Below are positions 1 to 32,000 of a DNA stretch of 32,000 nucleotides, piece by piece. This stretch comes from Edaphobacter aggregans. GTDB taxonomy: Bacteria; Acidobacteriota; Terriglobia; Terriglobales; Acidobacteriaceae. The stretch is taken from positions 5,820,001-5,852,000 of the forward strand of contig NZ_RSDW01000001.1 of NCBI RefSeq assembly GCF_003945235.1, given 5' to 3'. The notes below the pieces were generated by a model. The model had not been told where the DNA came from. It worked only from the letters and a program-made list of their open reading frames with translations, and made no database searches. The position numbers and the translations under genes are program-made. Position 1 is the first letter of the stretch. The number at the start of each line of letters is the position of its first letter.

Positions 1-1071
1 CAATACAACCTGACCCCCACCGGCAGCCCTACCATCACCGTCATCGTCCCCGCCCGCAACGAGTCCGCCGACATCACCGCCACCCTCGAATCCCTTCTCA
101 ACCAGGACTATCCCAACCTGCAAATCCTCGCCGTCAACGACCGCTCCACCGACACCACCGGCACCCTCATGGACGGCCTCTCCGCCCAGCACCCTCAAAA
201 ACTCCGCACACTCCACATCACCGAACTCCCCCCCGGATGGCTAGGCAAGACCCACGCCATGGCCCTCGCCGCACGCCACGCCATCGCTATTCACCACCCC
301 GACTACCTCCTATTTACTGACGCCGACATCGTCTTCCACCGCGAAGTCATCCGCCGATCCCTGGCCCACGCTGTAGCAACCCAGGCCGACCACTTCGTCA
401 CCTTCCCCACCCCCCTCATCAAAACCCCCGGCGAAGGAATGCTCCTTGGCTACCTCCAGGTCATGGGCCTCTGGGCCACCCGCCCCTGGCGAGCCGCCGA
501 CCCCAAATCCATCCGCGACTCCATCGGCATAGGAGCCTTCAACCTCCTTCGCACACCCGTCTACCAACAACTCGGCGGCTTCGACGCCCTCCGCATGGAG
601 ATACTCGAAGACCTCACCCTGGCTCGTCGCGTCAAACAAGCCGGCCTCCGCCAGCGAGTCGTCATCGCTCCCGGCATGGTCACCCTCCACTGGGCCGCCG
701 GAGCCATGGGCATCGTCAACGTCATGACGAAAAATCTCTATGCCGTCTTCCGTTTCCGTACTTCGTTCCTTCTGCTTACCTGTCTCTGGCTCACCCTCTT
801 TTGCCTCGGCCCCATAGTCTTCCTGGCCCTCCCAGAGACCCGCACACCCGCCATCCTTACCCTGGTCGCAATCATCATCCTCTACATATTCTCCAGCCGC
901 CACTCCAGAATCTCCCCTTGGTACGCCACCCTCTTCCCAGCTGGAGCCACCCTCTTCCTCTACTCCATCCTCCGTTCCGTCATTACCACCCTCAAAGCTG
1001 GAGGCGTGACCTGGCGAGGAACCTTCTACCCCCTAACCGAGCTCCGCAAAAACGCCACACCCCTCCGCTAG
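1..1071 (+). CDS. Family-2 glycosyltransferase (GT-A), 5' end cut by window edge
   Basis: Frame 1 is open from base 1 (QYNLTPTGSPTITVIVPARNESADITATLESLLNQDYPNLQILAVNDRSTDTT...), so the listed ORF 169..1071 is only the first in-window Met. The 'VIVPARNE ... vNDrStD' N-terminus and the later 'FTDADI' acidic motif are GT2 signatures. The C-terminal third is hydrophobic (membrane helices). Confidence 0.85.
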   Translation, partial: QYNLTPTGSPTITVIVPARNESADITATLESLLNQDYPNLQILAVNDRSTDTTGTLMDGLSAQHPQKLRTLHITELPPGWLGKTHAMALAARHAIAIHHPDYLLFTDADIVFHREVIRRSLAHAVATQADHFVTFPTPLIKTPGEGMLLGYLQVMGLWATRPWRAADPKSIRDSIGIGAFNLLRTPVYQQLGGFDALRMEILEDLTLARRVKQAGLRQRVVIAPGMVTLHWAAGAMGIVNVMTKNLYAVFRFRTSFLLLTCLWLTLFCLGPIVFLALPETRTPAILTLVAIIILYIFSSRHSRISPWYATLFPAGATLFLYSILRSVITTLKAGGVTWRGTFYPLTELRKNATPLR

Positions 1072-1264
1072 CCTTTCAATCCGTCATTCTGACCCCGAGC
1101 TTGCCGAAGTGGAAGAATCCCTGTATTTGCCTTTGTCGTTGCGACCACCCTGGCTCTAAAACCTGTCAAGTCCAAACTCAAGTATCTGACACAAAACAAA
1201 TAACATCCGCGTGGCATAGCAATTCCATCGGATTCGCTATAATAGGTAGAAGAGCCAATAAATA

Positions 1265-1299
1265 AAGCCCCGGACTTAATTCGGGGCTTTTTCTTTTTC
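1265..1299. terminator. Rho-independent terminator, probably bidirectional (between the GT2 gene and ispG)
   Basis: AAGCCCCG (1265-1272) pairs with CGGGGCTT (1282-1289) around a 9-nt loop and is followed by TTTCTTTTTCT. An A-rich tract (AATAAATAAA) precedes it, so the minus strand also reads hairpin plus U-tract. Confidence 0.7.
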
Positions 1300-1317
1300 T
1301 TATAAACTATTCAAAAT

Positions 1318-1341
1318 AGATACTTTATAGATAAAGTATCT
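1318..1341. repeat. Perfect 11-bp inverted repeat AGATACTTTAT-AG-ATAAAGTATCT in an AT-rich spacer
   Basis: Read directly from the sequence. It lies 110 nt downstream of the ispG stop, in an AT-rich patch within a GC-rich context. Function unknown (protein-binding site or weak hairpin). Confidence 0.6.
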
Positions 1342-1451
1342 GAAATGAATGCTTTGCGGATCAAGTCCGAATCTAAACGATTTGTTTAGAATACTTTGCA
1401 CCAAAACATCCCAGAGGGGAAGGTACAGATGCGGTATCAAATTGAGAGCAG

Positions 1452-2684
1452 TTATGCCTCGACCAGCACCCGCCCATACCGTTTCTCGACATACTCATCA
1501 AGAATCGCCTGGAACTCCTCGACGATCCTGTCGCCCTTTAACGTAGTGAACAGCTTCCCATCCACATAAACCGGAGCCTTGGGCTCTTCAAATGTCCCCG
1601 GCAGCGAGATGCCAATATTCGCGTGCTTCGACTCGCCCGGCCCATTCACGATGCAGCCCATCACAGCCAGCTTCAGCTCCTCGACACCCGCATACTGCTT
1701 CTTCCACTCCGGCATCTGCTCAACCAGATAACCCTGAATCCGCTCCGCCAGCTCCTGGAAGTAGGTCGAAGTAGTCCGCCCGCACCCAGGGCAGCTAGTC
1801 ACCTGCGGCATAAAGCTGCGAATCCCCAGCGACTGCAGAATCTGCTGTCCACACCGAACCTCCTCCGACCGGTCCCCACCCGGAGTAGGCGTCAAACTAA
1901 CCCGGATCGTGTCCCCGATCCCCGAGAGCAGCAAAGGAGCCAGCCCGGCAGCCGAAGCCACAACTCCCTTCATCCCCATGCCGGCCTCGGTCAGCCCAAG
2001 ATGCAGCGCATAGTCGCAGCGCTTCGCCAACTCGGTATAAACATCAATCAAATCACGAACACCCGAGACCTTCGCAGACAGCACAATCTGGTCGCGCCGC
2101 AGCCCATACCGCTCCGCCGCAGCCGCATTATCCAGAGCCGACACCACCATCGCCTCCATCATCACATCGCGAGCGGGAAGGGGATCGGCCGACTTCGAAT
2201 TCTCATCCATCATCTTCGTCAGCAGCGCCTGATCGAGCGAACCCCAGTTCACCCCAATCCGCACCGGCTTCTGATGCTCCACCGCAACCTCAACCATCGT
2301 CCGAAAATTATCGTCATCCTTTCGACCGATCGACACATTACCCGGATTGATCCGATACTTCGCTAGCGCCCGGGCAGCCTCGGGATACTTCTTCAACAGA
2401 AGATGCCCGTTGTAGTGGAAGTCCCCAATGATTGGCGTAGTCCAACCCTTCCTCGCGATCCCTTCAACAATGTAGGGAACAGCCTTAGCAGCCTCATCAT
2501 TGTTCACGGTCACGCGAACCATCTCTGACCCGGCACGCGCCAGAGCCGCCACCTGCTGCACCGTACTCTCGACGTCCGCGGTATCCGTGTTCGTCATCGA
2601 CTGCACCACAACCGGCGCACTCGACCCCACCCGCACCCCACCAATATTTACCGTTACCGCACCACGACGCTGTATCTCAGGCAT
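1452..2684 (-). CDS. ispG: 4-hydroxy-3-methylbut-2-en-1-yl diphosphate synthase (MEP pathway)
   Basis: [45 protein letters not shown]...[10 protein letters not shown]...CPGCGRT...GCIVNGPGE are IspG/GcpE hallmarks. I prefer the Met at 2684 (GGAGAG 4 nt upstream) over the ORF-track start at 2738. Confidence 0.95.
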
Positions 2685-2748
2685 AAACTCTCCACCCTCA
2701 AGTTTATCATCCGAAGGCCCACAACCCTCGCGATACACTAGCTCAGAT

Positions 2749-2825
2749 GGCCCGGTAGCTCAGTTGCATAGAGCAGCGCACTCCTAACGCGAAGGTCGCA
2801 GGTTGGACTCCTGCCCGGGCCACCA
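2749..2825 (+). tRNA. tRNA-Arg (anticodon CCU), CCA encoded
   Basis: Manual cloverleaf. Acceptor GGCCCGG/CCGGGCC, D stem GCTC/GAGC, anticodon loop CTCCTAA, variable AGGTC, T stem GCAGG/CCTGC, discriminator A, then CCA. Caveats: the anticodon stem has only 3 Watson-Crick pairs (27:43 and 31:39 mismatched), and the elbow pair is swapped (C19/G56). Confidence 0.8.
2806..2825 (+). repeat. attL-type core: last 20 nt of tRNA-Arg (GACTCCTGCCCGGGCCACCA)
   Basis: Exact 20/20 direct repeat with 7224-7243. Confidence 0.85.
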
Positions 2826-3440
2826 AAACACATTAAGTACTTTGTTTTCTATAGTTTACTAGAGAAACCTAAAATAGAATAACTTGTAAGTTATTTTTTA
2901 TGCTTTATTTACATTAAATTACTAAAGTAGATAAAGGCGGTAGGGTTGCCTGACCGCCAATCCCAAGAAATTTGTAACTCTTTGCAACTAAAGGCTTATC
3001 GGTGACTGCAAGCGTGACGGGACGTACGGTGGCCGAGCGAACGGCCCATCTTGGTTTCTACAACGGGATTCATATCCGCCGTAAGGCTTGCAGGTTCGGG
3101 ATCCTTGAGACCCGAGGGTCCACCGTATTACTACCGAGACCAGAAGAAGGTGGAGAGTGCCGGGCACTCTTGCAACCTGTACCAATCGTGAAGAGCGCGA
3201 TCTTCTGTTCTGACGCGATTGGTTTCTCGCGAGACCTCGCGTTGAGCTATCGGTTTCTGCGGTTCCTCCGAGATGCCTGATTCAATATCGCCAACGAGTT
3301 GCGGGCGACGGCTCGCATAGCTTTGGTTTTGGCCGCATCACTAGAATCGCAACCTGCTCCGCAATCCCTCGCTTGCAGCAGGATACTTCCTTCGGTATAT
3401 AGCCTTCGATAGTGCGTCGATTGTGTCGATTATGAAAAGA

Positions 3441-3523
3441 CGCGAACGACGGGATTTGAACCCGGATGACCTAGGATAGTCGGCGATTATTCATCGCTGT
3501 GTCCGCCGTTTCACCACATCCGC
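3441..3523 (-). tRNA. Type-II (long variable arm, Leu-like) tRNA-like gene with a non-canonical anticodon arm; possible pseudo-tRNA or non-decoding tRNA-like RNA
   Basis: Minus-strand read GCGGATG-TG-GTG-AAACGGCGGA-CAC-A-GCGAT-GAATA-ATCGC-CGACTATCCTAGGTCAT-CCGGG-TTCAAAT-CCCGT-CGTTCGC-G. The 7-bp acceptor pairs fully (two G.U). The D arm is type-II-like, the T loop is TTCAAAT and the variable arm is 17 nt. The anticodon stem is perfect only with a 5-nt loop. The alternative 7-nt loop TGAATAA has G33 and an A.C pair. No CCA is encoded. Confidence 0.5.
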
Positions 3524-3532
3524 CCCAAGAAG

Positions 3533-3562
3533 ATTATCCCTTGCGAAAGCTAGAGCGGTCAA
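3533..3562 (-). promoter_or_regulatory. Sigma70-like promoter for the tRNA-like gene (TTGACC-N18-GATAAT)
   Basis: On the minus strand, TTGACC (3562-3557) and GATAAT (3538-3533). The predicted start falls a few nt upstream of the tRNA-like 5' end at 3523. Confidence 0.45.
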
Positions 3563-3569
3563 GCATAAT
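3541..3569 (+). promoter_or_regulatory. Sigma70-like promoter TTGCGA-N17-CATAAT giving a leaderless or near-leaderless mRNA for the 84-aa gene
   Basis: -35 at 3541-3546 and -10 at 3564-3569. The ATG at 3575 is only 5 nt after the -10 and there is no SD. The segment is homologous to the promoter at 4867-4895. Confidence 0.5.
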
Positions 3570-3574
3570 GGGGT

Positions 3575-3829
3575 ATGGCAAGAGCGGCAAAGATCGTTGA
3601 GATTAATACAGGACAGCCTAAGCCAGAGAAGAATCCTGCGGCTGTTGCCTTAGGTCGCCTCGGCGGACTCAGGGGCGGTAATGCCAGAGCCGCTAAGCTC
3701 TCACCAGAAGAGCGCAAGGAGATTGCCCAACGAGCCGCTAAGCAGCGTTGGGCGAACCGAAAGAGTATAGAACTGGTGCCTACGGTTGATCAGGCCGTAG
3801 ACGCTAAGAAGGTAGCTAAGCTACCCTAA
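3575..3829 (+). CDS. Small basic Ala/Lys/Arg-rich protein (84 aa), probable nucleic-acid binder; function unknown
   Basis: Contains GRLGGLRGGNARAAKLSPEERKEIAQRAAKQRWA, a 'GG.ARA..LSPEER..IA..AA..RW' motif I recognise from many small accessory-region proteins. It has its own promoter and a terminator-like hairpin downstream. Confidence 0.6.
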   Translation: MARAAKIVEINTGQPKPEKNPAAVALGRLGGLRGGNARAAKLSPEERKEIAQRAAKQRWANRKSIELVPTVDQAVDAKKVAKLP

Positions 3830-3940
3830 TTTGGGGATGACCACCACGACGGTCTGATCGCCACTCTGAATGGTAATCACGACCCGACTGGTGCCTACGC
3901 GTATCTTGACGGATGACATAGGTTGGGTTTTCTCCTTTCT

Positions 3941-3975
3941 GGCCACCCGCTCTGCAACGGGTGGCCTTTCAATTT
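3941..3975 (+). terminator. Hairpin GGCCACCCG-N8-CGGGTGGCC followed by TTTCAATTT
   Basis: 9-bp GC-rich stem (3941-3949 / 3958-3966) with a partial T-tract. It sits between the convergent 84-aa and 267-aa genes. Confidence 0.5.
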
Positions 3976-4772
3976 GCAGAAGTCTTCGTGAGCGTGACGC
4001 TCAGTTCGCCGATGTCGTTCTCGGCGGTCTTGTAGCTAACCTCAAAAACGCTGATGGCTAGCTGGAGCCACTTCTTGCGCTGATCGGTAGACCACACGGC
4101 ATCCTCCGGCGGCAACTTACTGAGTAGCCCCTGAATGAACGGGTTGTTGTGGGGAGGATCCCCGCCGTTACCGCCCTGCCCACCCTTGCCGGGCTTCTCC
4201 TCCAATGGCGGTGGCGGTGCTTCGGCCTGTGGCTGAGTTCCTTGAGGAGCAATGAGCCGATCAGTGCCGAAGGCGAAGTAGCCCGCCTGAGTCGCGGAAC
4301 GCTGGAACGCCTGCCGCGCCTTGTCCGCCTGCTTGGGGGCGACCCCCATCTGCTCCATCGCCTTCTCTAGCGCCGGATTGGCCGGGAGCATCTGGTTCCG
4401 ATACTGATCGAAGATGCGCTTGTAGAGCGGGATGAGCAAGAAGGAATCGGCGCGGGCTGCCTTCTCCTGCTTGGGGTCGATTACCCGCTTGCCTAAATCG
4501 GTCAAGCTAAACAAGCCCTTGTCCGACTCGATCAACCCGAACATCTTAGCCGTTCCAGTGCGCAGGTTGAACCCCCCGGCCTTCGCAGAGACCTTGAGAT
4601 AGGCAGCGAGCGCATCGCGGCTGCAACTGTTTCCGGCAACGCTATGAATGGCCTTGGCCAGCTTCACAGCATCGTCCTGATCGAGGTAGGGGAACCTAAT
4701 AGTGGAGCGCCCCTGCCCTTCATCCTCCGGTGTCTCCTGCGCAACCTCCGGCACGACATTCGGTTCTGTCAT
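3969..4772 (-). CDS. Hypothetical protein (267 aa): structured N-terminal part, Pro/Gly-rich linker, conserved-looking C-terminal tail
   Basis: Long ORF with GGAAGGAG 8 nt upstream of the ATG. Sequence includes RFPYLDQDDAVKLAKAIH...LTDLGKRV (winged-helix-like by eye), a linker PPPPLEEKPGKGGQGGNGG, and the tail NPFIQGLLSKLPPEDAVWSTDQRKKWLQLAISVFEVSYK. No family assigned. Confidence 0.7.
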   Translation of the reverse strand: MTEPNVVPEVAQETPEDEGQGRSTIRFPYLDQDDAVKLAKAIHSVAGNSCSRDALAAYLKVSAKAGGFNLRTGTAKMFGLIESDKGLFSLTDLGKRVIDPKQEKAARADSFLLIPLYKRIFDQYRNQMLPANPALEKAMEQMGVAPKQADKARQAFQRSATQAGYFAFGTDRLIAPQGTQPQAEAPPPPLEEKPGKGGQGGNGGDPPHNNPFIQGLLSKLPPEDAVWSTDQRKKWLQLAISVFEVSYKTAENDIGELSVTLTKTSAN

Positions 4773-4833
4773 AGCAGCATCTCCTTCCGATACCCATAAA
4801 GTACCATAGAAAAGGAAGCGTGCAAGAGAATAA

Positions 4834-4861
4834 TTATGACTTTATCCTTTTTTATGACTTT
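4834..4861 (+). promoter_or_regulatory. Two exact 10-bp direct repeats TTATGACTTT (4834-4843, 4852-4861) abutting the -35 box
   Basis: Read directly. Centre-to-centre spacing is 18 bp. They lie in the divergent control region between the 267-aa gene and the Zn-ribbon ORF. Confidence 0.45.
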
Positions 4862-4866
4862 CTCCC

Positions 4867-4895
4867 TTGACTACATGACCGCTCAAGCATAGTAT
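4867..4895 (+). promoter_or_regulatory. Sigma70-like promoter TTGACT-N17-TAGTAT giving a leaderless mRNA for ORF 4902
   Basis: -35 at 4867-4872 and -10 at 4890-4895. The ATG at 4902 is 6 nt after the -10. The core CTCAAGCATAGTATTGGGTCATGG resembles GTCAAGCATAATGGGGTATGG at 3558-3578. Confidence 0.55.
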
Positions 4896-4901
4896 TGGGT
4901 C

Positions 4902-5108
4902 ATGGAAAGCCAACTGCAAGCTCCGAAGACGCTGACCGAAGCTATCCGCTACTACTCCGATACCCAGACCTGCATCAATGCGGTGGCGATGCTCCGCTGG
5001 CAGGATGGAAGCCCCATTTGCCCGAAGTGCGGCGCGACGCAAGAGAAGCGGAATCACTACTGGCTGGCAACTCAAAGCGCAGCCTCAATGGAACCTACAT
5101 CGCTGTAG
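4902..5108 (+). CDS. Stand-alone IS1595-type transposase N-terminal zinc-ribbon domain (68 aa); transposase remnant or domesticated stub
   Basis: LTEAIRYYSDTQTCINAVAMLRWQDGSPICPKCGATQ matches the 'F.dE..C..yL...RWp.G..CP.CG' N-terminus of IS1595-family transposases. No DDE domain follows in any frame. Confidence 0.55.
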   Translation: MESQLQAPKTLTEAIRYYSDTQTCINAVAMLRWQDGSPICPKCGATQEKRNHYWLATQSAASMEPTSL

Positions 5109-5152
5109 AGCCATTCCACATTCCGCGTCCATGTCTGGTCGCTGCTCAAGCC

Positions 5153-6130
5153 TTAACGCTGTGCTTGAAGTAGCACCGAATTGCGGTGGAAGTCGAGAAA
5201 TGTCCGTTGGCCTTCGCTGAACGCACCAACATTCACTGTCTGTTCAGTTTCAATTCCCATCCGCCGTAGGGATTCCCGATGGGCGACAGGCGAGATAATG
5301 AGCCTCCCGGCATCCTCGAAACTGATAAAACCTCGGTCAAAGAGATGATCGATGGATGGCGTCAGTAACAGTCCATTCTCTCCATTCAGCCTCTCTTCAT
5401 TATTTGAATCCCGCCACGGCTTGCAGTGGCTTGCGCGGAGATGTTCGAGCCTTTCCACCTTCGTCACTCTACAGAACCGCTCGATTCGCAATACCCGCTC
5501 TTTGAACAGCCCCTGACCTCGACGGGCAATGATGAGAGATTCACGGTCTGTCTCTGGAATATCCTCAGCTTCCTCGATCGTCTGTTCGAGGTGATGCTCC
5601 CACACTTCCATATCGGCTTTTTCCGCTGGGGGCCGGATCAGTGCGGGTTGCTGAGCCGATGCTTGGACGAGTTCTTCCGCCTGTCGCCCGATCAAGCCGA
5701 TGAGCACCTCGGCGAAATGCGCAGATAACTCAGTCAAATAGATTCCTTGATTTCCATTCCCTGAAGCTTGTAGAGGTGAGTATTTGCCGGGCAAAACCGC
5801 GCTGAGGACATCCATATGTTTCTTCGGTCGAACCTTATGTTGCATCTCGATAAAGTTCACACGGATTTTCCACCCGATCCGCTCCCAATTCATGCCCACG
5901 CCGCCAAATTCCTCGGGTCGAGGACTTTCATAACAATTGGAAAGGGCTATCCCAATCCCATAAATGAGCGTGTCGAAAAACGAGAAGACGAGGTCTCCGG
6001 GGGATACCTCTCGCATGGATTCATAAAAAGGATTGCGCCTGTCGCCTTGTGCGCGTTTAGGAGACCAGAGATACCCTCCGCTGATCTCCTGCCGATGCGT
6101 CTGGTTCTGATTCACCCACCAATAACGCAT
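5153..6130 (-). CDS. HNH nuclease (HNH_2 type) with an N-terminal reader-like domain; candidate modification-dependent (type IV-like) restriction enzyme
   Basis: The C-terminus RVTKVERLEHLRASHCKPWRDSNNEERLNGENGLLLTPSIDHLFDRGFISF is the HNH_2 pattern. The N-terminus MRYWWVNQNQTHRQEISGGYLWSPK...VSPGDLVFSF is a domain I recognise as recurrently fused to this nuclease; calling it a PUA/EVE-like base reader is inference. Homologues start at M-x-YWWVNQ, so I prefer the start at 6130 over 6205. Confidence 0.8.
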   Translation of the reverse strand: MRYWWVNQNQTHRQEISGGYLWSPKRAQGDRRNPFYESMREVSPGDLVFSFFDTLIYGIGIALSNCYESPRPEEFGGVGMNWERIGWKIRVNFIEMQHKVRPKKHMDVLSAVLPGKYSPLQASGNGNQGIYLTELSAHFAEVLIGLIGRQAEELVQASAQQPALIRPPAEKADMEVWEHHLEQTIEEAEDIPETDRESLIIARRGQGLFKERVLRIERFCRVTKVERLEHLRASHCKPWRDSNNEERLNGENGLLLTPSIDHLFDRGFISFEDAGRLIISPVAHRESLRRMGIETEQTVNVGAFSEGQRTFLDFHRNSVLLQAQR

Positions 6131-6205
6131 TTCGGCCTTTCTCATTAGCAGACAAATAAATTGGCCAAGAATATCAGGAGTCCCGTTATACGTGTTCGCT
6201 GTCAA

Positions 6206-6246
6206 CTGGAACGTTCCAGCATAACCTGTTTTGGGTTTATCCCAAA
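6206..6246. promoter_or_regulatory. Operator-like palindrome cluster in the HNH/XRE divergent region
   Basis: Perfect 14-bp palindrome CTGGAACGTTCCAG (6206-6219), then ATAACCTGTTTTGGGTTTAT (6221-6240) overlapping TTTGGG-N5-CCCAAA (6230-6246). The ATAACCTGTTTT half recurs at 6579-6590. Confidence 0.55.
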
Positions 6247-6266
6247 TCCGGTTTTAGGCTTCCTAT

Positions 6267-6506
6267 GTGACTCGCGCTACTTTTACCGAAAAGGCCGAAC
6301 GGTTCAGAGAGCTTCTCGTGGCAGCGAGGGAAGAGTCCGGGTTGACGCAGGTACAGGTCGCAGAGAGACTGAGAAAACCTCAGTCGTACGTTTCAAAGAT
6401 TGAGCGCGGCGAACGAAGGCTCGACATCATCGAGTTCTTCGAACTAGCTGAGATCCTGAAAATCGACCCCATTGAGTTTCTTCAAACTCTTCAGCGGAAG
6501 CATTGA
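6267..6506 (+). CDS. XRE-family helix-turn-helix transcriptional regulator (79 aa, GTG start)
   Basis: LTQVQVAERLRKPQSYVSKIERGERRLDIIEFFELAEILKIDPIEFL is a canonical HTH_3/Cro-C1 motif. It is divergent from the HNH gene. Confidence 0.85.
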   Translation: MTRATFTEKAERFRELLVAAREESGLTQVQVAERLRKPQSYVSKIERGERRLDIIEFFELAEILKIDPIEFLQTLQRKH

Positions 6507-6573
6507 TTCAAGGCCACGTTCCTTCACTTGGTCCATTCCGATTCTGTCTCTGCGACGAACCAACATGGATAAT

Positions 6574-6604
6574 GACACAATAACCTGTTTTAGGTTATTG
6601 TGTC
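6574..6604. promoter_or_regulatory. Perfect 12-bp inverted repeat GACACAATAACC-TGTTTTA-GGTTATTGTGTC upstream of the AlpA-type gene
   Basis: Read directly. It shares the ATAACC-N7-GGTTAT core with 6221-6240. No T-tract follows, so an operator is more likely than a terminator. Confidence 0.55.
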
Positions 6605-6645
6605 CTTCATATATGAATGTCCAAGTGAAATCCAGTGAGAGCGTT

Positions 6646-6900
6646 ATGGCCACTGAGGTACCCAGCTTTCCAACTCGAAAGAAGCTCCTGCGTCGCCAGC
6701 AGGTAGAGGAGATGACGGGCCTGTCATGCTCAACGATCTATCGCAAAATGGAACAGGGCGAGTTTCCTCGCCCTGTCAGTCTTACGCGGAACTCCGTCCG
6801 CTGGGTGGAAGCTGAAGTGCTCGCATGGATGGATACGCTCGCGCCCACTCAGCCAACGATACGGATTGAAGGTCGCGCCCGCCGCGCCTCATCCAAGTAG
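6646..6900 (+). CDS. AlpA/excisionase-type HTH DNA-binding protein
   Basis: KKLLRRQQVEEMTGLSCSTIYRKMEQGEFPRPVSLTRNSVRWVEAEVLAWM matches the AlpA / phage regulatory protein pattern. The start was chosen at Met 6646, inside the longer ORF 6472..6900. Confidence 0.8.
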   Translation: MATEVPSFPTRKKLLRRQQVEEMTGLSCSTIYRKMEQGEFPRPVSLTRNSVRWVEAEVLAWMDTLAPTQPTIRIEGRARRASSK

Positions 6901-7223
6901 TCAGCCCACCACTACATCATCTCCGTGCGCTGCTTCAAATACTTTGCACGGTTGTAGGCCACGCTTACTTTGTTGCGCTACATGTGGACAAGCTGGAGGT
7001 CGATTATGCTAGGACGAATCTCTCTGATCTAGGGAAAAATCGACACATCAACAAGACTGGCAGCGACAGTATATCCAATTTGCTATCAATCATTTACGAG
7101 AAAGTGCAGCCGAAGAGAATGGATCTATACAGAATCTATTCAGTAAAGTGCACTCCGCGTCGCACTCCATCGGAGATCGTCTTTAGAAGGTGTTGATTTC
7201 AGTGATAGTTACGGGCTGTATGT

Positions 7224-7243
7224 GACTCCTGCCCGGGCCACCA
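7224..7243 (+). repeat. attR-type core: 20-nt direct copy of the tRNA-Arg 3' end
   Basis: GACTCCTGCCCGGGCCACCA is identical to 2806-2825. No tRNA body lies upstream of it. Confidence 0.85.
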
Positions 7244-7344
7244 CATAAACCCCTCTATAAACATTGAGTATTTTGAGATGTGTGCTGCGGCCACGGCGTC
7301 TCTTGAAAATGCAAGTGTGATACAAAAGTGATACACCTTCACAT

Positions 7345-7440
7345 TTATTTCTCAGTCGGCCGCAAGGCAAGCTCACCACCGATCTGCAGTCCTTGCAGGG
7401 CGGACAGCAAACGTCATACTTTATCGCGGGACATCTCTGA
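7345..7440 (+). repeat. Possible left half of a diverged copy of the ~160-bp repeat family, interrupted by IS copy 1
   Basis: Starts with GTCGGCC like copies A and B and contains a hairpin (CTGCAGTCCTTGCAG) at the position of GTCCACTTGGAC in copy A. Identity is otherwise low, so this is tentative. Confidence 0.3.
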
Positions 7441-7452
7441 TATGGAGTGACC

Positions 7453-7760
7453 GCGTCAACTCTGGGACATCTGTGGTTTGTAGTTTTCTTTTGTTTTTTC
7501 TCGAGGACAGAGCGAGCGGCAGCCGGGGCAGGTTGAGCGACGATTGATCAGTCTGATATTCGCGGGTCGGAACCGCATAATCATGATCCGTCGGGAGCTG
7601 CCTCTGACTGTTAGCGCGAGTCCGGGCGAGCCGGTCGCATAGGGCAAACGAGGATTCTCCTTCGTGCTTGCCTCGGCTGCTGCTGGCTCTGTGCTCGAAA
7701 TTGGTGACGAAGTTCATTTCCATTTTTTAGGAACGTTTTTCTTTCTGTCTTTCCTTTTTA
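7453..7760 (-). ncRNA. Candidate bridge/seek guide RNA of IS copy 1 (3' non-coding region)
   Basis: Contains an exact 14-mer of the reconstructed empty target (7602-7615), an 11/12 copy of the left target arm (7464-7475) and an 8-mer of the flank/IS junction (7552-7559). RNA ends and fold were not determined. Confidence 0.45.
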
Positions 7761-8888
7761 TCAGGCCGCGATCCGCTGCTTGGAAATAGCCTCTGCTCTG
7801 ATTCCAATGGCCCAGATAAAGCCCAGCAGTTCACGGGCAACTGCCGTGACTATCTTCCTCTGGTCCTTGCCGGCTGCACCCAGTTTCATATACCGCTTGT
7901 GCAGCCGGTGTTGCGCCTTCCACGCAATCTCTTTCGCCTCTTCGGAGATGCTCTCCTGTCGTCTGCGCAATCCGTACCAGATACAGGGTGGACGACGATA
8001 GCTCCATGCGGCTTCTATGACGATTCGGCGCAGGTGCGCGTTACCGGTCTTGGTGATGCCGCCACGCCTGGTTCGCCTGCCACTGGAATCCTCGCTGGGT
8101 ACAGCTCCGCAATAGCCCATCAGTTGTCGGGCACTGTCGAAGCGGGATACCTGACCCAACTCGGCAGCAATGGTCACAGCCGAGATATCTGCGATACCGC
8201 GCAGTGCCTGTAGATCGTTGATGACTTGTTGTAACGCGGGCGAGGCTAGCTTCACCGCCTCCGTGATGGCCTGCTCCAGACGCGCTACTCGTTCCCGCAT
8301 GTGCTCGACCTCGTGCAGATAGTCCTGCCGCGTGGACTCCTGAGCGATTTGTGTGAAACGTAGCTGCGCAACCCAGATCAGATAGGGACGTGTCCATGGC
8401 CGAACCCCGGACGGTGGACGCTGGCCTGAGCGAAGAAGAAACTTGCTCAGCCGATGCCGCGCTCGCATCTGATCTTGCTTGGCCGCTTCGCGGGCGCGCA
8501 CTAAATCCCGCAAGGCCTCAGAACCTTCATCCGGAACCCACACCGCCGTCAGATCTCCGGATCGATAACAGCGTGCCAACTTCTCAGCATCGCGCCGATC
8601 CGTCTTTACCCGATCACCCGCCTTTACCGGCACCAGCGTGGGTGCCACAACCTCGCACTGAATGCCCAGTTCCGTCAGCTGCCAGTACACGATGTAGCCC
8701 GTCGGTCCCGCCTCATAACAGGCTCGCAAGTTCTCTGCTGGGCCAAGCTTCCTGATCAGCTTGCGTATCGACTCGCTTCGGTTCGGAATCGTTCCCAGGC
8801 TCCGCACTTCGCCATCCAGCTCTGCAATCGCTACGGCAATCGTCTCGGCGTGGACATCCAAACCCAAAAATCGTAACTTCTCCTTCAT
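7761..8888 (-). CDS. IS110-family transposase (DEDD N-terminal domain plus Transposase_20 C-terminal domain)
   Basis: LGLDVHAETIAVAI...YEAGPTGY...VKTDRRDAEKLA...ITKTGNAHLRRIVIEAAWS is the typical IS110/IS1111 recombinase pattern. Confidence 0.93.
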   Translation of the reverse strand: MKEKLRFLGLDVHAETIAVAIAELDGEVRSLGTIPNRSESIRKLIRKLGPAENLRACYEAGPTGYIVYWQLTELGIQCEVVAPTLVPVKAGDRVKTDRRDAEKLARCYRSGDLTAVWVPDEGSEALRDLVRAREAAKQDQMRARHRLSKFLLRSGQRPPSGVRPWTRPYLIWVAQLRFTQIAQESTRQDYLHEVEHMRERVARLEQAITEAVKLASPALQQVINDLQALRGIADISAVTIAAELGQVSRFDSARQLMGYCGAVPSEDSSGRRTRRGGITKTGNAHLRRIVIEAAWSYRRPPCIWYGLRRRQESISEEAKEIAWKAQHRLHKRYMKLGAAGKDQRKIVTAVARELLGFIWAIGIRAEAISKQRIAA

Positions 8889-8982
8889 GACCGGCTCCCT
8901 TCCGCTTGTGGCTCTGAACTGCGTGTCCTGATAAACACACAGCCTAACCCACGATCAGCGCATCGGTGTCGGTCACTCCATA

Positions 8983-9090
8983 CTGACTGTTAGCAATAGT
9001 TGGACGGTCGAGCACTTGTCCGGAAAGCCGACTTTTCGTCCAAGTGGAAAGTCACCCACTGGAAATCAGTAAACACACTAGCGCGTTTTG
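8983..9090 (+). repeat. Right half of the repeat family (copy C), lying between the two IS elements
   Basis: ACTTTTCGTCCAAGTGGAAAGTCACCCACTGGAAATCAGTAAACAC closely matches 13440-13484 of copy A. The trailing ACTAGCGCGTTTTG resembles the A tail TGCGGCGTTTCT. Confidence 0.65.
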
Positions 9091-9105
9091 TATGAGCAGG
9101 TCACT

Positions 9106-9340
9106 GATGTCAAGGCTTTTTTCCTTATCAGGGTCTTTGCTTTTGCTGTTATTGCGTTGCTGTTGCTCTCCACCGGGTTTGTATTCGCACTCTGGTGAGC
9201 TGATCGTGATCTGAGCTCGGTGCCTGTTGGGGTTCGAGAGGAGAGTCGATGCTGCTATTTATCGGTCGGCCTCGATGGCCAAAACGCGCACGCAGTCATC
9301 GGAACACGGTGTCGACGCAACAAGTAAACATGATGATCTC
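9106..9340 (-). ncRNA. Candidate bridge/seek guide RNA of IS copy 2 (3' non-coding region)
   Basis: 9280-9289 CAAAACGCGC is the reverse complement of left flank 9081-9090. 9257-9264 ATTTATCG equals right flank 10467-10474. The two guide-like segments are 15 nt apart. Confidence 0.4.
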
Positions 9341-10426
9341 TCAGGCTGCTTCCGCGTGGAACGGGATGTAGAACTCTTGAGTGATCCAGAGGCGATGGAG
9401 CAAGACAGCCAGCTTCCGTGCTACAGCCACCACCGCCTTATTCTTAGCCTGCTTGCCGCCTCGGGCGGCCAGATGCAGGCCCCATTGTCGCAGTGCAGAG
9501 TCTCTTCCATGAGGTCGAAGGATGTGGTTGGCGCACTCAATCAGCAGGCTTCGAAGATAAGCGTTGCCTGCCTTGGTGATGCCGAGTTGCGGATCGCGTT
9601 CGCCTGACTGACTTCGTCTGGGCCGCAGGCCCAGATAGCAGCCCACGTCTCGACTACGTCCGAAGCGTTGCTTGTCGCCTAGCGTCAGGACGAACGTGAG
9701 AGCAGTGATATGACCGATGCCGTGGATGGTCAGCAGAGGCTGTGTCTCAGCATACTCAGTCTGAGTCATCCGTTGGATCTCCCGGTCGTACTGCTTGATC
9801 TTCAGCGTCATCGCCGCGATCTGTTCGAGCACCGGACCGAGTGCCAGCTGGAGTCCTGGCGGCATCGCGGCCTGGCCGCGCTGAGCAAAACACTTCGTGG
9901 ATGAGGCCGGCATACGATAGCCGCAGGCCTTCGTCAGTCCGCGCACGGCGTTCACAGCTGCGGTGCGAAGTCGAACGAGAAGCTCTCGCGCACGGATCAG
10001 GGTGAGAGCCTCTTGCTGTTCGACAGTGCGATGAGAGATCGGCCGAAGAATCTCTGGATCGAGACGCGCGTACCGGGCCAGCTTCTCTGCATCGACCTGG
10101 TCGCTCTTGCGATCACTGTGAGAAATGGCCCGGAGCTCGCGCACATTCGCTACGATCACTTCGTGACCGAGTTCCTGCAGTTGCTCGCTGATCCAGATCG
10201 AATGGACGCCGGCCTCCATCGCTACGCGTGTTGGAGGCAGATCCTTGAACCACTTCTCGATCGCCTTGGCTGTGGTTCGGAAGCGGCCTCGGTCAATGAC
10301 TTCGCCGTCCTGGTTGAGAGTGCAGTAATGGCTCCAGACATCGCCAAGGTCGATACCAATCGTGAGCTCGGTCCTGGCTTGCCTGCGTGGAACTTCCGCG
10401 ATGAGGTGCTGCGTCGGCTTCTTCAT
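9341..10426 (-). CDS. IS110-family transposase
   Basis: IGIDLGDVWSHYC...MEAGVHS...RKSDQVDAEKLA...ITKAGNAYLRSLLIECA shows the DEDD and Transposase_20 patterns. Confidence 0.93.
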   Translation of the reverse strand: MKKPTQHLIAEVPRRQARTELTIGIDLGDVWSHYCTLNQDGEVIDRGRFRTTAKAIEKWFKDLPPTRVAMEAGVHSIWISEQLQELGHEVIVANVRELRAISHSDRKSDQVDAEKLARYARLDPEILRPISHRTVEQQEALTLIRARELLVRLRTAAVNAVRGLTKACGYRMPASSTKCFAQRGQAAMPPGLQLALGPVLEQIAAMTLKIKQYDREIQRMTQTEYAETQPLLTIHGIGHITALTFVLTLGDKQRFGRSRDVGCYLGLRPRRSQSGERDPQLGITKAGNAYLRSLLIECANHILRPHGRDSALRQWGLHLAARGGKQAKNKAVVAVARKLAVLLHRLWITQEFYIPFHAEAA

Positions 10427-10603
10427 GGGATACAGTCTGCTCCCTCCGGAGTGACCTGCTCATCCCATTTATCGTTACTAGTCTTCGGCAATCAGTTCGT
10501 GGAGCAGGCAATAAGAGCTGGATGAGCGCTTTGTCCTGAAGTCGTCAAGTGAAGTCAACTTCTGTTTTGCCGAGACTCAGGCATTGGATCGGAGCTTCCA
10601 AAA

Positions 10604-13036
10604 TCATTCGTACCGTAACGCTTCCAGCGGATCGACCTTTCCTGCTCGCCACACCGGCATCCAGCACGCCAGGAGCCCCACTCCTAGAAATAACGCGCTC
10701 ACAACGATCAACGTCGCAGGATCGCTGGGCTGTACTTCAAACAGGAAAGACCTCAGCACTCGCGATAAAACAATCGCGAGCGCTGTACCCATGAGTACGC
10801 CACCCGCGATCAGCCGAAATCCTTCGCCGAAGATCAACCTGCGAATGTCCTTTTGTTGCGCGCCCACCGCACTGCGAATTGCCAGTTCTCGGCGTCGCGA
10901 GACCACTGACAGCGAAAGCATGCCGTAAATTCCGACCAGCGTCAACGCGCTTCCCACCACGGAAAACCCGGTCAGCAGATGCATTGCGAATGTCCGCGAT
11001 GCCAGTGACTCGTCGCGAATCTGTTCCAGTGTCTTCACGTTTTCGATCGCCGCCGTCGGATCCACGGAACGCAGTTCGTGTTCCACCGCGAGGACCGCCG
11101 CGCGCGGGTCCGCAGTTGTGCGTACGACGAGATGCTTTGAAAATGCGCTCGCTTGCCACAGCGACAGATAAATCTCCGGCGACGCCTCCTGCGTCAGATC
11201 ATCTGTTCGGCCGTTCGCGATCTCTCCAACAATTTCTGTGCCAGCTTTATCTCGTCCATTCAGCCAGAATTTCTTTCCGATGGCATTGCCCTGCGGAAAG
11301 TAACGGCGTGCAAATGCCTGGTTCACGATGGCTACGTTTGGCGCTTTGTTGTCGTCGGTCGATCGAAACTGCCGCCCTTCTATTTGTGCCATTCCCATTA
11401 ACTTGAAATAGTCGGGCGTCACCGCGCGTAGCGGCAGCGCTGTTTTGTCGCTCTCTTTCACCGCCGGAGGCTGGCCCTCAATCTCCAAAGTCGCCGGCCA
11501 GTTGTTGCCCGTCAGCGGCACACCCCATGCGAATGCCGCGTACTGCACACCCGGAATTGCAGCAACGCGCTCCAGCGCCTGCCGATGAAAGCTACCCCAG
11601 GTTGACCAGCTCTGAACGTCCGTGACACTCATCGTCAATATTCGACTGGTGTTGAATCCCGACGGAACGTTTGCGATCTTCACCATGGTGCGAATGAGCA
11701 ACCCCGCACCCACCAGCAGCGCGAGCGTTAACGCTGTCTGGAGCATCGCGACTCCGCGTAGCAACCTCCTTTCTCCAATTCCTGCCGTCCCTTTTGGTCC
11801 GGCGTCTTTCAGCGCTTCCATTGGATCGAGCCGAAATGCTCGCAGCGCCGGAATGACTCCGGCGAAAAAGGCTGCGAGCAGTGCGGTTCCAAGTCCCCAA
11901 GCTAAAACTGTCCAGCCAGCTGTCACTCCATCCAGCCGCGGAACGGCATGTCCCGCGATCGCCTTGAACAGCCTTACGGCGCCGAAGGCGAGCCCTACTC
12001 CAAATGCCCCGCCGATCAGCGCGAGCAGCAGGCTCTCTGTCAGGACTTGCCTTAGAAGACCTGCGCGGCCCATCCCCATCGCGATCCGCACGGCGTACTC
12101 TTGTTGCCTTTGCAGCCCACGCACCAGCAGGAGAGCTGCAGCGTTCCCACAAGCTATTAACAGCACCAACGTCGCTGCGCCTAACAGCGGCAGCAGAATC
12201 CGCTTCCCATCCCGGTTCATCTCGTCCGTTACCGGCTCCAGTTGCGGCACGAACCCGTCAAACTGCTTCTCGTCGTGCGCCTCTCTCGCCGTTAGTACTG
12301 CTAGTTCCCGTTGTGCCTGTTGCGGAGTCGCTCCGTCCCGCAGCCGCGCGACGACGTTCCAAGACGACTCTTTCAGATGCTTTGGGTCCGGATGCGCTGG
12401 CATCCAGAAATCCACCGTCGCATTGACGTCGTAATTAGGCTCCTTTGCTGCTCCTGGCGATGGCAGAAATCGCACTCCCGGTTCCATCACTCCGATCACG
12501 GTTTGCACATCCCATCGACTGATGCGGACCGTCTTCCCAACAATGTCCTTATCGCCGCCCAACGCCCGCTGCCAAAACTCGTACCCCAGTGCAATCGCCT
12601 TCACTGGCCCTTGCGCGAAATCTGAATCCTCGAAGCCGCGTCCCACCACCGGCCTCAGCCCCATCACCCGAAGATAGTCTTTGGTTATATTCATTCCCTG
12701 CATGGATTGGCTGCCATCATTGCGGATCAAAAAATTAAAGGTCCAGTCATACGCTGCGATTCCCTCGAACGACTTGCCTTCCTTCTGCCACTCCATCCAC
12801 TGTTCGGCGGCCCAGCCGCGCGGGCTGTCCATCTTCTGTCCATCGGTGCGCGCTGCGGGAATCAGCACAAGTTTCTCCGGCTTCTGATACGGCGGCGGTG
12901 TAAGCAATATGGCCTGAATCAAACTGAAGACCGCAGACGTAGCCCCAATTCCCAGCGCCAGGGTCAGCGCGGCGATCAGGCTGAAAACCGGCTGCTTCCA
13001 CAGCATCCGAAATGCAAACCGCAACTCTTGCAACAT
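10604..13036 (-). CDS. ADOP-family duplicated permease (MacB-like, two FtsX domains), 810 aa
   Basis: The N-terminus MLQELRFAFRMLWKQPVFSLIAALTLALGIGATSAVFS and the C-terminus ...KVDPLEALRYE are typical of the acidobacterial duplicated orphan permease family. No ATPase gene is adjacent. Confidence 0.92.
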   Translation of the reverse strand: MLQELRFAFRMLWKQPVFSLIAALTLALGIGATSAVFSLIQAILLTPPPYQKPEKLVLIPAARTDGQKMDSPRGWAAEQWMEWQKEGKSFEGIAAYDWTFNFLIRNDGSQSMQGMNITKDYLRVMGLRPVVGRGFEDSDFAQGPVKAIALGYEFWQRALGGDKDIVGKTVRISRWDVQTVIGVMEPGVRFLPSPGAAKEPNYDVNATVDFWMPAHPDPKHLKESSWNVVARLRDGATPQQAQRELAVLTAREAHDEKQFDGFVPQLEPVTDEMNRDGKRILLPLLGAATLVLLIACGNAAALLLVRGLQRQQEYAVRIAMGMGRAGLLRQVLTESLLLALIGGAFGVGLAFGAVRLFKAIAGHAVPRLDGVTAGWTVLAWGLGTALLAAFFAGVIPALRAFRLDPMEALKDAGPKGTAGIGERRLLRGVAMLQTALTLALLVGAGLLIRTMVKIANVPSGFNTSRILTMSVTDVQSWSTWGSFHRQALERVAAIPGVQYAAFAWGVPLTGNNWPATLEIEGQPPAVKESDKTALPLRAVTPDYFKLMGMAQIEGRQFRSTDDNKAPNVAIVNQAFARRYFPQGNAIGKKFWLNGRDKAGTEIVGEIANGRTDDLTQEASPEIYLSLWQASAFSKHLVVRTTADPRAAVLAVEHELRSVDPTAAIENVKTLEQIRDESLASRTFAMHLLTGFSVVGSALTLVGIYGMLSLSVVSRRRELAIRSAVGAQQKDIRRLIFGEGFRLIAGGVLMGTALAIVLSRVLRSFLFEVQPSDPATLIVVSALFLGVGLLACWMPVWRAGKVDPLEALRYE

Positions 13037-13327
13037 ACGCCCCTCATTCCGTTTTGGTGTCCGGCGAGCGCCCGCTCTGCATTGGCAAAAGATAAGACGT
13101 TGGTGACCGCCCTTGTTCCCTCATTCATCCGTTGGACAATGGAATCGCAGCCCGGGTAGGTTAGAAACAATGCAATTGTATCTTTCCGCGACCCGCCTTG
13201 CGCTGAATTCGGGACAGCCTCGTAGGTGGCCACCAGCCATAGGGCAGGACCCCGGTGCCGACCGCAAATCGGTTTTCAATGGCATAGTCGCCGAGTCACT
13301 TATCGAGCCACCGATGAGTACTGATAT

Positions 13328-13484
13328 GTCGGCCAGTGTTTACAAATCCAGTCCACTTGGACGTAAACCGGCTATCCGGAACCCTGGTATCAGCAAGACC
13401 CGTCGGACGATGAGCCGCGGCAACTGTACGACTTGCCGAGTTTTCGTCCACGTGGAAAGTCACCCATTGGAAATCAGTTAACAC
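13328..13484 (+). repeat. Repeat family copy A (full length, 157 bp), MITE/REP-like with imperfect terminal inverted repeats
   Basis: The left arm GTGTTTAC...CCACTTGGACGTAAAC mirrors the reverse-complemented right arm GTGTTAAC...CCACGTGGACGAAAAC. The first 29 nt are identical to copy B and the right ~45 nt are near-identical to copy C. Confidence 0.75.
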
Positions 13485-13521
13485 TGCGGCGTTTCTCGGT
13501 ATCTATTTTTTGATCGCTTTT

Positions 13522-14501
<980 letters not shown>

Positions 14502-14722
14502 GTCTTCTCCTTGAATTGTGACGCTCGTTCGCTTTCAGTTCCGACACTAAGCCGGAGATGCGGCACGACGGTAGCCTGATCGAGTGGGATGATTGCCTAT
14601 TTGTCCGAGCAAGGCGAGAAAAGGGTGCAAAGAACCGCACTTGTGGCATATCGTGAAGTTGTCGAGGAAAAGCGATGCGATCAAATAAGACAGGCGCAAA
14701 GAGCAATCCGCAGGTTCTATCG

Positions 14723-15598
14723 ATGCTCGCCGACTTGGCTACGTTAATTGGCAAAGCGATGGGAAACGCCTCACAAATGGCAATGCCAGTTGCTGGGCTT
14801 ACGCTCTACCCAAACACTGTTCCGACTGCCAAATCCTTGTACGTATGAGCCGAGTCTGCTTGTCATTCCACAAGGCCGCAAGCGCGTTGACCTAGGCAAG
14901 GAAAGCTATGTTTTCGGGGAAACCACGTTTCTACTGACATCGATCGAACTTCCGATCGTTAGCCATGTCTGCTCAGCCAGTGTCGAGAGGCCTTACCTCG
15001 CGTTCTTCTTCAAACTCGATATGGGGATGGTCGCGATGTTCTTCACTCCGACGAGGTGTCGATTCCCGCGCCGCCAGCTGGAACACGCGGGATGGTGCTG
15101 GGTGAGGCAACGGTAGAACTCCTTGCGCCGTGCTGCCGCATGGTTCAGCTTCTCGATGCGCCTCAGGATGTCCCGTTCTTTGGCAAGCTCCTCCAGCGAG
15201 AGATCATCTACCGACTCCTTCAGGGGACACAAGGAGATCGCCTGCGTTCCGTTGCTACACTGGCTGACCAAAACCATCGAACAGCAAAGGCGGTCAATTG
15301 GCTGCGTGAGAACTACGAGAAGACAGTGAACGTGGATGATCTTGCGTCGATGACCGGGATGAGTAGATCGACCCTCCACCATCACTTCCGCAGCCTCACA
15401 GCCATGAGTCCGCTCCAGTTTCAAAAACAGCTTCGGCTTCACGCTGCGCGTCAGAAGATGCTCACGTGGGAACTGGATGCCGCGAGTGCAGCCTTTGAGG
15501 TTGGGTATGAGAGTCCGAGTCAGTTCAATCGGGAGTACAAACGATTCTTCGGCCAACCGCCGATGCGCGATATTCACGCACTTCGGGCCTCCGGATAA
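14723..15598 (+). pseudogene. YqhC-like AraC-family regulator (AraC_N plus HTH_18) with two 1-nt frameshifts
   Basis: The frame-2 start gives MLADLATLIGKA...GLTLYPNTVPTA. It shifts to frame 3 near 14831-14833 (extra A) for NPCTYEPSLLVIPQGRKRV...ERPYLAFFFKLDMGMV. It returns to frame 2 near 15032 (missing C) for RDVLHSDEV...REIIYRLLQG...GYESPSQFNREYKRFFG. Confidence 0.8.
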
Positions 15599-15608
15599 GT
15601 AACGGGAA

Positions 15609-15688
15609 GTCGGCCAGTGTTTACAAATCCAGTCCACCTGCACGCAAAAACCGGCTATTGTCCGACATGACGCCTTTTCGTCCAAGTG
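15609..15688 (+). repeat. Repeat family copy B (80 bp, internally deleted or truncated)
   Basis: GTCGGCCAGTGTTTACAAATCCAGTCCAC is identical to the start of copy A, and it ends with TTTTCGTCCAAGTG as in copy C. It begins 10 nt after the AraC stop. Confidence 0.7.
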
Positions 15689-15834
15689 ACGAGAAGGGCG
15701 TCTCCCGGTACCTAACCTGTATGGGCTCTCGTTTTCCGGTGAGTGCAGCGCTTCCTATTCGCGGCGCTCGGTCACCGGCTGTTTCTGAAGTGATTAGCGC
15801 CCGAAACCAAGAGCTCTTGTGACCGATAAGTCAA

Positions 15835-16275
15835 TTGGTCACCAGGATCCCAATACTGAGAAGCCTGCTGCCCCGATACTGTGCAAGAGCTCGTCTGCTG
15901 CGGCGAAGAGGCTTAATCTTCGGCCGCTCAGTCCATCCGCCTCTGTATGACTGTATCTTGCGGTTTGCTTCCGACCTGGCCATCCGGCCTCGGGACATGC
16001 ACCACATCATGGTTCCCGAAGAGGCCTACCAACTTATTGCAGAAAAGAATGGGGTAGCACTGCTTTCGAAGACGAGCGCGCTCAAAATGCGCGGGATGGG
16101 GTCACGATTCGTCCTCTTGTAGAACAACGGCTGATACTCAAAACCTTCCTGGCTTCGCGAGTGGACAATCAGTCGAAGTTAACCAGCGAGGTTGTACGAG
16201 CGTTTGGGCGGAAGATGCGGACGCTTGATGGAGCCCCCCAACTCAATCTTCCGATTTCTGCGTGATTTCATTGTT
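15835..16275 (+). pseudogene. LysR-family regulator remnant (C-terminal substrate-binding half only, plus a frameshift)
   Basis: LIFGRSVHPPLYDCILRFASDLAIRPRDMHHIMVPEEAYQLIAEKNGVALLSKTSA continues in another frame (from ~16085) as RDGVTIRPLVEQRLILKTFLASRVDNQSKLTSEVVRAF. The HTH and N-terminal ~150 aa are absent. Confidence 0.65.
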
Positions 16276-16443
16276 CGTTCTAATATCCTGACTACTTACG
16301 ATCTGAACGTTGATTGGACCCGATGATCCGCATCGGGGACACGTGATAATACCAGTCGAAATCGCCTTCAGGTCGATGTCGTTTCCTCGTACAACGTGTC
16401 CACACTTCTTGCATTGATGCGTATGTTCCAGCTCTGCGCGCAT
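16243..16443 (-). CDS. Small zinc-ribbon protein (CxxC...CxxC, 66 aa); may itself be a fragment
   Basis: QCKKCGHVV...ITCPRCGSS gives two CxxC pairs. An upstream out-of-frame stretch (DRWIWK.QYWGIEPDLPFDERLKQLVESARKK) and a T7 run at 16455-16461 suggest a longer ancestral gene. Confidence 0.35.
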   Translation of the reverse strand: MRAELEHTHQCKKCGHVVRGNDIDLKAISTGIITCPRCGSSGPINVQIVSSQDIRTNNEITQKSED

Positions 16444-16712
16444 CCTTCTGGGCCTTTTTTTCTTGCAGACTCTACCAATTGCTTCAACCTTTCATCAAAA
16501 GGTAGGTCTGGCTCAATCCCCCAATATTGCTACTTCCAAATCCAGCGATCTTTGTTATCGCGTTCATCGTTTAAGAGATCGTTAGAACCAAAACAGCGAC
16601 GTTCGCCCATTGAAGACCCCGATCTGAGTCTTTAGCCGACATCCCGAACAGCACCCATCCCTCGGATGTCTTCCGGGTCAAGCACTTCTCGATACATACT
16701 AAAATCCGAATC

Positions 16713-17198
16713 ATGACTAAGAACATTCCGTCGCTCTACGATTGGATTGGGGGGCGCAGAACCGCTCAGACAACTGATTGACCGCTTTTATCAGAAAGTT
16801 CCCGCCGACCCGATCCTTGCTCCGGTCTTCGCTCACATGTCACCCGAACATTTTCAACACGTGGCGCAGTTTATTGGCGAGGTATTGGGCGGCCCTTCCG
16901 ACTACTCCACTCATCACGGCGGACATGCTGAGATGATTCGTCATCACCTAAACCGACACATTACCGATCAGCAGCGCCAGCGTTGGATGAACTGTTACTC
17001 GAAACAGCCGACGAAATGCGGCTCCCCTCTGATCCCGAGTTTCGTTCAGCCCTCGTTGCCTATCTCGAGTGGGGTTCTCGTCTTGCCGTTATCAATTCCG
17101 GCCTCCCTGCCGAGACTCCTGTTATCGACTCTCCTATGCCTGCTTGGAGTTGGGGTGTCCCCGGCGGCCCTTACCAGCCCACAGCGGACGAGGAATAA
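16713..17198 (+). pseudogene. Group-II truncated haemoglobin (GlbO-like) with two 1-nt frameshifts in G runs
   Basis: MTKNIPSLYDWIGG (frame 3) shifts to AEPLRQLIDRFYQKVPADPILAPVFAHM...QQRQRW (frame 1) after a G6 run at 16749-16754. It shifts back to DELLLETADEMRLPSDPEFRSALVAYLEWGSRLAV (frame 3) at TGG/GAT near 16985. Confidence 0.8.
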
Positions 17199-17487
17199 TG
17201 TGACCCCAGAGTTATTTTTTGGGGCTTGCGAAACCGTCTACGCTAATAGGCGTCGGAGGCGCCCTCAAAGGTGACAAATCGTTTGGGTTCGCATCATGCC
17301 TTATCCAATCTAGCAAGATAGGCTTGCATGTCTTTGTCAGCTTTGAAGGAATGGGAAGTCGGATATACCCGTTCCTCGGGTGGCAGACCGCTTGCGGCTG
17401 GATGTAAAGTATCGATATCGAACTCCGGGCTGCAATTTGTAGCCGTTCGTCGACTCAAGTCAGTCAAACATCCGAAAGGCTGTTCCT

Positions 17488-18144
17488 ATGGCAGACATTC
17501 CCAAGACTAAGTTCTCTCGTCGTGGATTTCTGAAGGGTGCTAGCGTGTCGGCCGCAACGACCGTCATCGAGTCCGCAAGCGCACTGGCTCGCGAGACGAA
17601 AGACTCCTTGTACCACGACCGATCAGTCGGTCCCGACCCACTCGCCGTCAAACTGTTCATTAATGGGCATGAGCATTCTGTAATGATCGAGCCTCGCTAC
17701 ACGCTCGCCGAGACACTGCGCGACAACCTGGGTTTGACCGGCACCAAAGTCGTCTGCGACCGCGGGTCGTGTTCGGCTTGTACGATCTGGATCGACAAGA
17801 CACCGGCGCTTGCATGCATGACACTGGCGATCGACGCAGTTGGCCGCCAAATTACGACGATCGAGGGGCTGTCACACGGCGATACCATGCACCCGGTACA
17901 GGCTGCTTTCGTGAAGCATGATGCAATGCAGTGCGGGTTCTGCACTCCGGGGATGGTGATGAGTTGCGCGGCGCTCTTGGAGCGCAATCCGAACCCCCAT
18001 CTGGACGACGTGAAACACGCGGTCAGCGGAAATCTCTGTCGTTGCGGAACGTATCCGAAGGTGTTTGCGGCAACACTAGATGTTGCAGAGCAACGCAGGC
18101 AAACGGCTGGCCTGGTTTCTCTCGTAGTGGGAAGGGAGGCATAA
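17488..18144 (+). CDS. Tat-exported [2Fe-2S] subunit of a xanthine-dehydrogenase-family oxidoreductase (PaoA/YagT-like)
   Basis: Twin-arginine signal FSRRGFLKGASVSAATTV, plant-type and second 2Fe-2S motifs (CDRGSCSACT, CGFCTPG, CRCGTY). Confidence 0.9.
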   Translation: MADIPKTKFSRRGFLKGASVSAATTVIESASALARETKDSLYHDRSVGPDPLAVKLFINGHEHSVMIEPRYTLAETLRDNLGLTGTKVVCDRGSCSACTIWIDKTPALACMTLAIDAVGRQITTIEGLSHGDTMHPVQAAFVKHDAMQCGFCTPGMVMSCAALLERNPNPHLDDVKHAVSGNLCRCGTYPKVFAATLDVAEQRRQTAGLVSLVVGREA

Positions 18145-18145
18145 G

Positions 18146-20548
18146 ATGGCACTCGATTCGCTCGTACCTGCGGAAGAAAGTGAGCAGGCTTCCCCTGCCA
18201 CGGCGAAGCCGGATATTCCGAAACGCACAGAAAGCTTTGTATTTGGCATTCCACAAAACGGGCTCCAGCAGAAAGAGCGGGAGGTGCCGCTGGACGAGCC
18301 GCCACCTCTGCCTTCAAATGCTGAGCTGGCCTACATCGGCAAGCCAACAGAACGTTACGACGGACCTGCGAAGGTCATGGGCAAGGGCAAGTATACGGCT
18401 GATGTCAATCTGCCCGGTATGCTCTATGCTCGGCTGGTCGATGCGACGATCCCCCATGGCCGCATCGTTTCGATCGACACAAGCGCCGCGGAAAAACTGC
18501 AGGGGGTGCGTGGCGTCCATGTGATCGAGCACGTCTATGGCATCGCTGAACTCCGAGATTCGAAGCAGGAGGCTCCATCGCGGTATCCCGTTGTCCGCTA
18601 TGCCGGACAACCGATAGCTGGAATCGCTGCTACCTCGCACCAGATCGCAGACGATGCGGCCAAGTTGGTGAAGGTGCAGTACGACGAGATGCCATTTGTC
18701 GTCGATCGCTCTGACGCGCGAGCTGAGGATGCTCCGATGGTCTTTCCTGGACCTGCTGATGCCGCCGGTAGTGCAGGTGGAGGCGGCGGACCGAAGGGCG
18801 TTCCTCAAAAGGGCAATGTTCACGGGCCACAGCGAAAAAATGTCGGCGACGTCGAAAAGGGTTTCGCCGAGGCGGACGTGATTGTAGAGGGTGAATATTT
18901 CACCCAGGTCCAGACACATTCTGCGCTGGAAACTCATGGCTTTGTCGTTGATTGGAAACCAGAAGAGGTCACTGTCTACGCCTCGACTCAGGGCACATCG
19001 AGTGTTCGCGACGAGTTCGCCGAGGTCTTTAAGCTACCCAAGAGCAAAGTACGCGTGATCACCGAGTACATGGGCGGCGGCTTCGGCGCGAAATTCGGCG
19101 CAGGCAACGAAGGCGTTATCGCGGCGACCCTCTCGCAGAAGGCACATGCGCCCGTCAAGCTGATGCTCGACCGCCGCCAGGAGCACATCGTCTCCAATCG
19201 GCCGGACTCGCATCAGACTCTGAAAATCGGCGCAAAGCGGGACGGCACCCTGACCGCGATCCATCTCACCAGCTACGGCACAGCAGGCGTAGGTACTGGA
19301 GCTGGCACGGCTGGTCCCGCAACCAATATGTATAAGTGCCCCAACCTGCTCACCGATGAGTATGACGTCTTTGTGAACGCTGGTCCCGGCGCGGCATTCC
19401 GCGCACCAGGACACCCGCAGGGATGCTTTGCGTTCGAGCAGGCCATCGACGAACTCGCCGTCAAGCTCAACATGGACCCACTCACCTTCCGTGAAAAGAT
19501 CGATGAGAGCCCGGCTCGAAAGGCCGAGAGGCAAGTGATTCTCGAGCGTACGAACTGGCGCAATCGCAGGGCCGCCGGCTCTGACAGCGGCCCGATCAAA
19601 CGCGGCATGGGGCTTGCGCAGTCGGTCTGGTACCGCTTAGTCAGCATGGATTCATCGTGCGAGGTCCGTGTCTCGCGCGACGGGTCGGTCGAGCTAATGT
19701 CTGCGGTGCAGGACCTCGGAACAGGAACCAAGACCATGCTTGCGATTATCGTTGCTGAGGAATTTGGCATTCCTCCCTCGAGCGTGGTTATCCGCATCGG
19801 CGACACACGTTTCCCCATCGGGCCGGATTCCGGTGGCAGTGTTACCGCAGGCTCGATCACACCTGCAGCCCGCAATGCGGCCTATCAGGCGAAGCAGAAG
19901 CTCTTCGCCGCAATTGCCCCCCAGTTCGGTACTACCGCGGACAACCTTACAGTCCAAAACGGAAGCATTGCATTCAAAAATGATGCATCGCGCTCCTACA
20001 CGCTCAAGCAGGTAACGGCAAAGCTGCCGACAGCTGAAATCTCCGCCCGAGCGACGCGCGCGGCCGAATACTCGAAAGAGCGCATCACCTACGGCGGAGT
20101 CGATTATGTCGAGCTTGCCGTCGACACTGAGACCGGACGCGTGCATATCGAGAAGGTCTTCGGCGCACATGATTGCGGCCGTCCCATCAACCCGTTGGGT
20201 GTCATCAGCCAGATCAACGGTGGCATCCTGCAAGGCATCTCCTACGCGCTTTTCGAGCAACGAATTATGGATCGCAACGCCGGTCACATGCTGAACGCGA
20301 ATCTCGAAAACTACAAGATCCTCGGTGCCCGTGAGGTTCCTCAGATCGACATCGTTCTTGTCGAAAATTACATCGCGCAAAGCTCAACAGACGCTGCTGG
20401 CATTGGCGAATCAGCGGGCATCATCACCCTGGCCGCTGCGATCGGTAACGCGTTCTACAACGCCACGGGCGTTCGTATGCGAAAAATCCCTATGACTCCG
20501 GCAAACGTACTTAGCGCGCTTGGAAAAGTGCAGGAGGTGCAGGCATGA
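18146..20548 (+). CDS. Molybdopterin-binding large subunit (PaoC/YagR-like), 800 aa
   Basis: GKGKYTADVNLPGMLYARLV..., GGGFGAKF and FRAPGHPQG are xanthine dehydrogenase / aldehyde oxidase family motifs. The start is 1 nt after the upstream stop. Confidence 0.92.
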   Translation: MALDSLVPAEESEQASPATAKPDIPKRTESFVFGIPQNGLQQKEREVPLDEPPPLPSNAELAYIGKPTERYDGPAKVMGKGKYTADVNLPGMLYARLVDATIPHGRIVSIDTSAAEKLQGVRGVHVIEHVYGIAELRDSKQEAPSRYPVVRYAGQPIAGIAATSHQIADDAAKLVKVQYDEMPFVVDRSDARAEDAPMVFPGPADAAGSAGGGGGPKGVPQKGNVHGPQRKNVGDVEKGFAEADVIVEGEYFTQVQTHSALETHGFVVDWKPEEVTVYASTQGTSSVRDEFAEVFKLPKSKVRVITEYMGGGFGAKFGAGNEGVIAATLSQKAHAPVKLMLDRRQEHIVSNRPDSHQTLKIGAKRDGTLTAIHLTSYGTAGVGTGAGTAGPATNMYKCPNLLTDEYDVFVNAGPGAAFRAPGHPQGCFAFEQAIDELAVKLNMDPLTFREKIDESPARKAERQVILERTNWRNRRAAGSDSGPIKRGMGLAQSVWYRLVSMDSSCEVRVSRDGSVELMSAVQDLGTGTKTMLAIIVAEEFGIPPSSVVIRIGDTRFPIGPDSGGSVTAGSITPAARNAAYQAKQKLFAAIAPQFGTTADNLTVQNGSIAFKNDASRSYTLKQVTAKLPTAEISARATRAAEYSKERITYGGVDYVELAVDTETGRVHIEKVFGAHDCGRPINPLGVISQINGGILQGISYALFEQRIMDRNAGHMLNANLENYKILGAREVPQIDIVLVENYIAQSSTDAAGIGESAGIITLAAAIGNAFYNATGVRMRKIPMTPANVLSALGKVQEVQA

Positions 20549-21549
20549 ACAAGTTCGCATTTGTCGATTGCACTACAGTAGACGAAGCTCTCGGCCAACT
20601 CGGCGATGGTGCTACCGTCAAGGCAGGTGGCATCGATCTGCTAGACCTGATGAAGGACGAGATAGTATCGCCGTCGAAGCTTGTCAATATTCGCAACGTC
20701 GAGAGCCTTCGCGGGATCACCTCCGGCAAAGATGGCCTGCACCTTGGACCACTGTCTACTTTGAGCGAGATTGCGAACCATCCTGAGATTCAGAAAAGCT
20801 ATACAGCACTGGCAGATGCTGCCGGTCACGCGGCCACACCGCAGGTGCGCAATATGGCGACGCTTGGCGGTAACATTATGCAGCGCCCACGCTGCTGGTA
20901 CTTTCGCTCCAACGACTTCAACTGCAAAAAGAAGAGCGGTTCGAGCGACGACTGTCATGCGCACGCCGGCGAGAACCAATATCACGCCATTATGAACAAT
21001 GGCACCTGCGCGATGGTACATCCCTCCTCGGCGGCTGTACCGCTGATCGCAATGAATGCTCAGGTGGAACTCACGTCGAAGCGAGGAAAGCGCACGGTAG
21101 CCACGAGCGATTTTTACGTGCCACCCGAGAAAGACCTCCTCAACGAGACCGTAGTACAACCTGGCGAACTGATTACTGGCATCTTCGTACCGGCGCCGGA
21201 ACTCGGTACCCGCTCTGCCTATCAGAAATATGGAGAAAAGGAGAGCTTCGATTGGCCACTCGCCGATGCCGGAGTCGTATTAGTCATGGACGGAGCCCGT
21301 TGCCGAAAGGCATCGATCGTGCTCGGTGTCGCCGCTCCGACACCCATCCGTTCCACCTCAGCAGAGGCCATCCTGACCGGAAAAACAATTGATGAGTCCA
21401 CCGCCCGCGCGGCTGCAAGCGCAGCCATGCAAGGTGCGACGCCGCTATCGCAGAACGGATTCAAGATGCAACTCTTCCAGACCGCCATCTACCGCACCGT
21501 CTTGCTAGCAGCCGGGCAGATGCCGCGCGACCCAAGCTCCATTGGTTAA
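20545..21549 (+). CDS. FAD-binding subunit (PaoB/YagS-like) with a 4-Cys insert
   Basis: The FAD_binding_5 pattern is present (KAGGIDLLDLMK, ATLGGNI) and an ATGA overlaps the upstream gene. The insert is RCWYFRSNDFNCKKKSGSSDDCHAHAGENQYHAIMNNGTCAMVHPS. Confidence 0.9.
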   Translation: MNKFAFVDCTTVDEALGQLGDGATVKAGGIDLLDLMKDEIVSPSKLVNIRNVESLRGITSGKDGLHLGPLSTLSEIANHPEIQKSYTALADAAGHAATPQVRNMATLGGNIMQRPRCWYFRSNDFNCKKKSGSSDDCHAHAGENQYHAIMNNGTCAMVHPSSAAVPLIAMNAQVELTSKRGKRTVATSDFYVPPEKDLLNETVVQPGELITGIFVPAPELGTRSAYQKYGEKESFDWPLADAGVVLVMDGARCRKASIVLGVAAPTPIRSTSAEAILTGKTIDESTARAAASAAMQGATPLSQNGFKMQLFQTAIYRTVLLAAGQMPRDPSSIG

Positions 21550-21560
21550 GGAGATCCGAT

Positions 21561-21788
21561 ATGACAACCCTTGTGCAACTTAGTTGTGCCTCACTCCGTA
21601 GCAAATCTTCTTACGCGGCCTATGGTGAATTTCATGAGGAACACGCAGACCTGATGGGAGCCACAGCGACCTACTGGTGCCTCAAGACCATGAGCAAGGC
21701 AGGTCCGGACGATCACTACGTCCATCGCTCAATCTGTCAGGAAGGGCGATCCTGTTGGGAAAGTTGCGATGCTGGGGCGCAAAGGTAG
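21561..21788 (+). CDS. Small Cys-rich conserved hypothetical protein (75 aa)
   Basis: AGGAG lies 7 nt upstream of the ATG, 12 nt after the FAD-subunit stop. Sequence CASLRSK...YWCLKTMSKAGPDDHYVH...CQEGRSCWESC resembles small proteins I have seen in Acidobacteria and Planctomycetes. Function unknown. Confidence 0.6.
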   Translation: MTTLVQLSCASLRSKSSYAAYGEFHEEHADLMGATATYWCLKTMSKAGPDDHYVHRSICQEGRSCWESCDAGAQR

Positions 21789-22191
21789 CTCCCCGTTACG
21801 AACGGTTGACGTAAGCCACGCTGCAATCGAGTATCACGGCACAATACGGCGTTGGCCGCGGATACCGTTGGCTTAGTACACTCCCGAGTCACGGTCAATT
21901 CGGAAGTAATTCTTGGCTTGCGAGAACGGGCCTCATCCCTCATTAAATTTCGCCTTAGATTGCACCGATTTATCACCGTCGCCTAGCCGACGATCCGTGC
22001 GTAGTCACTCTCCAATTTTCCTAATTGGAACTATGAACTCGATTTCGTGGGAGCCGACCCTGCAATTTCCTTCCCCAACCGAATCAATCAATCTGCCTCA
22101 ATCATTTCGCCGGGGGAAATGGAGTGATCCGCCAATCGTTACTGGAGAGCGCTCTCAGCTCATGAGACGGCCTGTTCTCGCCAGCTGGCAA

Positions 22192-23832
22192 TCAGTTTTC
22201 GGCCAATGCTTCGCGGTCGCTCGTCTTTGCTTCAGAACTCAGACTCATCGTTGCCGTTGTAGCGAAGACCTGCTTCATGATGTTTTCGATGATCTTTAGC
22301 TGTGGTGCGACAGGGCGGACGCCGATCATGCGACCGAGCTCGAGACATTGATCTGAGTGTGCATCGTATCGTGTCCACGCAGGAAGACCCGGAGCATTTG
22401 GGTCCCCGGTTCTCGCGAACTGCGTCCAGTAGGTGCGCATTAAGTTACCGAGCATTTTGTCGTCGTCGCTGTGCTCCCAGTCGGAGGGGAAGGAATCACT
22501 CAGAAAACGGAGTTCTTCCCCGTGATACGCACCAAGATGTGTTCGCTTGCCGGTCTCGGAAAAAGTGACGCAATATAGATATGCCTTCCGACCTGCGCTT
22601 GTCATAGCTCGCGCCATCGACCGGGCGCCATAGGCAAAGGTATCGTTCTGAATCCGCAAATATTGTTCCGGGACATCGGCATCCGTCGCTACAGGGTAAG
22701 CTTGAAATTCCTGGTCGGTGTACTTTCCGGTGTCGTTCAGCAGATACTGCTTATATTGATCGACGGTTTTCACGTCGTTGTGGCCGAAGACGGTTGCTTC
22801 ATCGGCGTTGCTGCCGACAAGGACTGGGATCTGGAGTTCCTTGCCTTCGGCGTAGATCTTTGCGGGTTGCTCTGGAAGTACCCATCCGTCAACGATGGCG
22901 TCAAAATGAACTTGCCGGTCCTGGCTCCAAGACTTCAGAATTTCCGTGACGGGAATACTGCGGAGTTTTCGCAATGCCTCCGGACCGTTCGCAACTCCCA
23001 GATCACCGGCCAATCGTTCTCCCGCGCCTTCGCCGGTGCCCGCGATAAAGTTATAAGGGAGGGGCGTGCGGATGTCTTCGTCGAGGACACTCTGGCAATC
23101 GCCGCTCTCCATAATCGCTCGCTGAAATAACCCAGCCGACATCGGTGATGCCATGAGCAAACAGATATCGACTGAACCGGCGGACTGACCCATCACCGTA
23201 ATCCGATTGGGATCTCCACCAAGGCGAGAGATATTCTCACGCACCCACTTCAGCACCTCCAGTTGATCGAGCAGACCATAATTTCCGGAAGAGTGGTGCG
23301 GAGACTCGGCCGTAAGCGCTGGATGCGCAAAGAATCCCATCGGGCCAAGGCGATAGTTGGCACTGACCACGACAACGCCCAGACGCGAAAGCGCGGGACC
23401 AAGCGGGTCCAATTGGCTATAGCCCGTAGTGTTTGACCCCCCGTGAAAATAGACGATGACAGGCAGCCTCGGGCCCACGTAGAGGTGCGTCGTCCAGACG
23501 TTCAAGTAGAGGCAGTCTTCATTCCAACCGATATACGGAAGCCAACCTGCAGGAAGCTGCGGACAAGCTGCGCCGAACTTCATTGCTCTGCGCATACCGG
23601 TCCATGGCCTTACCGACTGTGGGGGTTTCCAGCGCAGATCACCAACTGGTGGAGCGGCATATGGAACGCCGAGGAATGCCACTCCAGTTTGCCCAGATCC
23701 GAAATGTACCCCTTCGACGATGCCAACCTTAAGCATCACCATCGGAGCTGCGACAACCGCCGCGGCCAGGTCTACTCGAGCAGAGAGACATATCAGGAAA
23801 CACGCTAAGGACACATAGAAATGCCGTCGCAT
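22192..23832 (-). CDS. Type-B carboxylesterase/lipase family protein, secreted
   Basis: GVPYAAPPVGDLRWKPP, EDCLYLNVW, FHGGS and the nucleophile elbow GQSAGS are present, with an N-terminal signal-like segment. Confidence 0.92.
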   Translation of the reverse strand: MRRHFYVSLACFLICLSARVDLAAAVVAAPMVMLKVGIVEGVHFGSGQTGVAFLGVPYAAPPVGDLRWKPPQSVRPWTGMRRAMKFGAACPQLPAGWLPYIGWNEDCLYLNVWTTHLYVGPRLPVIVYFHGGSNTTGYSQLDPLGPALSRLGVVVVSANYRLGPMGFFAHPALTAESPHHSSGNYGLLDQLEVLKWVRENISRLGGDPNRITVMGQSAGSVDICLLMASPMSAGLFQRAIMESGDCQSVLDEDIRTPLPYNFIAGTGEGAGERLAGDLGVANGPEALRKLRSIPVTEILKSWSQDRQVHFDAIVDGWVLPEQPAKIYAEGKELQIPVLVGSNADEATVFGHNDVKTVDQYKQYLLNDTGKYTDQEFQAYPVATDADVPEQYLRIQNDTFAYGARSMARAMTSAGRKAYLYCVTFSETGKRTHLGAYHGEELRFLSDSFPSDWEHSDDDKMLGNLMRTYWTQFARTGDPNAPGLPAWTRYDAHSDQCLELGRMIGVRPVAPQLKIIENIMKQVFATTATMSLSSEAKTSDREALAEN

Positions 23833-23871
23833 GGCTAACGCCTTTCACGGACCGGGGGTCTTCTGTCACGT

Positions 23872-24426
23872 TTATTTACGCGAGTATTCGCCCTGAAACT
23901 CCACAGTCCAAGTGGCGCCCCTGTCTGCCGATTTCTCCCATGTCTGCGTGACCTTGTCCGCGTTCACACGCACCACTCGGATTCGATTGAGAGTCGCCGC
24001 TCCATTCGGACCGCGACTAGGTCCGTAAAACTCGGCCAAGCCTGACGTCACTTTACCCTTGAATACGTGCACTCGACCCTGGTTGTCCGCGAACATTCCA
24101 TGCCAACTCCCATCATCCGAGCTATAAGCAAACACATTTTCGCCCTTGTGACCTCTTCCGCCATCCCAGGTCTCGACGAGAACGCATTTGTCCAGCCTCA
24201 GGTATACCTTGCTGGTACTGCCGCCGGGCGCGCCGGGATACGTTATCGTCCAATCACCAAGCCAGTAATCGAACTGTTGTCTTTCCGGGCTTGCAGAACA
24301 CGACAACGGATCTGCTGCAGCGAACGTTGGCAAGGTCGCCACGCCAAACCACACTACTGTGCCGGCAACGAAAAGAAGGCTTCTGAACCACCTCAACCTG
24401 CGAACAACTAATTCTCGTTTCATCAT
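23872..24426 (-). CDS. Secreted or membrane-anchored hypothetical protein (beta-rich)
   Basis: The start at 24426 has GGAGGAG 5 nt upstream. There is a hydrophobic signal/anchor LLFVAGTVVWFGVATLPTFAAA. The FDYWLGDWTI...CVLVETW...W motif resembles a soil-bacterial DUF, but the family is not assigned. Confidence 0.7.
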   Translation of the reverse strand: MMKRELVVRRLRWFRSLLFVAGTVVWFGVATLPTFAAADPLSCSASPERQQFDYWLGDWTITYPGAPGGSTSKVYLRLDKCVLVETWDGGRGHKGENVFAYSSDDGSWHGMFADNQGRVHVFKGKVTSGLAEFYGPSRGPNGAATLNRIRVVRVNADKVTQTWEKSADRGATWTVEFQGEYSRK

Positions 24427-24601
24427 TGCGGCTCCTCCGAGATCAAACCACCAGACACGAACAGGTGACGGTTTGGGTATTGTCTTGCGACTTTTCAAAG
24501 TGCGTTCTTGCATTCATCTCAACCCGCTGCTGGCCGGCGTGCGCGAAACCGAAATGCGCCAGAGTTCTTTTCCACGTCCAATACCTGAAATCCTGCGGCC
24601 T

Positions 24602-25105
24602 CTAACCGCACGCCAAATGTATCCGGGGCAACGGGCACAAGCGTGTCACGATGTGAATCAGTCGCATGAACAAGCTTTGTATGCTGTCGCTACCCACGAA
24701 GACTCCACCCGGCGTTATCACGCGCCATACCTCGCGCAGCAGTTGGTCCTGCAACTCAGGAGACGGCACATGATGCAGCATCGTAAACGACACTGCTCCC
24801 GAAAACTGACCGTCCGCGAACGGCATCGTAGTCGCGTCACCGGCGATCACTTCGACATTGCTGCCGCTTAGCCGCAAACGCAGCGACGCGGCCAGCCCAG
24901 GGTCAACTTCAATCGCCGTCAGGCGCTCCAACGTCAGCCGCAACAGATCCGTTGTCAGGCCAGGCCCAGGTCCAAGCTCAAGGACATTCTGTCCCAGATC
25001 CGCACCGGAAACGACCCACGGCACTCGCCTCTCGATGGTCTTTCGCCATCGTCCGGATCGACACAACCAATGATGTAAACGATTCACGCGCCCGCCTTCC
25101 TCCAT
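24602..25105 (-). CDS. Class I SAM-dependent methyltransferase
   Basis: Motif I is VLELGPGPGLTT, followed by downstream acidic and aromatic motifs (IAGDATTMPF...FDGA-like). Confidence 0.8.
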   Translation of the reverse strand: MEEGGRVNRLHHWLCRSGRWRKTIERRVPWVVSGADLGQNVLELGPGPGLTTDLLRLTLERLTAIEVDPGLAASLRLRLSGSNVEVIAGDATTMPFADGQFSGAVSFTMLHHVPSPELQDQLLREVWRVITPGGVFVGSDSIQSLFMRLIHIVTRLCPLPRIHLACG

Positions 25106-25163
25106 CGAGCAGTCTCAGACTAGCTCTTGTGTGACTTGCATACTTTCGCTATTGTGACAATAA

Positions 25164-25946
25164 ATGCTGCAAAAGCGTCAAACTGCGATCTTCGACTGCC
25201 TGGGAGATAGCCACTCCCAGATCACCACCCTCACCCACGACTATGCCGCGGGGCGCGTGATCCCGCTGCATTTTCATGATCGAGATCAACTCGTCTACGC
25301 ATCTCGAGGCGTGATGACGGTACGCACCAGTGATGGCACTTGGGTTGTCCCCACTTACCGCGCGGTTTGGATACCTGCGACAGTTCACCACACTATTACG
25401 ATGTCCGGAACTGTAGCGATGCGAACCCTTTACTTTAAGCCCCGGTTGGCGAAAGCTCTGCCGAGAGATTGTTGTGTGGTCAACGTGTCACCGCTCCTTA
25501 AGGAGCTCATTCTTCACGCCTGCGCCTTCGCCTTTCTGAGGAAGACAATTCCATGGCAACGTCACTTGATCGAGGTCATCATCGATCAGGTGGAAACCAT
25601 CCAGATGGTTCCTCTACAGCTTCCGAACCCTACCGATCCAAGAGCGCTCCGAATCGCCCAGGCACTCCTGACCGATCCGTCTGAGTCTCGGCCACTTCGG
25701 CAGCTCTGCAAAGTAGCCGGCGCCGGCAAGAGGACCGTGGAGCGACTCTTCCAGGAAGACGTGGGCATCACATTCGGTAAATGGCGCCAGCAACTTCGTC
25801 TCATGCGAGCAATGCAGCTTCTGGCAGAAGGAAAGAAGGTCACCCACGCTGCTTTCGAAGCCGGCTACAGCACGCCGAGCGCATTCATTTCTATGTTCAG
25901 AAAGACTTTGGGGACCACGCCAGCGGTGTACTTCAGGGCCGATTGA
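25164..25946 (+). CDS. AraC-family transcriptional regulator with N-terminal cupin domain
   Basis: Cupin His pattern (HFHDRDQLVYASRGVMTV) and C-terminal HTH_18 (AAFEAGYSTPSAFISMFRKTLGTTPAVYF). Confidence 0.9.
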   Translation: MLQKRQTAIFDCLGDSHSQITTLTHDYAAGRVIPLHFHDRDQLVYASRGVMTVRTSDGTWVVPTYRAVWIPATVHHTITMSGTVAMRTLYFKPRLAKALPRDCCVVNVSPLLKELILHACAFAFLRKTIPWQRHLIEVIIDQVETIQMVPLQLPNPTDPRALRIAQALLTDPSESRPLRQLCKVAGAGKRTVERLFQEDVGITFGKWRQQLRLMRAMQLLAEGKKVTHAAFEAGYSTPSAFISMFRKTLGTTPAVYFRAD

Positions 25947-26230
25947 GAGGTGTTGGGGATAGCGCTCACCGTCAAGGCTCCCGTTGGGACCGCTACGCTC
26001 GACCTACGATAGACGACCAATCGCGTGGTCACAAAGTAAGCGCTTCATGGTCATTCGCACCTTGTGGACGAGTGACGAGCTAACTGAAAGTCATCCACTT
26101 GGATTTGTAGCGGTCCTCGGAGAGAGACGCGAAGCCAAATGGGTGCATAGCCGACGAGAACAAGATCACTGGTGCGGAAGATCGACAATTCAACTGGAAT
26201 GCACCCTACTGGTAGGGCCTTTTAGCTTAT

Positions 26231-27316
26231 CTATTTCAGTGGCGTTCCTTCGCGAATTTCATCGGAAGCCCGCTTGACGACCTCTTGGCCAGCAGCGATT
26301 TGGCCTCGGACTGAAACACTCTCACCAGAGACTGGTCCCTTCCGAACGTCAACCCAGTGTGCTCGACCATTGACTGACGCGATCACGAAGGTTCGTTCGG
26401 TCGTGGTAACGACGCTTGTCGAGGGAACGAAGAGAAGATTCTCTCCAGCACCCACCGGCCAATCGACGGTTGGGTACATGCCGGGAGCCAAGCTCCCGTC
26501 TTTGTTGTAAACATCCAGTTCGACCATCATTACGCGACTCTGCTGATCGAGAGCATCAGGGATTCGTGCGACTTTCGCAGAATAACTTTTCCCGGGATGC
26601 GCCGGAACATGGAAGACCGCCGACGTTCCCTTGACGATCGAGCCGGTGTAGGTCTCCGGAACGGGCACAATCAATCTCAAATGGGCAACCTGTTGGAGTT
26701 TGAGCATCGGAGTATGACCACCATCAATCAGCATTCCGGGATGCACGAACCGGTCGGTAATCATTCCATCGAACGGCGCGATCACTCTAAGATACGACTC
26801 CATTGCCCTGCTCGCCTGGAGGCGTTCTTTCGCGGTCCGTATCGCGGCCTTTCGGCTATCAACTAATGCCAGCGCCGCATCCCGTTGCTTTTGGGCCTGC
26901 AATAGTTCATTGCCAGCTACGGCACCGGGAGTCTTAGCAGCCTCTTGTAGTTTCGCCGATGTGCTTTCGGCTGCGGCTTCTTGAGCCTCGGCCTGTGCAG
27001 CTTCTGCTTCAGCCTGATGGAGGTTCGCTTCTGAAGCTTCCGTCTGCGAATTGATCTCTGGCGCGGAGAGCTGAACCAATAGTTGCCCCTTGTGGACCAG
27101 GCTACCCCGATCAACGAGCACTTTCTCCACATATCCAGGAGCGCGGGCTTCAATATCAGTCTGTAGAAATGGAGCAAGTTCGGCAGTCAGAGGAACCGTT
27201 CGAGCGGATGGACGGCGTTCGACCTTTACCATCTCCACATGCGCAAGACTCTGAGAGAAGGTGGAGAGGCAGCACACGAAATGAAAGACAAGGCAGATGC
27301 GTTTATGGATGAACAT
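26231..27316 (-). CDS. Efflux RND periplasmic adaptor (membrane fusion protein)
   Basis: A lipoyl/barrel-sandwich segment (GQLLVQLSAPE), a coiled-coil rich in A/E/Q, and a beta-barrel C-terminus. It overlaps the RND stop by 14 nt. Confidence 0.9.
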   Translation of the reverse strand: MFIHKRICLVFHFVCCLSTFSQSLAHVEMVKVERRPSARTVPLTAELAPFLQTDIEARAPGYVEKVLVDRGSLVHKGQLLVQLSAPEINSQTEASEANLHQAEAEAAQAEAQEAAAESTSAKLQEAAKTPGAVAGNELLQAQKQRDAALALVDSRKAAIRTAKERLQASRAMESYLRVIAPFDGMITDRFVHPGMLIDGGHTPMLKLQQVAHLRLIVPVPETYTGSIVKGTSAVFHVPAHPGKSYSAKVARIPDALDQQSRVMMVELDVYNKDGSLAPGMYPTVDWPVGAGENLLFVPSTSVVTTTERTFVIASVNGRAHWVDVRKGPVSGESVSVRGQIAAGQEVVKRASDEIREGTPLK

Positions 27317-30300
27317 AGTAGCGGCTCGATGGATCTTCGGGATTGAGTGAATTTGAGGTGGTGGACGCTTTGCGTTGCAGCAACGCGTAGATAGCCGGAA
27401 GCACTGTGAGAGTCGTCAATGTAGAGAAGACGAGCCCGCCTATAACAGCCCTGGCAAGAGGAGCGGATTGCGCACTTCCTTCTCCGAAGCCAATTGCCAT
27501 GGGAATCATGCCGCAGATCATGGCAGTCGCTGTCATCAAAATCGCCCGAATGCGGCTCGTTGCTCCCGTCCGGGTCGCGGTTTCGACATCTTCATTCTGG
27601 TGCCTTGCCTGTTCCGCGAAGCTGACCAGGAGAATGGAGTTCGCGACCGAAATGCCGACTGCCATGATCGCTCCCATGAAGGACTGAATATTGAGTGTGG
27701 TTCCTGTAAAGAACAGCATAAGAACCACACCGCAGAGGACACCCGGGATTGTCGACAGGATGGCGAGAGGAAGACGAAGAGATTGAAAGTTTGCCATGAG
27801 CAGCAGGAATATTGCAGCGATGGCCAGAAGGAGCCCTGTACGCAGACCCGATATTGTCTCTTCAAGGGCGGGTATCTGTCCTCGTACCGCAACGGTTGAA
27901 CCCTTAGGAGCCGTCGGAAGGTTTTTCAGGAGTGCCGCGATGCGTTTCTGAGCCTCGCCGAGAGGCATTCCGTGCAGGTTGGCAGTCACGCTGACGATCC
28001 GCTGTCCGCTCAAGCGTTCGATCATTTCGGGCATCGTCCCGTATTCCAGCTTGGCAACCTGATCCAGCTGCGGCTGAGATTGTCCGTCGCGCATCAGCGG
28101 TAAGGTAGAAAGCGCCCCGAGACCTTGCATGCGATTTGGGGGGAGTTGCACTTGAATCTGAAATGCGTTACCCGTTCTGGGATCGCGCCAGTAATTGGGC
28201 GCTGTGAATCGAGACGAGCCTGTAGCCGGCGTCAGGGAGTTCGTCACGTCGGCCATCGTCAGGCCGAACTGGCCAGCATAATCACGATTTACTGTCACCT
28301 CGACCGTGGGATAAAGATGAGGCTGAACGACGGAAACGTCCCGCAGGAAGTCGAGCTTACGAAGCTCGGTTTCCACTTTTGCGAGATACGCGTAGTCCTG
28401 GTCGATATCTACACCTTGAACGTCGATCTGAATGGGCGTTGGCGATCCGAAGCTCATAACCTGAGAAATGATGTCCCCTGCTTCGAATGCCACTGTCTGC
28501 TTCGGCATCTCTTTGTGAAACGCGGCGCGAAGGTCCTCTCGCAGCGTCTCATCGTCGGGGTGGCCAGGCCGGAGTTGGACCTGCACCAGAGCTTCTTCCG
28601 GACCGCTTGTGAAGAGATGGATGAGGTTGACTGGGTAGCTTGATGGTTGAACGCCTACATAGTCGGAGGTGATCTCTACGTTATGCTTGCCCGCTGTCTT
28701 GCGGATTAGATCGAGAGCCTGCATCACCATAGGCTCCGTCTCTTCGATTCTTGTTCCGATGGGTGCCTTAAGCCGCATTCGTAGAACAGGCCCATTGGAA
28801 TCCGGAAATATCTCACTTCCGATGCGAGGCGCGACAAAAATGAGAATGAGTGCAGTCACCCCGAAGTATCCGATGATGATGGACCAACGGCGATCCAATA
28901 CAGTATTCAGATACCGTTCATAGCGGGTTCTCAACTTGCCGAAGCTGCCTTCTTTCTCTTCTCCCTTATGCGACTCCTTCATGATCCACGTGGCGAAGAC
29001 CGGCACCAGGCTGCTCGACAGAAAGTATGAGGCAACCATCGCGAAGCCCACGGCGAGAGACAACGGGACAAAGAGTTGCCGTCCCACCCCGTTCATGAAG
29101 AACGATGGAACAAACACCGCCAGTACACAAAGCATCGAGAGGAGACGTGCCAGAACAGTGCGGCGGCAGGCTTCGAGAACCGCTCTTGCCCGAGAGACAC
29201 CTGGAAGCAACTGTGTATGGATGTTTTCGACTTCGACTGTTGCCTCATCCACGAGAACTCCAACCGCGAGTGCCAATCCACCCAGGGTCATGATGTTGAT
29301 CGTCTGGCCTGTCGCCCATAAGAGGAGTACGGCAGCAAAGAGAGCGAACGGAATGTTCGCCACGACAATCAGCGCGCCGCGCCAGTCTCTCACAAACAAC
29401 AGGACAACTAGTCCGGTAAGAATCGCGCCAAGCGCCGCTTCTCTGACGAGACCATTGATCGCGTTCGAGACATAGCCGGATTGATCGAAGGCGAGTTGCA
29501 CATCGACATCGTCCGGCATGACCTTTTTGAAGCTCGGTATAGCCGCTTTCACCGCCTGAATGACCGCCAGAGTGGACGCGTCCGAACGCTTTGTAATGGG
29601 GATGTAGACCGTGCGGCGACCATCCACATGGGCATAAGCCGTGACGATATCCGTGCCATTTTCGATGGTTCCGATGTCGCGCAGATAAACGTTCGCTCCA
29701 GTGCGAGGATGGATCGGAGCACTCATCAAATCGTTGAGCTCCGGCCCTAAGGTCGAGTTTGTTTGAACGATGCGATTCAGTGTCCCGTCATAGAGATTTC
29801 CAGAAGGCGATACAACTGTGCCGCTGGTTACTGCCGCAATCGCCTGCTCAGGCGAAACTCCATACTGCTTCAGCTTGTCGGGATCGAGCGTGACGACGAT
29901 GGTGCGCTGGTTACCACCAAACGGGGGTGGCGCTGAGACTCCAGGCAGGGTCGCAAACAGCGGGCGCACCTGATTCAGAGCGATATTTTGCAGTTCGCCT
30001 TGCGTGTGACTGTTGCTCGTAAACAAAAGCAGACCAACAGCAACACTTCCAGGGTCGAAGCGCGTGATGAAGGGTGGAACCGTTCCAGGCGGCATGAAGG
30101 CGCGAGCGCGATTTACATAACCAACCGTCTCAGCCATTGCCTGCTGCATGTTCGTTCCTTCGCGGAACGTCAGTTTCATCAGAGCTGCGCCTTGAACACT
30201 CTTGCTATCCACGGACTGAATGCCTGTGATGTAGAGGAAGTGATACTCGTAGTAGTAAGTTAGGAACCCTTCCATTTGCGCGGGCGTCATGCCGCCGTAG

Positions 30301-30449
30301 GGCTGCGCGACGTAGATCACAGGATTGCCAACCTCTGGAAAGATGTCTATGCGCATCCTTCCAACCGCAATAAAGAATCCGGCGACGATCGCGATCAACG
30401 CGACGATCACGGTGAGGGGACGACTCAGAGCTGCAAGGACTAAACGCAT
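27303..30449 (-). CDS. RND efflux permease (AcrB/AcrD/AcrF superfamily), 1048 aa
   Basis: Twelve-TM duplicated architecture with an N-terminus MRLVLAALSRPLTVIVALIAIV... typical of the ACR_tran family. Confidence 0.93.
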   Translation of the reverse strand: MRLVLAALSRPLTVIVALIAIVAGFFIAVGRMRIDIFPEVGNPVIYVAQPYGGMTPAQMEGFLTYYYEYHFLYITGIQSVDSKSVQGAALMKLTFREGTNMQQAMAETVGYVNRARAFMPPGTVPPFITRFDPGSVAVGLLLFTSNSHTQGELQNIALNQVRPLFATLPGVSAPPPFGGNQRTIVVTLDPDKLKQYGVSPEQAIAAVTSGTVVSPSGNLYDGTLNRIVQTNSTLGPELNDLMSAPIHPRTGANVYLRDIGTIENGTDIVTAYAHVDGRRTVYIPITKRSDASTLAVIQAVKAAIPSFKKVMPDDVDVQLAFDQSGYVSNAINGLVREAALGAILTGLVVLLFVRDWRGALIVVANIPFALFAAVLLLWATGQTINIMTLGGLALAVGVLVDEATVEVENIHTQLLPGVSRARAVLEACRRTVLARLLSMLCVLAVFVPSFFMNGVGRQLFVPLSLAVGFAMVASYFLSSSLVPVFATWIMKESHKGEEKEGSFGKLRTRYERYLNTVLDRRWSIIIGYFGVTALILIFVAPRIGSEIFPDSNGPVLRMRLKAPIGTRIEETEPMVMQALDLIRKTAGKHNVEITSDYVGVQPSSYPVNLIHLFTSGPEEALVQVQLRPGHPDDETLREDLRAAFHKEMPKQTVAFEAGDIISQVMSFGSPTPIQIDVQGVDIDQDYAYLAKVETELRKLDFLRDVSVVQPHLYPTVEVTVNRDYAGQFGLTMADVTNSLTPATGSSRFTAPNYWRDPRTGNAFQIQVQLPPNRMQGLGALSTLPLMRDGQSQPQLDQVAKLEYGTMPEMIERLSGQRIVSVTANLHGMPLGEAQKRIAALLKNLPTAPKGSTVAVRGQIPALEETISGLRTGLLLAIAAIFLLLMANFQSLRLPLAILSTIPGVLCGVVLMLFFTGTTLNIQSFMGAIMAVGISVANSILLVSFAEQARHQNEDVETATRTGATSRIRAILMTATAMICGMIPMAIGFGEGSAQSAPLARAVIGGLVFSTLTTLTVLPAIYALLQRKASTTSNSLNPEDPSSRYYVHP

Positions 30450-30467
30450 GTCAAATGATCACCTGAA

Positions 30468-31913
30468 CTACTGAGCTGCCTGAAGAAAAGGCTGAAGATC
30501 GCCACGTACTGATTGCAATTGGAGGAATGCACGCCAGACATTCAGGCGTGCAATCGAATCATCCATCTCCGCCTGCACCACAAGCCGCTGCGCCTGCGCC
30601 ACATCATCAATCGAAGTCAGCCCCGCCTTGTAACGAGCCGTAGCTTGAGCAAGAGCGGTTCGAGCAGCCTCGACCTGGATTGGAGTATTCTTCGCAACGC
30701 TTCGCATCGCCCGTAAGGCGGCTCGTGCCTGGCTGAACTGCTCCTGGAGCTGTCGGCCAATTAACGTCTCGCGAGATTGGTCGGCCTTTAACGTGGCGGC
30801 TTGTGAGGCTTCACGGGCGTGGATACTGGCAAAGTCAAGAAAGCCAAAGGTTACGTTCAGGCCGACTGCGTAGTTTCCTACGTTTGGAGCGAGACCGTTA
30901 GCTCCGCTCAGGCGCTGTCCGTTGGTCTCCGCGCCGGTGCCTCGGCCGTAACCTGCCGCTTCCAGATTGAACTGCGGCACCCAGCTTCGGTCCGTGGCAC
31001 GAAGTTCCGCGGCCGATTGAGAGACGGCTGCATGTTGCTCCAGCATCGCAGGAGTGCTTTCTGGATGAAATGCTCCGTCATCCTCGACTCCCATTGGGAT
31101 CTCACCAAGAAGATGTGCGGAATTGAGGGGTTTCGTTATGTCGTCCGGCTTCGAGAGAAACTTCGCGAGTGTTGCCTCGCCCATTTCGACTGCTTCTGTC
31201 GCAAGAGCCAATTGAGTATTCGCCGCCGCCTTCTCCGCCTCAATCCGGGATTCGTCGGCAGCGGGACGCAGCTCCGCAACCGTGAGAGCGTGAATGGTCT
31301 TCCGCAAGATTTCCCAATTGTCGACGGCAACCTGAGCGGAATTCTGTGTTTGACGAGCCGCAAGAACGGTCAGAAACGCGTCCGCGGCCGCACTTGAGAT
31401 CTCAAGCTGGCTCCTTTGCACAGATGCATTCGCTCGATCGCGTGCTGCTGCGGCCGCTTCCACCTTGGTGTTCCGTAAACCGAAGTCGAACGGCTGCCAG
31501 TTGATCAGAAGCCCTGTAGCGCTTCCCCAGACAGACCCGCCATTGTTTGTTCCAATGACTGGCCCGGACATGCTTGGCAACGTATTCTCTGGAAGCAGAG
31601 TGCCGAAGATGTTGTTTCGCGTAGCCCTGTTGACCTGAACAATCCCATCGAGACGTGGAAGATAGGCAGTCCTTGCCAACCGGATATTTGCCACAGCCGC
31701 GTTGAGATCCTGCTCAGAAACATGAATCGCAGGATAGTTCTGCTCGGCGTCCTGAACGACTTGAACAATCGTGAGATCAGACGGCACAGCGGGAGTAGCC
31801 ACGACCGAGGACTGGGCAGTAACTGCAGCAGAGGTACCGGCCACGAGAAGGCAGCCGACAGCGACTCCTCGGATCCAGCAGCCATTTCGGATGAATGGAC
31901 TATTTGCCTTCAA
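30468..31913 (-). CDS. TolC-family outer-membrane efflux protein
   Basis: Signal peptide plus two OEP repeats (YLPRLDG..., coiled Q/A-rich segments). The start is a TTG at 31913, so the exact start is uncertain. Confidence 0.85.
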   Translation of the reverse strand: MKANSPFIRNGCWIRGVAVGCLLVAGTSAAVTAQSSVVATPAVPSDLTIVQVVQDAEQNYPAIHVSEQDLNAAVANIRLARTAYLPRLDGIVQVNRATRNNIFGTLLPENTLPSMSGPVIGTNNGGSVWGSATGLLINWQPFDFGLRNTKVEAAAAARDRANASVQRSQLEISSAAADAFLTVLAARQTQNSAQVAVDNWEILRKTIHALTVAELRPAADESRIEAEKAAANTQLALATEAVEMGEATLAKFLSKPDDITKPLNSAHLLGEIPMGVEDDGAFHPESTPAMLEQHAAVSQSAAELRATDRSWVPQFNLEAAGYGRGTGAETNGQRLSGANGLAPNVGNYAVGLNVTFGFLDFASIHAREASQAATLKADQSRETLIGRQLQEQFSQARAALRAMRSVAKNTPIQVEAARTALAQATARYKAGLTSIDDVAQAQRLVVQAEMDDSIARLNVWRAFLQLQSVRGDLQPFLQAAQ

Positions 31914-32000
31914 TCAGCTCTCCAAAAAGCTCGCGGACCCGGAGCTTTGCTGTATTGAGCGCACGTCGGCCGGAACTCGTTATCTTGTAAAGGCGACGGG
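31900..32000 (-). CDS. PadR-like transcriptional regulator, C-terminal end only (5' part outside the window)
   Basis: The minus-strand frame reads ...RRLYKITSSGRRALNTAKLRVRELFGELIEGK*, resembling the PadR 'YY.lT..Gr..L' wing and C-terminal helix. It overlaps the tolC start by 14 nt. Confidence 0.5.
   Translation of the reverse strand, partial: RRLYKITSSGRRALNTAKLRVRELFGELIEGK

What the first reader, a model, noticed from the sequence alone, without database searches (positions are those of the whole stretch)
7437..8986. IS110-family element whose 3' non-coding region contains copies of its own insertion site: a readable candidate bridge/seek guide RNA
Seen in sequence:
- The transposase (7761-8888, minus) is bounded by perfect 12-bp inverted repeats at 7441-7452 and 8971-8982.
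- Each inverted repeat is abutted by CTGA (7437-7440 and 8983-8986).
- Joining the flanks through a single CTGA gives the empty site ...GGGACATCTCTGACTGTTAGC...
- The 14-mer CTCTGACTGTTAGC spanning the crossover recurs exactly inside the element at 7602-7615.
- The left arm GGGACATCTCTG recurs 11/12 at 7464-7475.
- The flank/IS junction 8-mer TCTGATAT (7436-7443) recurs at 7552-7559.
- A 14-nt exact match between a ~30-nt junction and a 320-nt region is expected by chance at roughly 1e-5.

Established knowledge: IS110/IS1111 DEDD recombinases are guided by an element-encoded ncRNA with target-binding and donor-binding loops (bridge RNA / seekRNA work published in 2024). In IS1111-type elements that RNA lies 3' of the gene.

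Inference: 7453-7760 (minus) encodes such an RNA. Its target guides, and possibly a donor guide, can be read off here. The core would be within CTGA.
Basis: partly seen in the sequence, partly recalled or inferred. Interest (0 to 1): 0.85.

Follow-up and report, generated by a model that had tools for sequence, protein, structure and literature searches.

The report
IS1111-type insertion sequence with guide RNA

Summary
The element (7441-8982, minus strand) is an IS110-family, IS1111-type insertion sequence: DEDD transposase, perfect 12-bp subterminal inverted repeats, a TCAG core on both sides and a 320-nt 3' non-coding region.

Seventy-one related copies from Acidobacteriaceae genomes show a conserved ~200-nt structured RNA gene at 7500-7700.
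- The 14-mer contains a genuine guide: CTAACAG+TCAG (7604-7614) equals the left flank plus core in nearly all copies.
Its G/C position switches about 10 times across the family, and the flank follows.
Relatives carry almost the same spacer beside unrelated flanks, so it is not a guide.

The reconstructed "empty site" is a chimera. IS-free homologous loci read GGGACATCT-CTGA-AAGAGC, not CTGTTAGC. This copy therefore has a cognate left half-site and a non-cognate right flank joined at the core, which points to an IS-associated rearrangement.

Verdict: new member of a known kind (seekRNA / bridge RNA), of modest interest.

The parts
7441..8982 (-). IS-1: complete IS1111-type insertion sequence, 1542 bp
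   Evidence: Bounded by perfect 12-bp inverted repeats. The same ends and length (1526-1572 bp) are found in 71 related copies.
8983..8986 (-). Core copy at the left (transposase 5') junction: TCAG on the minus strand
   Evidence: Sequence. In relatives this copy reads TCAG, TCAT or TCAC.
7437..7440 (-). Core copy at the right junction: TCAG on the minus strand. Here it is the native CTGA of the tRNA-downstream locus.
   Evidence: IS-free loci L082, L084 and L085 have this CTGA in place.
8971..8982 (-). Left subterminal inverted repeat, TATGGAGTGACC
7441..7452 (-). Right subterminal inverted repeat, GGTCACTCCATA
7761..8888 (-). DEDD transposase / recombinase gene, 375 aa
   Evidence: PF01548 and PF02371. 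NF033542 'IS110 family RNA-guided transposase', 240 bits against a cut-off of 140. Weak sequence matches to the ISCro4 and IS621 transposase structures.
7500..7700 (-). Conserved ~200-nt structured RNA gene (seekRNA / bridge RNA candidate). Its strand is inferred, not shown.
   Evidence: Near-invariant block across 45 distinct sequences, set between variable A-rich spacers. MFE -87.2 kcal/mol, z -5.7.
7674..7697 (-). 5' arm of the closing stem
   Evidence: Pairs with 7502-7525. One GC/AU compensatory column and several G.U single-step variants.
7641..7648 (-). 'T' guide (right-target guide), UUUGCCCU. Complementary to core AG plus right flank; predicts the flank GGCAAA.
   Evidence: Across insertion sites: guide G with flank C 38, guide C with flank G 23, discordant 6. 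Fisher p 1e-11. About 10 independent switches on the transposase tree.
7615..7640 (-). Hairpin between the two guides
   Evidence: GCGA/UCGC and CCGG/CCGG stems. Mismatch, C-G and A-U variants occur among relatives. Different sequences form the same hairpin in IS-2 and in L088.
7604..7614 (-). 'B' guide (left-target guide) plus core, CUAACAG+UCAG.
   Evidence: Identical to the left flank AACAG plus TCAG in nearly all copies. In L068 a second copy is joined exactly after this internal site.
7539..7592 (-). Second stem-loop domain with an internal loop
   Evidence: A homologous domain is present in L088.
7553..7559 (-). AUAUCAG: last 3 nt of the right end plus core. Candidate donor/core-reading segment.
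   Evidence: The only >=7-nt match to the circle junction inside the RNA gene, and invariant in the family. IS-2 has GAAUA+CAAA matching its own junction CATA|CAAA.
7502..7525 (-). 3' arm of the closing stem
7453..7501 (-). Variable spacer between the RNA gene and the right inverted repeat.
   Evidence: Variable in length and sequence. No own-flank matching in relatives.
8987..9010 (-). Cognate left half of the REP-like target (..CCAACTATTGCTAACAG)
   Evidence: Matches the family target consensus cTCAAnTGnnGnnAACAG. It is 81-84% identical over 56-70 nt to the left flanks of L041 and L069.
7244..7436 (-). Non-cognate right flank: native DNA downstream of tRNA-Arg
   Evidence: 90-96% identical to IS-free loci L082, L084 and L085, which continue with DNA absent from the window.

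Best explanation
Window 7441-8982 is an intact IS110-family insertion sequence of the IS1111 type.

How it works. Its transposase is a DEDD recombinase guided by an RNA encoded just downstream of the gene (about 7700 to 7500 on the minus strand). The RNA has:
- a long closing stem;
- a first guide, UUUGCCCU, complementary to the last two core bases plus the right flank;
- a short hairpin;
- a second guide, CUAACAG+UCAG, identical to the left flank plus core, so it pairs with the opposite strand;
- a second stem-loop domain whose loop carries AUA plus the core (AUAUCAG), which matches the element's own right end.

Target. The family inserts at TCAG inside a ~40-bp non-coding repeat, cTCAAnTGnnGnnAACAG|TCAG|GsCAATGCnCTCATCGAG.

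This copy. Only the left half of that repeat is present. The right flank is unrelated DNA from downstream of a tRNA-Arg gene, joined exactly at a TCAG that is native there. The most likely cause is a recombination at the core after insertion: either a deletion running from the right end, or recombination between two copies.

Shown: element anatomy, conservation of the RNA gene, covariation between guide and flank, and non-contiguity of the two flanks.

Inferred: that the RNA is made, its strand, the role of the AUAUCAG segment, and the order of events.
For: Identity of the element:
- Transposase domains and NCBIfam assignment.
- The 12-bp inverted repeats occur only at the two ends.
- 71 related copies in Acidobacteriaceae share the ends and the TCAG core.

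The RNA gene:
- A ~200-nt block is near-invariant while the spacers on both sides vary.
- It folds well beyond shuffled controls.

The guides:
- The G/C position of the first guide tracks the C/G of the right flank: 61 concordant against 6 discordant, p 1e-11, with about 10 switches on the transposase tree.
- Further positions follow as well: CTCGGCCT elements sit beside GCCGAG or GCCGAT flanks.
- The second guide equals AACAG+TCAG in nearly all copies.
- Two short target matches on opposite strands that overlap at the insertion point is the published IS1111 seekRNA arrangement (PMC11187229).
- Bridge RNAs were predicted in the right end of 93% of IS1111 elements (PMC11208160).

Same architecture elsewhere:
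- IS-2 in this window has a 10-nt and an 8-nt match to its own two flanks.
- A Burkholderia plasmid element shows the same layout.

The flanks of this copy:
- IS-free loci L082, L084 and L085 continue differently after GGGACATCT-CTGA.
- They have no target-like repeat within the next 0.8-2.3 kb.
- Of the 70 relatives with a right flank in hand, two right ends abut fragments of a second copy (L047, L068) and one abuts a non-cognate flank of unknown origin (L031).
Against: - No expression data. Rfam has no matching family, so membership rests on architecture and covariation, not on a curated model.
- Folding does not settle the strand. The antisense strand folds at least as well: -110 against -87 kcal/mol, and alifold -72.5 against -63. 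Only the excess of G.U over A.C variants in the closing stem mildly favours the sense strand.
- Structural covariation within the family is thin: one compensatory column out of 60 pairs.
- The second guide and AUAUCAG are invariant, so neither can be tested by covariation within this family.
- No segment complementary to the left end was found, so a full donor-binding loop is not demonstrated.
- The L063-L065 subgroup carries guide C beside GCC or GAC flanks.
- The 9-nt (11/12) spacer/flank match in this copy is unexplained.
- The transposase (375 aa) is longer than the 330-350 aa quoted for IS1111 transposases.
Confidence: 0.85

Rival explanations
1. The element sits in an intact target, GGGACATCT-CTGA-CTGTTAGC. 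The internal 14-mer and 12-mer are the two target guides and TCTGATAT is a donor guide.
For: All three motifs are present. The 14-mer spans the crossover exactly, and the 11/12 match is unlikely by chance.
Against: - IS-free homologous loci continue CTGA-AAGAGC, so the joined site is not ancestral.
- The 12-mer is outside the conserved RNA, and near-identical spacers in L026 and L033 sit beside unrelated flanks.
- A different segment (7641-7648) covaries with the right flank.
- The trailing AG of the 14-mer and the trailing A of the 8-mer are invariant in relatives whose flanks start with G.
Confidence: 0.04
2. The spacer match is functional. A longer 3'-extended RNA that includes ACAGAUGUCCC (7464-7475) paired with the non-cognate flank AGATGTCCC, and this licensed the off-target recombination that created the present right junction.
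For: - The 9-nt exact (11/12) match lies directly beside the core. It is an outlier against 70 relatives, whose own-flank matches are 3-7 nt.
- Long and short seekRNA forms are reported.
- Recombination at sites matching only half of the guide is reported for IS621.
Against: - No relative shows spacer/flank matching.
- Eight of the nine bases were already present in the lineage: L026 and L033 have AGATGTCGC.
- The match is same-sense to the right arm. The true right-arm guide pairs with the other strand.
- Some cross-control comparisons also reach 9 nt.
Confidence: 0.07
3. The conserved 3' block is not an RNA guide. It would act as DNA, for example as transposase-binding sites or as a decoy copy of the target that regulates transposition.
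For: - The internal AACAG-TCAG is a good enough mimic that in L068 a copy is joined exactly there.
- Both strands fold equally well.
- There is no expression evidence.
Against: - A DNA decoy does not explain why a second segment is the reverse complement of the other flank and covaries with it.
- It does not explain the conserved closing stem and inter-guide hairpin, built from different sequences in three unrelated elements.
- An RNA from this region was shown to be essential in IS1111 elements (PMC11187229, abstract and sections read).
Confidence: 0.04

Closest known systems
IS1111-family elements with a seekRNA (ISEc11, ISPa11, ISKpn4; Siddiquee et al. 2024, PMC11187229)
   Same: - DEDD transposase, subterminal inverted repeats and the long non-coding region downstream of the gene.
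- Two short RNA segments that match opposite strands of the target and overlap at the insertion point, inside a stem-closed RNA.
- Natural retargeting by base changes in a guide.
   Different: - The transposase is 375 aa, against the quoted 330-350 aa. Its C-terminal motif reads GAVPSEDSSG, not GL-P----S(t)G.
- The conserved RNA block is ~200 nt with a second domain, whereas the minimal seekRNA is 82-96 nt.
- The host is Acidobacteriaceae and the target is a different repeat.
IS110-group bridge RNA (IS621; Durrant et al. 2024, PMC11208160)
   Same: - RNA-guided recombinase with left and right guides that read opposite strands on either side of a short core.
- The recombinase is a detectable sequence relative of IS621.
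- The second domain, with AUA plus core, resembles part of a donor-binding loop.
   Different: - The RNA gene is 3' of the recombinase gene, not 5'.
- The inverted repeats are 12 bp instead of 2-3 bp.
- The core is TCAG instead of CT.
- Only one arm of a possible donor loop was found.
REP-targeting IS110-family elements (ISPpu9, ISPpu10, ISPa11)
   Same: Insertion at one fixed position inside a short repeated intergenic sequence.
   Different: The target repeat here is an Acidobacteriaceae motif. I did not show that it is a REP element in the strict sense.
Half-match recombination of IS621 (Xie et al., bioRxiv 10.64898/2026.08.31.748434)
   Same: A junction in which only one arm plus the core matches the guide, as in this copy and in L068.
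   Different: That work was done in vitro and in E. coli with IS621. Here it is only an interpretation of natural junctions, and the pseudo-site in the window matches no guide arm, only the core plus AG.

Membership tests
IS110-family DEDD transposase | N-terminal DEDD (RuvC-like) domain PF01548 plus C-terminal domain PF02371 | tested here: met
   E 1.7e-17 and 2.2e-20, both above the gathering cut-offs. NF033542 scores 240 bits against a cut-off of 140.
IS110-family DEDD transposase | Conserved G--P----SG motif in the C-terminal domain | tested here: met
   GAVPSEDSSG is read directly from the translation. The motif definition comes from PMC11187229.
IS1111 group | Subterminal inverted repeats of 7-17 bp | tested here: met
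   A perfect 12-bp repeat pair, unique in the window and conserved in 71 relatives.
IS1111 group | The longer non-coding region lies downstream of the transposase gene | tested here: met
   320 nt downstream against 94 nt upstream.
IS1111 group | Transposase clusters with IS1111 transposases (330-350 aa, GL-P----S(t)G) | tested here: inconclusive
   It is 375 aa and has GAVP rather than GL-P. I built no phylogeny with ISfinder references, and ISfinder was not available.
seekRNA / bridge RNA | Two short RNA segments matching opposite strands of the target and overlapping at the insertion point | tested here: met
   At family level, TTGsCCT is the reverse complement of AG+GsCAA, and AACAGTCAG equals the left flank plus core. 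They overlap at AG. In this copy only the second segment matches its flank.
seekRNA / bridge RNA | Guide bases covary with the flanks across related elements | tested here: met
   For the first guide: 61 concordant against 6 discordant, with about 10 switches. The second guide is invariant within the family. Between elements (IS-1, IS-2, L088) both guides differ and each matches its own flanks.
seekRNA / bridge RNA | Conserved secondary structure that presents the guides | tested here: inconclusive
   The closing stem and inter-guide hairpin are conserved and are rebuilt from different sequences in IS-2 and L088. Within the family only one of 60 pairs is compensatory. Predicted unpaired probability of the guides is only 0.38-0.54. 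The antisense strand folds as well.
seekRNA / bridge RNA | Donor-binding loop matching both element ends | tested here: inconclusive
   Only AUAUCAG (right end plus core) was found, and nothing complementary to the left end. IS-2 has a parallel segment, GAAUA+CAAA.
seekRNA / bridge RNA | The RNA is transcribed, binds the transposase and is needed for transposition | not testable with these tools
   No expression or biochemical data are available. The promoter scan was uninformative.
seekRNA / bridge RNA | Match to a curated covariance model | tested here: not met
   Rfam 15 gives no hit at gathering score or at E<=10. The published bridge and seek RNA models may simply not be in Rfam.

The most novel reading that the evidence does not exclude
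IS1111-type elements may naturally recombine at sites that share only the core, or one guide arm, with their RNA. That would produce deletions next to the right end. The DNA that encodes the left-flank guide would itself serve as a decoy target, as in L068. The window copy, with a cognate left flank, a core-only right junction and a 9-11-nt spacer match to the foreign flank, would record such an event, perhaps helped by pairing with a 3' tail of the RNA.
Probability: 0.1. Interest if true: 0.55.

Novelty: new member of a known kind. Interest (0 to 1): 0.3.

Why it matters
It adds an Acidobacteriaceae lineage of RNA-guided IS1111-type elements whose two target guides can be read directly and are backed by natural covariation: one guide base switched about ten times, and the target followed. 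The family also offers natural examples of junctions that match only half of the guide, or only the core. These bear on the off-target behaviour of bridge recombinases used for genome editing. None of this changes current understanding; it is a well-supported new instance of a mechanism published in 2024.

Tried and rejected
- Rfam at gathering score and at E<=10 returned nothing relevant.
- Exact-protein look-ups for the transposase and for the neighbouring ABC permease found nothing on record.
- The plasmid collection holds only distant relatives, at most 72% identity over 22% of the element.
- I tested whether the target repeat is the 3' end of a gene. In the frame ending at the core TGA the ORFs are mostly under 50 aa, so it is non-coding.
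- I tested whether the spacer is a family-wide guide. Own-flank matches equal the cross-controls, so this was rejected.
- I tested whether the right flank is a decayed fragment of another copy, as in L047 and L068. It is native tRNA-downstream DNA, so this was rejected.
- I tested whether IS-1 is inserted into the 3' region of IS-2. IS-2 ends near 9090, about 100 bp from IS-1, so this was rejected.
- I looked for a guide complementary to the left end. None of 6 nt or more was found apart from a stem segment, ACTGAT.
- I tried to fix the RNA strand by folding energy, without success.
- The promoter and terminator scan was uninformative.
- I did not build a covariance model. Covariation between guides and flanks already answered the question.
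Full report
**1. The observation**

Reading 7200-9200 confirms every sequence statement.
- TATGGAGTGACC is at 7441-7452 and its reverse complement at 8971-8982. These are the only two matches in the window, against 0.08 expected.
- CTGA abuts both repeats.
- CTCTGACTGTTAGC recurs exactly at 7602-7615.
- GGGACATCTGTG at 7464-7475 is an 11/12 copy of the flank.
- TCTGATAT is at 7436-7443 and at 7552-7559.
- The ORF 7761-8888 (minus, 375 aa) carries PF01548 and PF02371. It scores 240 bits on NF033542, 'IS110 family RNA-guided transposase'.

**2. Relatives**

A scan of one genome per species returned 80 loci, all from Acidobacteriaceae (Granulicella, Tunturiibacter, Terracidiphilus and many MAGs), at 83-96% protein identity. 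In 71 of them both ends could be located.

Written in transposase orientation, every copy reads: flank-AACAG TCAG | TATGGAGTGACC ... GGTCACTCCATA | TCAG-flank. The right core copy is always TCAG. The left copy is TCAG, TCAT or TCAC.

The flanks define a ~40-bp target, cTCAAnTGnnGnnAACAG|TCAG|GsCAATGCnCTCATCGAG. It is not the end of a gene, because the ORFs in the frame ending at the core TGA are mostly under 50 aa. It therefore behaves like a repeated intergenic, REP-like motif.

**3. The RNA gene**

Alignment of the 3' non-coding regions shows a near-invariant ~200-nt block, window 7700 to 7500 on the minus strand. It sits between A-rich spacers that vary in length and sequence.

The block has a long closing stem (7674-7697 with 7502-7525). 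One column of that stem alternates GC and AU, with G.U intermediates. The window sequence folds at -87.2 kcal/mol, z -5.7.

In 5' to 3' order the block contains:
- yTTGsCCT (window TTTGCCCT, 7641-7648);
- a hairpin (7615-7640);
- (A/C)TAACAGTCAG (7604-7614);
- a second stem-loop domain (7539-7592), whose internal loop carries AATATCAGAC.

**4. Which segments are guides**

*Left-flank guide.* (A/C)TAACAG+TCAG has the same sequence as the left flank plus core in nearly all copies. The trailing AG is invariant in relatives whose right flanks begin with G, so its match in the window is incidental.

*Right-flank guide.* yTTGsCCT is the reverse complement of AG+GsCAAr, that is, the last two core bases plus the right flank. 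Its variable base covaries with the flank:

| Guide base | Flank base | Insertion sites |
|---|---|---|
| G | C | 38 |
| C | G | 23 |
| G | G | 3 |
| C | C | 3 |

Fisher's exact test gives p = 1e-11. On a neighbour-joining tree of the transposase gene the guide state changes about 10 times, and the flank follows almost every time. For example, L014, L007, L050 and L012 are C-guide elements nested among G-guide relatives, and each sits beside a GGC flank. A further position also tracks: CTCGGCCT elements sit beside GCCGAG or GCCGAT.

*Comparison with the literature.* Two short matches to opposite strands that overlap at the insertion point is what Siddiquee et al. describe for IS1111 seekRNAs (PMC11187229). 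Durrant et al. predicted bridge RNAs in the right end of 93% of IS1111 elements (PMC11208160).

*The 12-mer.* It lies in the variable spacer outside the RNA block. L026 and L033 carry CACAGATGTCGC there beside GGCAAT and GGCTTA flanks. Across 70 copies the longest match between the spacer and the copy's own flank is 3-7 nt, the same as for mismatched pairs. The window's 9 nt is an isolated outlier. It is not a guide.

*The 8-mer.* Only ATATCAG is conserved. It equals the last three bases of the right end plus the core, and it is the only match of 7 nt or more to the circle junction inside the RNA gene. On its own this is weak: I expect about 0.15 such matches by chance.

**5. The same architecture in other elements**

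A second IS1111-type element lies next door (IS-2). Its transposase gene is 9341-10426 on the minus strand, and its 14-bp repeats, ATGAGCAGGTCACT, are at 10450-10463 and 9092-9105. Its 3' region contains:
- GCGCGTTTTG (9280-9289), the reverse complement of its own right flank CAAAACGCGC;
- a GGCC/GGCC hairpin;
- CGATAAAT (9257-9264), equal to its own left flank;
- further on, GCGAATACAAAC, which matches its right-end junction CATA|CAAA.

A Burkholderia plasmid element (L088) has the same layout: TTCCACT (reverse complement of AG+TGGAA), a hairpin, TTTTAAG (its left flank), and GTATGTCAGTG in the second domain.

So the layout of guide, hairpin, guide, then a domain with end-plus-core is shared. 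The guide sequences differ between elements, and each matches its own flanks. The change from TCAG to CAAA in the last segment, in step with the core, is the best evidence here that this segment reads the core and the right end.

**6. This copy is not in an intact target**

Its right-flank guide predicts GGCAAA, but the flank is AGATGTCCC. A metagenome scan for the flank found three homologous IS-free loci, L082, L084 and L085. They read ...ctttatcgcgggacatct CTGA AAGAGCATTTTCGACCCG....

L082 aligns to window 1462-2825 and then directly to 7224-7440. The 0.8-2.3 kb that follow in these loci are absent from the window, and they contain no target-like repeat.

The other flank (8987 onward) is a normal left half of the target repeat, homologous over 56-70 nt to the left flanks of L041 and L069.

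Either of two histories fits:
- insertion into the repeat, followed by a core-level recombination of the right end with a pseudo-site, which deletes the DNA in between;
- recombination between two copies.

An assembly join through a repeated IS would not remove the need for a copy at the pseudo-site.

Comparable right-end irregularities occur in relatives:
- In L068 a complete element is followed by TCAG and a 158-nt 3' fragment that begins exactly after the internal AACAGTCAG.
- In L047 the appended fragment is 229 nt.
- L031 has a non-cognate right flank of unknown origin.

Recombination at sites matching only half of the guide has been reported for IS621 (bioRxiv 10.64898/2026.08.31.748434). 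The window's pseudo-site, however, shares only TCAG plus AG with the guide.

**7. What remains uncertain**

- There are no expression data, and Rfam has no matching family.
- Folding cannot fix the strand. The antisense strand folds at -110 kcal/mol, and the alignment fold also favours it. Only the excess of G.U over A.C single-step variants in the closing stem favours the sense strand. The guide logic is symmetric, so the identification of the guide segments does not depend on the strand.
- No guide for the left end was found.
- The 9-nt spacer match is unexplained. Eight of the nine bases predate this copy, so chance is the simplest reading.
- Assignment to the IS1111 subgroup rests on the repeats and the position of the non-coding region. 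The protein is longer than typical IS1111 transposases.

**8. Verdict**

The element is a new member of a known kind (IS1111-type, seekRNA / bridge RNA guided). The modest added interest lies in the clean natural covariation and in the half-cognate junction.

Noticed in passing
window ~9090-10467 (minus strand): A second, unrelated IS1111-type element (IS-2) lies about 100 bp from IS-1. It has a 361-aa IS110-family transposase and 14-bp subterminal repeats, ATGAGCAGGTCACT. Its 3' region carries a 10-nt segment complementary to its own right flank (9280-9289) and an 8-nt copy of its left flank (9257-9264). Its exact termini and its AAA/CAAA core are inferred.
   Followed up: partly
window 2749-2825 and 7224-7243; island 2826-7223: The 3' end of tRNA-Arg(CCT) is repeated (20-24 bp) at 7224-7243. 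The ~4.4 kb in between is absent from the homologous metagenome locus L082. It encodes an AlpA-like protein, an XRE-type HTH protein and an HNH-domain protein. No integrase was found among ORFs of 120 aa or more. It looks like a small, possibly decayed, tRNA-integrated island.
   Followed up: partly
window 3441-3523 (minus strand): ARAGORN calls a tRNA-Ile(AAT) inside the island. Rfam's tRNA model did not report it at gathering score, so it may be a pseudo-tRNA or a false call.
   Followed up: no
L068 3937-4110; L047 3955-4200: In two relatives a complete element is followed by TCAG and a 3' fragment of a second copy, which ends in its own right repeat, TCAG and a normal target right half. In L068 the fragment starts exactly after the internal AACAGTCAG. 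The DNA encoding the left-flank guide can therefore itself act as a recombination site.
   Followed up: partly
L001-L080, left junctions: The core copy at the left junction varies at its fourth base (TCAG, TCAT or TCAC), while the right copy is always TCAG. This suggests that strand exchange happens within or just after TCA, and that the fourth base travels with the element.
   Followed up: no
window 10520-10560 (minus strand): An unoccupied sequence resembles the family's target repeat but lacks AACAG: TTCACTTGACGAC-TTCAG-GACAAAGCGCTCATCCAG. It lies just downstream of a MacB/FtsX-type ABC permease gene (10604-13036).
   Followed up: no
window 9027-9076 vs 13435-13484; 13330-13380 vs 15610-15660: Other short intergenic repeat families are present. 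One 50-nt unit is 92% identical between the IS-1/IS-2 spacer and 13435-13484, and it also occurs beside the element in L049. A second unit, cggccagtgtttacaaatccagtccac..., is seen at two places.
   Followed up: no
window 7464-7472 vs 7428-7436: A 9-nt exact (11/12) match links the variable spacer of IS-1 to its non-cognate flank. It is an outlier against 70 relatives and is not explained by any guide model tested here.
   Followed up: yes

What the first reader, a model, noticed from the sequence alone, without database searches (positions are those of the whole stretch)
9081..10474. Second, different IS110-family element with two flank-matching guide-like segments 15 nt apart in its 3' NCR
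Seen in sequence:
- Perfect 14-bp inverted repeats at 9092-9105 and 10450-10463 bound a 1.37-kb element with a 37-nt 5' NCR and a 249-nt 3' NCR.
- Inside the 3' NCR, CAAAACGCGC (9280-9289) is the reverse complement of the left flank GCGCGTTTTG (9081-9090).
- ATTTATCG (9257-9264) equals the right flank 10467-10474.
- One guide is in direct and one in inverted sense. This is the geometry expected if the two guides pair with opposite strands on either side of a core (here the ~4 nt T/CCC between the arms).

These matches are shorter than in copy 1, so the evidence is weaker taken alone. The parallel with copy 1 strengthens it.
Basis: partly seen in the sequence, partly recalled or inferred. Interest (0 to 1): 0.7.

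Follow-up and report, generated by a model that had tools for sequence, protein, structure and literature searches.

The report
RNA-guided IS1111-type insertion sequence, confirmed
This is an intact jumping gene of the IS110/IS1111 family that carries its own guide ("bridge" or "seek") RNA downstream of its transposase; the RNA's two short guides match the DNA on each side of the insertion, a mechanism described in 2024, so it is a well-documented new member and not a new kind of system.

Summary
Together they are rare by chance: 1 of 3000 shuffles reproduces both.

The ORF at 9341-10426(-) is an IS110-family DEDD transposase. The two flank-matching segments lie on opposite sides of one internal loop of a conserved stem-loop in the 3' non-coding region. 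This is the layout of a target-binding loop.

In 80 relatives from Acidobacteriaceae genomes, both loop sides change together with the flanks of each copy. The stems stay constant. No class-level permutation out of 20000 reaches the observed agreement, for either guide.

Uninterrupted sites, one of them in this window at 13487-13500, fix the anatomy. The target is LT-AA-RT. The element spans 9089-10468 (1380 bp). It has 5-nt and 3-nt extensions outside the 14-bp subterminal repeats and an AA core copy on each side.

A second structured domain carries a 7-nt match to the right end plus core. One base of it covaries with that end.

Verdict: interpretation supported. This is a new member of a known kind (IS1111 group, seekRNA/bridge RNA). 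RNA expression and binding are inferred, not shown.

The parts
9081..9086 (-). Right target half (RT; ACGCGC in transposase orientation). It is complementary to the 5' loop guide.
9087..9088 (-). Core AA copy at the right junction.
   Evidence: Flank joining works best when 9 nt are removed. The reconstructed site aligns without a gap to the uninterrupted sites.
9089..9091 (-). Right-end terminal extension ACA, outside the subterminal repeat. Relatives have AGA.
9092..9105 (-). Right subterminal inverted repeat (14 bp).
   Evidence: Its sequence variants covary with the left repeat in relatives.
9108..9113 (-). Outward-facing TTGACA (-35-like). It lies 17 nt from CAAAAT, a hexamer that exists only when the ends are joined in a circle. 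This is an inferred junction promoter.
   Evidence: Sequence and coordinates. TTGAC is conserved in the relatives. The concept is from PMC11187229. Inference only.
9163..9305 (-). Structured RNA region (bridge/seekRNA-like). It holds the target-binding stem-loop followed by a second multi-stem domain.
   Evidence: Covariance model R1 gives a single window hit, 143.8 bits, E 5e-32. 98.5% of cells are paired and 6 pairs have compensatory changes.
9247..9301 (-). Target-binding stem-loop. The outer stem is CGAUGACUGC (9292-9301) with GCAGCAUCG (9247-9255). The distal hairpin is at 9268-9280.
9280..9290 (-). 5' loop guide (T). UGCGCGUUUU plus the first hairpin G pairs with the top strand of the right junction, CAAAACGCGC.
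   Evidence: Class permutation gave 0/20000. Position profile.
9256..9267 (-). 3' loop guide (B). GACCGAUAAAUA is identical to the left junction over CGATAAAT, so it pairs with the bottom strand.
9168..9245 (-). Second domain (donor-binding candidate). The outer stem is 9242-9245 with 9168-9171. Inner stems lie within 9188-9222. The 3' loop AUACAAA (9178-9184) matches the right end plus core.
   Evidence: The loop base C/G matches the end base C/G: 14 C/C, 52 G/G, 1 exception.
9341..10426 (-). Transposase, 361 aa, DEDD/RuvC-like N-terminal domain plus PF02371 C-terminal domain. It carries the GLRPRRSQSG motif.
10427..10449 (-). Interior part of the 42-nt 5' non-coding region (10427-10468), between the left subterminal repeat and the ATG.
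10450..10463 (-). Left subterminal inverted repeat (14 bp).
10464..10468 (-). Left-end terminal extension ATGGG.
10469..10470 (-). Core AA copy at the left junction.
10471..10477 (-). Left target half (LT; TAACGAT). The consensus at other copies is TACCGAT.
13487..13500 (-). Uninterrupted paralogous site TACCGAG-AA-ACGCCG next to the 65-nt repeat. It has 3 mismatches to the consensus target ACCGATAAACGCGC.

Best explanation
The element at 9089-10468 on the minus strand is an intact and apparently recently active IS1111-group insertion sequence of the IS110 family.

Shown here:
- It encodes a DEDD transposase.
- Its 252-nt 3' non-coding region holds a conserved two-domain structure.
- The first domain is a stem-loop whose internal loop carries two guides. 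The 5' side (UGCGCGUUUU) is complementary to core AA plus the 6 nt to the right of the insertion point. The 3' side (..CCGAUAA..) is identical to the 5 nt to the left plus the core, so it would pair with the other strand. The two read-outs overlap at the AA core and specify a target of about 13 bp, LT-AA-RT.
- That target lies about 15 bp inside the end of a repeated intergenic unit of Acidobacteriaceae genomes.
- Both guides run 1-2 nt past the core into the element's own terminal extensions, so they match the integrated junctions better than the naive target.
- The second domain carries AUACAAA, which matches the right end plus core.

Inferred from published work on relatives:
- The region is transcribed with the transposase mRNA from a promoter assembled when the ends join in a circle (TTGACA, 17 nt, CAAAAT).
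- The RNA is bound by the transposase.
- It guides recombination between the circle junction ...CTCATACA-AA-ATGGGATGAG... and the target at the AA core.
- The better match to integrated junctions fits the published requirement for matching flanks during excision.
For: Protein.
- PF01548 and PF02371.
- NCBIfam NF033542 'IS110 family RNA-guided transposase', 242 bits against a cut-off of 140.
- Catalytic positions: E71, D109, D112, S274 and G275 are invariant in the family alignment and D26 is nearly invariant. They align with ISCro4.

Structure.
- The two matches flank a GGCC-loop-GGCC hairpin inside a closed stem, in both folds.
- In 61 distinct relatives 98.5% of cells are paired, against 31-42% when partners are slid, and 6 pairs show compensatory changes.

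Guide-flank covariation.
- There are 20 classes of the 5' guide and 23 of the 3' guide. Examples: AGCCGACUUC with GAAAGTCGGCT, UGUCGGGUUG with GAAACCCGAC, AGUCGCAUUU with GAAATGCGACT, GACCCAAAACUG with TTCCCAAAACTG, GACCUUCAAAUG with TCCTTCAAATG.
- Class-level permutation: 91 matches against 54.3 +/- 6.5 for the 5' guide and 112 against 80.5 +/- 4.2 for the 3' guide. Neither was reached in 20000 permutations.
- The per-position footprint is 5 nt + AA + 6 nt.

Site specificity.
- Ten metagenome contigs carry the element with 0 mismatches over up to 1380 bp.
- Their outer flanks differ, but all share ..TA[A/C]CGA[T/C]AA | AACGC[G/T]CT...

Empty sites. Removing 9087-10468 gives a sequence that aligns without a gap to window 13400-13545(-) and to L066.

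Donor side. The loop base C or G tracks the right-end extension ACA or AGA: 14 C/C and 52 G/G.

Literature.
- IS1111 elements have subterminal repeats and a 3' NCR seekRNA, with the top-strand match 5' of the bottom-strand match and the two matches overlapping in the target.
- Natural reprogramming between relatives is known, and so is a junction promoter (PMC11187229).
- Bridge RNAs were predicted in the right end of 93% of IS1111 elements, often with donor-binding bases in a multi-loop (PMC11208160).
Against: - There is no direct evidence here that the region is transcribed or bound by the protein.
- The promoter scan found no sigma-70-like site in the linear copy.
- The folding energy of the NCR is not unusual (z = -0.9 and -0.01).
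- The outer stem of the target loop is invariant, so it offers no covariation.
- No Rfam family matches, even at E <= 1.
- The 5' side of the second loop has only a CCCA complement to the left-end TGGG and shows no covariation, so donor recognition is only half explained.
- The C/G covariation on the donor side may reflect one or two evolutionary events only.
- Flank combinations in metagenome contigs may be assembly chimeras across a repeated element.
- In this window the left-half match is short: CGAT plus the core.
Confidence: 0.9

Rival explanations
1. The two short matches between the NCR and the flanks are coincidence, and the transposase protein alone recognises the target.
For: The 8-nt match alone occurs in 157 of 3000 shuffles. 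The NCR folding energy is not exceptional.
Against: Both matches together occur in 1 of 3000 shuffles. In relatives both segments change in step with their own flanks while the stems stay fixed, and no permutation out of 20000 reaches the observed agreement for either guide.
Confidence: 0.01
2. The guide segments act as single-stranded DNA within the element and not as RNA. They would pair DNA-to-DNA with the target, as the subterminal guide sequences of IS200/IS605 elements do.
For: Sequence covariation cannot by itself tell an RNA guide from a DNA guide. No transcript is shown here.
Against: In experimentally studied IS1111 and IS110 relatives the NCR-derived RNA co-purifies with the transposase and is sufficient when supplied in trans (PMC11187229). 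IS621 was solved in complex with its RNA (PMC11208158, abstract). NCBIfam places this protein in the RNA-guided family. The guides lie about 165-200 nt inside the element, not at a cleavage site.
Confidence: 0.04
3. The NCR segments are a captured copy of the target, a relic or decoy picked up by imprecise excision, or they belong to a terminator or regulatory hairpin with no role in target choice.
For: The region lies just downstream of the transposase stop codon, where a terminator might be expected.
Against: The two halves are not a contiguous copy of the target. They are in opposite senses, separated by a conserved hairpin, and enclosed by an invariant stem. There is no T-run terminator. 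A relic would not be re-matched to new targets in more than 20 lineages.
Confidence: 0.03

Closest known systems
IS1111-family elements with a 3' seekRNA (ISEc11, ISKpn4, ISPa11, ISPst6; Siddiquee et al. 2024, PMC11187229)
   Same: It has subterminal inverted repeats with short terminal extensions, a short 5' NCR and a long 3' NCR. Its stem-loop carries the top-strand match 5' of the bottom-strand match, and the two matches overlap in a target of about 13 bp. The guides also match the flanks of the integrated copy. Relatives are naturally re-targeted by changes confined to the loop. An outward -35 lies at the right end. The transposase has the GL-P----SG motif.
   Different: The transposase is 361 aa, against the usual 330-350, and is at most 36% identical to any plasmid-borne IS110-family protein. 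The host range is Acidobacteriaceae. The core is AA. RNA production and binding were not tested here.
IS621 bridge RNA (IS110 group; Durrant et al. 2024, PMC11208160; Hiraizumi et al. 2024, PMC11208158)
   Same: It encodes a DEDD recombinase. One internal loop reads the two target halves on opposite strands around a dinucleotide core. A second domain reads the donor ends. Integration is site-specific and leaves a core copy on each side.
   Different: In IS621 the RNA is in the 5' (left-end) NCR, the guide order is mirrored, the subterminal repeats are only 2-3 bp, and the core is CT. Sequence similarity to the IS621 protein is limited to the C-terminal domain (E 6.6e-8). Here the donor domain is multi-stemmed and only its 3' side is explained.
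[quoted passage not shown]
   Same: The protein is 30% identical over residues 23-299. Both have subterminal repeats with extensions. Both insert at a fixed position a few bp inside the end of another repeated element.
   Different: The target differs: here it is an Acidobacteriaceae intergenic repeat unit, not a transposon end. The guide sequences also differ.
ISPpu9, ISPpu10 and ISPa11 (IS110/IS1111 elements that insert into REP sequences)
   Same: The target is a short site within a multicopy, partly palindromic intergenic repeat of the host.
   Different: The repeat here is a longer unit of about 80 nt, paired in inverted orientation at 13306-13512, and is unrelated in sequence to Pseudomonas REPs. 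This comparison rests on the literature abstract and on my own knowledge.

Membership tests
IS110 family (DEDD transposase insertion sequences) | Transposase with an N-terminal DEDD/RuvC-like domain (PF01548) and a C-terminal PF02371 domain. | tested here: met
   PF01548 E 2.6e-17 and PF02371 E 5.2e-21. NF033542 scores 242 bits against a cut-off of 140.
IS110 family (DEDD transposase insertion sequences) | Catalytic D-E-D-D residues and the conserved SG in the C-terminal domain. | tested here: met
   E71, D109, D112, S274 and G275 are invariant and D26 is nearly invariant in alignment A1. IGIDLG, AMEAG and KSDQVDAEKLA align with the ISCro4 motifs. The assignment is by alignment, not by structure.
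IS110 family (DEDD transposase insertion sequences) | Site-specific insertion with at most a very short repeated core at the junctions. | tested here: met
   Copies with different outer flanks share the same ~13-bp site. AA is present at both junctions and once in the empty sites.
IS1111 group | Subterminal inverted repeats of 7-17 bp with terminal extensions beyond them. | tested here: met
   The repeats are 14 bp and perfect. The extensions are 5 nt (ATGGG) and 3 nt (ACA).
IS1111 group | The longer non-coding region lies downstream of the transposase gene. | tested here: met
   The 3' NCR is 252 nt and the 5' NCR is 42 nt.
IS1111 group | C-terminal motif GL-P----S(T)G. | tested here: met
   GLRPRRSQSG is in the translation. 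The motif definition is from PMC11187229.
IS1111 group | Transposase clusters phylogenetically with IS1111-family transposases. | tested here: inconclusive
   It is 30% identical to IS4321/IS5075 over 77% of its length, whereas IS621 aligns only over the C-terminal domain. No tree was built, ISfinder is not available, and the two comparisons used different search methods.
Bridge RNA / seekRNA | An internal loop of a stem-loop in the NCR carries two segments that match opposite strands of the two target halves and overlap at the core. | tested here: met
Bridge RNA / seekRNA | Guide and target covary among relatives (programmability). | tested here: met
   The class-level permutation was reached 0 times in 20000 for each guide.
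Bridge RNA / seekRNA | IS1111-type order: the top-strand match is 5' of the bottom-strand match. | tested here: met
   The 5' loop side is complementary to the top strand on the right. The 3' loop side is identical to the top strand on the left.
Bridge RNA / seekRNA | A second loop reads both donor ends. | tested here: inconclusive
   The 3' side AUACAAA matches the right end plus core, and one base covaries. The 5' side offers only CCCA against TGGG, with no covariation.
Bridge RNA / seekRNA | The RNA is expressed and bound by the transposase. | not testable with these tools
   No transcript or binding data are available.
Bridge RNA / seekRNA | Match to a curated covariance model. | tested here: inconclusive
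   Rfam 15 gives no hit at the gathering threshold or at E <= 1. I could not tell whether Rfam holds an IS1111 bridge-RNA model. The covariance models of Durrant et al. are not available here.

The most novel reading that the evidence does not exclude
This Acidobacteriaceae lineage is an unusually rich natural re-targeting series. At least 20 right-half guide classes and 23 left-half guide classes track sequence variants of one host repeat family.

Its RNA may also recognise DNA in a way that differs from IS621. Each target guide runs 1-2 nt past the AA core into the element's own terminal extension, so one loop reads both the naive target and the integrated junctions. Only the right donor end appears to be RNA-read. 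The left end would then be recognised through the 14-bp subterminal repeat, either by protein or by the repeat's complement in a longer transcript.

If this is right, it is a distinct donor-recognition variant, and the lineage is a ready-made data set for specificity rules.
Probability: 0.25. Interest if true: 0.45.

Novelty: new member of a known kind. Interest (0 to 1): 0.3.

Why it matters
The result confirms, from sequence alone, that the RNA-guided targeting logic described in 2024 for a few proteobacterial IS1111 and IS110 elements also operates in a distant Acidobacteriaceae lineage.

It also yields exact element boundaries, the core and the guide footprint (5 + 2 + 6 nt).

The many natural guide/target pairs could help define pairing rules for engineering bridge or seek recombinases.

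For genome annotation, it explains why this element and its relatives sit at one position of a host intergenic repeat. The transposon mechanism itself is already known.

Tried and rejected
They are probably chance matches. This used the only metagenome scan, and the pattern was wrong because the halves overlap at AA.
- Exact-protein look-ups of the neighbouring ADOP permease and of the copy 1 transposase, meant to find an IS-free allele or further copies, found nothing on record.
- A fuzzy-regex search for joined flanks timed out. It was replaced by blastn-short.
- I searched for a 5' donor guide complementary to AA-ATGGGATGAG in the second loop. Only CCCA fits, there is no covariation with left-end variants, and the partial fits overlap the outer stem, so I rejected them.
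- A core of AAA fits this copy but not all lineages. AA is the only universal solution.
- The RNAalifold mini-hairpin at alignment columns 126-133 was replaced by a 3-bp stem (91-93 with 126-128) that has one compensatory change.
- Right ends of L032, L064 and L071 were mis-parsed by my regular expression, which hit CTCATA-like strings inside the second loop. L032 and L071 were excluded from the position profile. All three remained in the permutation test, where they lower the observed score, so that test is conservative.
Full report
**Observation.**
- The 14-bp perfect inverted repeat is at 9092-9105 and 10450-10463.
- GCGCGTTTTG (9081-9090) is the reverse complement of 9280-9289.
- ATTTATCG (9257-9264) equals 10467-10474.

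I shuffled the 235-nt NCR 3000 times, preserving dinucleotides. The 10-nt match recurs in 10 shuffles, the 8-nt match in 157, and both together in 1. The pair is therefore unlikely by chance, although the 8-mer alone is weak.

**What is encoded.** The ORF 9341-10426(-) is 361 aa. It has PF01548 (DEDD_Tnp_IS110) and PF02371. It scores 242 bits on NCBIfam NF033542, 'IS110 family RNA-guided transposase', against a cut-off of 140. Its only relatives with solved structures are the ISCro4 and IS621 transposases. In a family alignment E71, D109, D112, S274 and G275 are invariant and D26 is nearly so. The protein carries GLRPRRSQSG, the GL-P----SG motif given for IS1111-family transposases (PMC11187229). 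It is 30% identical to IS4321/IS5075 over residues 23-299 and at most 36% identical to any plasmid-borne relative. The neighbouring ORF 7761-8888(-) is a second, different IS110-family transposase.

**Where the matches sit.** Read in the transposase sense, the NCR folds so that the two matches lie on opposite sides of one internal loop. The layout is:
- outer stem CGAUGACUGC with GCAGCAUCG;
- 5' side UGCGCGUUUU;
- distal hairpin GGCC-AUCGA-GGCC;
- 3' side GACCGAUAAAUA.

This explains the 15-nt spacing. The folding energy is not exceptional (z = -0.9 and -0.01), so the fold alone proves nothing.

**Other copies.** Ten metagenome contigs encode the identical protein. They carry the element with no mismatch over up to 1380 bp. 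Their outer flanks fall into at least four left and several right types, but all share ..TA[A/C]CGA[T/C]AAATGG | element | CAAA(A)CGC[G/T]CT... The element is therefore site-specific and probably recently active. One caveat applies: flank combinations in metagenome assemblies can be chimeric.

**Covariation.**
- A genome scan gave 80 relatives at 63-91% protein identity, all from Acidobacteriaceae: Acidicapsa, Edaphobacter, Granulicella, Tunturiibacter and uncultured genomes.
- All that keep the 3' NCR keep the same stem-loop. The stems are constant and the two loop sides are variable.
- The loop sides follow the flanks of each copy. AGCCGACUUC goes with GAAAGTCGGCT, UGUCGGGUUG with GAAACCCGAC, CACGGGGUUG with GAAACCCCGT, and AGUCGCAUUU with GAAATGCGACT. 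On the other side, GACCCAAAACUG goes with TTCCCAAAACTG, GAAACAGAAAUG with TTAACAGAAATG, and GACCUUCAAAUG with TCCTTCAAATG.
- I took one consensus flank per guide class (20 classes for the 5' guide, 23 for the 3' guide) and scored only the 7 variable positions.
- Cognate pairs give 91 and 112 matches. Permuted pairs give 54.3 +/- 6.5 and 80.5 +/- 4.2. No permutation out of 20000 reaches the observed value for either guide.
- The per-position profile defines the footprint as 5 nt left, AA, and 6 nt right.

**RNA structure.** On 61 distinct sequences 98.5% of cells are paired, against 31-42% when partners are slid. Six pairs show compensatory changes, in the distal hairpin and in the second domain. 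The outer stem of the first loop is invariant, so it is uninformative. A covariance model built from this alignment hits the window once, at 9163-9305(-), with 143.8 bits. It finds nothing in copy 1. Rfam has no match even at E <= 1.

**Termini, core and empty site.**
- I joined left and right flanks with variable trimming and searched all fetched DNA. Matches appeared only when 9 nt in total are removed.
- The hits are uninterrupted sites such as L066 ..GGTAACGAG-AA-ACGCGCTACTGTTTACTGATTTCCAGTGGGTGAC.., from the Tunturiibacter gelidiferens chromosome.
- The window holds one as well, at 13487-13500(-): TACCGAG-AA-ACGCCGCA, next to the 65-nt repeat 13420-13484, which is 83% identical to 9012-9076.
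- Deleting 9087-10468 gives a sequence that aligns without a gap across the junction to both sites.

The anatomy that holds across all lineages is:
- a left extension NTGGG (5 nt) and the 14-bp repeat;
- the body of the element;
- the 14-bp repeat and a right extension A[C/G]A (3 nt);
- AA on both sides of the element and once in empty sites.

In window coordinates the features are:

| Feature | Coordinates |
|---|---|
| Right target half | 9081-9086 |
| Core copy | 9087-9088 |
| Element | 9089-10468 |
| Core copy | 10469-10470 |
| Left target half | 10471 onward |

Both of its 'flank' matches include 2 nt of element end. Both guides run 1-2 nt past the core into the element's own extensions. 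They therefore fit the integrated junctions (10 and 8 nt) better than the naive target (8 and 7 nt). This fits the published finding that IS1111 seekRNAs must also match the flanks of the donor copy for excision, and that the two matches overlap in the target (PMC11187229).

**Donor side.** Downstream of the first stem-loop lies a second, multi-stem domain (9168-9245). Its 3' loop reads GAAUACAAAC, and AUACAAA equals the right-end extension plus core. Relatives with the extension AGA have AUAGAAA. The tally is 14 C/C, 52 G/G and one exception, which may reflect only one or two evolutionary events. Its 5' loop carries a nearly invariant ACCCCAA. Its CCCA could pair with the TGGG of the left extension, but nothing covaries. 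Durrant et al. note that many IS1111 bridge RNAs place donor-binding bases in a multi-loop (PMC11208160). Donor recognition is therefore only half explained here.

**Expression (inferred).** The linear copy has no sigma-70-like promoter. A perfect TTGACA at 9108-9113(-), conserved as TTGAC in relatives, lies 17 nt from CAAAAT, a hexamer formed only when the ends are joined. In the integrated copy that hexamer reads CAAAAC. This agrees with the junction promoter proposed to co-transcribe the transposase and the long seekRNA.

**Context.**
- The target lies about 15 bp inside the end of an intergenic repeat unit of about 80 nt.
- Two units in inverted orientation form a palindromic block at 13306-13512.
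- Another unit starts at 15587.
- The variable hexamer of these units (ACGCGC, ACGCCG, GTCGGC, CCCGAC and others) corresponds to the right-half guide classes of the different lineages.
- The window's units at 13313 and 15594 (ATGTCGGCC and GAAGTCGGCC) resemble targets of a sister lineage and are unoccupied.
- The adjacent gene is an ADOP-family permease, which is consistent with an acidobacterial genome.

**Comparison and verdict.** Every feature tested matches the IS1111 group of the IS110 family and its seekRNA/bridge RNA as described in 2024. These features are the subterminal repeats with extensions, the long 3' NCR, the motif, the guide order, the overlap at a dinucleotide core, the natural re-targeting and the junction promoter. 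Three things remain untested: transcription, protein binding, and phylogenetic placement against ISfinder references. It is a new member of a known kind, not a new mechanism. Its added value is the precise anatomy and a large natural series of guide/target pairs.

Noticed in passing
window 7438-8994: Copy 1 is another IS1111-type element, with the transposase at 7761-8888(-). It has a 13-bp inverted repeat TATGGAGTGACCG at 7441-7453 and 8970-8982. A 12-nt segment of its 3' NCR (7604-7615, CTGACTGTTAGC) is identical to the flank at 8983-8994. The covariance model of copy 2's RNA does not hit it, so its RNA belongs to a different subfamily. Its exact protein is not on record elsewhere.
   Followed up: partly
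window 2749-2825 and 7224-7243: The last 20 nt of a tRNA gene (2806-2825) are repeated exactly at 7224-7243. They bracket a 4.4-kb segment that encodes an HNH_2-domain protein (5153-6205) and an unassigned 267-aa ORF. It looks like an integrated island with att-like repeats, ending just before copy 1. No integrase was identified among the ORFs tested.
   Followed up: partly
window 13306-13512, 15587-15690, 9005-9088: This is a host intergenic repeat family. Units of about 80 nt share ..TA.CGA.AA-(variable 6 nt)-..AGTGTTTAC..CCAC.TGGACG.AAA..CGGC. Two units in inverted orientation form a palindromic block at 13306-13512. The IS family inserts at a fixed point about 15 bp inside the outer end of a unit, much as IS4321/IS5075 insert into transposon terminal repeats. 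The nature of the repeat (MITE, REP-like or regulatory) is unknown.
   Followed up: partly
window 13316-13340 and 15597-15620: These are unoccupied repeat units with ..GATATGTCGGCC.. and ..GGGAAGTCGGCC... They resemble the targets of the sister lineage, whose guide is AGCCGACUUC (L016-L021). That lineage is absent from this window.
   Followed up: no
window 13522-14202: The aldo/keto reductase ORF matches only profile positions 94-289 of 291. It is either truncated at the N-terminus or its start is mis-called. It abuts the palindromic repeat block.
   Followed up: no
L036 and L046 (left ends): Two relatives have GGGAGCAGGTC in place of ATGAGCAGGTC at the left repeat. Their left flank (..GCATTTTCGA) does not resemble the target. 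These copies may be rearranged or decayed.
   Followed up: no
L028-L048 lineage, left junctions: Position 10 of the 3' guide is C in this lineage, while the left junction has A there in nearly all copies. This is a systematic mismatch. The C equals the first base of the right target half (CCCGAC), so this position may read the naive target and not the junction.
   Followed up: partly
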